Shown in pieces: positions 1-64,000 of a stretch of DNA of 64,000 bases. The stretch lies in the NCBI RefSeq assembly GCF_009931435.1, contig NZ_CP043414.1; one strand, written 5' to 3'. Positions within the stretch are counted from its first letter, which is position 1. Each line of letters starts with the position of its first letter. Origin of the DNA: Escherichia coli. Its GTDB lineage: Bacteria; Pseudomonadota; Gammaproteobacteria; Enterobacterales; Enterobacteriaceae. Made by a program: the position numbers and the translations under genes. Below the pieces are notes generated by a model. It searched no databases. It saw only the letters and a program-made list of their open reading frames with translations, and was not told the DNA's origin.

Positions 1-492
1 ATAGGAATGGCGGCGCGTTACGCGTGGTTAAATCGCGTGACAATTGCCGAAATGGTGCGCGTATGTCTTGCCAATCTCTTTCATCAGGACAATTCGCATC
101 TGGTGGTGGATGTGCCACATAACATCATCCTTCGCGAGCATGAAATGAATATTCATCGCAAAGGCGCAACACCGGCACGAGTGGGCAATCTGGCGTTAAT
201 CCCCGGTTCAATGGGCGATTATTCGTGGCTTGCGGTTGGTTGCGGCAACCCGGAGTGGCTGTGGTCATGCAGTCACGGAGCAGGACGCAGCCAGCGTCGG
301 CAGGCCATGCGCTCACGCGCGACTGAAGAGTCAACGCTGCCGTGGCAATGCGTCACATTGCGCGAAGAACGACGTCTTGAAGAAGCGCCAGCGGCTTATA
401 AAGATATTGGTCCGGTTATCGAAGCCCAACAAGAAGCCGGATTAATTCAGCCTGTGGTCAGATTTCGACCGTGGTTAACGTTTAAGGCATAA
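1..492 (+). CDS. RtcB-family RNA ligase-like protein, C-terminal 161 codons (5' end lies outside the window)
   Basis: ORF 7..492 in frame from window start; contains IPGSMG and SHGAGR motifs, with the His about 72 residues from the C-terminus as expected for the RtcB GMP-attachment histidine; ends convergent with sucD. Confidence 0.55.
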   Translation: MGMAARYAWLNRVTIAEMVRVCLANLFHQDNSHLVVDVPHNIILREHEMNIHRKGATPARVGNLALIPGSMGDYSWLAVGCGNPEWLWSCSHGAGRSQRRQAMRSRATEESTLPWQCVTLREERRLEEAPAAYKDIGPVIEAQQEAGLIQPVVRFRPWLTFKA

Positions 493-496
493 AAAA

Positions 497-514
497 GGCC
501 ATCATACGATGGCC
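497..514 (-). terminator. intrinsic terminator hairpin (ggccatc-atac-gatggcc) followed on the minus strand by a U-run; ends the sucABCD transcript
   Basis: perfect 7-bp stem with 4-nt loop at 497-514 flanked by aaaaaa at 491-496 on the plus strand. Confidence 0.6.
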
Positions 515-589
515 AACCATGTCGAAACCGACAGCCCTTCGCCATTCCTGTAGAGGGAAGCGGCGAGGGCTATTTCTTATTACAGATAT
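497..589 (-). ncRNA. sdhX: candidate 3'UTR-derived sRNA of sucD (SdhX/RybD position)
   Basis: position between sucD stop codon and the terminator; assignment from established K-12 knowledge, sequence identity not verified. Confidence 0.35.
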
Positions 590-1459
590 TTATTTCAGAA
601 CAGTTTTCAGTGCTTCACCGATATCCGCCAGGCTGCGAACGGTTTTCACGCCTGCGGCTTCCAGAGCAGCGAATTTCTCATCCGCAGTCCCTTTCCCACC
701 GGCAATGATGGCACCCGCGTGGCCCATACGTTTGCCTTTCGGCGCAGTTACACCAGCGATGTAACCTACAACTGGCTTGGTAACGTGCTCTTTGATGTAC
801 GCAGCCGCTTCTTCTTCAGCGCTACCGCCGATCTCACCGATCATCACGATCGCTTCGGTCTGCGGATCTTTTTCGAACATTTCGAGGATGTCGATAAAGT
901 TAGAGCCAGGGATCGGGTCGCCGCCGATACCGACACAGGTCGACTGACCGAAACCGTAATCCGTGGTCTGTTTAACCGCTTCATAGGTGAGTGTACCGGA
1001 ACGGGAAACGATACCCACTTTACCCGGTTTGTGAATGTGACCCGGCTGGATACCGATTTTGCATTCACCCGGAGTGATAACGCCCGGGCAGTTCGGGCCG
1101 ATCATACGAACGCCTGCTTCATCCAGTTTCACTTTCACGGTCAGCATATCCAGCGTCGGGATGCCTTCAGTGATGGTGATAATCAGTTTGATACCTGCGT
1201 CGATGGCTTCCAGAATGGAGTCTTTGCAGAACGGAGCCGGTACGTAGATAACAGAAGCGGTAGCGCCAGTGGCAGCAACGGCTTCACGCACGGTGTTGAA
1301 CACCGGCAGACCGAGGTGGGTAGTACCGCCTTTACCTGGGGTTACGCCGCCAACCATTTTAGTGCCGTATGCAATGGCCTGTTCAGAGTGGAAAGTCCCC
1401 TGGCTACCAGTAAAGCCCTGGCAGATAACCTTGGTGTTTTTATCAATTAAAATGGACAT
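590..1459 (-). CDS. sucD: succinyl-CoA synthetase alpha subunit
   Basis: 289-aa ORF starting [33 protein letters not shown], recognised. Confidence 0.97.
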
Positions 1460-2625
1460 TATTTCCCCTCCACTGCGGCAACAACCTGCTGAGCTGCATC
1501 CGTCAGACCTTTTGCTGCAATAATATTCAGGCCGCTGTCAGCCAGTTTCTTCGCGCCGAGTTCGGCGTTGTTACCTTCCAGACGTACCACGACCGGTACG
1601 TTAACACCCACTTCCGCTACCGCGCCGATGATACCGTCAGCGATCAGGTCGCAACGAACGATACCACCGAAGATGTTAACCAGAACGGCTTTCACTTTGT
1701 CGTCAGAGAGGATGATTTTGAACGCTTCGGTTACACGTTCTTTGGTTGCGCCACCGCCAACGTCCAGGAAGTTAGCTGGTTCGCCACCGTGCAGTTTAAC
1801 GATGTCCATGGTACCCATCGCCAGACCTGCGCCGTTAACCATACAACCGATGTTACCGTCCAGCGCAACGTAGTTCAGTTCCCACTGTGCAGCCTGTGCT
1901 TCACGTGGATCTTCCTGCGACTGGTCGCGCATTTCGCGCAGATCAGGCTGGCGGAACAGTGCGTTGCCATCAGCACCCAGTTTACCGTCGAGGCAGATCA
2001 GATCGCCCTGTTTGGTGATGACCAGCGGGTTGATTTCGATCAACGCCAGGTCGCGCTCCAGGAAAATGGTCGCCAGGCCCATGAAGATTTTGGTGAACTG
2101 CTGAACCAGTTTACCTTCCAGACCCAGTTTGAACGCCAGCTCGCGTCCCTGATACGGCATCGGGCCAGTCAGCGGATCAAGCGCAACTTTGTGGATCAGG
2201 TGCGGAGTTTCTTCCGCCACTTTTTCGATTTCCACGCCGCCTTCGGTGGAGGCCATAAAGACCACGCGACGGGAACTACGGTCTACAACGGCACCAAGAT
2301 ACAGCTCTTTAGCGATATCGGTCGCTGCTTCAACCAGAATCTGGTTAACCGGTTGGCCATTAGCATCTGTTTGATACGTTACCAGACGCTTGCCCAGCCA
2401 GTTTTCTGCAAAAGCACGGATGTCTTCTTTGCTGTTTACAACTTTCACACCGCCCGCTTTACCGCGGCCACCAGCGTGAACCTGACATTTCACTACCCAC
2501 GGACCGGCACCGATTTTTGAAGCGGCTTCTTCTGCTTCGCGCGGAGTAGTACAGGCATAACCCACCGGTGCTGGTAAGCCATAGCGGGCAAACAGTTGTT
2601 TTGCCTGATATTCATGTAAGTTCAT
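1459..2625 (-). CDS. sucC: succinyl-CoA synthetase beta subunit
   Basis: 388-aa ORF starting [20 protein letters not shown]; stop/start overlap with sucD. Confidence 0.97.
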
Positions 2626-2707
2626 GTGTTCTGTCCATCCTTCAGTAATCGTTATCTTTTAAACCGTAGACCGAATATTTCGTATCGCTTCCGGGTATTG
2701 TCGGTCA

Positions 2708-2790
2708 CCCGTAGGCCTGATAAGACGCGTCAGCGTCGCATCAGGCTTCAATTGCCGGAGAAAGCGATAATGCCTCATCCGGTCTACAGT
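2708..2790. repeat. REP (repetitive extragenic palindrome) elements in sucB-sucC spacer
   Basis: gtaggcctgataagacgcgtcagcgtcgcatcaggc palindromic unit. Confidence 0.5.
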
Positions 2791-2809
2791 GCAGGTGAAA
2801 CTTAAACTA

Positions 2810-4027
2810 CTACACGTCCAGCAGCAGACGCGTCGGATCTTCCAGCAACTCTTTGATCGTTACCAGGAAACCCACGGACTCGCGACCATCGATCAGACGG
2901 TGATCGTAGGACAGCGCCAGGTACATCATCGGCAGGATCTCAACCTGACCATTCACTGCCATCGGACGATCTTTGATAGCGTGCATACCCAGAATTGCGC
3001 TCTGCGGCGGGTTGATGATAGGCGTAGACATCAGGGAACCGAACACACCACCGTTGGTGATGGTAAAGTTACCACCGGTCAGATCTTCAACCGTCAGCTT
3101 GCCGTCACGGCCTTTAACTGCCAGCTCTTTAATTTTCTTCTCGATGTCTGCCATGCCGAGGGTATCGACATCACGCAGAACCGGCGTCACCAGGCCACGC
3201 GGCGTAGATACCGCCATGCTGACGTCGAAATAGTTGTGGTAAACCACATCATCGCCGTCGATAGAAGCATTCACTTCCGGGTAACGTTTCAGGGCTTCAA
3301 CCACCGCTTTCACGTAGAAGGACATAAAGCCCAGACGGATGCCGTGACGTTTTTCAAACGCTTCACCATACTGCTTACGCAGATCCATAATCGGCTTCAT
3401 GTTGACTTCATTGAACGTGGTCAGCATGGCGGTGGAGTTTTTCGCTTCCAGCAGACGCTCTGCCACACGCTTACGCAGGCGAGTCATCGGAACACGTTTT
3501 TCGCTACGTGCAGCCAGAGCCGGTTGCGCCGCCGTAGCAGCTGCTGCCGGTGCAGACTCTTTCGCCGGGGCTTTCGCCAGATGTTTTTCCACATCTTCAC
3601 GGGTCAGACGACCACCTACACCGGTGCCTTTAATGGCGCTGGCATCAAGATTGTGTTCAGCCAAAAGGCGACGGATCGCAGGGCTTAACGCATCGTTGTT
3701 TTGCTCTTCCAGAGACGCCTGTTGGCGTTGTGCCGGAGTTGACGCTTTCTCTTCAGATTTGGCGCTGGTTTCTTTACCGGCGCTGTTGCCTTCACGCAGG
3801 CGACCAAGGATCTGACGAGACGTTACGGTTGTACCTTCATCTTCCAGAACCGCATCCAGAATGCCGTCTGCTGATGCCGGTACTTCCAGTACCACTTTGT
3901 CAGTTTCGATTTCTACCAGCACTTCATCACGTACGACTGCGTCGCCGGGTTTTTTATGCCAGGTTGCGACGGTGGCATCGGCTACGGATTCAGGCAGGTC
4001 AGGGACCAGAATATCTACGCTACTCAT
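2810..4027 (-). CDS. sucB: 2-oxoglutarate dehydrogenase E2 (dihydrolipoyl succinyltransferase)
   Basis: 405-aa ORF starting [26 protein letters not shown]. Confidence 0.97.
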
Positions 4028-4041
4028 TGTGTATCCTTTAT

Positions 4042-6843
4042 TTATTCGACGTTCAGCGCGTCATTAACCAGATCTTGTTGCTGTTTCTGGTGAACGGACA
4101 TATACCCTACCGCCGGAGAGGCGGAGGCCGGGCGGCCTGCATAACGCAGAGAAGCCCCAAACGGAATCACTTCACGGAAATGATGCTGGCTGCAGTACCA
4201 TGCGCCCTGGTTGAGCGGCTCTTCCTGGCACCAGACAAAATCCTTGACGTGAGCAAACTGCTGCAACACTTCCTGCATCGCTTTATGCGGGAACGGGTAG
4301 AGTTGCTCGATACGCACAATGGCGACATCGTGTTGATTGTTCTTACGGCGTTGTTCCAACAGGTCGTAATAAACCTTACCAGAACACATCACTACGCGCT
4401 TCACACCCTTAGGATCAAGCTCGTCGATTTCACCAATGGCAGGCAGGAAGGTGCCGTTCGCCAGTTCTTCGAGGCTGGAAACCGCCAGCGGATGACGCAG
4501 CAGGGATTTCGGCGACATCACCACCAGCGGACGACGCATCCCGCGCAGCGCCTGACGACGCAGCATATGGTAAACCTGTGCCGGGGTAGACGGTACGCAC
4601 ACCTGCATGTTTTGTTCAGCACAAAGTTGCAGATAACGTTCCAGACGCGCGGAGGAGTGCTCCGGCCCCTGCCCTTCATACCCGTGCGGCAGCAGCATTA
4701 CCAGACCACACATCCGGCCCCATTTCTGTTCGCCAGAGGAGATGAACTGGTCGATAACCACCTGCGCACCGTTAGCGAAGTCACCAAACTGCGCTTCCCA
4801 GATGGTCAGCGTACGCGGCTCTGCGGTGGCATAACCGTATTCAAACGCCAGCACTGCTTCTTCAGACAGTACGGAGTCCCAGACGCGGAACGCGCCCTGG
4901 CCATTATGGATATGTTGCAGCGGCGTGTAAGTGGAACCGTTGGACTGGTTGTGGATCACCGCATGGCGATGGAAGAAGGTACCGCGACCGGAGTCTTCAC
5001 CCGACAGGCGGACCGGAATGCCTTCATCAACCAGCGTGGCGTAAGCGAGGTTTTCCGCGCCGCCCCAGTCGAACAGTTTCTCACCGGCAGCCATTGCCTG
5101 GCGATCGCCATAAATCTTGGCAACGCGAGACTGCATTTCAACCGCTTCCGGCACCGTACTGATACGTTTCGCCAGTTCCTGCAGGCGCTTCATCTCAACT
5201 TTGTTCGGGTACTCTTCGTCCCATTCGTGGTTGAGGTACGGCGACCAGGTGAAAGAGTGCATGTTCATCGGACGCCACTCTGCTACCACGCAATCGCCAG
5301 CATCCAGCGCATCGCGGTACAGGTTAACCATCTCGGTGGCATCTTCCAGCGTCGCGACTTTTTCCTGCTCCAGCTTGTCAGCGTAGATTTTGCGCGGCGT
5401 CGGATGTTTTTTGATTTTCTGATACATCAGCGGCTGAGTTGCACTCGGCTCGTCGGCTTCGTTGTGGCCGTGACGGCGGTAGCACACCAGGTCGATGAAG
5501 ACATCACGTTTAAAGGTGTTACGGAAATCGAGCGCCAGACGGGTCACAAAGGCAACGGCTTCCGGATCATCCGCATTAACGTGGAAAATCGGTGCCTGTA
5601 CCATCTTGCCGATATCAGTACAGTACGGCGTAGAACGGGCATCCAGCGGGTTAGAGGTAGTGAAACCGACCTGGTTGTTGATAACGATACGTACCGTACC
5701 GCCAACTTCATAACCACGCGCTTTCGACATGTTCAGGGTTTCCTGAACCACGCCCTGCCCGGTCACTGCGGCATCACCGTGGATGGTGATTGGCAGCACT
5801 TTGTTGCTGCTCGGCTCATCGAGTCTGTCCAGACGGGCGCGAACAGAACCGATAACTACCGGGCTTACAATCTCAAGGTGAGACGGGTTAAACGCCAGCG
5901 CCAGGTGAACCAGGCCGCCATCGGTCTGGAAGTCAGACGAGAAGCCCATGTGGTATTTCACGTCGCCCGTGCCGAGGTGTTCTTTATGTTTACCGGCAAA
6001 TTCGTCGAACAAATCTTGCGGTTTTTTACCCAGCACGTTAACCAGCACGTTCAGACGACCACGGTGCGCCATCCCAAGAACCACTTCACGGGTGCCGCTG
6101 TTGCCAGCATGGCGGATCATCTCTTTAAGCATCGGGATTAACGCATCACCGCCTTCCAGCGAGAAGCGTTTTGCGCCAGGGAATTTTGCGCCGAGGTAAC
6201 GTTCAAGGCCTTCAGCGGCGGTCAGTTCGCTTAAGAAGCGTTTTTTCTCTTCGCTATTGAAAGTCGCGCGACCAGACTCGATACGCTGTTGGATCCAGCG
6301 TTTTTCTTCGGTGCTGGTAATGTGCATGTACTCGGCACCAATCGGGCCGCAGTAGGTTTGCTTGAGGGCTTCCAGCAGCTCGCCGAGTTTCATGGTTTCT
6401 TTGCCGCTGGCAAATGAACCGACGTTGAAGGTCTCCTGGAAGTCTGCTTCGGTCAGATCGTGGAAAGACGGATCCAGATCGGCCACTTTATCTTGCTGCC
6501 ACAGTCCCAGCGGATCGAGATTCGCATGCTGGTGACCGCGGAAGCGGTATGCGTTAATGAGCTGCAGGACTTTAACCTGCTTCACATTGGTGTCAGGGTC
6601 GGAGATCGTTGAAGAGTAACGTGAAGCGTCTTTCGCCAGGCGGCGGAAATATTCACGCGTTTGAGAGTGGAATTGATCCGGTTTGACTCCCGTACCAGGT
6701 AACTGCTGGAACGTCGAACGCCAGTTAGCGTCAACCGAGTCAGGATCGGTTAAGAAGTCTTCATAGAGCTGTTCTATCCAGCTCTGGTTTGCGCCAGAGA
6801 GGTAAGAAGAGTCCAACCAGGCTTTCAAAGCGCTGTTCTGCAT
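4042..6843 (-). CDS. sucA: 2-oxoglutarate dehydrogenase E1
   Basis: 933-aa ORF starting [30 protein letters not shown]. Confidence 0.97.
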
Positions 6844-7002
6844 CGTGATCCCTTAAGCATCTTTTTTATGCTTACTTCGCCGTGGATACTACCACGCACA
6901 GTGATGTGCGTGCCGGGGTTCACTTGCGAGCTCTTGTCTACGTAGTGGCTCGCGAAGGAACCTTTAAAAACTGTCTTAGTGTCAGGGGCAGTTTTTAAAG
7001 AT

Positions 7003-7283
7003 TTCCTGCATTTCTTTTGTAGGCCGGATAACGCATTCACGCTGCATCCGGCGCTGTTTGCCTGATGCGACGCTTGCGCGTCTTATCAGGCCTACGATTC
7101 CTGCATTTCTTTTGTAGGCCGGATAACGCATTCACGCCGCATCCGGCCCTGGTTGCCTGATGCGACGCTTGCGCGTCTTATCAAGCCTACGATTTCTGCA
7201 TTTCTTTTGTAGGCCGGATAAGGCGTTCACGCCGCATCCGGCACTGGTTGCCTGATGCGACGCTTGTGCGTCTTATCAGGCCT
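7003..7283. repeat. tandem BIME/REP array, three copies of a ~95-bp unit each with two inverted REPs
   Basis: unit ttcctgcatttcttttgtaggccggataacgcattcacgc...ctgatgcgacgcttgcgcgtcttatcaggcctacga seen three times in the sdhB-sucA spacer. Confidence 0.75.
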
Positions 7284-7287
7284 GGGT

Positions 7288-8004
7288 TTACGCATTACGC
7301 TGCAACAACATCGACTTGATATGGCCGATGGCGCGCGTCGGGTTCAGCCCCTTCGGACATACACTGACGCAGTTCATGATGCTGTGACAGCGGAATACGC
7401 TGAATGCATCGCTCAAACCGTCGAGGCGGCTGTCAGTCTCGGTATCACGGCTATCGATCAGGAAACGATATGCCGCTAACAAGCCTGCCGGGCCGATAAA
7501 CTTATCGGGATTCCACCAGAAAGACGGACAAGAGGTTGAACAACATGCGCAGAGAATACATTCATACAGCCCGTCGATTTTTTCGCGCTGCTCTGGCATC
7601 TGTAAATGCTCACGAGCTGGCGGATTTTGTCCATTATTCAACAGGTAAGGCTTAATTTTCTCATATTGCGCATAGAATTGTCCCATGTCTACCACCAAAT
7701 CGCGGATCACTGGTAAACCTGGCAGCGGGCGAATCACAATCTTCTTGCCCGGCTGGTTGAGTGCCGAAATCGGGGTAATACAGGCCAGACCATTCTTGCC
7801 GTTCATGTTCAGACCGTCGGAACCGCACACACCTTCACGGCAGGAGCGACGGAACGACAGGCTGGGATCTTTCTCTTTCAACTGGATAAGCGCATCCAGC
7901 AGCATCATGTCGCGACCTTCTTCCGCTTCCAGGGTGTAATCCTGCATACGCGGAGCATCATCAACATCCGGGTTATAGCGATAAATTGAAAACTCGAGTC
8001 TCAT
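7288..8004 (-). CDS. sdhB: succinate dehydrogenase iron-sulfur subunit
   Basis: 238-aa ORF starting MRLEFSIYRYNPDVDDAPRMQDYTLEA. Confidence 0.97.
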   Translation of the reverse strand: MRLEFSIYRYNPDVDDAPRMQDYTLEAEEGRDMMLLDALIQLKEKDPSLSFRRSCREGVCGSDGLNMNGKNGLACITPISALNQPGKKIVIRPLPGLPVIRDLVVDMGQFYAQYEKIKPYLLNNGQNPPAREHLQMPEQREKIDGLYECILCACCSTSCPSFWWNPDKFIGPAGLLAAYRFLIDSRDTETDSRLDGLSDAFSVFRCHSIMNCVSVCPKGLNPTRAIGHIKSMLLQRNA

Positions 8005-8019
8005 TTTCCTGTCTCCGCA

Positions 8020-9786
8020 TTAGTAAGTACGAATCTTCGGCGGGAATGCCGGGCGCAGTTTCGGTTCCATGTTGACGCTTCGGCGCGTCATGGATTCCGA
8101 CTCTGGCAGATACAGGGAGTGGCACAGCCAGTTTTCATCATCACGATCCGGGAAGTCGAAGCGGCTATGCGCGCCACGGCTTTCGGTACGGAAGTTGGCA
8201 GAAACAGCCGTTGCATACGCCGTTTCCATCAGGTTATCCAGTTCCAGGCATTCAACGCGCTGGGTGTTGAACTCGCTGGAAGTGTCATCCAGACGGGCAT
8301 TTTTCAAACGCTCGCGGATCACTTTCAACTGCTCAAGCCCTTTTGCCATCGCATCACCTTCACGGAAGACCGAGAAGTTATGCTGCATACATTCTTGCAG
8401 TGCTTTACGAATCGCCACTGGATCTTCACCATTACGGTTGTTGTTCCAGCGATTCAGACGATCCAGAGACGCTTCAACATCAGACTCGCTGGCATCGCGC
8501 AGTGCGCCCTGCTCGGCAATAGACTCTTGCAGATGCAGGCCCGCTGCGCGACCAAAGACCACCAGGTCCAGCAGCGAGTTGCCGCCAAGACGGTTAGCGC
8601 CGTGTACCGATACACAAGCGATTTCACCTACCGCGAACAGCCCCGGAACAACCACATCTTCGCCTTTCTCGTTCACCGTCAGCGCCTGACCGGTCACTTT
8701 GGTCGGAATACCGCCCATCATGTAGTGACAGGTTGGGATAACCGGAATCGGCTCTTTCACCGGATCGACGTGTGCGAAGGTACGGGAGAGTTCAAGGATA
8801 CCCGGCAGACGGGATTCGAGAACTTCTTTACCCAGGTGGTCGAGTTTCAGTTTTGCATGTGGCCCCCATGGACCATCACAGCCGCGACCTTCACGGATTT
8901 CGATCATGATGGAACGCGCCACCACGTCACGGCCCGCCAGATCTTTGGCATTCGGCGCATAACGCTCCATAAAGCGTTCGCCATGTTTGTTCAGCAGATA
9001 ACCGCCTTCACCACGGCAACCTTCGGTGACCAGTACGCCCGCACCTGCTATACCGGTCGGGTGGAACTGCCACATTTCCATATCCTGCACCGGTACACCT
9101 GCACGGATAGCCATGCCGACGCCATCTCCGGTGTTAATGTGCGCGTTGGTGGTGGACTGATAAATACGCCCTGCCCCGCCGGTTGCCAGCACAGTCGCAC
9201 GGGCTTTGAAGTAAACCACTTCACCGGTTTCGATGCACAGTGCGGTACAACCAACTACCGCGCCATCCTGGTTCTTCACCAGATCCAGCGCATACCACTC
9301 GGAGAAAATGGTGGTGTGGTTTTTCAGGTTCTGCTGATAAAGCGTGTGCAACAGTGCGTGACCGGTACGGTCAGCTGCCGCCGCAGTACGTGCCGCTTGC
9401 TCGCCACCGAAGTTTTTCGACTGGCCGCCAAACGGACGTTGATAGATACGACCATCATCAAGGCGCGAGAACGGCAGGCCCATGTGTTCCAGTTCCAGAA
9501 TCGCTTCCGGCCCGGTTTTACACATATATTCAATCGCGTCCTGGTCACCGATATAGTCCGACCCTTTTACGGTGTCGTACATATGCCATTCCCAGTTATC
9601 TTCATGGGTATTACCCAGCGCAACGGTAATGCCGCCTTGCGCAGAAACGGTATGGGAACGGGTCGGGAAGACTTTGGAGAGCAGCGCACAGGTTTGGCCG
9701 CTCTGGGAAATTTGCAGCGCCGCGCGCATACCTGCGCCACCGGCACCAATCACAACTGCATCAAATTCTCTGACTGGCAATTTCAT
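8020..9786 (-). CDS. sdhA: succinate dehydrogenase flavoprotein subunit
   Basis: ORF 8020..9798; start taken at [24 protein letters not shown] (588 aa), FAD-binding GxGxxG motif. Confidence 0.95.
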
Positions 9787-10133
9787 CACACACCCCACAC
9801 CACAACGAATCCATAAATCACGTAAACCACCAGTGCAACGACAATCACCAGTTGCAGCATCAGGCGCAAAGCCAGTGGTTTAACGTAGTCGGTCAACACC
9901 TGCCACATGCCGATCCAGGCATGGATCAAGATAGAAAACAGCGCCAGCAGGGTGAACACTTTGGTGAACGCAGAGGCGAAGAAACCAATCCAGACTTCAT
10001 ATGTCAGCTCGCCAGTGGTAGCGAAAAAACCGACCATATAAATGATGTAAAGCGTCAGGACGATAGCGGTAGCGCGAACGAGGATGAAATCATGTACGCC
10101 ATTGCGTCCTAATGCGGAGGCGTTGCTTACCAT
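9786..10133 (-). CDS. sdhD: succinate dehydrogenase membrane anchor subunit
   Basis: 115-aa hydrophobic [29 protein letters not shown]. Confidence 0.95.
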
Positions 10134-10516
10134 ACGAGGACTCCTGCGAGAAGTGAAAGCACGACAGTAATAACAAAGGAGATTTTGGCGGAGCGTTTAC
10201 CCGCTTCGAATGTTTCTTCCAGATAGCCAAAATCCATCATCATGTGGCGAATACCTACGACGACGTGATACGCCAGAGCGGTAAGGATGCCCCACATGAT
10301 AAATTTGACGAAGAAGCTGCCCATAATCGCGGAAGCTTGCTCGAAACCTTCAGGGGAAGAGAGGCTGGTACCCAGAAGCCACAGCAGGATGCCCACTGCA
10401 ACAAAGGTGATCACACCGGAAACGCGATGGAGAATGGACGCTATCGCCGTGACGGGGAACCGGATGGTCTGTAGGTCCAGATTAACAGGTCTTTGTTTTT
10501 TCACATTTCTTATCAT
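10127..10516 (-). CDS. sdhC: succinate dehydrogenase cytochrome b556 subunit
   Basis: start taken at [20 protein letters not shown] (129 aa) inside ORF 10127..10531. Confidence 0.93.
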
Positions 10517-11224
10517 GAATAACGCCCACATGCTGTTCTTATTATTCCCTGGGGACTACGGGCACAGAGGTTAACTTTCTGTTACCTGGAGACGTCGGGA
10601 TTTCCTTCCTCCGGTCTGCTTGCGGGTCAGACAGCGTCCTTTCTATAACTGCGCGTCATGCAAAACACTGCTTCCAGATGCGAAAACGACACGTTACAAC
10701 GCTGGGTGGCTCGGGATTGCAGGGTGTTCCGGAGACCTGGCGGCAGTATAGGCCGTTCACAAAATCATTACAATTAACCTACATATAGTTTGTCGGGTTT
10801 TATCCCGAACAGTGATCTGGGTCACGATAACAACATTTATTTAATTTTTAATCATCTAATTTGACAATCATTCAACAAAGTTGTTACAAACATCACTAGG
10901 AAAAGCATATAATGCGTAAAAGTTATGAAGTCAGTATTTCACCTAAGATTAACTTATGTAACAGTGTGGAAGTATTGACCAATTCATTCGGGACAGTTAT
11001 TAGTGGTAGACAAGTTTAATAATTCGGATTGCTAAGTACTTGATTCGCCATTTATTCGTCATCAATGGATCCTTTACCTGCAAGCGCCCAGAGCTCTGTA
11101 CCCAGGTTTTCCCCTCTTTCACAGAGCGGCGAGCCAAATAACAAACGGGTAAAGCCAGGTTGATGTGCGAAGGCAAATTTAAGTTCCGGCAGTCTTACGC
11201 AATAAGGCGCTAAGGAGACCTTAA
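10517..11224. promoter_or_regulatory. divergent gltA / sdhCDAB promoter-regulatory intergenic region
   Basis: ~700-bp AT-rich spacer between divergently oriented gltA and sdhC; function from established knowledge, sites not mapped. Confidence 0.6.
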
Positions 11225-12508
11225 ATGGCTGATACAAAAGCAAAACTCACCCTCAACGGGGATACAGCTGTTGAACTGGATGTGCTGAAAGGCACGCTGG
11301 GTCAAGATGTTATTGATATCCGTACTCTCGGTTCAAAAGGTGTGTTCACCTTTGACCCAGGCTTCACTTCAACCGCATCCTGCGAATCTAAAATTACTTT
11401 TATTGATGGTGATGAAGGTATTTTGCTGCACCGCGGTTTCCCGATCGATCAGCTGGCGACCGATTCTAACTACCTGGAAGTTTGTTACATCCTGCTGAAT
11501 GGTGAAAAACCAACTCAGGAACAGTATGACGAATTTAAAACGACGGTGACCCGTCATACCATGATCCACGAGCAGATTACCCGTCTGTTCCATGCTTTCC
11601 GTCGCGACTCGCATCCAATGGCAGTCATGTGTGGTATTACCGGCGCGCTGGCGGCGTTCTATCACGACTCGCTGGATGTTAACAATCCTCGTCATCGTGA
11701 AATTGCCGCGTTCCGCCTGCTGTCAAAAATGCCGACCATGGCCGCGATGTGTTACAAGTATTCCATTGGTCAGCCATTCGTTTACCCGCGCAACGATCTC
11801 TCCTATGCCGGTAACTTCCTGAATATGATGTTCTCCACGCCGTGCGAACCGTATGAAGTTAATCCGATTCTGGAACGCGCGATGGACCGTATTCTGATCC
11901 TGCACGCTGACCATGAACAGAACGCCTCTACCTCCACCGTGCGTACCGCTGGCTCTTCGGGGGCGAACCCGTTTGCCTGTATCGCAGCAGGTATTGCTTC
12001 ACTGTGGGGACCAGCGCACGGTGGTGCTAACGAAGCGGCTCTGAAAATGCTGGAAGAAATCAGCTCCGTTAAACACATTCCGGAATTTGTTCGTCGTGCG
12101 AAAGACAAGAATGACTCTTTCCGCCTGATGGGCTTCGGTCACCGCGTGTACAAAAACTACGACCCGCGCGCCACCGTCATGCGTGAAACCTGCCACGAAG
12201 TCCTGAAAGAGCTGGGCACGAAGGATGACCTGCTGGAAGTGGCTATGGAGCTGGAAAACATCGCGCTGAACGACCCGTACTTTATCGAGAAGAAACTGTA
12301 CCCGAACGTCGATTTCTACTCTGGTATCATCCTGAAAGCGATGGGTATTCCGTCTTCCATGTTCACCGTGATCTTCGCTATGGCACGTACAGTTGGCTGG
12401 ATCGCCCACTGGAGCGAAATGCACAGTGACGGCATGAAGATTGCCCGTCCACGTCAGCTGTATACCGGCTATGAAAAACGCGATTTTAAAAGCGACATCA
12501 AACGTTAA
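11225..12508 (+). CDS. gltA: citrate synthase
   Basis: 427-aa [36 protein letters not shown]. Confidence 0.97.
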
Positions 12509-12537
12509 CTGCTGATTCCTAAGCAGTAAATTCTGTT

Positions 12538-12567
12538 AACCCGCCTTTAAAAGGCGGGTTAATTTTT
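12538..12567 (+). terminator. intrinsic terminator after gltA
   Basis: hairpin aacccgcctttaaaaggcgggtt followed by aattttta. Confidence 0.7.
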
Positions 12568-12900
12568 ATCTACCTAAACACAAAAAAATGTAAAAATAAA
12601 ATTAATTAACCGGCTGACATTAATATTGCAAAATAATAGAATTGTTCATTTTATCGGCAAAATAATAAATTTTAATTAAGGTATCTGCTTTTAGTTACAT
12701 TTATAACCTCATGAAAATGAGGTATATCTCTCTCATTCCCCCCGATAACATTCATTAAATTATTAATTCATCACATCAATTAGTTAACCTTGCATTTAAT
12801 ATAATTAATAATATTTTTAAGTAAAACTAAAAACATTCGACAATCAAATAAGATATTCTGATATCGCTATACTTTTTCTATTTCTGTAAAGGACTCAGTT

Positions 12901-13467
12901 ATGTTTAAAGGACAAAAAACATTGGCCGCATTGGCCGTATCTCTGTTATTCACTGCACCGGTTTATGCAGCTGATGAAGGTTCTGGTGAAATTCACTTTA
13001 AAGGTGAAGTTATAGAAGCACCATGTGAAATACATCATGATGATATTGATAAAGAAATTGAGCTAGGTCAGGTGACCACCAGCCACATTAATCAGTCTCA
13101 TCACAGCGATGCGGTTGCTGTCGACCTGCGTTTAATCAACTGCGACCTGGAAAACTCTAATAACGGTTCCGGTGGTAAGATTTCCAAAGTTGCGGTCACC
13201 TTCGATAGCTCAGCGAAAACTACTGGCGCAGATCCGATACTCAACAATACCAGCACTGGCGAAGCCACCGGTGTCGGCGTGCGTTTAATGAATAAGGATC
13301 AAAGCAATATCATTTTAGGCACTGCTTCTCCGGATATCGACCTCGCACCAACGTCCAGTGAACAAACACTGAACTTCTTTGCCTGGATGGAACAAATTGA
13401 TCAAGCGACACCAGTAACGGCAGGGGCTGTTACAGCGAATGCAACCTACGTACTGGATTATAAATAA
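12901..13467 (+). CDS. ybgD: fimbrial major subunit-like protein (chaperone-usher family)
   Basis: 188-aa ORF with signal peptide MFKGQKTLAALAVSLLFTAPVYA; AT-rich upstream region; position next to gltA. Confidence 0.85.
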   Translation: MFKGQKTLAALAVSLLFTAPVYAADEGSGEIHFKGEVIEAPCEIHHDDIDKEIELGQVTTSHINQSHHSDAVAVDLRLINCDLENSNNGSGGKISKVAVTFDSSAKTTGADPILNNTSTGEATGVGVRLMNKDQSNIILGTASPDIDLAPTSSEQTLNFFAWMEQIDQATPVTAGAVTANATYVLDYK

Positions 13468-13516
13468 GCGTTATTGGGCGGCATCACTGCCGCCTTTCTT
13501 AAAATATTTATCTGGT

Positions 13517-15976
13517 ATGGACACCGTGAATATTTATCGACTCTCTTTTGTATCCTGCCTGGTCATGGCGATGCCTTCCGCCATGGCGGTTGAATTCAAC
13601 CTGAATGTCCTCGACAAATCGATGCGTGAGCGCATTGATATTTCATTATTAAAGGAAAAAGGTGTCATTGCTCCCGGTGAATATTTTGTCAGCATTGCGG
13701 TAAATAATAACCAAATCAGTAATGGGCAAAAAATTAACTGGCAAAAAAAGGGTGACAATACCATTCCGTGCATCAATGATTTATTGGTCGATAAATTTGG
13801 CTTAAAACCTGAAGTCCGTCAGTCGTTACCCCTGATTAATCAGTGCGTCGATTTTAGCTCCCGACCAGAAATGCTCTTCAATTTTGATCAGGCCAGTCAG
13901 CAACTGAATATCACCATCCCACAGGCCTGGCTGGCGTGGCACTCAGATAACTGGACTCCACCCTCCACATGGAAAGAAGGTGTCCCCGGTGTCCTGATGG
14001 ATTACAACTTGTTTGCCAGCAGCTACCGCCCACAGGATGGCAGCAGCAGCACTAATCTTAACGCCTACGGAACAGCCGGAATTAACGCGGGGGCATGGCG
14101 CTTACGCAGTGACTATCAGTTGAATCAAAATGATGGCGATGATAACCATGAGCAGTCAGGCGAAATATCACGTACCTATCTTTTTCGCCCGCTACCGCAA
14201 TTAGGTTCAAAATTAACCCTCGGCGAAACGGATTTTAGTTCCAATATTTTCGACGGTTTTTCTTATACCGGCGCGGCACTGGCGAGTGACGACCGGATGT
14301 TACCGTGGGAACTGCGCGGCTACGCTCCACAAATTAGCGGTATTGCACAAACCAATGCCACCGTCACCGTGAGTCACTCAGGGCGAGTTATTTACCAGAA
14401 AAAAGTCCCGCCAGGCCCGTTTATCATTGATGATCTGAATCAGTCCGTCCAGGGGACGCTGGATGTCAAAGTGACGGAAGAAGATGGTCGGGTGAACAAT
14501 TTCCAGGTTTCGGCAGCATCGACGCCTTTCCTTACGCGCCAGGGGCAGGTTCGCTATAAACTTGCTGCCGGTCAGCCGCGAACATCTATGTCTCATCAAA
14601 CTGAAAATGAAACCTTTTTTAGCAATGAAGTTTCCTGGGGGATGCTGTCAAATACCTCGCTGTACGGCGGCCTGCTGATTTCGGGTGACGACTACCATTC
14701 TGCCGCAATGGGTATCGGGCAAAATATGCTCTGGCTTGGTGCATTGTCGTTTGATGTCACCTGGGCCAGTAGTCAGTTTGATACTCAGCAGGACGAGCGG
14801 GGCTTAAGTTACCGCTTTAATTACAGCAAACAAGTGGATGCCACTAACAGCACGATTTCGCTCGCCGCTTATCGCTTCTCAGATCGTCATTTTCACAGCT
14901 ACGCCAACTATCTGGATCACAAATACAACGACAACGATGCGCAGGACGAAAAACAGACGATCAGCTTATCCGTGGGGCAACCAATTACCCCACTGAACCT
15001 CAATCTGTACGCCAACCTGCTGCATCAAACCTGGTGGAATGCAGACGCCTCCACGACCGCCAACATCACGGCGGGTTTTAATGTTGATATTGGTAACTGG
15101 AGAGATATCTCGATCTCGACGTCATTCAATACAACCCATTACGAAGATAAAGATCGCGACAACCAGATTTACCTGTCGATTTCGCTTCCCTTCGGTAACG
15201 GTGGTCGGGTCGGTTATGACATGCAAAACAGTAGCCACAGCACCACACACCGCATGTCGTGGAACGATACGCTGGATGAACGAAATAGCTGGGGGATGTC
15301 TGCTGGACTACAATCCGACCGTCCGGACAATGGAGCCCAGGTGAGCGGTAACTATCAGCACCTGAGTTCAGCGGGTGAGTGGGATCTTTCTGGTACTTAT
15401 GCTGCCAATGACTACAGTTCTGTTAGCAGCAGCTGGAGTGGTTCTTTCACGGCGACGCAATATGGTGCAGCCTTCCATCGCCGCAGCTCCACCAATGAAC
15501 CACGCCTGATGGTCAGCACCGATGGCGTGGCAGATATTCCGGTTCAGGGCAATCTCGACTACACCAACCATTTTGGCATTGCAGTGGTACCGCTGGTTTC
15601 CAGTTATCAACCTTCCACCGTGGCCGTGAACATGAACGACTTACCCGACGGCGTGACGGTGACAGAAAACGTCATCAAAGAAACGTGGATTGAAGGCGCA
15701 ATAGGTTACAAATCACTGGCATCCCGTTCCGGTAAAGACATTAACGTCATCATTCGCAACGCCAGCGGTCAGTTCCCTCCCCTCGGTGCGGATATCCGTC
15801 AGGATGGCAGCAGCATTAGCGTGGGGATGGTTGGCGAGGAAGGACACGCCTGGTTAAGCGGAGTCGCTGAGAATCAAAAGTTTACCGTGGTCTGGGGTGA
15901 TAGTCAGCGTTGCTCGATCCATCTTCCTGAACATATGGAAGACACCGCAAATCGCCTGATTTTACCTTGTCATTAA
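13517..15976 (+). CDS. ybgQ: fimbrial outer-membrane usher
   Basis: ~819-aa product within ORF 13439..15976; start chosen at MDTVNIYRLSFVSCLVMAMPSAMA (alternative starts possible). Confidence 0.85.
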   Translation: MDTVNIYRLSFVSCLVMAMPSAMAVEFNLNVLDKSMRERIDISLLKEKGVIAPGEYFVSIAVNNNQISNGQKINWQKKGDNTIPCINDLLVDKFGLKPEVRQSLPLINQCVDFSSRPEMLFNFDQASQQLNITIPQAWLAWHSDNWTPPSTWKEGVPGVLMDYNLFASSYRPQDGSSSTNLNAYGTAGINAGAWRLRSDYQLNQNDGDDNHEQSGEISRTYLFRPLPQLGSKLTLGETDFSSNIFDGFSYTGAALASDDRMLPWELRGYAPQISGIAQTNATVTVSHSGRVIYQKKVPPGPFIIDDLNQSVQGTLDVKVTEEDGRVNNFQVSAASTPFLTRQGQVRYKLAAGQPRTSMSHQTENETFFSNEVSWGMLSNTSLYGGLLISGDDYHSAAMGIGQNMLWLGALSFDVTWASSQFDTQQDERGLSYRFNYSKQVDATNSTISLAAYRFSDRHFHSYANYLDHKYNDNDAQDEKQTISLSVGQPITPLNLNLYANLLHQTWWNADASTTANITAGFNVDIGNWRDISISTSFNTTHYEDKDRDNQIYLSISLPFGNGGRVGYDMQNSSHSTTHRMSWNDTLDERNSWGMSAGLQSDRPDNGAQVSGNYQHLSSAGEWDLSGTYAANDYSSVSSSWSGSFTATQYGAAFHRRSSTNEPRLMVSTDGVADIPVQGNLDYTNHFGIAVVPLVSSYQPSTVAVNMNDLPDGVTVTENVIKETWIEGAIGYKSLASRSGKDINVIIRNASGQFPPLGADIRQDGSSISVGMVGEEGHAWLSGVAENQKFTVVWGDSQRCSIHLPEHMEDTANRLILPCH

Positions 15977-15990
15977 TTAAGGAAATGAAA

Positions 15991-16722
15991 ATGACATTTA
16001 TGAAAGGACTTCCCCTTTTGTTGTTGGTTACCAGTCTGTGTAGCCACGCTGCACTACAACCCGATCGCACTCGCATTGTGTTTAACGCTAATGATAAAGC
16101 CACCAGCCTGCGAGTAGATAATCGTAGCGATAAACTCCCCTACCTCGCTTATTCCTGGCTCGAAAATGAAAAAGGGGAGAAAAGCGACGATCTTCTGGTC
16201 GCCCTGCCACCGATACAACGTCTGGAACCGAAAGCAACAACGCAGGTGCGGATAGTCAAGCAAGCCTCGACCGCGAAATTACCGGGCGATCGCGAAACGC
16301 TATTTTTCTACAATATGCGTGAAATTCCTCCCGCCCCGGAAAAAAACAGCGACCATGCCGTTCTGCAAGTCGCCATCCAGAGCCGTATCAAGGTGTTCTG
16401 GCGACCGTCTGCATTACGCAAGAAAGCAGGAGAAAAGGTCGAACTGCAGTTACAGGTCAGCCAGCAGGGCAATCAGCTTAGCTTAAAAAACCCTACTGGC
16501 TATTATCTGACCATCGCGTATCTTGGGCGAAATGAGCAAAGCGTTCTCCCGGGCTTCAAAACTGTGATGATTGCGCCTTTTAGTACAGTAAGCACAACCA
16601 CTGGAAATTATAGTGGCAGCCAGTTTTATCTCGGTTATATGGATGATTATGGCGCATTACGCATGACAACGCTCAACTGTAACGGGCAATGCCGTTTACA
16701 GGCTGTGGAGGCGAAGAAATGA
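15991..16722 (+). CDS. ybgP: fimbrial periplasmic chaperone (PapD-like)
   Basis: ORF 15967..16722; start taken at [20 protein letters not shown]; overlaps usher stop. Confidence 0.85.
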
Positions 16723-17780
16723 GTGCTGGCAAGGGATTGTTGCTCATCATCTGTCTGTTATTTCTACCGTTAAAATCTGCGCTTGCCCTGAACTGTTACT
16801 TTGGTTCATCCGGTGGTTCGGTAGAAAAATCGGAATCTATTCAACCATTTGCTGTACCAGGGAATGCCAAACCCGGCGATAAGATCTGGGAGTCTGACGA
16901 TATTAAAATTCCCGTCTATTGTGACAACAATACCAACGGCAACTTTGAGAGCGAGCATGTCTACGCCTGGGTAAACCCGTACCCGGGAATTCAGGATCGC
17001 TATTATCAACTCGGCGTAACTTACAATGGTGTTGATTATGATGCTAACCAGGGAAAAAGCCGCATCGACACTAACCAGTGCATCGACAGCAAAAACATTA
17101 ATATTTATACCCCTGAGCAGATCATCGCGATGGGATGGCAGAACAAAATTTGCTCTGGTGATCCCAATAATATTCATATGTCGCGTACGTTTCTCGCTCG
17201 CATGCGGTTATACGTCAAGATACGAGAGATACCGCCGCATGATTATCAAAGCACGCTCAGCGATTACATTGTGGTGCAATTTGATGGCGAAGGAAGCGTT
17301 AATGAGGACCCTACCGCCCAAAACCTGAAATATCATATTACCGGTCTGGAAAACATTCGGGTATTGGATTGCAGCGTCAATTTTTCTATTACCCCAGCCA
17401 ACCAGGTCATTGATTTTGGTAAATTTAATGTACTGGATATCCGGCGACACAACATGACAAAAACATTCGGTATTAAAACGACAAAATCACAAAACGATCA
17501 ATGTACCGACGGATTCAAAGTCAGCTCCTCGTTTTATACCGAAGAAACGTTGGTTGAAGAAGATAAAGCATTGCTGATTGGTAATGGTCTGAAGCTACGT
17601 TTACTGGATGAAAACGCCTCGCCCTATACCTTCAACAAATACAGCGAATATGCCGACTTCACCAGTGACATGCTGATCTACGAAAAAACCTATACGGCTG
17701 AACTTTCGTCTATTCCCGGCACTCCCATTGAGGCTGGCTCCTTCGATACCGTGGTGCTTTTTAAGATTAACTATAACTAA
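16719..17780 (+). CDS. ybgO: fimbrial adhesin-like tip protein
   Basis: ORF 16689..17780; start taken at [23 protein letters not shown] (353 aa); last gene of the chaperone-usher operon. Confidence 0.75.
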
Positions 17781-17930
17781 TTTCCCATGATGCCCTTTGC
17801 AACCGAAAGGGCATCTCTTTCAGAAAATTGCTGATTTTCCCCTTTTCCTTGATTGCTGTTATTTTTTCCTGGCCCGGCTTTCTTTATGCTGTATCGATAC
17901 ACCAAAGAGAAAATAATGAGGAAGCGAAGG

Positions 17931-18977
17931 ATGCCAGTTTTGCAGTGGGGAATGTTATGTGTGCTTTCACTTCTCCTTTCTATTGGCTTCCTCGCGGTAC
18001 ATCTTCCGGCGGCACTATTACTTGGGCCAATGATCGCCGGAATCATCTTTAGTATGCGCGGAATTACTCTGCAACTTCCCCGATCCGCTTTTCTCGCCGC
18101 CCAAGCCATTCTTGGTTGCATGATTGCGCAAAACCTCACTGGTTCGATTCTCACCACGCTAGCCGTTAACTGGCCGATTGTGCTAGCCATTTTACTCGTG
18201 ACGCTGCTTTCCAGTGCCATCGTGGGCTGGTTACTGGTGCGCTATAGCTCACTGCCTGGAAATACCGGTGCCTGGGGTTCTTCGCCAGGCGGCGCGGCTG
18301 CGATGGTTGCTATGGCACAGGATTACGGCGCAGATATTCGTCTGGTGGCGTTTATGCAATACCTACGAGTGCTGTTCGTCGCGGGGGCGGCGGTACTGGT
18401 TACGCGGATGATGTTGGGTGATAACGCTGAAGCGGTTAACCAGCAGATCGTCTGGTTCCCGCCAATGAGCATTAATCTCCTGCTTACGATTTTGCTCGCG
18501 GTCGTTGCCGGTACGGCGGGATGCTTGCTACGTCTTCCTTCCGGCACGATGCTCATCCCGATGCTGGCAGGCGCGCTGCTCCAGTCTGGTGAGTACATAA
18601 CCATCGAACTACCGGAATGGCTTCTGGCGATAGCCTATATGGCAATTGGCTGGCGGATTGGTCTTGGTTTCGATAAACAAATATTACTGCGAGCATTGCG
18701 TCCACTGCCACAAATCCTGCTGTCGATTTTTGCTCTGCTGGCTATTTGTGCGGGTATGGCGTGGGGGCTGACCCGGTTTATGCATATTGATTTTATGACT
18801 GCCTACCTCGCCACCAGTCCCGGCGGGCTTGATACCGTGGCGGTCATCGCCGCAGGGAGCAATGCCGATATGGCGCTTATTATGGCGATGCAAACCCTAC
18901 GCCTGTTCAGTATTTTGCTGACGGGGCCAGCCATTGCGCGGTTTATTTCAACCTATGCGCCGAAGCGGTCGGCCTAG
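17931..18977 (+). CDS. abrB: AbrB-family membrane protein (putative regulator/transporter)
   Basis: ORF 17853..18977; start taken at [23 protein letters not shown] (348 aa), polytopic hydrophobic. Confidence 0.85.
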
Positions 18978-19765
18978 TGCTGGCAGCCTGGACACCAGTA
19001 AAACGGGCGCGAGGACAACGTGGTTTTCTCAATGATGCTGCCACAACGTTCGCACGGTTCGCCATCACGATGAAAAACCTTAAAGCGAAACAGCGCCCCA
19101 TGATGTTTATTCTCATCCACCTGCCCCCGCGTAGCGTAAGAAAGTCGAGGAATCTCCAGTAACGCGTGTGCGAGTGCATCCAGTTGCGCCGCATTGAGAT
19201 CTTTCGCTTTATGATTGCCGGTTAACCCCACCTGCCAGAGGATCTCCACCCGCAAATAATTGCCAAGCCCAGCCAGAAACGCCTGATCGAGTAGTAATCC
19301 AGCAAACTGACGGTTACGAAAGCGCGGCGACAATAACCGTTCTTTCACCATTTCCGGCGTCAGATTCGGGTCGAGTACATCGGGGCCAACGCGTTGTAAA
19401 AACGGATGCGTGGTCAGTTGTTCCGGAGTCAACATCTCAATATCCGAGGCGCTATAAAGTAGAATGGTTTTGTCGACAGTTTGCAGTTTTACCCGCAATA
19501 CTCGCGTGGTCTGCGGCTCTTCGCCGGTATCAACCACGCGCCAGACGCCGTAAAGCTGATTATGGCTGTAGAGCGTTAACCCGTTGGAAAAATGAGTTAA
19601 CAACGCCTTACCTCGCGTTTCCACATGGGTAACGTGTTGACCGATAAGTTGTGATTGATAAGGTTTTAACTGCGGGAAGGCAAACCAGACATCAGTTAGA
19701 GGTTTGCCTTTGATCGCCGCCTCCAGGTTATCCGCTGCACGGCGGATCTCCGGGCCTTCAGGCAT
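18974..19765 (-). CDS. nei: endonuclease VIII (DNA glycosylase/AP lyase)
   Basis: 263-aa [26 protein letters not shown] with C-terminal zinc finger [25 protein letters not shown]. Confidence 0.95.
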
Positions 19766-19800
19766 GGTGATATCCTTTTTTCATTCTTTATTAAGCGGGG

Positions 19801-20535
19801 TTATGCTGCGACAACAATCCCCTTTTCGGCAAATGTAGAGCGTAGTCGGCGGGCGAACGCCAGTGCGTGTTCTCCATCGCCATGCAGGCAGACCGTTTGC
19901 GCCGTGACCGTTGCCCATTCGCCGTTGATACTTTTGACTCTGCCGTGTTGCACCATCTCCAGCGTCTGCGCCAGCGCCTGTTCTTCGTTTTCAATCAACG
20001 CGCCAGGCTGACTTCGCGGTACCAGTGAGCCGTCAGCCTGATATCCGCGATCGGCAAATACTTCCTCGCGCGTTGTCAGGCCATATTGCTTGCCTGCACG
20101 AATCAGCTCGCTTCCCGCCAGCCCAACGAGAATCAACGCCGGATCGCAAGCGTAAACTGCTCTGGCAATGGCGTCTGCCAGTTGTGCCTCTTTCGCCGCC
20201 TGGTTGTATAACATGCCGTGCGGTTTGACGTGACGCATCACGCCGCCTTGCGCGCGAGCAATAGCGGCCAGCGCACCAATTTGATACAGCGTTTGGGCGT
20301 AAACGGTTTCCGGCGGCAATTGCATGGCGCTACGGCCAAAATGTTCCCTGTCCGGAAAGCTCGGGTGAGCGCCAATGGCGACACCATTTTGTATGGCGTC
20401 ACGCACACAAGCCTGCATGGTTTGTGCATCGCCTGCATGAAATCCACAGGCAATATTGGCAGAGGAAACCAGCGTTAATAGCTCTGCGTCGCTGGCACAG
20501 CCTTCGCCCAGATCGGCGTTCAGGTCAATTTTCAT
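19801..20535 (-). CDS. pxpA: 5-oxoprolinase subunit A (LamB/YcsF family)
   Basis: 244-aa [39 protein letters not shown]. Confidence 0.9.
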
Positions 20536-21457
20536 TGTGCAGCCGCCACGCTAATTGTTCGAAATAACGTTGCTGATCTTGCCGCGCTTTCAGTGCCTCT
20601 TCCAGTGAACACTGGACAAAATGAATCGGCTGACCGAGCGGAATTTGCGCCAGATGGTACATATCAGCCTCAATGATACAGGCAATACGCGGATAACCAC
20701 CGGTGGTCTGTGCGTCGTTCATCAATACAATCGGCTGGCCGTTATGCGGCACCTGCACCACGCCCGGCAACAAACCATGAGATAACAGTTCGCGATCGGT
20801 GGTGCGTTTTAAAATTTGCCCCTGTAAGCGATAGCCCATACGGTTACTTTGCGGACTAAGCTGCCACGGCGAACGCCAGAATGCATCCTGCGAGGCGCGA
20901 TCGAACTCATGATATTCCGGCCCCGGCAAGGCGCGAATGCGGTTGCCCCACAGCAGCTGTTTAACGCCCTGCGCTTCCATAAAATCACGCTTCGATTTAC
21001 CCATCGGGAGTCGGTCACCATCCTTCAGTAAACGGCCTTCCAGCCCACCAATCCCCACTTTGAGATCGGTACTGCATGACCCCATTACCGGCGGAACATC
21101 AATACCACCCGCGACCGCCAGATAACTGCGCATCCCGTGCTGCGGGCGTTTAAGCGTTAAACGCTGGCCTGCTTTCATCGGCAATCGCCAGCCAGTCCAG
21201 ACGGCATTATCATCCAGCCGCGCTTCGCAACCTGCCCCCGTCAGGGCAAACCAACCATCAGTTTCGAACTCTACCGTTAACTGACCGAGCGTTATCTCCA
21301 GCGCGGGGGCATTGGCGTCATTACCCACCAGCAGGTTAGCAATGCGTAACGCAGGCATATCCAGTGCGCCGCAGTGGCTGATACCCGACTGGCGAAAACC
21401 GTGACGACCGCCATCCTGCACAGTGGTATACATGCCCGCACGAATAATCTTCAGCAT
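20525..21457 (-). CDS. pxpC: 5-oxoprolinase subunit C
   Basis: 310-aa ORF overlapping pxpA start and pxpB stop. Confidence 0.9.
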
Positions 21458-22107
21458 ACTCCCTCCTTCTGCGGTACAAAGCGCACGCTGTCTCCCGGAC
21501 GTAATAAGATGGGTTCGTCACGCGCCGGATCAAACAGGCTGAGTGAGGTATGACCAATCAACTGCCAGCCGCCCGGCGTTGCCAGCGGATAAACACCGGT
21601 CTGCGGCCCGCCGATCCCGACAGAACCTGCCGGAACGAGCAAGCGCGGTTCAGCGCGCCGTGGCGTGTGTAGTTGTTCCGGCAAACTCCCGAGATACGGG
21701 AAGCCCGGTTGAAAACCTAAAAACCAGACCACGTATTCCACAGAGGAGTGCAATTCAACAACCTGTTTTTCGCTCAATCCACAATGCGCCGCGACCACCG
21801 CCAAATCCGGTCCGCCTGCGCCACCGTAAACTACCGGAATTTCAATAAAACGAGACTCCGGCTCCAGCGCCTCACTCTCCTCCCACCAGCGTTGCAAACG
21901 CTCTATGGCATCCAGCGCCAGCGACTCAGGATTACGCAAAATCACCGTGATATTGTTCATGCCGGGAATGGCTTCAACCACATTCGGCATATCCACCAGA
22001 CGCTGCGCCAGTCGCCAGATCCGTTTCTGGCTAGCCAGCGTCACCGGCGGTTCCAGTTCCAGCACTACCGCCGTTTCACCTATCAGATAACAACGCGCTC
22101 GTTGCAC
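21451..22107 (-). CDS. pxpB: 5-oxoprolinase subunit B
   Basis: 218-aa ORF; operon arrangement ybgI-pxpB-pxpC-pxpA. Confidence 0.9.
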
Positions 22108-22129
22108 TTTCGATCCCTCTGATTATTCG

Positions 22130-22873
22130 TTATGCAGGATTAGGAATATCAATAAAGGTCACATCAAGATCGGTATTTTCATTCAGCCACTCACTCAATG
22201 CGCGAATACCACCGCGTTCAGTGGCATGGTGACCCGCAGCATAAAAATGCAATCCCTGCTCGCGGGCTGAATGAATGGTCTGTTCAGAAACTTCGCCAGT
22301 AATAAAAGCATCCACGCCAAAACGCGCGGCGCTATCGATAAAACTTTGCCCGCCGCCCGTGCACCAGGCAACGCGCTGAATCACCTCAGGTCCGGTATCT
22401 CCACACCATAACGGCTTACGTCCCAGACGCGCTTCAATCCAGGAGGCTAGTTCCAGTCCCGGCACAGGCATGGTCAGCTCGCCCCACGGCACCAACGGCT
22501 CAATTTCGCCCATGACCGTGATCCCCAGTAACGCCGCCAGCTGTGCGTTATTGCCCAGCTCAGGATGTGCGTCAAGCGGCAAATGCCAGCCATACAGGTT
22601 GATATCATTCGCCAGCAAGGTTTTTAAACGGTTACGCTTCATGCCGCGAATGACCGGAGATTCGCCTTTCCAGAAGTAGCCATGATGCACAATGACCGCA
22701 TCCGCGCCCAGACGCACTGCCTCATCGAGCAAAGCCTGGCTGGCGGTGACACCGGTAACAATTTTTTGCACCGTCTCTTTGCCTTCCACCTGCAAACCAT
22801 TCGGCGCGTAATCACTAATCGCCGCGCTGTTCAGTTTTTCGTTAATCAGTTGTTCCAGTTCGGTGTTTTTCAT
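22130..22873 (-). CDS. ybgI: Nif3/GTP cyclohydrolase 1 type 2 family metal-binding protein
   Basis: 247-aa ORF MKNTELEQLINEKLNSAAISDYAPNGLQVEG. Confidence 0.9.
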   Translation of the reverse strand: MKNTELEQLINEKLNSAAISDYAPNGLQVEGKETVQKIVTGVTASQALLDEAVRLGADAVIVHHGYFWKGESPVIRGMKRNRLKTLLANDINLYGWHLPLDAHPELGNNAQLAALLGITVMGEIEPLVPWGELTMPVPGLELASWIEARLGRKPLWCGDTGPEVIQRVAWCTGGGQSFIDSAARFGVDAFITGEVSEQTIHSAREQGLHFYAAGHHATERGGIRALSEWLNENTDLDVTFIDIPNPA

Positions 22874-22960
22874 CTTCGCGCCTTCCGTATTCTGATAGCT
22901 ACACCGTTAACATAGCGTTACCTCGCCTGTTCGTCGATAGCCAATCTTTTGACATATTAA

Positions 22961-24625
<1,665 letters not shown>

Positions 24626-24640
24626 CAGGCCAGCACCGAT

Positions 24641-24673
24641 GCCTGATAAGACGCTTAATGCGTTTTATCAGGC
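24641..24673. repeat. REP-like palindrome between convergent dtpD and phr (likely bidirectional terminator)
   Basis: gcctgataagacgcttaatgcgttttatcaggc. Confidence 0.45.
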
Positions 24674-26086
24674 ACCTTTCTTCGCTTCTTCATACGCTGC
24701 CAGCGTTCGCAGCCTTGCCTCTTTGTGGTCAACTATCGGTTGCGGATAATCCAGCTTCACACCTGCTTTCTCTGCCCACTTCCACGGTTCATGCACCGCT
24801 TTCCCTGGTACATCGCGCAACTCTGGTAGCCACCGGCGAATAAACTCGCCCTCGCGGTCAAATTTCTCGCCCTGGGTTGTCGGGTTGAAAATACGAAAAT
24901 ACGGCGCTGCATCAGTACCCGTAGAAGCCGCCCACTGCCAGCCACCGTTATTGGCTGCCAAATCACCATCAATCAGCTGCGACATGAAATACCGCTCGCC
25001 TTCGCGCCAGTCGATCAACAAATCTTTCACCAAAAAGCTTGCTGTAATCATCCGTAGCCGATTATGCATCCAGCCAGTGCTGTTAAGCTGACGCATGGCC
25101 GCATCAACAATCGGGTATCCCGTTTTGCCTTCCTGCCAGGCCTTTAAATGCGCGGGATTACTTTGCCACTGTACGCGATCGGTCCAGGCAATAAAGGGGC
25201 GATGCTTACACAGTGACGGGTGATACGTCATCAAATGACGGTAGAACTCGCGCCAGATCAGCTCATTAAGCCAGACGCTACCAGCCCCGCCATCCAGCGC
25301 ATGCGGCTGTTCCGCCAACAGGCGATGCAGACACTGGCGAGGCGATAACCTACCCGTTGCAAGGCTTGCAGACAAACGGCTGGTGCCTTCCACTGCCGGA
25401 AAATCACGCTGCTGATCGTACTGACTCGCACCGTTCTGGCAAAACTGGCGTAATTGCGCAATCGCCGCTTTTTCTTCCACCGGGAAATGCGCGGTATCGA
25501 ATGACTGACGAGGGTAATTCAGCGTAATAGATGGCGCGGGATCTAATGATCCGCTACTCCGAACTTTTGGCGCAGCGACGCACTCCGGCATCCCTTCCCG
25601 CAGCCGTTTCAGCCAGGCGTTTTTAAATGGCGTAAAGACTTTGTACATCTCATGATTGCCAGTCATCACCGCCCCCGGCGGCAGGATCACGCTGTCATCA
25701 AATCCTTCACACACCACGTTACGCAGCGTTCTCTCAACCTGCACATCCCGCGCCCGCTCATTCACCTCATACTGATAGTTATAAAACAGATGGGTAACAC
25801 GGTTTTCCGCGCACACCTGTTTAACTATTTCGACGCTGGCGGCAAAGTCATCCACTTCATGAAACAGCAAAGGAATGCCTTTTTCCGCCAGCGCGATTTG
25901 TAGCCCGTTCAGTTGTGCATTGATAAATTCAGCCTGACGCGGCGACATATTATGCGCCGCCCACTGGCGTGGTGTAGCGATATACAACGCCAGCACGCGT
26001 GCAGACGAATTGCGGCAGGCGGCAGCAAGCGCGAGATTGTCGTGCAGACGTAAATCCTGGCGAAACCAGACCAGATGGGTAGTCAT
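24668..26086 (-). CDS. phr: deoxyribodipyrimidine photolyase
   Basis: 472-aa ORF MTTHLVWFRQDLRLHDNLALAAACRNSSARVLALYIATPRQW. Confidence 0.95.
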   Translation of the reverse strand: MTTHLVWFRQDLRLHDNLALAAACRNSSARVLALYIATPRQWAAHNMSPRQAEFINAQLNGLQIALAEKGIPLLFHEVDDFAASVEIVKQVCAENRVTHLFYNYQYEVNERARDVQVERTLRNVVCEGFDDSVILPPGAVMTGNHEMYKVFTPFKNAWLKRLREGMPECVAAPKVRSSGSLDPAPSITLNYPRQSFDTAHFPVEEKAAIAQLRQFCQNGASQYDQQRDFPAVEGTSRLSASLATGRLSPRQCLHRLLAEQPHALDGGAGSVWLNELIWREFYRHLMTYHPSLCKHRPFIAWTDRVQWQSNPAHLKAWQEGKTGYPIVDAAMRQLNSTGWMHNRLRMITASFLVKDLLIDWREGERYFMSQLIDGDLAANNGGWQWAASTGTDAAPYFRIFNPTTQGEKFDREGEFIRRWLPELRDVPGKAVHEPWKWAEKAGVKLDYPQPIVDHKEARLRTLAAYEEAKKGA

Positions 26087-26592
26087 AAAACTCCTGCATG
26101 GCGCAAGTTAATCACCCGCGGCCAAAGTTCGAAATAACGCTGCTCTGAAAGCCAGGCGTCAGGATAAAGCGCCATATAGTGTTTGATACGCATCAGCGGC
26201 GCAAGAAGCGGTTGCTCGCCACGGCGATAACTGTCGATAAGCGCCGCCAGCTGCTGGCGTTCTGTGGAATCAATATGTGGGCGAAAATAACCCTGAACGT
26301 GCATCAAAACGTTGGTGTGATCGCGCGGGTTGGCGGGATGAGAAAGCAAAACAATTACGCGTTGGCGGTACTGGTTGTAATAGTCACCCAGATTTTGCCA
26401 CTGGTGAATATCAGCCACAAACGGGCCAAGTTTGCGGTATTCCGGCTGGGAATGAGCCAGAAAGACGAGTTTATAGCGGCTGTGATAATCGAGAAGCGCC
26501 CCGCGCGTTAAGCCTCGCTCTTTAAGACGGTGTAACTCATGCAAAGCAAAAATGCGGATAAGGGTGCTGTCATCAAAAAGTTGTTGATTCAT
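26083..26592 (-). CDS. ybgA: DUF1722-family protein cotranscribed with phr
   Basis: 169-aa ORF MNQQLFDDSTLIRIFALHELHRLKERG, stop overlaps phr start. Confidence 0.9.
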   Translation of the reverse strand: MNQQLFDDSTLIRIFALHELHRLKERGLTRGALLDYHSRYKLVFLAHSQPEYRKLGPFVADIHQWQNLGDYYNQYRQRVIVLLSHPANPRDHTNVLMHVQGYFRPHIDSTERQQLAALIDSYRRGEQPLLAPLMRIKHYMALYPDAWLSEQRYFELWPRVINLRHAGVL

Positions 26593-26676
26593 TACTACTC
26601 CTGGGCGGTTTACAGGAGTAAGTGTAGACGGCGGTACTGAAAAAACGAAACGAATAAATGATAACAGTAAAAAAAT

Positions 26677-27126
26677 TCAATTATTCATAATAAATTTCAT
26701 GGTGGCAAGAAATAGTTTCTTTTCTTCATCACTCATGGCAGCAACGTTTAACATGTTGTCATCAAAATTATTGATGATATTTTTTAATTTCAGTAACTGC
26801 AAAGGAGAAAAATAGTCACTCCCGATGAGATTACTCAATACCAGCAATAGCTCCCCATCATATAAATAGCCCACCATAAGATTAATCTCTATCATCTCAA
26901 TTGCTTTTTGTACAGCAAGCGCCGGTAAGATATTCTGACGAAGCATTTTGGCAATATCATTTTCATCCAGTTCATCGGGTGTTTTATCTAATAAAGAATT
27001 ATACCAGTTTATTAAACCACTTTTGAAAGCGAACGAATCATATTGCAGGTGATAAATCTGTTTTAGGGTTTCTTTATTTTTCAATTTATAGTGCCTTTGT
27101 TTGCTATAATTTTTCTGAAATAACAT
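26677..27126 (-). CDS. hypothetical protein, 149 aa, AT-rich, predicted helical; immunity-protein-like by context
   Basis: ORF with ATG overlapping the stop of the upstream gene (TGATG); strongly AT-rich codon usage unlike flanking core genes. Confidence 0.6.
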   Translation of the reverse strand: MLFQKNYSKQRHYKLKNKETLKQIYHLQYDSFAFKSGLINWYNSLLDKTPDELDENDIAKMLRQNILPALAVQKAIEMIEINLMVGYLYDGELLLVLSNLIGSDYFSPLQLLKLKNIINNFDDNMLNVAAMSDEEKKLFLATMKFIMNN

Positions 27127-27593
27127 CAGCGAGTTTGCTCAGGTGCAGGGATGACCGAAATTGTCATGTATTTTTTCAGTCTGGCTTCTCGTTTCACACC
27201 TTTCGGATCTGAACCAAAAGGAAGCGTCAAGCATGGTGAGTCAACGGTTTGGATTGTCCAGAGAGAATCACCAATGAATCTGAAATTGATGCTATCCGCT
27301 GTAACGGATAATCCCTCAAAACTTCCCGTCGCATACTCATTACCCAAACGTACGGTCTCTTTAACTCCATCATTAACATCGATAAGGACAATTGTCAGTG
27401 ATTCCTCAAAAATAACGTCATCCGTCAGAAAAAGGATATAACGCTGGTCATTAACCTGAATTGCCGCTTCCAGTATTTGCCCTGGTACAATAATACCTGT
27501 GTTATTGCCATTGAGCACAACGTCAGACTGAGCCTGAGATAAATCAGTCGCTTTGTGAACCTTGACCAACGATATCGAATTAACCTGTTGCAT
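27126..27593 (-). CDS. hypothetical protein, 155 aa (start at MQQVNSISLVKVHKATD; the 186-aa track ORF is probably over-extended)
   Basis: ATG at 27593 two nt downstream of the stop of the glycine-zipper ORF; first 31 codons of the track ORF overlap that ORF in another frame. Confidence 0.6.
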   Translation of the reverse strand: MQQVNSISLVKVHKATDLSQAQSDVVLNGNNTGIIVPGQILEAAIQVNDQRYILFLTDDVIFEESLTIVLIDVNDGVKETVRLGNEYATGSFEGLSVTADSINFRFIGDSLWTIQTVDSPCLTLPFGSDPKGVKREARLKKYMTISVIPAPEQTR

Positions 27594-27595
27594 AA

Positions 27596-27736
27596 TCAAT
27601 TCCACAAGCGCCCCATTTCCCATGCGGCAAGTGCACCGCCGACAAAGCCGCCAATAAGTACGCAAACAGGTGCACCTGGACCACACACCAATCCTGCCAT
27701 CGCGCCGCCTGCGACAGCTCCGGCAATAATATTCAT
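27596..27736 (-). CDS. small glycine-zipper membrane peptide, 46 aa (MNIIAGAVAGGAMAGLVCGPGAPVCVLIGGFVGGALAAWEMGRLWN); candidate small toxin or C-terminal remnant of a polymorphic toxin
   Basis: translated by hand from the minus strand; repeated GxxxG/AxxxG motifs, two hydrophobic segments; weak Shine-Dalgarno; open frame continues 35 codons upstream to a TAG at 27842-27844 without a start codon. Confidence 0.4.
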   Translation of the reverse strand: MNIIAGAVAGGAMAGLVCGPGAPVCVLIGGFVGGALAAWEMGRLWN

Positions 27737-27919
27737 CCGGGTACGACTGCCAGTGGTTTTAACAGATTTGCGCTCACCGTTACGTATCCTGCCACCACTC
27801 AGGTTGCAGACGCGGCAGTCACAGCCTTGACGGTGTTGAAACTAAAGTTCAGGTGATAGTCTGATGTTCATAGTTTGAGCATTATCCCCTGACAGAATCA
27901 AATCAAGCAGTGTCAATGA

Positions 27920-28177
27920 TCACGTGTATATATCATTTAAAGCATTATCAAGCCAATCTTCCATGTTTTTAATTTTAGCCCGCGCATATAAATCATTCAT
28001 AACATCCTCATAACTCTGTCCATCATTGACCATACAATTAGCTGTATGAGGCAGAACATGTATAAAATCAGACAATATAAAACAAGCCTTTGAATTTCCA
28101 GAGTTAGCTGCAATTCTGATATCAATCAATCCTCTGGCAATCAATTTAAGAATAACATCTTGCATTTTAATTTCCAT
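27920..28177 (-). CDS. hypothetical protein, 85 aa, AT-rich
   Basis: ORF MEIKMQDVILKLIARGLIDIRIAANSGNSKACFILSDF downstream of the SUKH-like gene on the same strand. Confidence 0.45.
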   Translation of the reverse strand: MEIKMQDVILKLIARGLIDIRIAANSGNSKACFILSDFIHVLPHTANCMVNDGQSYEDVMNDLYARAKIKNMEDWLDNALNDIYT

Positions 28178-28259
28178 ATCATTCAGTTAAATTTCAGTAG
28201 TAAATCGTCTATCAAAAAAAGATGAAATTAACATTCATAAATTTATTACAATATGAAAA

Positions 28260-28613
28260 TCAAAAATATACATCATCAGCTTCTACCGAAAACTCCATGG
28301 CTCCTAAGGCACCTAAATCAATACTAAATATAGTATCACTTTCCTTAGCACTCCCAACATAGATAAAATAGCCTAAATCTCCGTCTTGACCTATCAAAAA
28401 ATAGTCAGGTTCCACTTGTTGAATATCATATGTTTCATTTCTTTCAATAAGATCAGAATAGTTATATAAATATAATGTTTCGTGCTTCTTATTAGTTATT
28501 TCATAGGTCTCACTATCTTTAATTTCTTCTATCAAAAAACGTTTATACACTGGAGGAAACTTGATTGACATGTCAAATTCAATTTTATTTATATATTCTA
28601 TAATTTTATTCAT
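28260..28613 (-). CDS. SMI1/KNR4 (SUKH)-like immunity-type protein, 117 aa
   Basis: motifs FPPVYKRFL and FLIGQDGDLGYFIYVG...IFSIDLG resemble the SUKH superfamily pattern; assignment by eye, not by search. Confidence 0.55.
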   Translation of the reverse strand: MNKIIEYINKIEFDMSIKFPPVYKRFLIEEIKDSETYEITNKKHETLYLYNYSDLIERNETYDIQQVEPDYFLIGQDGDLGYFIYVGSAKESDTIFSIDLGALGAMEFSVEADDVYF

Positions 28614-28848
28614 GTTAAGAATACCTGAAAGATTATTTATTGATTATCTTGATGAATATATCTTCACTTTTTATTTTCATTTACTCATCGCGGAAATACA
28701 CATTGCCTTGTAGACAAGCGCTAATAATACGTTATGAACCTGACTTCCGCCAGACAATCAATCAATGAATTCATTACGCCGTAGTGTTTTAGAAAGACAC
28801 TTTCTGACCAGATGGTGAACCATATACTACATCGCGCATTATAAAAAA

Positions 28849-28872
28849 ACCGCCAGCGTTTCCACTAGCGGT
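28849..28872 (-). terminator. intrinsic terminator downstream of ybfA
   Basis: imperfect hairpin accgccag-cgtttcca-ctagcggt with a U-run on the minus strand (plus-strand aaaaaaa at 28843-28849). Confidence 0.5.
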
Positions 28873-28897
28873 TTTCAATGTTTTCAAAACTCAGCAA

Positions 28898-29104
28898 TCA
28901 GTAAAAATCACCGGTTGCCTTTTCGGCCTGATCCATCCACACCGGTTTATCGCTGGTTTTCGACCAGACGCGGTGCAGGTAGCTGTAAAAGCGGGCGCGG
29001 TCTTTCCAGAAAAGCATGAAAGGCAGCGCCAGAACGCCCGCTGCAACCGCATAAGTACGGCGTAAAAAGATAAGCCATGCAGGATATTCTCTGTAAAGTT
29101 CCAT
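28898..29104 (-). CDS. ybfA: DUF2517-family small protein
   Basis: 68-aa [71 protein letters not shown]. Confidence 0.9.
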
Positions 29105-29416
29105 ACTTTTCTCCCCCTTTTGTATCTACCCGGTGAATGGCACCGGAAAAATGAATTTGTTTATCTGATGAAAATAGTACCGCCTTTTGTGTAATTTTAC
29201 TACTCATCCGACCACTTATTTTTGCTTATTGATGGTTTATTTACATTCATCCCGTAATTAAGTTACATAAAAGTTAAATTAATACTAAACATTAGTTAAA
29301 TCATGGCTTTTGCCATTTTTATACTTTTTTTACACCCCGTCCGCAGATTTTTGCGAAATCTTTGCAGCCAGAATTCTACCCTTCCGGTATCACTTTTAGG
29401 CCACTGGAGGTGCACT
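29105..29416 (+). promoter_or_regulatory. kdpFABC promoter region (KdpE-dependent)
   Basis: AT-rich spacer upstream of kdpF; function from established knowledge, binding site not mapped. Confidence 0.5.
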
Positions 29417-29506
29417 GTGAGTGCAGGCGTGATAACCGGCGTATTGCTGGTGTTTTTATTACTGGGTTATCTGGTTTATGCCCTGATCAATGCGGAGGCG
29501 TTCTGA
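29417..29506 (+). CDS. kdpF: K+-transporting ATPase small subunit F (29 aa, GTG start)
   Basis: GTG-initiated [29 protein letters not shown]; stop overlaps kdpA ATG (TGATG). Confidence 0.85.
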
Positions 29507-31179
29507 TGGCTGCGCAAGGGTTCTTACTGATTGCCACGTTTTTACTGGTGTTAATGGTGCTGGCGCGCCCTTTGGGCAGTGGGCTGGCGCGGCTGATTAA
29601 TGATATTCCTCTTCCTGGTACGACGGGCGTTGAGCGCGTACTCTTTCGTGTACTCGGCGTGTCTGACCGTGAGATGAACTGGAAGCAATATCTCTGTGCC
29701 ATTCTCGGCCTGAATATGCTGGGGCTGGCAGTGCTGTTTTTTATGTTACTCGGTCAGCACTATCTGCCGCTTAATCCGCAACAACTGCCGGGGCTGTCGT
29801 GGGATCTGGCGCTGAATACTGCCGTCAGCTTTGTCACCAATACCAACTGGCAATCTTATAGCGGTGAAACCACGTTGAGCTATTTCAGCCAGATGGCGGG
29901 CTTAACGGTACAAAACTTTCTTTCTGCCGCCAGCGGGATTGCGGTGATTTTTGCCCTCATCCGCGCGTTTACCCGCCAGAGCATGAGCACACTCGGCAAT
30001 GCCTGGGTCGATCTGCTACGCATCACGTTATGGGTGCTAGTCCCTGTGGCGTTGTTGATCGCACTGTTTTTTATTCAACAAGGTGCGCTGCAAAACTTTC
30101 TGCCCTATCAGGCGGTGAATACCGTTGAAGGAGCGCAACAGCTGTTACCCATGGGGCCTGTAGCTTCTCAGGAAGCGATCAAGATGCTCGGTACTAACGG
30201 CGGTGGCTTCTTTAATGCCAACTCGTCGCATCCGTTTGAAAACCCAACCGCACTGACCAACTTCGTGCAGATGCTGGCGATCTTCTTGATCCCAACAGCG
30301 CTGTGCTTTGCCTTTGGTGAAGTGGCAGGCGATCGCCGCCAGGGGCGCATGTTGCTGTGGGCGATGTCGGTGATTTTTGTCATCTGCGTAGGCGTGGTGA
30401 TGTGGGCAGAAGTTCAGGGTAATCCTCATCTGCTGACGCTGGGTGCGGACAGCAGCATCAATATGGAAGGTAAAGAAAGCCGTTTCGGCGTGCTGGTCAG
30501 TAGCCTGTTTGCGGTCGTGACTACGGCGGCTTCCTGTGGCGCGGTGATTGCGATGCATGATTCGTTTACCGCTCTCGGTGGCATGGTGCCGATGTGGCTG
30601 ATGCAAATTGGTGAAGTGGTATTCGGCGGTGTCGGTTCTGGTCTTTACGGCATGATGCTGTTTGTTCTGCTGGCGGTATTTATTGCCGGGCTGATGATTG
30701 GTCGTACGCCGGAATATCTGGGTAAAAAAATCGACGTACGCGAGATGAAACTGACCGCACTGGCGATTCTGGTCACCCCAACGCTGGTACTGATGGGCGC
30801 AGCACTGGCGATGATGACCGACGCCGGACGTAGCGCCATGCTCAATCCTGGCCCGCATGGTTTTAGCGAAGTGCTGTACGCCGTGTCGTCCGCCGCTAAC
30901 AACAACGGCAGCGCCTTTGCCGGATTAAGCGCCAACTCTCCGTTCTGGAACTGTTTACTGGCGTTCTGCATGTTTGTCGGTCGCTTCGGGGTGATTATCC
31001 CGGTGATGGCAATTGCCGGTTCGCTGGTGAGTAAAAAGAGCCAACCCGCCAGCTCCGGCACGCTGCCAACGCACGGCCCGCTGTTTGTAGGCCTGTTAAT
31101 CGGCACCGTGTTGCTGGTTGGCGCACTGACCTTTATCCCTGCCCTGGCGCTTGGTCCGGTGGCGGAATATCTCTCCTGA
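29506..31179 (+). CDS. kdpA: K+-transporting ATPase subunit A
   Basis: 557-aa product [33 protein letters not shown] within ORF 29362..31179. Confidence 0.97.
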
Positions 31180-31201
31180 TGATATTGAGTGAGCACTGAA
31201 T

Positions 31202-33250
31202 ATGAGTCGTAAACAACTGGCGCTATTCGAACCAACACTTGTCGTTCAGGCGCTGAAAGAAGCGGTGAAAAAATTAAACCCGCAGGCGCAATGGCGTAAT
31301 CCAGTGATGTTTATCGTCTGGATCGGCAGTCTGTTAACCACCTTTATTAGCATTGCAATGGCAAGCGGCGCGATGCCTGGCAATGCGCTGTTTGGCGCGG
31401 CAATTAGCGCATGGCTGTGGGTCACCGTACTGTTCGCTAATTTCGCCGAGGCGCTGGCAGAAGGCCGCAGTAAAGCGCAGGCTAATAGTCTGAAAGGAGT
31501 GAAAAAAACCGCCTTTGCCCGCAAACTGCGCGAACCGAAATATGGCGCTGCGACAGACAAAGCTCCTGCCGATCAGCTGCGTAAAGGCGATATCGTGCTG
31601 GTAGAAGCGGGCGATATTATCCCCTGCGATGGCGAAGTCATTGAAGGGGGCGCATCGGTCGATGAAAGCGCCATCACCGGGGAATCGGCACCGGTGATCC
31701 GTGAATCCGGCGGCGATTTTGCCTCCGTCACCGGCGGCACGCGTATTCTTTCTGACTGGCTGGTGATTGAGTGTAGCGTTAACCCCGGCGAGACATTTCT
31801 GGATCGGATGATCGCGATGGTGGAAGGCGCGCAGCGACGTAAAACGCCGAACGAGATTGCCCTGACCATTCTGCTGATTGCCCTGACTATCGTCTTTTTA
31901 CTGGCAACCGCCACGCTGTGGCCGTTTTCCGCGTGGGGCGGTAATGCAGTCAGTGTAACGGTACTGGTGGCGCTGCTGGTCTGTCTGATTCCAACCACCA
32001 TCGGTGGCCTGTTGTCAGCGATCGGCGTCGCCGGGATGAGTCGGATGCTGGGCGCGAATGTGATTGCCACCAGCGGGCGTGCAGTTGAAGCGGCGGGCGA
32101 CGTGGACGTCCTGCTGCTGGATAAAACCGGTACCATCACCCTCGGTAACCGTCAGGCATCAGAGTTTATCCCTGCGCAGGGCGTAGAGGAAAAAACGCTG
32201 GCCGACGCAGCACAACTGGCTTCGCTGGCCGACGAAACGCCGGAAGGCCGCAGTATTGTGATCCTCGCCAAGCAGCGTTTTAACCTGCGCGAGCGCGATG
32301 TGCAGTCGCTTCACGCCACTTTTGTACCGTTTACTGCGCAAAGTCGAATGAGCGGGATCAATATCGACAACCGTATGATCCGTAAAGGTTCTGTCGATGC
32401 CATTCGCCGCCATATTGAAGCTAACGGTGGTCACTTCCCTGCCGATGTCGATCAAAAAGTCGATCAGGTTGCGCGTCAGGGGGCCACGCCTCTGGTAGTG
32501 GTGGAAGATTCCCGCGTGCTGGGCGTTATTGCGCTGAAAGATATCGTCAAAGGCGGCATTAAAGAGCGCTTCGCCCAGCTGCGCCAAATGGGCATAAAAA
32601 CGGTGATGATTACTGGCGATAACCGTCTGACTGCCGCCGCCATTGCCGCGGAAGCGGGCGTCGATGATTTTCTCGCTGAAGCGACACCGGAGGCCAAGCT
32701 GGCATTGATCCGTCAGTATCAGGCGGAAGGCCGTTTGGTGGCGATGACCGGCGACGGCACCAACGATGCTCCGGCGCTGGCGCAGGCAGATGTCGCGGTA
32801 GCGATGAACTCCGGTACTCAGGCGGCGAAAGAAGCGGGCAATATGGTGGATCTCGACTCTAACCCGACCAAGTTGATCGAGGTGGTGCATATTGGCAAAC
32901 AGATGCTGATGACCCGTGGCTCGCTGACCACCTTCAGCATTGCCAACGATGTGGCGAAATACTTCGCCATTATTCCGGCGGCGTTCGCGGCAACGTATCC
33001 GCAGTTAAATGCGCTGAACATCATGCGCCTGCATTCGCCCGACTCCGCCATTCTCAGTGCGGTCATTTTCAACGCCTTGATTATCGTCTTTTTGATTCCC
33101 CTGGCGTTAAAAGGCGTGAGTTATAAACCGCTTACCGCTTCTGCCATGTTGCGCCGTAACTTATGGATTTACGGTCTGGGTGGGCTGCTGGTGCCGTTTA
33201 TTGGTATCAAAGTCATTGATTTACTGCTGACCGTTTGCGGTCTGGTGTGA
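31202..33250 (+). CDS. kdpB: K+-transporting P-type ATPase subunit B
   Basis: 682-aa ORF with DKTGT phosphorylation motif ([12 protein letters not shown]). Confidence 0.97.
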
Positions 33251-33258
33251 GGTTTACC

Positions 33259-33831
33259 ATGCGTGGATTACGTCCGGCATTATCAACATTTCTCTTTTTG
33301 TTACTGATTACTGGCGGTGTTTACCCGCTGCTGACCACCGCGCTGGGGCAATGGTGGTTTCCCTGGCAGGCCAATGGTTCGTTGATTCGCGAAGGTGATA
33401 CGGTGCGCGGCTCGGCATTAATCGGGCAGAATTTTACCGGCAACGGCTATTTTCATGGTCGCCCGTCGGCAACGACAGAAATGCCCTATAATCCACAGGC
33501 TTCTGGCGGGAGCAATCTGGCGGTCAGTAACCCTGAGCTGGATAAACAAATCGCTGCACGCGTTGCCGTATTACGGGCTGCTAACCCGGATGCCAGCACG
33601 AACGTTCCGGTTGAACTGGTGACGGCGTCGGCAAGCGGGCTGGACAATAATATTACCCCGCAAGCGGCGGTCTGGCAGATTCCTCGCGTGGCGAAAGCGC
33701 GTAATCTCAGCGTTGAACAGCTCACGCAGCTGATCGCAAAATACAGCCAACAACCGCTGGTGAAATATATCGGCCAGCCGGTCGTCAACATTGTCGAACT
33801 CAATCTGGCGCTGGATAAGCTTGATGAATAA
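33259..33831 (+). CDS. kdpC: K+-transporting ATPase subunit C
   Basis: start taken at [25 protein letters not shown] (190 aa) within ORF 33235..33831. Confidence 0.93.
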
Positions 33832-36508
33832 CGAACCCTTACGTCCCGACCCCGATCGTCTGCTGGAACAAACTGCCGCGCCGCATCGGGGGAAGCTGAA
33901 AGTTTTTTTCGGTGCCTGTGCAGGCGTCGGGAAGACCTGGGCGATGCTGGCAGAAGCCCAACGACTGCGGGCGCAAGGGCTGGATATTGTGGTTGGCGTG
34001 GTTGAAACTCACGGACGGAAAGATACCGCCGCAATGCTGGAAGGGCTGGCTGTTCTGCCGCTAAAACGCCAGGCGTACCGTGGGCGGCATATCAGCGAGT
34101 TTGATCTCGATGCCGCCCTCGCCCGCCGTCCGGCGCTGATCTTAATGGACGAACTGGCGCACAGTAATGCGCCAGGTTCTCGTCATCCTAAACGCTGGCA
34201 GGACATCGAAGAGCTGCTGGAAGCGGGCATTGATGTTTTCACGACCGTCAACGTTCAGCATCTGGAAAGCCTGAACGATGTGGTCAGCGGCGTCACCGGA
34301 ATTCAGGTGCGGGAAACCGTGCCCGATCCCTTTTTTGATGCTGCCGACGACGTAGTGCTGGTGGACTTGCCCCCGGACGATCTGCGTCAACGGCTGAAAG
34401 AAGGCAAAGTCTATATTGCCGGGCAGGCGGAGCGCGCCATTGAACATTTTTTCCGCAAAGGCAATCTGATCGCCCTGCGCGAACTGGCACTGCGCCGTAC
34501 TGCCGATCGCGTAGATGAGCAAATGCGCGCCTGGCGGGGGCATCCTGGCGAAGAGAAAGTCTGGCACACGCGCGACGCGATTCTTTTATGTATTGGGCAT
34601 AACACCGGCAGCGAAAAACTGGTCCGCGCGGCGGCGCGGTTGGCGTCACGGCTGGGGAGCGTCTGGCACGCGGTGTATGTTGAAACCCCTGCCCTGCACC
34701 GCTTACCGGAGAAAAAACGTCGGGCAATTCTCAGCGCCTTACGTCTGGCGCAGGAGCTGGGCGCGGAGACAGCAACACTTTCTGATCCGGCGGAAGAAAA
34801 AGCCGTAGTGCGTTATGCCCGTGAACATAATCTCGGCAAGATTATTCTCGGTCACCCGGCCTCGCGCCGCTGGTGGCGTCGGGAAACGTTTGCTGACCGA
34901 CTGGCGCGCATCGCCCCCGATCTCGATCAGGTGCTGGTCGCGCTTGATGAACCACCCGCCCGCCCGCTTAATAACGCGCCGGATAGCCGCTCTTTTAAAG
35001 ACAAGTGGCGGGTACAGATTCAGGGGTGCGTGGTTGCCGCCGCATTATGTGCCGTTATCACCTTAATTGCCATGCAGTGGCTGATGGCGTTTGATGCCGC
35101 CAACCTGGTGATGCTGTATCTGCTTGGCGTGGTGGTGGTGGCGCTATTTTATGGACGCTGGCCTTCGGTGCTTGCTACCGTCATTAATGTGGTGAGTTTC
35201 GATCTCTTTTTTATCGCCCCACGCGGCACGCTCGCCGTCTCTGATGTGCAGTATCTGCTGACTTTCGCGGTGATGTTAACCGTCGGGCTGGTGATCGGGA
35301 ATCTTACTGCTGGCGTACGTTATCAGGCGCGGGTAGCCCGTTACCGCGAGCAACGCACACGACACTTATATGAAATGTCGAAAGCTCTGGCTGTGGGACG
35401 CAGTCCGCAGGACATCGCCGCCACCAGCGAACAATTTTTTGCTTCCACGTTTCATGCCCGCAGCCAGGTGTTGTTGCCCGATGACAACGGTAAATTGCAG
35501 CCGTTGACACATCCGCAAGGAATGACGCCGTGGGACGATGCCATCGCGCAGTGGAGTTTTGATAAAGGCCTGCCTGCGGGCGCGGGCACCGACACGTTAC
35601 CCGGTGTGCCATACCAGATTTTGCCGTTAAAAAGCGGCGAGAAAACCTACGGGCTGGTGGTGGTGGAACCGGGGAATCTGCGCCAGTTGATGATCCCGGA
35701 ACAGCAACGCCTGCTGGAGACGTTTACGTTGTTAGTCGCCAATGCCCTGGAACGCCTGACGCTGACCGCCAGCGAAGAACAGGCGCGGATGGCAAGCGAA
35801 CGAGAACAGATCCGCAACGCCCTGCTGGCGGCGCTTTCGCATGATTTACGCACGCCGCTTACGGTGCTGTTCGGTCAGGCAGAAATCTTAACGCTCGATC
35901 TGGCAAGCGAAGGATCGCCTCACGCCCGCCAGGCCAGCGAGATTCGTCAGCATGTGCTGAACACGACCCGACTGGTGAATAATCTACTGGATATGGCGCG
36001 AATTCAGTCCGGCGGCTTTAATTTGAAGAAAGAGTGGTTAACGCTGGAAGAAGTGGTCGGCAGCGCGCTGAAAATGCTGGAACCGGGTTTATCCTCGCCC
36101 ATCAATCTTTCTCTGCCAGAACCGCTGACCTTAATCCACGTTGACGGGCCACTCTTTGAACGGGTGCTGATTAATCTGCTGGAGAACGCGGTGAAATACG
36201 CGGGTGCGCAGGCCGAAATTGGTATCGATGCCCACGTTGAGGGCGAAAATCTACAACTGGATGTCTGGGATAACGGCCCCGGTCTTCCGCCAGGTCAGGA
36301 GCAGACGATATTCGATAAGTTTGCTCGTGGAAATAAAGAGTCGGCAGTGCCGGGTGTAGGGCTTGGGCTGGCAATTTGTCGGGCAATTGTGGATGTACAC
36401 GGCGGCACCATTACCGCGTTCAACCGACCGGAAGGTGGTGCCTGTTTTCGTGTTACACTTCCCCAGCAAACTGCCCCTGAACTTGAAGAATTTCATGAGG
36501 ATATGTGA
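33824..36508 (+). CDS. kdpD: sensor histidine kinase KdpD
   Basis: start taken at [41 protein letters not shown] (894 aa); H-box LSHDLRTPL. Confidence 0.95.
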
Positions 36509-37182
36509 CAAACGTTCTGATTGTTGAAGATGAACAGGCTATTCGTCGCTTTCTGCGCACGGCGCTGGAGGGTGACGGTATGCGCGTTTTTGAAGCCGAA
36601 ACGCTGCAACGGGGGCTGCTGGAAGCGGCGACTCGTAAGCCAGATTTGATTATTCTCGATCTCGGCCTGCCAGACGGTGATGGGATTGAGTTTATCCGCG
36701 ACCTGCGCCAGTGGAGCGCGGTGCCAGTAATTGTGCTTTCCGCCCGCAGCGAAGAGAGCGACAAAATCGCCGCGCTGGATGCCGGAGCGGATGATTACCT
36801 GAGTAAGCCATTTGGCATTGGTGAATTGCAGGCCCGTCTGCGCGTCGCATTACGCCGCCACTCCGCCACCACCGCGCCCGAGCCGCTGGTGAAATTTTCC
36901 GATGTTACCGTCGATTTAGCTGCCCGCGTGATTCACCGCAGTGAGGAAGAGGTGCATCTCACCCCGATTGAATTCCGCCTGCTGGCGGTGCTACTCAACA
37001 ATGCCGGAAAAGTGCTCACCCAGCGCCAGCTTCTCAACCAGGTGTGGGGACCAAACGCGGTCGAACACAGCCACTATTTGCGTATTTATATGGGGCATCT
37101 GCGACAAAAACTGGAGCAAGATCCCGCCCGCCCTCGCCATTTTATTACTGAAACCGGTATTGGGTATCGGTTTATGCCATGA
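36505..37182 (+). CDS. kdpE: response regulator KdpE (OmpR family)
   Basis: 225-aa [36 protein letters not shown]. Confidence 0.95.
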   Translation: MTNVLIVEDEQAIRRFLRTALEGDGMRVFEAETLQRGLLEAATRKPDLIILDLGLPDGDGIEFIRDLRQWSAVPVIVLSARSEESDKIAALDAGADDYLSKPFGIGELQARLRVALRRHSATTAPEPLVKFSDVTVDLAARVIHRSEEEVHLTPIEFRLLAVLLNNAGKVLTQRQLLNQVWGPNAVEHSHYLRIYMGHLRQKLEQDPARPRHFITETGIGYRFMP

Positions 37183-37456
37183 ATTATTATTCAATAAATA
37201 CGCTTAACTAATTATTAATTTATTATTAAACCTGCCCCGAAAATTATTATTTGGCAGGTTTAATTTCTTAATGAAAATATAACCTACGAAATTGCAACAT
37301 TTAAACAACAAAACAGCATCTAATATGGCGCTATTCATAATTAACGATTTATTATTTGGGGTGTGATCGTTTTTTGTTGATCTTCTTCACAGTTTATAGC
37401 CTTTTCATGGATAGAATAACTCTACCTTCAACTGACACAGCAAAAGGTAAAGGTAA

Positions 37457-37561
37457 ATGGAAAATAATAACCGCTTAATGCCTCATATAAGGCGGACAAC
37501 CCATATCATGAAGTTTGCCCATCGTAATAGTTTTGACTTTCATTTCTTTAATGCCCGTTAG
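37457..37561 (+). CDS. speFL: ornithine-sensing leader peptide of the speF operon (34 aa)
   Basis: hand-translated MENNNRLMPHIRRTTHIMKFAHRNSFDFHFFNAR stop; too short for the ORF track. Confidence 0.8.
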   Translation: MENNNRLMPHIRRTTHIMKFAHRNSFDFHFFNAR

Positions 37562-37871
37562 TCTTCTGACTAAAGGGCACCCCAGCGTACAGGTCTCCCT
37601 GACTTTAAGCATTACAGGTTAATACCTGTATCCCTCGGTGCTCATATACTGCTAACCCTTTTAAACTCTAAATAATTCAAGTCGCAGCACTAGCAACTTG
37701 AAGTATGACGAGTATAGCCAGTTACCGGGCTGGTCTGGGTTATTGCATCTGCAAAAAGCAAACTACTGATTTATTTATCAGCGGTGGAGTTTTGCTTTTT
37801 TTCCGGCGTGATCGATTTCTCCTTTGAGAAATTGAGGACCTGCTATTACCTGAAATAAAGAGATGAACAAA

Positions 37872-40070
37872 ATGTCAGAATTAAAAATTGCCGTTAGTCG
37901 TTCTTGCCCGGATTGTTTTTCCACTCATCGTGCATGCGTGAATATTGACGAAAGTAATTATATTGACGTTGCCGCCATTATTTTATCAGTCAATGATGTT
38001 GAACGTGGAAAACTCGATGAAATAGACGCTACTGGCTATGGCATTCCTGTTTTTATTGCAACGGAAAATGAAGAACGTGTACCAGCAGAATATCTGCCAC
38101 GTATTACTGGTGTCTTCGAGCATTGCGAATCACGGAAAGAATTTTACGGACGTCAGTTAGAAACCGCCGCCAGCCATTATGAAACGCAGCTGCGCCCGCC
38201 CTTCTTCCGCGCACTGGTCGATTATGTCAATCAGGGCAATAGCGCTTTTGACTGCCCGGGTCATCAGGGGGGTGAGTTTTTCCGTCGCCATCCGGCAGGC
38301 AATCAGTTCGTGGAATATTTTGGCGAAATGCTCTTCCGCTCCGACTTGTGTAATGCCGACGTAGCAATGGGCGATCTACTGATTCATGAAGGTGCGCCAT
38401 GCATTGCACAGCAACATGCGGCTAAAGTGTTTAATGCCGATAAAACGTACTTTGTTTTAAACGGCACCTCCTCTTCCAACAAAGTGGTTTTAAACGCCCT
38501 GCTAACACCGGGTGATCTGGTGCTGTTTGACCGCAATAACCATAAGTCTAACCACCACGGGGCCTTGCTACAGGCTGGTGCAACACCGGTTTATCTGGAA
38601 ACAGCACGTAACCCGTATGGTTTTATCGGTGGTATTGATGCGCACTGCTTCGAAGAAAGTTATCTGCGTGAACTGATTAGAGAAGTTGCACCGCAACGGG
38701 CAAAAGAGGCGCGTCCGTTCCGCCTCGCTGTGATTCAGTTAGGCACCTACGACGGTACTATTTATAACGCCCGCCAGGTGGTGGATAAAATCGGTCATCT
38801 GTGTGACTACATCCTGTTTGACTCAGCATGGGTCGGCTATGAACAGTTTATTCCGATGATGGCGGACTGTTCGCCGCTGCTACTGGAGCTTAATGAGAAC
38901 GATCCGGGTATTCTGGTTACGCAATCTGTACATAAGCAGCAGGCTGGTTTTTCTCAGACTTCACAAATTCATAAAAAAGACAGCCATATCAAAGGGCAAC
39001 AGCGTTATGTACCGCACAAACGCATGAACAACGCCTTTATGATGCACGCCTCCACCAGCCCGTTCTATCCGCTGTTTGCCGCACTGGATATTAACGCCAA
39101 AATGCATGAAGGTGTCAGCGGTCGTAATATGTGGATGGATTGTGTGGTTAACGGTATTAATGCCCGCAAATTGATCCTCGATAACTGCCAGCACATTCGT
39201 CCGTTCGTTCCTGAACTGGTGGATGGTAAACCCTGGCAATCGTATGAAACAGCGCAAATTGCGGTTGATCTGCGCTTCTTTAAATTTGTACCCGGTGAGC
39301 ACTGGCATTCTTTTGAAGGTTACGCAGAGAATCAATACTTTGTCGATCCGTGCAAACTGTTGCTGACAACCCCAGGTATTGATGCACGTAACGGCGAATA
39401 CGAAGCGTTCGGTGTACCCGCGACGATTCTTGCTAACTTCCTGCGCGAAAATGGCGTAGTGCCGGAAAAATGCGATCTTAACTCCATCCTCTTCCTGCTG
39501 ACTCCGGCAGAAGATATGGCCAAACTGCAGCAACTTGTTGCCCTGCTGGTACGCTTCGAAAAACTACTGGAAGCTGATGCGCCTCTGGCGGAAGTATTGC
39601 CTTCCATCTACAAACAGCATGAAGAGCGCTACGCCGGTTATACCCTGCGTCAGTTGTGCCAGGAAATGCATGATTTGTATGCCCGTCACAACGTGAAACA
39701 ACTGCAAAAAGAGATGTTCCGTAAGGAACACTTCCCACGCGTCAGCATGAATCCACAGGAAGCCAACTATGCCTACTTACGCGGTGAAGTGGAATTGGTT
39801 CGTCTGCCGGATGCAGAAGGCCGTATCGCAGCCGAAGGTGCGCTTCCTTATCCTCCGGGTGTGCTGTGTGTTGTTCCGGGTGAAATCTGGGGTGGTGCTG
39901 TTCTGCGTTACTTCAGCGCTCTGGAAGAAGGGATCAACCTGCTGCCAGGTTTTGCACCGGAGCTGCAGGGTGTCTATATCGAAGAACATGATGGTCGTAA
40001 GCAAGTTTGGTGCTATGTCATCAAGCCTCGTGATGCGCAAAGCACCCTGTTGAAAGGGGAAAAATTATGA
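37872..40070 (+). CDS. speF: inducible ornithine decarboxylase
   Basis: start taken at MSELKIAVSRSCPDCFSTHRACVNIDES (732 aa) within ORF 37863..40070. Confidence 0.95.
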   Translation: MSELKIAVSRSCPDCFSTHRACVNIDESNYIDVAAIILSVNDVERGKLDEIDATGYGIPVFIATENEERVPAEYLPRITGVFEHCESRKEFYGRQLETAASHYETQLRPPFFRALVDYVNQGNSAFDCPGHQGGEFFRRHPAGNQFVEYFGEMLFRSDLCNADVAMGDLLIHEGAPCIAQQHAAKVFNADKTYFVLNGTSSSNKVVLNALLTPGDLVLFDRNNHKSNHHGALLQAGATPVYLETARNPYGFIGGIDAHCFEESYLRELIREVAPQRAKEARPFRLAVIQLGTYDGTIYNARQVVDKIGHLCDYILFDSAWVGYEQFIPMMADCSPLLLELNENDPGILVTQSVHKQQAGFSQTSQIHKKDSHIKGQQRYVPHKRMNNAFMMHASTSPFYPLFAALDINAKMHEGVSGRNMWMDCVVNGINARKLILDNCQHIRPFVPELVDGKPWQSYETAQIAVDLRFFKFVPGEHWHSFEGYAENQYFVDPCKLLLTTPGIDARNGEYEAFGVPATILANFLRENGVVPEKCDLNSILFLLTPAEDMAKLQQLVALLVRFEKLLEADAPLAEVLPSIYKQHEERYAGYTLRQLCQEMHDLYARHNVKQLQKEMFRKEHFPRVSMNPQEANYAYLRGEVELVRLPDAEGRIAAEGALPYPPGVLCVVPGEIWGGAVLRYFSALEEGINLLPGFAPELQGVYIEEHDGRKQVWCYVIKPRDAQSTLLKGEKL

Positions 40071-41386
40071 GTCAGGCTAAATCGAACAAAATGGGCGTCG
40101 TTCAGTTAACCATACTGACGATGGTCAACATGATGGGCTCCGGCATCATCATGCTGCCGACAAAGCTTGCCGAAGTTGGGACAATCTCAATAATCTCCTG
40201 GTTGGTGACAGCCGTAGGCTCAATGGCGCTGGCATGGGCATTCGCAAAATGCGGTATGTTCAGCCGTAAATCAGGCGGTATGGGCGGTTATGCCGAGTAT
40301 GCTTTCGGTAAATCCGGTAACTTTATGGCGAACTATACCTACGGCGTCTCGCTGCTGATTGCTAACGTGGCGATTGCTATTTCGGCAGTTGGTTACGGCA
40401 CCGAACTGCTCGGCGCGAGTTTGTCACCAGTGCAGATTGGTCTGGCAACCATCGGAGTGCTGTGGATTTGTACCGTGGCTAACTTTGGTGGTGCGCGCAT
40501 TACCGGGCAAATCAGTAGCATTACCGTGTGGGGGGTCATTATTCCGGTGGTAGGCCTGTGCGTTATCGGCTGGTTCTGGTTTAGCCCGACACTTTACGTT
40601 GATTCCTGGAATCCGCATCATGCACCGTTCTTCAGTGCGGTAGGTTCTTCCATCGCCATGACGCTGTGGGCTTTTCTTGGTCTGGAGTCTGCGTGTGCGA
40701 ATACTGATGTAGTGGAAAACCCGGAACGTAATGTGCCAATCGCGGTACTCGGCGGTACGTTAGGTGCGGCGGTGATTTATATCGTCTCCACCAACGTGAT
40801 TGCCGGGATTGTGCCCAATATGGAGCTGGCAAATTCAACGGCACCATTTGGTCTGGCCTTCGCGCAAATGTTCACACCGGAAGTGGGTAAAGTCATTATG
40901 GCGCTGATGGTGATGTCCTGCTGCGGTTCACTGCTTGGCTGGCAGTTCACCATTGCCCAGGTGTTTAAATCTTCATCTGATGAAGGCTACTTCCCTAAAA
41001 TTTTCTCCCGTGTAACCAAAGTGGATGCACCGGTTCAGGGGATGTTGACCATTGTGATTATTCAGAGTGGATTGGCACTGATGACCATTAGCCCGTCACT
41101 GAACAGCCAGTTCAACGTGCTGGTTAACCTGGCCGTGGTGACCAATATCATTCCGTATATCCTGTCGATGGCGGCATTAGTCATTATTCAGAAGGTCGCC
41201 AATGTGCCACCATCAAAAGCGAAAGTAGCAAACTTTGTTGCCTTTGTTGGTGCGATGTACAGTTTCTATGCGCTGTACTCATCCGGGGAAGAAGCCATGC
41301 TGTACGGTTCCATCGTGACTTTCCTTGGTTGGACACTGTATGGTCTGGTATCACCACGCTTTGAACTGAAAAACAAACACGGTTAA
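40067..41386 (+). CDS. potE: putrescine:ornithine antiporter
   Basis: 439-aa ORF MSQAKSNKMGVVQLTILTMVNMMGSGIIMLPTKLAE, start overlaps speF stop. Confidence 0.95.
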   Translation: MSQAKSNKMGVVQLTILTMVNMMGSGIIMLPTKLAEVGTISIISWLVTAVGSMALAWAFAKCGMFSRKSGGMGGYAEYAFGKSGNFMANYTYGVSLLIANVAIAISAVGYGTELLGASLSPVQIGLATIGVLWICTVANFGGARITGQISSITVWGVIIPVVGLCVIGWFWFSPTLYVDSWNPHHAPFFSAVGSSIAMTLWAFLGLESACANTDVVENPERNVPIAVLGGTLGAAVIYIVSTNVIAGIVPNMELANSTAPFGLAFAQMFTPEVGKVIMALMVMSCCGSLLGWQFTIAQVFKSSSDEGYFPKIFSRVTKVDAPVQGMLTIVIIQSGLALMTISPSLNSQFNVLVNLAVVTNIIPYILSMAALVIIQKVANVPPSKAKVANFVAFVGAMYSFYALYSSGEEAMLYGSIVTFLGWTLYGLVSPRFELKNKHG

Positions 41387-41402
41387 AAAAAGCGAAATAA
41401 AA

Positions 41403-41437
41403 AAGGGCGATTGAATGATCGCCCTTTCTGTTTGTTG
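41403..41437 (+). terminator. intrinsic terminator after potE
   Basis: hairpin aaagggcgat-tgaatg-atcgcccttt followed by ctgtttgtt. Confidence 0.7.
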
Positions 41438-41468
41438 ACAAAGAGTTCGTTATTTATGCCGCATCCGG

Positions 41469-41611
41469 CAGGTGTAGGGTCCAAACGCGGTCGAACACAG
41501 CAACTATTTGCGTAATTATATGAGGCATTTGCGACAAAAACTGGAACAGGATCTCGTCCGCCCCGCCATTTCATTACTGAAACCGGTATTGGGTATCGGT
41601 TTATGCTTTGA
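41469..41611 (+). repeat. degenerate partial duplicate of the kdpE 3' end (direct repeat of 37039..37182)
   Basis: ~143 bp aligning by eye at roughly 90% identity with the last ~144 bp of kdpE, including ccaaacgcggtcgaacacag and aaaccggtattgggtatcggtttatgc; frame broken by an inserted a (tag). Confidence 0.75.
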
Positions 41612-41734
41612 AAAAAGTGGCAATGTATGGATAAAGTCATTTTTTATTCAAATATAAGGAACTTAATATTTAAAAAATGTCCCATACAATGCCTCATCAT
41701 AAATGACACCGTAGCACACAAGGAGCAAGTAGCG

Positions 41735-42385
41735 ATGCGTGAAGTGAGTCAGTTAGTAAATACTGAAGATTCAGCCTGGACAATAATCCAGAATTGGTTA
41801 AAAGAAGCCACAAACCATGCCGAACTCTTACCGGTTAATAAAGATTTAGCCGAAACCGCACTTTATCAATTACAGGTTACAACAAAATCACCGATGGGTG
41901 CGCTTGTCTATGGCTCCGGAGGTCTGCTGATTGATAACGGTTGGTTACGCATAGCAGGCTCTGGTCACCCCCGGTTACCACGAGATCCAGCAAGTTGGAC
42001 ACAACGCCCTGAATTCGCAAGCGTGCGGGCTTTACCCATCGCCGATGATGTCGCAGGGGGAATTTTTGCTCTTAATGGTGGCGATCTTGGGGAAGATACT
42101 GGCTGCGTTTATTATTTTGCGCCAGATACGCTGAGTTGGGAAAGTCTGGAGGTTGGATATTCTGAGTTTCTTCAGTGGGCATTATCCGGTGATTTAGATA
42201 CCTTCTATGAAAATGTACGCTGGCCGCAATGGCAAGAAGACGTAATAAAATTATCGGCAACGGAAGCCTTCACTTTCTACCCTTTCTTATGGGTACAAAG
42301 TGAAGAAGCAAGAACAAGAAAAGTTATTTCGCTTACTGAACTCTGGGAAATGCAGTATCAAATGAAAGAAACAATCACGCAATAA
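41735..42385 (+). CDS. ybfG: YbfG-like hypothetical protein, intact here
   Basis: start taken at MREVSQLVNTEDSAWTIIQNWLKEA with aaggag Shine-Dalgarno; 216 aa within ORF 41627..42385; positional match to K-12 ybfG. Confidence 0.7.
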   Translation: MREVSQLVNTEDSAWTIIQNWLKEATNHAELLPVNKDLAETALYQLQVTTKSPMGALVYGSGGLLIDNGWLRIAGSGHPRLPRDPASWTQRPEFASVRALPIADDVAGGIFALNGGDLGEDTGCVYYFAPDTLSWESLEVGYSEFLQWALSGDLDTFYENVRWPQWQEDVIKLSATEAFTFYPFLWVQSEEARTRKVISLTELWEMQYQMKETITQ

Positions 42386-42425
42386 GACATGTTCAGGTCC
42401 GGGTTTCATTCCCGGACTCGCTATT

Positions 42426-42920
42426 TTAATGTGTGTTTATCGCTTTCAATTCTTGCTGGCAATTTTCTGACTGACAGCGTCGCAACTCAATAATCCCGAC
42501 ATGCATCATCGAGCCAAAAAATCCGCTTTCGCTGACATAATCCTCATTAACTATCGGTCGAGTGCCGGGCTTACCCTGGCAAATCCCCATAAAAAATGAG
42601 GTGTAGCATTGCCATTCAGGATTTAAACCGGTCTTTTCTTGTGCTGACATATCATGAAGATAAGTAAGTTCTTTTTCGTTCCCGCCTGACAACTGCCAGC
42701 GGCGGGTATTATCAGGTAAGTTATCGCCACGGCAATTTGTCTTACACCGGGAAGGCGCAATATTTACCGCAATGCTACCCGTTAATCCTCTGGTTTTATC
42801 TTTAGGGGTCAGTAACCAGTCACCAGCTAATGATGATTGTTCAGGTTGGGCGCATGCTGTCAGCAGTAGTGTGGCGGTAATTAATGCCACTCTGACGACC
42901 AGACTCCTTTTGGTCTTCAT
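42426..42920 (-). CDS. ybfP: lipoprotein
   Basis: start taken at MKTKRSLVVRVALITATLLLTAC (lipobox LLTAC), 164 aa. Confidence 0.8.
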   Translation of the reverse strand: MKTKRSLVVRVALITATLLLTACAQPEQSSLAGDWLLTPKDKTRGLTGSIAVNIAPSRCKTNCRGDNLPDNTRRWQLSGGNEKELTYLHDMSAQEKTGLNPEWQCYTSFFMGICQGKPGTRPIVNEDYVSESGFFGSMMHVGIIELRRCQSENCQQELKAINTH

Positions 42921-42970
42921 TCGGAATTCCCTTGAGCTATTCAGTTTGTTGGCAAAGTACTCGTTGTTCA

Positions 42971-43070
42971 TGCCGGATGCGGCGTGAACGCCTTATCCGT
43001 CCTACAAAATAGTGCAAATTCAATATATTGCACCATCCTCGTAGGCCTGATGAACGTAGCGTATCAGGCT
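42971..43070. repeat. REP elements between pgm and ybfP
   Basis: tgccggatgcggcgtgaacgccttatccgtcctac and gtaggcctgatgaacgtagcgtatcaggc. Confidence 0.5.
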
Positions 43071-43123
43071 ATCATAAGTAAAAAGGGCGATCTTCCGACC
43101 GCCCTTTTTCTTATTTAATGTGT

Positions 43124-44764
43124 TTACGCGTTTTTCAGAACTTCGCTAACAATCTCAACCGCTTCTTTCTCGATCTGCTTGCGATGTTCTTCACCGAGGA
43201 AGCTTTCGCAGTAGATTTTGTATGCGTCTTCCGTGCCTGACGGACGCGCGGCGAACCAGCCGTTGTCAGTCATCACTTTCAGACCGCCAATAGAAGCACC
43301 GTTGCCCGGTGCCGCCGTCAGGCGCGCGGTGATCGGGTCACCAGCCAGGGTGCTGGCGCTCACCATTTCCGGAGACAGCTTAGACAGCGCCGCTTTTTGT
43401 GCGGAAGTCGCAGCTGCCTGCAAACGGTTATAGCTCGGCGCACCAAAGCGTTTTGCCAGTTCGTTGTAGTGTTCCTGCGGGTTCTTACCAGTGACAGCGG
43501 TGATTTCCGCCGCCAGCAGACACATGATAATGCCGTCTTTATCAGTCGACCACGGCGTACCGTCGAAACGCAGGAAGGAAGCCCCCGCGCTCTCTTCGCC
43601 GCCAAAGCCAAAGCTGCCGTCGAACAGACCATCCACAAACCATTTGAAGCCTACCGGGACTTCTACCAGCTTACGGCCTAAGTCATTGACCACACGGTCG
43701 ATCATCGCAGATGAAACCAGCGTTTTACCGACAGCAACATCTTTGCCCCACTGCGGACGATGCTGGAACAGGTAGTTGATCGCCACCGCCAGGTAGTGGT
43801 TAGGATTCATCAAACCTGCCGGAGTGACGATACCGTGACGGTCATAATCCGGGTCGTTAGCAAATGCCAGATCGAACTTATCACGCAGTGCCAGCAGGCC
43901 CGCCATCGCACACTCGGAGGAGCAGTCCATACGGATCGCGCCGTCTTTATCGAGGTGCATAAAGCGGAAGGTTTGATCGACCTGATCGTTAACGATGGTC
44001 AGGTTAAGGTTGTAATACTCGCCAATACGCTTCCAGTATTCGATACCGGAACCGCCCAGCGGATCAACGCCCAGCGTCAGGCCCGCTTTCTGAATCGCCG
44101 CCATATCAACGATATCGGCCAGACCTTCCACAAACGGCTGCACCAGATCCTGCTCTTTCACATGACCGGATGCCATCGCTTCGTCGAGGGAGATACGCTT
44201 CACACCTTTCAGGCCATCGGCCATCAGTGCGTTGGCCCTGTCCTCCACCACTTTGGTGACGTTAGTATCAGCCGGGCCACCATTTGGCGGATTGTACTTG
44301 ATACCACCATCTTCCGGCGGGTTATGGGACGGTGTAATCACGATACCGTCTGCCAGCGGGCCACCTTTTTTATTGTGAACCAGGATGGCATTGGAAACGG
44401 CAGGCGTCGGAGTGAAGCCATTGTTTTCCTGCACAATAACATCTACGCCGTTCGCTGCCAGCACTTCCAGTACGGAAATGAACGCAGGCTCGGACAGGGC
44501 GTGAGTATCTTTACCCACATAGCAAGGGCCAGTGATGCCGTTTTTCGCACGTTCTTCAGCAATTGCCTGAGCGATCGCCAGAATATGCGGCTCGTTAAAG
44601 CTGTGGCGCGCTGCACTGCCACGGTGACCGGAAGTACCGAATTTCACCGCGTGCTCCGCATTCCCTGCTTCAGGTTTCAGTACATAATATTGCGCCGTCA
44701 GTTGGGCGACGTTAATCAAATCACTCTGTTGTGCAGGTTGGCCTGCACGATTGTGGATTGCCAT
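43124..44764 (-). CDS. pgm: phosphoglucomutase
   Basis: start taken at [33 protein letters not shown] (546 aa); active-site TPSHNP motif. Confidence 0.95.
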
Positions 44765-44789
44765 TGCTTTGTCCTTTGTCTGCAACGTT

Positions 44790-45335
44790 TTAGATAGTTC
44801 CGCAAACCTTCTCAATCAATTCCGCCGGGAATTGCATCGACTGCATGATGTGTTCGATCATGCTGCATTTACGGCCGGTGTTGGTGTTGGTGATCACCCA
44901 ATATGGCGTGCCTGGCACATGTTTCGGCTTGGTCTGATTACCATTTTTCAGCAGCGTTTGTTCATCTGCCGCAAAGTAAACGCGTGTACGACCGTGCAAC
45001 GATTCCGTGGCCTCGGCAAACGCCTGGGCGTCAAGAGAATATAGTGTAGACAACAGCAGCATGAAGCGATTGACCGCTCGCTTTTGCTCTGCGTATTCGT
45101 CTGAAAGCAAAAGTTCACGCATTGCGCGAACCTTGTCTTTAATCGTTTTGACCGGCTTCGCTTCGACGATAGCAGGTGACGCAACGCGAACCTCTTTCGT
45201 CACCGGAGCAGCAGGCTGTGATGCGGCGGAAAATTTCAACATACGCCGTAAAATGTCGGATGCGCTCTCGCCGATATGCTTAGTGTGGCTGGCAATATAG
45301 CTGTAGAGTTCATCATCAACTTCAATCGTTTTCAT
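44790..45335 (-). CDS. seqA: negative modulator of replication initiation SeqA
   Basis: start taken at [33 protein letters not shown] (181 aa). Confidence 0.95.
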
Positions 45336-45519
45336 CTTAATCCAGTGCAGTGTCTTAGCTGAATACAAGTCGCCAGGAGTATATGAATAAATCCCGGCAG
45401 CGGATAGCGTCAAGCCTGGCTTGCAGAAAAACTCGGATTAAACCTTATTTGTTGCAGCCCTGTGGCACAATGGTCAACATAATACCCTAACCCGACAACG
45501 CGAAAAAAAGAACTTTGCC

Positions 45520-46284
45520 ATGAAATTGAATATCCGCGCGCAAACTGCACAAAACCAGCACAATAATTCTCCCATCGTTCTTGTCCATGGTCTGTTTGGC
45601 AGCCTCGACAACCTTGGCGTACTGGCTCGCGATCTGGTAAACGATCACAATATCATCCAGGTTGATATGCGTAACCACGGTCTTTCCCCGAGAGATCCGG
45701 TGATGAATTACCCGGCGATGGCGCAGGATCTTGTTGATACCCTGGATGCACTGCAGATCGATAAAGCGACATTTATTGGACACTCAATGGGCGGCAAAGC
45801 GGTGATGGCACTGACTGCACTGGCCCCCGATCGCATCGATAAACTGGTGGCGATTGATATCGCGCCGGTCGACTATCACGTACGCCGTCATGATGAGATT
45901 TTCGCGGCTATCAACGCAGTCAGTGAATCCGACGCGCAAACTCGCCAGCAAGCAGCGGCAGTAATGCGCCAGCATCTTAATGAAGAAGGGGTGATTCAGT
46001 TTCTGTTGAAATCTTTTGTTGACGGGGAGTGGCGCTTTAACGTGCCGGTATTGTGGGATCAGTATCCGCATATTGTGGGTTGGGAGAAAATCCCGGCATG
46101 GGATCACCCTGCCCTGTTTATCCCAGGCGGCAATTCTCCGTATGTTAGCGAGCAGTATCGTGATGATTTACTGACACAATTTCCACAGGCACGAGCGCAT
46201 GTGATTGCTGGCGCGGGTCACTGGGTCCATGCTGAAAAACCGGATGCTGTATTACGCGCTATCCGTCGCTATCTCAATGATTAA
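45520..46284 (+). CDS. ybfF: alpha/beta-hydrolase esterase
   Basis: 254-aa ORF with GHSMGG nucleophile elbow. Confidence 0.9.
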   Translation: MKLNIRAQTAQNQHNNSPIVLVHGLFGSLDNLGVLARDLVNDHNIIQVDMRNHGLSPRDPVMNYPAMAQDLVDTLDALQIDKATFIGHSMGGKAVMALTALAPDRIDKLVAIDIAPVDYHVRRHDEIFAAINAVSESDAQTRQQAAAVMRQHLNEEGVIQFLLKSFVDGEWRFNVPVLWDQYPHIVGWEKIPAWDHPALFIPGGNSPYVSEQYRDDLLTQFPQARAHVIAGAGHWVHAEKPDAVLRAIRRYLND

Positions 46285-46423
46285 CGTAACTGATTAAAAA
46301 CCCAGCGTCCGCGTCGCTTTCCGCGCGTGGGCGTTGGCGTGACTCATCGCGCTGATGTATTATGGCGCGCTATCCATCCGGGCAGGCGCCTGGCTGATTG
46401 TTTCCCCCGAAGTCACCAAGATC

Positions 46424-46717
46424 ATGGCCAAAGAACAAACGGACCGTACGACATTAGATCTGTTCGCGCACGAGCGTCGACCGGGACGACCGAAAACTAA
46501 TCCGCTTTCGCGCGATGAACAGCTGCGTATTAATAAACGCAACCAGCTAAAACGCGACAAAGTACGTGGCCTTAAGCGTGTCGAACTGAAGCTGAACGCG
46601 GAAGCTGTCGAGGCGCTGAACGAGCTGGCGGAATCGCGCAATATGAGCCGTAGCGAACTGATCGAAGAGATGTTAATGCAGCAACTGGCGGCGCTGCGTA
46701 GCCAGGGCATCGTTTAA
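46424..46717 (+). CDS. ybfE: LexA-regulated small protein
   Basis: start taken at [26 protein letters not shown] (97 aa). Confidence 0.8.
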
Positions 46718-46856
46718 TTTTCCACTTTCATGTAGCACAGTGTGCAGTCCTGCTCGTTTGCTGATTCCGCAAGACTGCCTGTTCTGCTATGATTGCCTTT
46801 ATCCGTGGGCAATTTTCCACCCCCATTTCAATAAGTTTCAAGAGGTTATTTCACTC

Positions 46857-47387
46857 ATGGCTATCACTGGCATCTTTTTCGGCAGCGACACCGGTAATAC
46901 CGAAAATATCGCAAAAATGATTCAAAAACAGCTTGGTAAAGACGTTGCCGATGTCCATGACATTGCAAAAAGCAGCAAAGAAGATCTGGAAGCATATGAC
47001 ATTCTGCTGCTGGGCATCCCAACCTGGTATTACGGCGAAGCGCAGTGTGACTGGGATGACTTCTTCCCGACTCTCGAAGAGATTGATTTCAATGGTAAAC
47101 TGGTTGCGCTATTTGGTTGTGGTGACCAGGAAGATTACGCTGAATACTTCTGTGACGCATTGGGCACCATCCGCGACATCATTGAACCGCGCGGCGCAAC
47201 TATCGTTGGTCACTGGCCAACTGCGGGCTACCACTTCGAAGCATCAAAAGGTCTGGCAGATGACGACCACTTTGTCGGACTGGCTATCGACGAAGATCGT
47301 CAGCCGGAACTGACCGCTGAACGTGTAGAAAAATGGGTTAAACAGATTTCTGAAGAGCTGCATCTCGACGAAATTCTCAATGCCTGA
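46857..47387 (+). CDS. fldA: flavodoxin 1
   Basis: start taken at [27 protein letters not shown] (176 aa). Confidence 0.95.
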
Positions 47388-47596
47388 TGTAATACGGCGT
47401 AGACTCATGTCTACGCCGTATTAATAGATAATGCCAATCAAAATAATTGCTACAAATTTGTAACTTTTGCCGTGGTACCTGTACAATGTTCCGGTGTTCA
47501 AGTGGCCTTGCCGTTGTAAATGTAAGCTGAGCCACGTTTTTATTAACAATATTTGCCAGGGACTTGTGGTTTTCATTTAGGCGTGGCAATTCTATA

Positions 47597-47683
47597 ATGA
47601 TACGCATTATCTCAAGAGCAAATTCTGTCACTTCTTCTAATGAAGTGAACCGCTTAGTAACAGGACAGATTCCGCATGACTGA
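47597..47683 (+). CDS. uof: fur leader peptide (28 aa), overlaps the fur start
   Basis: hand-translated MIRIISRANSVTSSNEVNRLVTGQIPHD stop; stop lies 5 nt inside fur in another frame. Confidence 0.75.
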   Translation: MIRIISRANSVTSSNEVNRLVTGQIPHD

Positions 47684-48122
47684 TAACAATACCGCCCTAA
47701 AGAAAGCTGGCCTGAAAGTAACGCTTCCTCGCTTGAAAATCCTGGAAGTTCTTCAGGAGCCGGACAACCATCACGTCAGTGCGGAAGATTTATACAAACG
47801 TCTGATCGATATGGGTGAAGAAATTGGTCTGGCTACGGTTTATCGCGTACTGAACCAGTTTGACGATGCTGGTATCGTCACCCGCCACAATTTTGAAGGC
47901 GGTAAATCCGTATTTGAACTGACACAGCAACATCACCACGATCACCTGATCTGCCTCGACTGCGGTAAGGTTATCGAATTTAGTGATGATTCCATCGAAG
48001 CGCGTCAGCGTGAAATCGCCGCAAAACATGGCATTCGCCTGACTAACCATAGTCTCTATCTTTACGGTCACTGTGCCGAAGGCGATTGCCGCGAAGATGA
48101 GCACGCGCACGAAGGCAAATAA
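47676..48122 (+). CDS. fur: ferric uptake regulator
   Basis: 148-aa ORF MTDNNTALKKAGLKVTLPRLKILEVLQEPDNHHVSAEDLYKRL. Confidence 0.97.
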   Translation: MTDNNTALKKAGLKVTLPRLKILEVLQEPDNHHVSAEDLYKRLIDMGEEIGLATVYRVLNQFDDAGIVTRHNFEGGKSVFELTQQHHHDHLICLDCGKVIEFSDDSIEARQREIAAKHGIRLTNHSLYLYGHCAEGDCREDEHAHEGK

Positions 48123-48205
48123 GCCAGTCTGAACGAGAAAAGCCAACCTGCGGGTTGGCTTTTTTATACAAGGGACATAAGAAAAGCGAGAGTTACAGCT
48201 CTCAC

Positions 48206-48532
48206 TTATTTGTTATTGCTGCGAATTTCCTGCCAGACCTTATCACAATCGGTTTTCACCGCCTGGTCATTACCGGTTTGCGTTGCCTGAATGCACTGCT
48301 GATAATCCAGCACACGGACACTTTCCTGCTCGGCAAATTGCTGATGTTGTTTCTCTTTCTTCAGCACGTTTAACACGCTCTGACAGGCTTCAATTTTTTC
48401 CGGCGAACCTTGCGCGGTGTTGATACAGGCGCTGTAAGCTTCTTTCAGATGGCTGTCTTCCTGTGGCGCGGTGGATTGTGCACAAGCCACCAGCCCCGAT
48501 GCCATCATGGCGATGAGAATCAGTTTTTTCAT
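48206..48532 (-). CDS. chiQ: chitoporin-operon lipoprotein
   Basis: 108-aa ORF MKKLILIAMMASGLVACAQ with lipobox. Confidence 0.85.
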   Translation of the reverse strand: MKKLILIAMMASGLVACAQSTAPQEDSHLKEAYSACINTAQGSPEKIEACQSVLNVLKKEKQHQQFAEQESVRVLDYQQCIQATQTGNDQAVKTDCDKVWQEIRSNNK

Positions 48533-48581
48533 TGCAAATTCCTCAAACGTGCGGCAGGCACAAAACCTGCCGCGTCGGGCA

Positions 48582-49988
48582 TCAGAAGATGGTGAATGGT
48601 GCGATTACCATAAATTTCACGTCACGCTCATCCTGGAAGATGTTGCCGTAACCACCGCCCCAGCTTGGGATGTCGGAGTGGTTGTCGTATTCGGTAAAGT
48701 GCAGTTTGAACATCGTGCCTTTGGCGCGACCGTCCTGAATGGTGTAGACCGCATCCAGGCTGTATGCAGACTCTTCAATAGTCCGGTTCTTGTCGTAGTA
48801 CGCATCCGGATTGCTCTGCCAGGTAGCGGGTTTAGCATCCCATGCGTAAACGTAGGAAGCGCCGATGGCGAAGCCTGGAAGATTCCAGTTTTTCAGGTCA
48901 TACATCGCACCGAAGAAGACCGCTTTTTCGCCGTTGGCGTTGAAGTCAGAACGGTTATCCCACCAGATATCCAGGCGACCGTTCGAGGAAGCATAGGTTG
49001 GAGTCATACGTTGCAGGAAGTATCCCTGCTGACCGTCGGCTTTAACCCAGGTGCCTTCCAGACGCAAATCCACTACGTCAGCCGCCCGGTAACCAAAGGT
49101 CAACGCTTGCAGCCAGGCAGTGCCGTCGTAAAGGTCGTTGACGCTGCGATCGTCAACTTTATCGCGCGTACCGTAGAACTGGTAGCTGGTGGTTAACGGG
49201 CTACCGGCGATATCAAATTTATAGCTGGCTTTGGCAAAATACTGATCAATATACCCTTCCGCCTGACCAAACGCCGCTTCCAGTACGAAGTTATTTTTGA
49301 AGTCGTACTTCGCCCCAAGGGAGTGTAGATAATCAACTTTAGTGGTTTTATCGTTCTGATAAAACTCATCCATTTCCAGATGCCACGGCGCTTTATATTC
49401 GTTGGTCCACATGTAGGAGAAACTCAACGCACCAGCATCGCCGTAATCAAAATTCGCCCCCGCTTCCGCCCCCTGATAAGTACCCGGCATAAAGCTCCAG
49501 TGCGGCGCTAACAGCGTCTGACCGGTTGGCTGAATATAACCTGCCCGCGCCCACACCGGACCGTATTTAAATTTGGCCGCTGCTTTATACAGGCTTATAC
49601 CGCTTTTATCGCCGGACCAGTCTTCGTCATAGGCTTTATTACTTTTTGAAAACGCGATTTCGTTCGGGTGAGAGCTGTCGCCGTTTTCCGCCATTTCAAT
49701 CGCCGTAAACGCGGCAATATCAAGGCCGAACATATCAGCAGCATAACCAGACTGAAAATCGAGGTTGGCGTTCCAGGTGGAATGAGAAAGGTTGGTTTTG
49801 TATTTGTCGCCGTCGGTAACGTCTTTACGGTCGCGTTCACGCTGCCAGTAATAGATACCGCCGGTTAAGGTTGAATCGTCGATGAATCCTTCGGCGCGAG
49901 CCTCCGGCATTGCCATAAAGCCCGACATTGCTGTAACACTGGCGATAGCCAGCGCCAGCGTACTACGTTTGCCACTAAACGTACGCAT
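48582..49988 (-). CDS. chiP: chitooligosaccharide outer-membrane porin (OprD family)
   Basis: 468-aa [35 protein letters not shown], ends in aromatic-rich beta-barrel C-terminus. Confidence 0.93.
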
Positions 49989-50348
49989 GGGTTAATCCTC
50001 TTTGACGTATAAATTGCTGCACCAAAGGTGAACAGCGAAAAAAATAAAAATTAAAAAAGTAGCGTTGAGAAAAGTCTCGCTGACTACAGGAACAGACTAT
50101 TTTTCGCGACGCGAATTATCAATCTCTTTCTGTAACCAGAATGTAAGAACATGAGCAACCGCACATATTTTGATGATTTTTGTTACAAGGCTTAAGTTTG
50201 TAGTTGAAAGGTTTACAAAAGAATAAAAGCCTGAGTTTCCAGCAAGATGAAAGCGGTTACATTTTATTTAATTATGCTTTGTGATTTTAAATTTGTTTTA
50301 TGGATAAATTGTGAAACGGAATTAATTCGCGAAGAAAAGCAGAAAAAA

Positions 50349-50368
50349 AACGCCGCGGAGCGCGGCGT
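50349..50368 (-). terminator. intrinsic terminator downstream of glnS
   Basis: hairpin cgccgcggagcgcggcg with U-run on the minus strand (plus-strand aaaaaaaa at 50341-50348). Confidence 0.6.
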
Positions 50369-50389
50369 TTGGGTTTGTTTGCTATTTCT

Positions 50390-50554
50390 TGCCGGATGCG
50401 GCGTGAACGCCTTATCCGGCCTACAAAAGCACGCAAATTCAATATATGGCAGAGATCATGTAGGCCTGATAAGCGTAGCGCATCAGGCAATTTAGCGTTT
50501 GAAACTGTTTCTATGTTTCTTGCCGGATGTGGCGTAAATGCCTCACCCGGCCTG
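50390..50554. repeat. REP element cluster (three units) between chiP and glnS
   Basis: gccggatgcggcgtgaacgccttatccggcctac, gtaggcctgataagcgtagcgcatcaggc, gccggatgtggcgtaaatgcctcacccggcc. Confidence 0.55.
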
Positions 50555-50567
50555 GTAGAACTTAAAA

Positions 50568-52232
50568 CTACTCGCCTACTTTCGCCCAGGTATCACGCAG
50601 CCCAACGGTGCGGTTAAATACCGGTTTTTCCGCCGTAGAATGGCGGCTGTCGAGGCAGAAATAACCTTCACGCTCAAACTGGAATGCTTTGCCCGCTACC
50701 GCGTCTTTCAGCGACGGTTCAGCAAAGCCCTGTTTGATCACCAGCGATTCCGGGTTAATCACCGACAGGAAATCATCCGCAGCACCTGGGTTCGGCACGC
50801 TGAACAGACGATCGTACAGGCGGATTTCAACCGGCAGCGCATGTGCCGCGCTCACCCAGTGAATAACGCCTTTCACTTTACGACCATCTGCCGGATCTTT
50901 GCTTAAGGTGTCGGCGTCATAAGTACAGAAGATGGTGGTGATGTTGCCTTCGGCATCTTTCTCCACGCGTTCAGCCTTAATGACGTAAGCATTACGCAGA
51001 CGCACTTCTTTACCCAGCACCAGACGTTTGTACTGCTTGTTAGCTTCTTCGCGGAAATCGGCGCGGTCGATCCAAATCTCACCGCTAAACGGCACCTGAC
51101 GGCTGCCCATTTCCGGTTTGTTCGGATGGTTCGGCATGGTGACCATTTCGCCTTCGCCCTGATAGTTTTCGATAACCAGTTTCACCGGATCGATAACTGC
51201 CATTGCGCGCGGGGCGTTTTCGTTGAGATCTTCACGAATGCAGGATTCCAGCGACGCCATCTCAATGGTGTTGTCCTGCTTGGTCACGCCAATGCGTTTG
51301 CAGAACTCACGAATAGAAGCCGCAGTGTAACCACGACGACGCAGACCGGAAATGGTCGGCATACGAGGATCATCCCAGCCTTCAACGTGCTTGTCGGTCA
51401 CCAGCAGGTTCAGCTTACGCTTGGACATCACGGTGTATTCCAGATTCAGGCGCGAGAATTCGTACTGGCGCGGGTGAACAGGAATGGTGATGTTATCCAG
51501 CACCCAGTCATACAGGCGACGGTTGTCCTGGAATTCCAGCGTACACAGAGAGTGCGTAATACCTTCCAGCGCATCGCTGATGCAGTGGGTGAAGTCGTAC
51601 ATCGGGTAGATGCACCACTTGTTACCGGTCTGGTGGTGTTCAGCAAACTTAATGCGGTACAGCACCGGATCGCGCATCACGATAAACGGCGAAGCCATGT
51701 CGATTTTCGCGCGCAGGCAGGCTTTACCTTCTTCAAAACCACCGGTACGCATTTTTTCGAACAGCGCCAGGTTCTCTTCAACGCTGCGGTCGCGGTACGG
51801 GCTGTTTTTACCCGGCTGAGTCAGGGTGCCACGATATTCGCGGATCTGTTCCGGTGTCAGTTCATCAACATACGCCAGGCCTTTATTGATCAGTTCGATC
51901 GCATAGGCGTGGAGCTGATCAAAATAATCGGAGGAGTAACGGACGTTACCAGACCAGTGAAAACCTAACCACTCTACGTCGTTTTTGATCGAATCGACAT
52001 ACTCGATATCTTCTTTTACCGGGTTAGTGTCGTCGAAACGCAGGTTGCACTGGCCTTTATAGTCCTGGGCGATCCCGAAGTTCAGGCAGATAGATTTCGC
52101 ATGGCCAATATGCAGATAGCCATTCGGCTCCGGCGGGAAACGGGTGTGTACTGTGGTGTGCTTACCACTGGCCAGATCTTCATCGATGATCTGACGGATA
52201 AAGTTAGTCGGGCGGGCTTCTGCCTCACTCAT
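50568..52232 (-). CDS. glnS: glutaminyl-tRNA synthetase
   Basis: 554-aa ORF with class I HIGH motif ([10 protein letters not shown]) and VMSKR. Confidence 0.97.
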
Positions 52233-52405
52233 CGTGGATTCCTCAAAGCGTAAACAACGTATAACGGCGTATGATCTTATAAGCGGGACAGGCTGACAAC
52301 TGTTAGTTAGTGAAAATCGAAAATCTCACTGAGATTATGGGGATGATTGATGAAAAAAAAAGCGGCAGAGAAGATCTCCACCGCTTTTGCCAGTCCTGCG
52401 TCATT

Positions 52406-52489
52406 GTTGGATGCGACGCTTAAGCGTCTTATCCAACCTGGACTGAGCTTTTGTAGGCCTGATAAGACGCGTCATGCGTCGCATCAGGC
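52406..52489. repeat. REP elements between glnS and nagE
   Basis: gttggatgcgacgcttaagcgtcttatccaacc and gtaggcctgataagacgcgtcatgcgtcgcatcaggc. Confidence 0.5.
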
Positions 52490-52499
52490 ATGAAGCAGA

Positions 52500-54446
52500 T
52501 TACTTTTTGATTTCATACAGCGGCGTTTGACCCGCCACAACATGACCCTGAGCTTTAATGATAAGGCCGCTGAAATCGTCGATATTGCTGCAAACCACCG
52601 GGCTAATCATCGAACGGGCGTTAGCGTTCAGGTAATCCAGATCCATTTCCAGAATCGGTTGCCCTGCGCTTACTTGCGCCCCCTCTTCCACCAAACGTTT
52701 AAAGCCTTTGCCTTCCAGCGCTACGGTGTCGATACCCATATGGACGACAATCTCAGCGCCTTTTTCGGTTTCCAGGCAGAACGCGTGATTGGTGTTGAAG
52801 ATTTTTACGATTGTCCCTGCGGCTGGCGATACGACGATTTTATCCGTCGGTTTCACCGCCACACCGTCACCCACCGCTTTGCTGGCAAATGCTTCGTCAG
52901 GAACCTGATCCAGCGCCACAACATCACCGGTAATCGGCGATACCAGCTCCGCGACAGACACCGCGTTTGGTACGGCCTGCGGTTTTGCTACAGGCACGGT
53001 AGTTGCAGGCGCAGTTTCAGCAGAGGCGGCTGCTACCGGACCACGGGCAACGACTTTCTTCATTGCATCGCCAATGGATTCCGCTTTCGCGCCAACAATC
53101 ACCTGAATAGTCTGTTTGTTCAGTTTCACTACCCCAGAAGCACCCAGACGTTTACACATCGTATCGTTAACGCGGGCAGAGTCAGCCACGGTCAGACGCA
53201 GACGGGTGATACAGGCGTCAATCGCTTTCAGGTTGTCAGTACCGCCAACCGCAGCAATATAGTTGGTCGCCAGTTGAGTCAGGCCTTCCTCGGTATTGCT
53301 GTTGGCTTCTTCAGTAACGATCTCGTCTTCTTTATCTTCGCGACCCGGCGTTTTCAGATTGAACATGCGGATAACCACACTGAACACCACGAAGTAGATA
53401 GCGAAGAACACAACCCCCATCACCAGCAGCATCCAGACGTTCTGGCTGGCGGCCGGCAGGTTATACATCAACGCGTAGTCGATAGCCCCCGCAGAGAAGG
53501 AGAAGCCAGCATGGATACCCAGCAGCGTTGCCACAAACAGGCTGATACCCGTCAGCAGTGCGTGCAGGAGGTACAGCAGCGGTGCAAGGAACATGAACAG
53601 GAATTCCAGCGGCTCAGTCACACCGGTCAGGAACGCAGTAACAGCAACAGAAAGCAGCATACCGCCAACCATCGGACGACGCTCTTTCGGTGCTGCGAAG
53701 TACATCGCCAGCGCCGCGCCCGGCAGACCGAACATCATAATCGGGAAGAAGCCGGACATGAACATCCCCGCGGTGCCGTCACCGGCATAGAAGCGGTTAA
53801 TGTCGCCGTGGAAAACCGTACCCGCCGCGTTGGTGAATTCACCAATCTGGAACCAGGCGATGGTGTTCAGCACCTGATGCAGACCGGTTGGGATCAGCAG
53901 ACGGTTGATGAAACCAAAGATACCGGAACCCAGCGCGCCCGCAGAAACGATCCATTCGCCGCCTGCATGGATAGCGTGCTGTACCGGTGGCCAGACGTAA
54001 CCAAAAATGGCCGCCAGCACCAGGCAGAAGAAGCCGGTGGCGATCGGCACAAAACGTTTGCCGCCGAAGAAGCTCAGGAAGTCCGGCAGTTTAATATCGG
54101 ACCAACGGTTATAGGCAGCACCACCGACCAGACCGGTAATGATACCCGCCAGTACACCCATGTTAATTTCTGGGTTGATGGTCACCATCGCTTTGGTTAA
54201 CACAAAGTAACCGACCGCACCCGCCAGCGCCGCCGCACCTGCGCTGTCTTTCGACCAGCTGGATGCCACACCGATGGCGAAGATTAATGCGAGGTTATCA
54301 AAAATCGCACCGCCCGCCTGGGCAATAAACGCAACGTTAAGTAAATCTGGCTGACCGAATCGCAGCAACAGTGCCGCCACCGGCAGCACCGCGATAGGGA
54401 GCTGTAACGCCCTACCGAGTCGCTGGAAAAAACCTAAAATATTCAT
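52500..54446 (-). CDS. nagE: N-acetylglucosamine PTS permease EIICBA
   Basis: 648-aa ORF MNILGFFQRLGRALQLPIAVLPVAALLLRFGQ. Confidence 0.97.
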   Translation of the reverse strand: MNILGFFQRLGRALQLPIAVLPVAALLLRFGQPDLLNVAFIAQAGGAIFDNLALIFAIGVASSWSKDSAGAAALAGAVGYFVLTKAMVTINPEINMGVLAGIITGLVGGAAYNRWSDIKLPDFLSFFGGKRFVPIATGFFCLVLAAIFGYVWPPVQHAIHAGGEWIVSAGALGSGIFGFINRLLIPTGLHQVLNTIAWFQIGEFTNAAGTVFHGDINRFYAGDGTAGMFMSGFFPIMMFGLPGAALAMYFAAPKERRPMVGGMLLSVAVTAFLTGVTEPLEFLFMFLAPLLYLLHALLTGISLFVATLLGIHAGFSFSAGAIDYALMYNLPAASQNVWMLLVMGVVFFAIYFVVFSVVIRMFNLKTPGREDKEDEIVTEEANSNTEEGLTQLATNYIAAVGGTDNLKAIDACITRLRLTVADSARVNDTMCKRLGASGVVKLNKQTIQVIVGAKAESIGDAMKKVVARGPVAAASAETAPATTVPVAKPQAVPNAVSVAELVSPITGDVVALDQVPDEAFASKAVGDGVAVKPTDKIVVSPAAGTIVKIFNTNHAFCLETEKGAEIVVHMGIDTVALEGKGFKRLVEEGAQVSAGQPILEMDLDYLNANARSMISPVVCSNIDDFSGLIIKAQGHVVAGQTPLYEIKK

Positions 54447-54778
54447 CTTATTCCCCCTACGAGAACCCTATTTGGCTCGTTTAAAGCCGTATTTTTATTT
54501 TGCTGCAAATTGTACTGCCGATGTTCTGTAATCAGATTGTTAGATCATCTGCTACAGAGTGTGTGAAAATTTAATTCGTATCGCAAATTAAACGCGTGTC
54601 TTTTGTGAGTTTTGTCACCAAATATCGTTATCATCACTCCCTTTTACTGGCTAAACCAGAAAACTTATTTTATCATTCAAAAAATCAGGTCGGATTGACG
54701 CCTGTCTGCGCAAATCCAGGTTACGCTTAAAGATGCCTAATCCGCCAACGGCTTACTTTTTACTTACTGAGGTGAATA
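54447..54778. promoter_or_regulatory. divergent nagE / nagBACD promoter-operator region
   Basis: 332-bp spacer between divergent nagE and nagB; NagC/CRP control is established knowledge, sites not mapped. Confidence 0.6.
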
Positions 54779-55579
54779 ATGAGACTGATCCCCCTGACTA
54801 CCGCTGAACAGGTCGGCAAATGGGCTGCTCGCCATATCGTCAATCGTATCAATGCGTTCAAACCGACAGCCGATCGTCCGTTTGTTCTGGGTCTGCCGAC
54901 TGGCGGCACGCCGATGACCACCTACAAAGCGTTAGTTGAAATGCATAAAGCAGGCCAGGTCAGCTTTAAGCACGTTGTCACCTTCAACATGGACGAATAT
55001 GTCGGTCTGCCGAAAGAGCATCCGGAAAGCTACTACAGCTTTATGCACCGTAATTTCTTCGATCACGTTGATATTCCAGCAGAAAACATCAACCTTCTCA
55101 ACGGCAACGCCCCGGATATCGACGCCGAGTGCCGCCAGTATGAAGAAAAAATCCGTTCTTACGGAAAAATTCATCTGTTTATGGGCGGTGTAGGTAACGA
55201 CGGTCATATTGCATTTAACGAACCAGCGTCTTCTCTGGCTTCTCGTACTCGTATCAAAACCCTGACTCATGACACTCGCGTCGCGAACTCTCGTTTCTTT
55301 GATAACGATGTCAATCAGGTGCCAAAATATGCCCTGACTGTCGGTGTTGGTACATTGTTGGATGCCGAAGAAGTAATGATTCTGGTGCTGGGCAGCCAGA
55401 AAGCACTGGCGCTGCAAGCCGCCGTTGAAGGTTGCGTGAACCACATGTGGACCATCAGCTGTCTGCAACTGCATCCGAAAGCCATCATGGTGTGCGATGA
55501 ACCTTCTACCATGGAGCTGAAAGTTAAGACTTTAAGATATTTCAATGAATTAGAAGCAGAAAATATCAAAGGTCTGTAA
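54779..55579 (+). CDS. nagB: glucosamine-6-phosphate deaminase
   Basis: 266-aa [48 protein letters not shown]. Confidence 0.97.
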
Positions 55580-55597
55580 TTGTTATCCCTGCCCTGA

Positions 55598-56788
<1,191 letters not shown>

Positions 56789-56796
56789 GAGAAAGT

Positions 56797-58017
56797 ATGA
56801 CACCAGGCGGACAAGCTCAGATAGGTAATGTTGATCTCGTAAAACAGCTTAACAGCGCGGCGGTTTATCGCCTGATTGACCAGTACGGGCCAATCTCGCG
56901 GATTCAGATTGCCGAGCAAAGCCAGCTTGCCCCCGCCAGCGTAACCAAGATTACGCGTCAGCTTATCGAACGCGGGCTGATCAAAGAAGTTGATCAGCAG
57001 GCCTCCACCGGGGGCCGCCGCGCTATCTCCATTGTCACCGAAACCCGCAATTTCCACGCAATCGGCGTACGGCTTGGTCGTCATGACGCCACCATCACCC
57101 TGTTTGATCTCAGTAGCAAAGTGCTGGCAGAGGAACATTACCCGTTGCCTGAACGCACTCAGCAAACGCTGGAACATGCCCTGCTGAATGCCATTGCTCA
57201 GTTTATTGATAGCTACCAGCGCAAACTGCGCGAGCTGATCGCCATTTCCGTGATCCTGCCAGGGCTTGTTGACCCGGACAGTGGCAAAATTCATTACATG
57301 CCGCATATTCAGGTAGAAAACTGGGGACTGGTAGAAGCACTGGAAGAACGTTTTAAAGTGACCTGTTTTGTCGGCCACGATATCCGCAGTCTGGCACTGG
57401 CAGAGCACTACTTCGGTGCAAGCCAGGATTGCGAAGACTCCATTCTGGTGCGTGTCCATCGCGGGACCGGGGCCGGGATTATCTCTAATGGGCGCATTTT
57501 TATTGGCCGCAACGGCAACGTCGGTGAAATTGGCCATATTCAGGTCGAACCGCTGGGTGAACGCTGCCACTGCGGCAACTTTGGCTGCCTGGAAACTATC
57601 GCCGCCAACGCTGCCATTGAACAACGGGTGTTGAATCTGTTAAAGCAGGGCTACCAGAGCCGTGTGCCACTGGACGACTGCACCATCAAAACTATCTGCA
57701 AAGCCGCGAACAAAGGCGACGGTCTGGCGTCGGAAGTGATTGAATATGTTGGTCGTCATCTGGGTAAAACCATCGCCATTGCTATCAACTTATTTAATCC
57801 GCAAAAAATTGTTATCGCTGGTGAGATCACCGAAGCCGATAAAGTGCTGCTCCCTGCTATTGAAAGCTGCATTAATACCCAGGCATTGAAGGCATTTCGC
57901 ACCAATCTGCCCGTGGTACGTTCTGAGCTGGATCACCGCTCGGCAATCGGCGCTTTTGCGCTGGTAAAACGCGCCATGCTCAACGGTATTTTGCTCCAGC
58001 ATTTGCTGGAAAATTAA
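56797..58017 (+). CDS. nagC: ROK-family transcriptional regulator NagC
   Basis: 406-aa ORF MTPGGQAQIGNVDLVKQLNSAAVYRLIDQYGPISR. Confidence 0.97.
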   Translation: MTPGGQAQIGNVDLVKQLNSAAVYRLIDQYGPISRIQIAEQSQLAPASVTKITRQLIERGLIKEVDQQASTGGRRAISIVTETRNFHAIGVRLGRHDATITLFDLSSKVLAEEHYPLPERTQQTLEHALLNAIAQFIDSYQRKLRELIAISVILPGLVDPDSGKIHYMPHIQVENWGLVEALEERFKVTCFVGHDIRSLALAEHYFGASQDCEDSILVRVHRGTGAGIISNGRIFIGRNGNVGEIGHIQVEPLGERCHCGNFGCLETIAANAAIEQRVLNLLKQGYQSRVPLDDCTIKTICKAANKGDGLASEVIEYVGRHLGKTIAIAINLFNPQKIVIAGEITEADKVLLPAIESCINTQALKAFRTNLPVVRSELDHRSAIGAFALVKRAMLNGILLQHLLEN

Positions 58018-58064
58018 TGTGCTTTTATAGTGGCGCTTATTGTTGTCAATATTCTGGGTAGTCC

Positions 58065-58817
58065 ATGACCATTAAAAATGTAATTTGCGATATCGACGGC
58101 GTGCTGATGCACGATAACGTCGCCGTACCGGGTGCAGCGGAATTTTTGCACGGGATTATGGATAAAGGCCTGCCGCTGGTGTTGCTGACCAACTATCCTT
58201 CGCAGACCGGGCAAGATCTGGCGAACCGCTTTGCCACTGCGGGTGTCGATGTGCCGGACAGCGTGTTTTATACCTCCGCGATGGCGACCGCCGATTTCCT
58301 GCGTCGCCAGGAAGGTAAGAAAGCGTATGTGGTGGGCGAAGGCGCACTGATTCATGAACTGTACAAAGCCGGTTTCACTATTACCGATGTGAACCCTGAT
58401 TTTGTGATTGTTGGCGAAACGCGTTCCTACAACTGGGACATGATGCATAAAGCAGCCTATTTCGTCGCTAACGGTGCACGCTTTATCGCCACCAACCCGG
58501 ACACCCACGGGCGCGGTTTTTATCCGGCCTGTGGCGCGCTATGCGCGGGGATCGAAAAAATCTCCGGACGTAAACCGTTCTATGTTGGTAAGCCGAGTCC
58601 GTGGATCATCCGCGCAGCATTAAACAAAATGCAGGCGCATTCGGAAGAAACGGTGATTGTCGGCGATAACTTGCGCACCGACATTCTGGCGGGCTTCCAG
58701 GCCGGTCTGGAGACGATTCTGGTGCTTTCTGGTGTTTCATCGCTCGACGATATCGACAGTATGCCGTTCCGCCCAAGCTGGATTTACCCGTCAGTCGCTG
58801 AAATCGACGTTATCTGA
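58065..58817 (+). CDS. umpH: UMP phosphatase (HAD superfamily)
   Basis: 250-aa ORF MTIKNVICDIDGVLMHDN with HAD DxDG motif. Confidence 0.95.
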   Translation: MTIKNVICDIDGVLMHDNVAVPGAAEFLHGIMDKGLPLVLLTNYPSQTGQDLANRFATAGVDVPDSVFYTSAMATADFLRRQEGKKAYVVGEGALIHELYKAGFTITDVNPDFVIVGETRSYNWDMMHKAAYFVANGARFIATNPDTHGRGFYPACGALCAGIEKISGRKPFYVGKPSPWIIRAALNKMQAHSEETVIVGDNLRTDILAGFQAGLETILVLSGVSSLDDIDSMPFRPSWIYPSVAEIDVI

Positions 58818-58869
58818 ATACCACCCACGTCTGCGGACGTGGTTGGCTCTGATGACAAACGCCAAACTG

Positions 58870-58967
58870 CCTGATGCGCTACGCTTATCAGGCCTACGCA
58901 GCTCCTGCAATATATTAAATTTTCATGCTTTTGTAGGCAGGATAAGGCGTTCACGCCGCATCCGGCA
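58870..58967. repeat. REP elements between umpH and asnB
   Basis: gcctgatgcgctacgcttatcaggcctac and gtaggcaggataaggcgttcacgccgcatccggca. Confidence 0.5.
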
Positions 58968-59213
58968 TGAACAAATCGCACTTTGTCAGCAATTTGGCCC
59001 CCGTAAAATATAACCATTTAATAAAACCCGCTAAAAATTATCGATTCATCAATAAATACATCCTCACACCAGACCTTTTTTCACCAATCGACAATCACCA
59101 TTACGTTTTTTATTTTCCCCCTGCCAAATCGCTTGCGCACAGTGCTGCTTTGCGGCATTTTTTTAAACAAGCAAACACAACAAGCAACAAATACCAGGTT
59201 AACGGAGAAGGTT

Positions 59214-60878
59214 ATGTGTTCAATTTTTGGCGTATTCGATATCAAAACAGACGCAGTTGAGCTGCGTAAGAAAGCACTCGAGCTGTCACGCCTGATGCGT
59301 CATCGTGGCCCGGACTGGTCCGGTATTTATGCCAGCGATAACGCCATTCTCGCCCACGAACGTCTGTCCATTGTTGACGTTAACGCGGGGGCGCAACCTC
59401 TCTACAACCAACAAAAAACTCATGTGCTGGCAGTAAACGGTGAAATCTACAACCACCAGGCATTGCGCGCTGAATATGGCGATCGTTACCAGTTCCAGAC
59501 CGGGTCTGACTGTGAAGTGATCCTCGCGCTGTATCAGGAAAAAGGGCCGGAATTTCTCGACGATTTGCAGGGCATGTTCGCTTTTGCCCTGTACGACAGC
59601 GAAAAAGATGCGTATCTGATTGGTCGCGACCATCTGGGGATCATCCCGCTATATATGGGCTATGACGAACACGGTCAGCTGTATGTGGCCTCAGAAATGA
59701 AAGCTCTCGTGCCAGTATGCCGCACGATTAAAGAGTTCCCGGCGGGGAGCTATTTATGGAGTCAGGACGGCGAAATCCGTTCTTATTATCACCGCGACTG
59801 GTTCGACTACGATGCGGTGAAAGATAACGTGACCGACAAAAACGAGCTGCGTCAGGCACTGGAAGATTCCGTTAAAAGCCATCTGATGTCTGATGTGCCT
59901 TACGGTGTGCTGCTTTCTGGTGGTCTGGATTCCTCAATTATTTCCGCGATCACCAAGAAATACGCCGCCCGTCGCGTGGAAGATCAGGAACGCTCTGAAG
60001 CCTGGTGGCCGCAGCTGCACTCCTTTGCTGTAGGTCTGCCGGGTTCACCGGATCTGAAGGCAGCCCAGGAAGTGGCAAACCATCTGGGCACTGTGCATCA
60101 TGAAATTCACTTCACTGTACAGGAAGGTCTGGACGCCATCCGCGACGTGATTTACCACATCGAAACCTATGATGTGACCACTATTCGCGCTTCAACACCG
60201 ATGTATTTAATGTCGCGTAAGATCAAAGCGATGGGCATTAAAATGGTACTGTCCGGTGAAGGTTCTGATGAAGTGTTTGGCGGTTATCTCTACTTCCACA
60301 AAGCGCCGAACGCTAAAGAACTGCATGAAGAGACGGTGCGCAAACTGTTGGCCCTGCATATGTATGACTGCGCGCGCGCCAACAAAGCGATGTCCGCCTG
60401 GGGCGTGGAAGCGCGCGTTCCGTTCCTCGACAAGAAATTCCTCGACGTGGCGATGCGCATTAACCCGCAGGATAAAATGTGCGGTAACGGCAAGATGGAA
60501 AAACACATCCTGCGTGAATGTTTTGAGTCGTACCTGCCTGCAAGTGTGGCCTGGCGGCAGAAAGAGCAGTTCTCCGATGGCGTCGGTTACAGTTGGATCG
60601 ATACCCTGAAAGAAGTGGCGGCGCAGCAGGTTTCTGATCAACAGCTGGAAACTGCCCGCTTCCGCTTCCCGTACAACACGCCGACGTCCAAAGAAGCGTA
60701 TCTGTACCGGGAGATCTTTGAAGAACTGTTCCCGCTTCCGAGCGCCGCAGAGTGCGTGCCGGGCGGCCCGTCCGTCGCGTGTTCTTCCGCTAAAGCGATT
60801 GAATGGGATGAGGCGTTCAAGAAAATGGACGATCCGTCTGGTCGTGCGGTTGGTGTTCACCAGTCGGCGTATAAGTAA
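59214..60878 (+). CDS. asnB: asparagine synthetase B (glutamine-hydrolysing)
   Basis: start taken at MCSIFGVFDIKTDAVELRKKALE (554 aa) within ORF 59133..60878; N-terminal Cys nucleophile. Confidence 0.97.
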   Translation: MCSIFGVFDIKTDAVELRKKALELSRLMRHRGPDWSGIYASDNAILAHERLSIVDVNAGAQPLYNQQKTHVLAVNGEIYNHQALRAEYGDRYQFQTGSDCEVILALYQEKGPEFLDDLQGMFAFALYDSEKDAYLIGRDHLGIIPLYMGYDEHGQLYVASEMKALVPVCRTIKEFPAGSYLWSQDGEIRSYYHRDWFDYDAVKDNVTDKNELRQALEDSVKSHLMSDVPYGVLLSGGLDSSIISAITKKYAARRVEDQERSEAWWPQLHSFAVGLPGSPDLKAAQEVANHLGTVHHEIHFTVQEGLDAIRDVIYHIETYDVTTIRASTPMYLMSRKIKAMGIKMVLSGEGSDEVFGGYLYFHKAPNAKELHEETVRKLLALHMYDCARANKAMSAWGVEARVPFLDKKFLDVAMRINPQDKMCGNGKMEKHILRECFESYLPASVAWRQKEQFSDGVGYSWIDTLKEVAAQQVSDQQLETARFRFPYNTPTSKEAYLYREIFEELFPLPSAAECVPGGPSVACSSAKAIEWDEAFKKMDDPSGRAVGVHQSAYK

Positions 60879-60919
60879 GAAATGCGGTACTGCCCCGGAG
60901 AAATCCGGGGCTGTTTCAG

Positions 60920-61357
60920 TTATTGAGCTGCTTGTTGATTCTGATATGCAGTAAGGAAATGTTCCGGGTTTGCCACATCACTGTTTGACAACTCATCACT
61001 GTAGGCCACCGACCAGGTCGCCTGCTCATCCGGAATATGCAGGCTGCCATTCCCCTCTTTCAGGCGTAATAACTCAAAAGATTTGCCCTTAATTACGGCG
61101 GTATAGGATTTTTCACCTTCCTGTAATGCTTTCACTTTACAGCGAAAAATCTGGCCATCGATGTCATTATCAACATGCGATACCTGAATGAGGGCTTCAT
61201 TAGAGGCTTTCGGCCCTATCCGCATCATCCACACCACAGCGCCTTCCTGCCCACGATAGCCAAAAACATATTTCCCGATTTCCGGTTTGACCGTATCGGC
61301 AAACGCAGATTGCATGAGTAATAACGCCCCCATCAGCGCCGTCATAAAACGCAGCAT
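60920..61357 (-). CDS. hypothetical periplasmic protein, 145 aa, with signal peptide
   Basis: ORF MLRFMTALMGALLLMQSAFA/DTVKPE with gaggg Shine-Dalgarno ~7 nt upstream; host-like codon usage; identity not recognised. Confidence 0.6.
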   Translation of the reverse strand: MLRFMTALMGALLLMQSAFADTVKPEIGKYVFGYRGQEGAVVWMMRIGPKASNEALIQVSHVDNDIDGQIFRCKVKALQEGEKSYTAVIKGKSFELLRLKEGNGSLHIPDEQATWSVAYSDELSNSDVANPEHFLTAYQNQQAAQ

Positions 61358-61599
61358 AGTATTCCCTCAATAAATCGCCTGAAGTGGTAGCAGAGATGCA
61401 GGCGTAGCGATCCCTGCCCTGTCCTGTTGCAACGGGCCAGTATTTCATAGATTAATTTCCTACCACTATTGTTGAATTCCGAATTTCATCCTGTATGACA
61501 AAAGAATGGCTGTAGGGTGGGGAAAAAACACAAAGTAAACAATAATTGACGAATATAGCGCCACGCTGTTCGCAACCTAACCAAACAGTCACTTTCGAG

Positions 61600-61656
61600 C
61601 AATTTTCCTTGAAAAAGAGGTTGACGCTGCAAGGCTCTATACGCATAATGCGCCCC
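61600..61656 (+). promoter_or_regulatory. stable-RNA-type promoter of the tRNA operon
   Basis: -35 ttgacg (61621-61626), 17-nt spacer, -10 cataat, then GC-rich discriminator gcgcccc; AT-rich tract upstream. Confidence 0.5.
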
Positions 61657-61688
61657 GCAACGCCGATAAGGTATCGCGAAAAAAAGAT

Positions 61689-61765
61689 GGCTACGTAGCT
61701 CAGTTGGTTAGAGCACATCACTCATAATGATGGGGTCACAGGTTCGAATCCCGTCGTAGCCACCA
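61689..61765 (+). tRNA. metT: tRNA-Met (elongator, anticodon CAT)
   Basis: 77-nt cloverleaf ggctacgtagctcagttggttagagcac...ccacca, anticodon loop ctcataa. Confidence 0.95.
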
Positions 61766-61773
61766 TCTTTTTT

Positions 61774-61858
61774 GCGGGAGTGGCGAAATTGGTAGACGCA
61801 CCAGATTTAGGTTCTGGCGCCGCAAGGTGTGCGAGTTCAAGTCTCGCCTCCCGCACCA
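61774..61858 (+). tRNA. leuW: tRNA-Leu (anticodon TAG)
   Basis: 85-nt class II tRNA gcgggagtggcgaaattggtagacgc... with long variable arm, anticodon loop tttaggt. Confidence 0.95.
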
Positions 61859-61881
61859 TTCACCAGAAAGCGTTGTACGGA

Positions 61882-61956
61882 TGGGGTATCGCCAAGCGGT
61901 AAGGCACCGGTTTTTGATACCGGCATTCCCTGGTTCGAATCCAGGTACCCCAGCCA
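61882..61956 (+). tRNA. glnU: tRNA-Gln (anticodon TTG)
   Basis: 75-nt tggggtatcgccaagcggtaaggcaccggtttttgataccgg...; symbol assigned by order. Confidence 0.93.
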
Positions 61957-61990
61957 TCTTCTTCGAGTAAGCGGTTCACCGCCCGGTTAT

Positions 61991-62065
61991 TGGGGTATCG
62001 CCAAGCGGTAAGGCACCGGTTTTTGATACCGGCATTCCCTGGTTCGAATCCAGGTACCCCAGCCA
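61991..62065 (+). tRNA. glnW: tRNA-Gln (anticodon TTG), tandem copy
   Basis: identical to the previous tRNA-Gln(TTG); symbol assigned by order. Confidence 0.93.
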
Positions 62066-62080
62066 TCGAAGAAACAATCT

Positions 62081-62157
62081 GGCTACGTAGCTCAGTTGGT
62101 TAGAGCACATCACTCATAATGATGGGGTCACAGGTTCGAATCCCGTCGTAGCCACCA
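62081..62157 (+). tRNA. metU: tRNA-Met (elongator, anticodon CAT), second copy
   Basis: identical to metT sequence. Confidence 0.95.
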
Positions 62158-62205
62158 AATTCTGAATGTGTCGAATGCGTTCGGCAAATTCACAAACCAA
62201 TTTGT

Positions 62206-62280
62206 TGGGGTATCGCCAAGCGGTAAGGCACCGGATTCTGATTCCGGCATTCCGAGGTTCGAATCCTCGTACCCCAGCCA
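62206..62280 (+). tRNA. glnV: tRNA-Gln (anticodon CTG)
   Basis: 75-nt tggggtatcgccaagcggtaaggcaccggattctgattccgg... Confidence 0.93.
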
Positions 62281-62317
62281 ATTTATTCAAGACGCTTACC
62301 TTGTAAGTGCACCCAGT

Positions 62318-62392
62318 TGGGGTATCGCCAAGCGGTAAGGCACCGGATTCTGATTCCGGCATTCCGAGGTTCGAATCCTCGTACCCCAGCCA
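62318..62392 (+). tRNA. glnX: tRNA-Gln (anticodon CTG), tandem copy
   Basis: identical to the previous tRNA-Gln(CTG). Confidence 0.93.
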
Positions 62393-62399
62393 CATTAAA

Positions 62400-62429
62400 A
62401 AAGCTCGCTTCGGCGAGCTTTTTGCTTTT
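62400..62429 (+). terminator. intrinsic terminator of the tRNA operon
   Basis: hairpin aagctcgc-ttcg-gcgagctt followed by tttgctttt. Confidence 0.75.
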
Positions 62430-62480
62430 CTGCGTATATTCAATGTCGAATGCGATGTTGACACGTCTTATTCTTCAAAG

Positions 62481-62516
62481 TCGGATGCGACGCTGATGCG
62501 TCTTATCCGACCTACA
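62481..62516. repeat. REP element
   Basis: gtcggatgcgacgctgatgcgtcttatccgacctac. Confidence 0.5.
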
Positions 62517-62545
62517 GTTGGCATGCATCCGGCAATGTTGTAAGG

Positions 62546-63721
62546 CTACAACCCTAACGCATATTTCAGCGCCTGCCGTTTCAATACGCCAGCACGCTCC
62601 GCCGCCATTAACCCGAGATTACGCATAAAACGCAGTGGCGGCAGATTATTGCTGAATCCGGCATAAAACAGATCCATACCGCTTTGCATAATGAAGTTAT
62701 CCGCCATACGCCGCATCTGGTAACGCTTGAGGACAGGATAACTGGCCCACGCTTCACCGTAGCTGCGGGCATTCACCAGAACGTCAATCAGCGCATCAAC
62801 ATCGCGATAACCAAGATTCACCCCCTGCCCCGCCAGCGGATGAATGGTGTGCGCCGCATCGCCCACCAGCGCAAGCCCTGGCTGCACATACTGCAACGCA
62901 TGGCGGCGCGTCAGCGGAAACGCACCAGCAGCAAGCGGCGTTACATAACCCAGACGTGACGGGAAATGCTTCGCGATTTCCGCCTGGAGCTGCGCCATAT
63001 TCATATTCTGCAACTGGCGAATACGCGCTGGTGAGTCGTACCACACCAGCGATGCCCAGTTATCAAACAGCGGCAAAAACGCACGCGGCCCGTCCGGAGT
63101 AAACTGCTGCCAGGTGCTGTCGCCGGGATCATTCTCGCACTGTACGCTAATCAACATACACGACTGCGCATACTGCCAGGCATGAACGCCAATTCCCGCC
63201 ATTTGCCGCACCTGCGAATTTGCACCGTCAGCGCCAATCACCAGCTTCGCCTGGATCACTTCGCCCCCCTTCAGTTCCAGTTCCTGAAGATCATTATGGC
63301 GATGCAGAGCAATTAGTGAGCCTGGCACACGTAACGTTACTTTCGGATGCGCTTCCAGCGCCTGCCACAGCGCCTGTTGCAGGACAGTGTTTTCCACCAT
63401 ATAGCCAAGCAACGGCAGCTTCAATTCGGCTGCATCAAACACCACATGCGCCGTTTCCCACTCCCACGTTTCCAGTCTGCGATAAGGATGGCAACGCATG
63501 GCCTGTACCGCGTCCCAGACGCCTAAACCTTTAAGCAATGATACCGAAGCCGCACTAATCGCCGAGATCCGCACGTCAGGCTGGCTGTCAGCGACAAACG
63601 GTGCAGGCTCTGCATGCTCGATTACCGTTACCGAAAATCCGTGCTGAGCCAGTCCCAGCGCCAGTGCGCCGCCGACCATTCCTCCGCCGACAATGGCAAT
63701 TTCCGTTGGTTGATTTGTCAT
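62546..63721 (-). CDS. ubiF: FAD-dependent ubiquinone biosynthesis hydroxylase
   Basis: ORF 62546..63727 with N-terminal FAD motif IAIVGGGMVGGALALGLAQ; start chosen at second Met. Confidence 0.93.
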   Translation of the reverse strand: MTNQPTEIAIVGGGMVGGALALGLAQHGFSVTVIEHAEPAPFVADSQPDVRISAISAASVSLLKGLGVWDAVQAMRCHPYRRLETWEWETAHVVFDAAELKLPLLGYMVENTVLQQALWQALEAHPKVTLRVPGSLIALHRHNDLQELELKGGEVIQAKLVIGADGANSQVRQMAGIGVHAWQYAQSCMLISVQCENDPGDSTWQQFTPDGPRAFLPLFDNWASLVWYDSPARIRQLQNMNMAQLQAEIAKHFPSRLGYVTPLAAGAFPLTRRHALQYVQPGLALVGDAAHTIHPLAGQGVNLGYRDVDALIDVLVNARSYGEAWASYPVLKRYQMRRMADNFIMQSGMDLFYAGFSNNLPPLRFMRNLGLMAAERAGVLKRQALKYALGL

Positions 63722-63866
63722 GGTCAATCATCCTGTTAGCAATATGCTTTAAGTTTACAGGATTTTTACCCCCAAGGGCTGATAACGCTCATACTGGTCA
63801 CAACGGCAGCAAAGCATTACACTATGCGCCCTGCATTCCTGGCTACTATTTCGCAAGAGCAAGTCG

Positions 63867-64000
63867 ATGACCAAAAAACTCCATATTAAAACCTGGGGCT
63901 GTCAGATGAACGAGTACGATTCATCGAAGATGGCCGATCTGCTGGATGCCACCCACGGCTATCAACTGACCGACGTGGCGGAAGAAGCGGATGTGCTGCT
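63867..64000 (+). CDS. miaB: tRNA-i6A37 methylthiotransferase, N-terminal 44 codons (continues beyond window)
   Basis: hand-translated [28 protein letters not shown] from ATG at 63867. Confidence 0.9.

Follow-up and report, generated by a model that had tools for sequence, protein, structure and literature searches.

The metT seven-tRNA operon in an Escherichia coli genome: gene identity, natural copy-number variation and a candidate leader-trailer helix

Identical tRNA genes in tandem raise the question of what kind of locus holds them: an ordinary transcription unit of the host chromosome, an array whose repeats recombine, or a site at which foreign DNA integrates. The question is asked here of an array at positions 61689-62392 of a 64,000-nucleotide stretch of E. 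coli DNA (assembly GCF_009931435.1, contig NZ_CP043414.1; the whole stretch that was analysed is called the window), which the original prediction, made from the letters alone, had described as a standard seven-tRNA operon with duplicated members that is both recombination-prone and a common integration hotspot. ARAGORN and Rfam place exactly seven tRNA genes there, all on the plus strand and with the boundaries that had been predicted, in the order Met(CAU)-Leu(UAG)-Gln(UUG)-Gln(UUG)-Met(CAU)-Gln(CUG)-Gln(CUG), and separated by spacers of 8, 23, 34, 15, 48 and 37 nt. The genes, their signals and their surroundings are as follows.

59214-60878, plus strand: asnB, conserved upstream neighbour (ORFs, annotated homologous regions, tblastn).
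60920-61357, minus strand: ORF for a 145-aa hypothetical secreted protein, the only strain-variable DNA flanking the operon (ORF, alignment, searches).
61600-61620, plus strand: A/T-rich, UP-element-like stretch (AATTTTCCTTGAAAAAGAGG) directly upstream of the -35 element (sequence; identical in K-12).
61621-61657, plus strand: sigma-70 promoter, TTGACG-17-CATAAT, with GC-rich discriminator GCGCCCCG (consensus scan; 100% identical to K-12).
61658-61688, plus strand: predicted 5' leader of the primary transcript (inverted repeat I1, fold, covariation test).
61689-61765, plus strand: metT, elongator tRNA-Met (CAU), 77 nt (ARAGORN, Rfam; identical to K-12 metT).
61774-61858, plus strand: leuW, tRNA-Leu (UAG), 85 nt (ARAGORN, Rfam; sole copy within the window).
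61882-61956, plus strand: glnU, tRNA-Gln (UUG), 75 nt (ARAGORN, Rfam).
61991-62065, plus strand: glnW, tRNA-Gln (UUG), identical to glnU, repeat period 109 bp (ARAGORN, Rfam, repeat analysis).
62081-62157, plus strand: metU, elongator tRNA-Met (CAU), identical to metT (ARAGORN, Rfam, repeat family D2).
62206-62280, plus strand: glnV, tRNA-Gln (CUG), 75 nt (ARAGORN, Rfam).
62318-62392, plus strand: glnX, tRNA-Gln (CUG), identical to glnV, repeat period 112 bp (ARAGORN, Rfam, repeat analysis).
62393-62432, plus strand: A/U-rich linker (CAUUAAAAAA) followed by a Rho-independent terminator, hairpin 62398-62423 (sequence, fold).
62441-62525, no strand assigned: REP-like palindromic elements between the terminator and convergent ubiF, outside the transcript (sequence, fold).
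62546-63721, minus strand: ubiF, conserved convergent downstream neighbour (ORFs, annotated homologous regions, tblastn).

All seven genes match Rfam family RF00005, whose gathering score is 29, with 57.6-71.1 bits, and all seven encode their CCA end; across the 64-kb window ARAGORN finds no tRNA genes besides these. Direct comparison gives 0 differences between metT and metU, between glnU and glnW, and between glnV and glnX, so that the three pairs said to be identical are so base for base. The metT/metU repeat has a period of 392 bp and reaches 16 nt into the spacer upstream of metU. The Gln UUG and CUG genes differ from each other at 7 of 75 positions, namely the anticodon base and compensated stem positions. 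Elsewhere in the window, the Rfam scan reports three tandem matches to naRNA4 (CssrE) at 7022-7282 (66-87 bits) and one match to the ES036 (CssrF) sRNA at 43006-43048 (45.5 bits).

A single promoter precedes the array and a single Rho-independent terminator follows glnX, both identical to their K-12 counterparts, and both predicted signals are borne out. The promoter has its -35 element (TTGACG) at 61621-61626 and its -10 element (CATAAT) at 61644-61649, with a 17-nt spacer between them and the discriminator at 61650-61657; it matches the consensus at 10 of 12 positions, and the consensus scan finds no other plus-strand site within 61200-62800. This layout is typical of stable-RNA promoters, and its regulatory meaning would follow from that likeness. 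Judged by position and composition only, the stretch at 61600-61620 is a putative UP element, and transcription would start at about 61657-61659. The terminator has an 11-bp stem, a UUCG loop and a U-tract, with a folding energy of -16.3 kcal/mol (z = -4.4), a stability reached by 0 of 200 shuffled sequences.

The segment beyond the terminator also folds strongly (62436-62540, -36.8 kcal/mol, z = -3.4). Its palindromes at 62441-62525 are presumably REP elements, to judge by their likeness to the REP consensus, and it is because of this REP-like segment that the 1.4-kb and 3' junction searches described below return multiple places per genome. A 36-nt exact match to the segment occurs on plasmid NZ_CP048307.1, and one of its 10-mers, GTCGAATGCG, recurs in the metU-glnV spacer (62170-62179).

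The metT operon of K-12 MG1655 consists of the same seven genes, identically ordered, between the same neighbours, asnB and ubiF, in agreement with the prediction that the array is standard for E. coli, and its tRNA columns, promoter and terminator are identical to those of the window. The differences lie elsewhere: the leader A-run is 7 nt long in the window and 8 in K-12, the T-run between metT and leuW is 6 and 7, respectively, the metU-glnV spacer has three substitutions and one 1-nt indel, there are two substitutions downstream of the terminator, and the window keeps an intact upstream 145-aa ORF that is largely deleted in K-12. Of 5426 complete E. coli genomes, 5424 match a 1.4-kb query around the array and 5192 cover at least 80% of it, and the matching loci carry the same annotated neighbours. 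The locus is thus almost certainly the textbook metT operon of E. coli, a single polycistronic unit whose copy number shifts by repeat recombination, and nothing contradicts its identification as such. It is a known operon, among the best-characterised tRNA operons, and its original description is reportedly that of Nakajima, Ozeki and Shimura (Cell 23:239, 1981).

For this strain, the start of transcription, its regulation and the processing of the transcript are carried over from K-12 by the sequence identity of promoter, tRNA genes and terminator. From its one sigma-70 promoter the operon would be transcribed as a polycistronic precursor of about 770 nt ending at the intrinsic terminator; in K-12, one full-length transcript of all seven tRNAs was seen with probes against the 5' non-coding region (PMC2241853). 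A promoter of this type would be expected to stand under growth-rate and stringent control. Following the pathway established in K-12, where removal of the terminator falls mainly to RNase E and precedes the separation of the units by RNase P, RNase E also aiding separation of the last three (PMC2241853), the terminator hairpin would be cut off by RNase E, RNase P would then cleave at every mature 5' end to yield seven units, with assistance from RNase E for the last three, and exonucleases would shorten each 3' trailer as far as the encoded CCA. In this way the operon would be the source of all elongator tRNA-Met, of both tRNA-Gln isoacceptors and of the only tRNA-Leu(UAG), and for that reason essential. 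The transcription unit is indeed essential in MG1655, because all of the metTU, leuW, glnUW and glnVX genes lie there, leuW being the only Leu gene of E. coli with a UAG anticodon (PMC11480407); metT and metU are described as identical elongator tRNA-Met genes at 15.02 min (PMC6265465).

How often the array departs from its canonical form was determined with junction-specific queries run over the 5426 complete E. coli genomes. Of these, 5341 have the glnU-glnW junction (with 40 extra places, at most 3 per genome), 5416 the metU-glnV junction (17 extra places) and 5267 the glnV-glnX junction (33 extra places, at most 4 per genome). The canonical array is therefore found in ~94% or more of the genomes, and at most ~6% deviate; these variant frequencies are upper bounds because some apparent variants may be assembly errors. 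WB61 illustrates the point: in this 'complete' genome (locus L005, 2920-3026) the annotated tRNA-Leu has a scrambled T-arm and is not called by ARAGORN, leuW is joined to a piece of the glnV-glnX spacer, and the Gln(UUG) gene is absent. It is implausible that a cell with this three-tRNA array, leuW being scrambled and Gln(UUG) missing, would be viable; the array was rejected as a real variant and is probably an assembly artefact.

Other variants have clean crossover junctions. Two strains, IPCEC42 from Cambodia (locus L003, 2390-2768) and N18-04097 from Canada (locus L126, 507-884), have four genes, Met-Leu-Gln(UUG)-Gln(CUG), so that exactly one gene is left for each tRNA species; in both, the crossover lies inside a 29-nt 5' segment common to glnW and glnX. 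The two strains differ in the allele of the upstream ORF and in the ubiF protein, and the four-gene event has therefore recurred. AH21B066 (locus L127, 651-1141) has five genes, Met-Leu-Gln-Gln-Gln, with a single tRNA-Met gene, while DG341-1 (locus L004, 2892-3705) has eight by virtue of an extra 109-bp glnU unit. The comparison of copy number across strains that had been proposed as a check thus yields sequenced arrays of 4, 5 and 8 genes, and the loss or gain of repeat units in a few percent of the 5426 genomes upholds the description of the array as recombination-prone: it is so, at a low level. Mechanistically, gene conversion and unequal crossing-over would keep the identical tandem copies alike, and unequal exchange would now and then delete or add repeat units, giving the range in nature from 4 genes to 8 or more.

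The same architecture was compared in 120 species representatives of the Enterobacterales. The seven-gene form occurs in 39 species (Escherichia, Citrobacter, Enterobacter, Klebsiella and many Pantoea), a six-gene form with one CUG gene in 30 (Yersinia, Serratia, Photorhabdus, Pectobacterium), a form with one UUG gene in 8, and the minimal set of four genes in 4, among them Sodalis and Fukatsuia, symbionts with reduced genomes; expanded arrays occur in several species. Within one genome the Met paralogs are identical in 72 of 99 species, the Gln-UUG paralogs in 64 of 94 and the Gln-CUG paralogs in 35 of 59, with several alleles between species, a pattern that fits concerted evolution by gene conversion; purifying selection could contribute to it as well. 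In Citrobacter, Pseudocitrobacter, Enterobacter, Erwinia and Raoultella (loci L008, L046, L051, L060, L070 and L124) the two Gln(CUG) copies differ at 5-11 positions, mostly by compensated stem changes, so that copies as perfectly identical as those of E. coli are common but not universal. In Budvicia diplopodorum (L035, 10739-11408) two metT-leuW junctions lie ~620 bp apart within one locus, which suggests a duplicated Met-Leu-Gln block.

A further element distinguishes the first gene of the array from its duplicate. The metT leader ends in 7-9 nt (AAAAAAGAT) that are complementary to A76 and the metT-leuW spacer (UCUUUUUU), 61680-61688 facing 61765-61773. The predicted helix, recovered both as inverted repeat I1 and in the fold, is 7-11 bp long; it would prolong the acceptor stem beyond a 3-nt ACC bulge, stack on it, and pair A76 of the CCA end. 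Among 78 distinct Enterobacterales sequences 89.6% of helix cells are paired, compared with 28-62% when the partner is slid, and four of the seven helix pairs show compensatory change on both sides. The covariation score is reached by 0 of 500 shuffles, although sequence relatedness inflates such scores. Taken together these data are suggestive of a conserved, covarying leader-trailer helix at metT; it is absent at the duplicate metU. The metT-operon literature searched, including PMC2241853, was found to hold no mention of it. The lengths of the leader A-run and the trailer T-run vary between E. coli strains, and their co-variation is a weak trend in eight sequences only, homopolymer lengths being error-prone in assemblies. 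It is possible, but rather doubtful, that the helix has an undescribed role in setting the order in which RNase P and RNase E process the first tRNA, or how efficiently they do so, and, as a separate matter, that wild strains can dispense with all of the operon's redundancy, the latter following from natural, non-redundant four-gene arrays that have arisen at least twice.

Upstream of the promoter lies the ORF for the 145-aa protein, which is intact in the window and in 985 of the 5426 E. coli genomes. In K-12 and most strains, a ~430-bp deletion with GGCCA microhomology at its ends (boundaries near 61005-61009 and 61435-61439) leaves only the last 29 codons. The alternative that the segment is an inserted element was rejected: the alignment shows a GGCCA-bounded deletion in K-12, and synteny of the ORF extends to other genera, namely Superficieibacter and Pseudocitrobacter. 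Outside Escherichia species, homologues are limited to a few other Enterobacteriaceae, and all that were examined occupy the corresponding position. The protein has a signal peptide and no match in a Pfam/NCBIfam search; its AlphaFold model (pLDDT 81.6) predicts an eight-stranded beta-barrel with a C-terminal helix, for which Foldseek against the PDB returns weak resemblances to 8-stranded barrels only (best E = 0.035, TM ~0.4). These are avidin-like proteins, the fHbp C-domain and PliC; no PDB match is significant, and none was taken as an assignment of function. Farther upstream, the genome closest to the window (2017-02-2CC, 99.9% identical over the operon) has an IS621 (IS110-like) transposase between nagD and asnB (L001, 509-1489), while in the window the nagD-asnB gap is ~396 bp, as in K-12, and contains no IS621.

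Could the operon nevertheless be, as originally predicted, an often-used attachment site for integrase-carrying islands or prophages that happens to be unoccupied in the window? Many E. coli tRNA genes do serve for integration, leuX, pheV, selC and thrW among them, and the DNA directly upstream of this operon does vary between strains. That variation, however, is the ~430-bp deletion within the ORF, flanked by 5 bp of microhomology and involving no insertion; despite this deletion polymorphism, a query running from the promoter to ubiF is covered to at least 80% in 5192 of 5426 genomes. The boundary at which an element would be expected to show, from glnX through the terminator and the REP-like segment to ubiF, is contiguous in 5371 of 5426 genomes (99%), and when both neighbours are traced by tblastn across the Enterobacterales, asnB flanks 103 and ubiF 94 of 125 loci. 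With the 3' junction intact in E. coli and the flanks conserved across the order, there is no strain-variable island next to the operon. The part of the prediction that denied an integrase or attachment-site remnant stands: the neighbours are asnB, the 145-aa ORF, ubiF and miaB, with no integrase-like ORF adjoining the operon, and no extra tRNA 3' end is found elsewhere in the 64-kb window at up to 3 mismatches. Nor do phages supply a counterpart, since 50,697 phage records contain no attP-like fragment with an exact core of these tRNA genes; the matches in the phage database are only diverged phage tRNA genes (72-91% identity), phage records share exact 28-mers with the operon only within such genes (85-91% identity), and a search for distant phage relatives yields phage tRNA genes only. 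With junction, flank-synteny, phage and stray-3'-end searches all negative, frequent use as an attachment site is very unlikely: the metT operon is a stable core-genome site and is not supported as an integration hotspot.

Still less probable, and by these data barely credible, is that the cluster itself is a mobile or phage-derived array, acquired horizontally rather than belonging to the core chromosome. Large phages do bear tRNA-Met, tRNA-Gln and tRNA-Leu genes, but as single genes that are 72-91% identical to those here and stand in different orders. The operon is also present in some 'plasmid' records of PLSDB; the records with at least 90% of the query include, among the matches listed, Mb-sized ones (up to 5.4 Mb), which is consistent with mislabelled chromosomes or chromosomal fragments, and plasmid-borne copies of the operon were discounted, records of that size giving no evidence of mobility. 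Order and flanks are conserved throughout the Enterobacterales, the GC content of 0.50-0.56 is unremarkable, and the unit is essential, holding the only copies of these tRNAs (PMC11480407). A different doubt concerns the genes themselves, for a CAT anticodon does not by itself distinguish elongator tRNA-Met from initiator tRNA-Met or tRNA-Ile2 (lysidine), and some duplicates might be pseudogenes. Both CAT genes, however, are identical to K-12 metT and metU, which are experimentally established elongator tRNA-Met genes. In their sequence, moreover, position 1 pairs with position 72 (G-C), whereas bacterial initiator tRNAs are without this pairing. As for decay, the duplicates are identical to their partners and all seven genes score far over the Rfam threshold, so that no duplicate can be a decayed copy. 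The chance that either doubt is justified is minute, and the reading of the locus as the metT operon, with two elongator tRNA-Met genes and functional duplicates, is retained.

What the analysis adds to this known operon is a set of population copy-number figures, the recurrent natural minimal arrays and the candidate leader-trailer helix. The copy-number figures are of use for the suppressor biology of glnV (supE) and glnU (supB), for models of tRNA gene dosage and for genome-minimisation designs, and they warn of occasional mis-assembly at short tandem tRNA repeats.

Among known systems, the attachment sites at leuX, pheV, selC and thrW are, like the genes described here, tRNA genes of the chromosome; the metT locus is unlike tRNA attachment sites in being without an integrase, a direct repeat of a tRNA 3' end, a strain-variable island or a phage attP match. 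Its closer counterparts are lysT-valT-lysW-valZ-lysYZQ, argQZYV-serV and metZWV, which are likewise polycistronic, tRNA-only units with repeated identical genes (PMC11480407). Several such multi-tRNA units of E. coli are also essential, holding all copies of an isoacceptor (PMC11480407), and they differ from the metT operon in tRNA content. The metT operon is further set apart by its processing pathway, in which the terminator comes off first and separation of the units by RNase P follows (PMC2241853).
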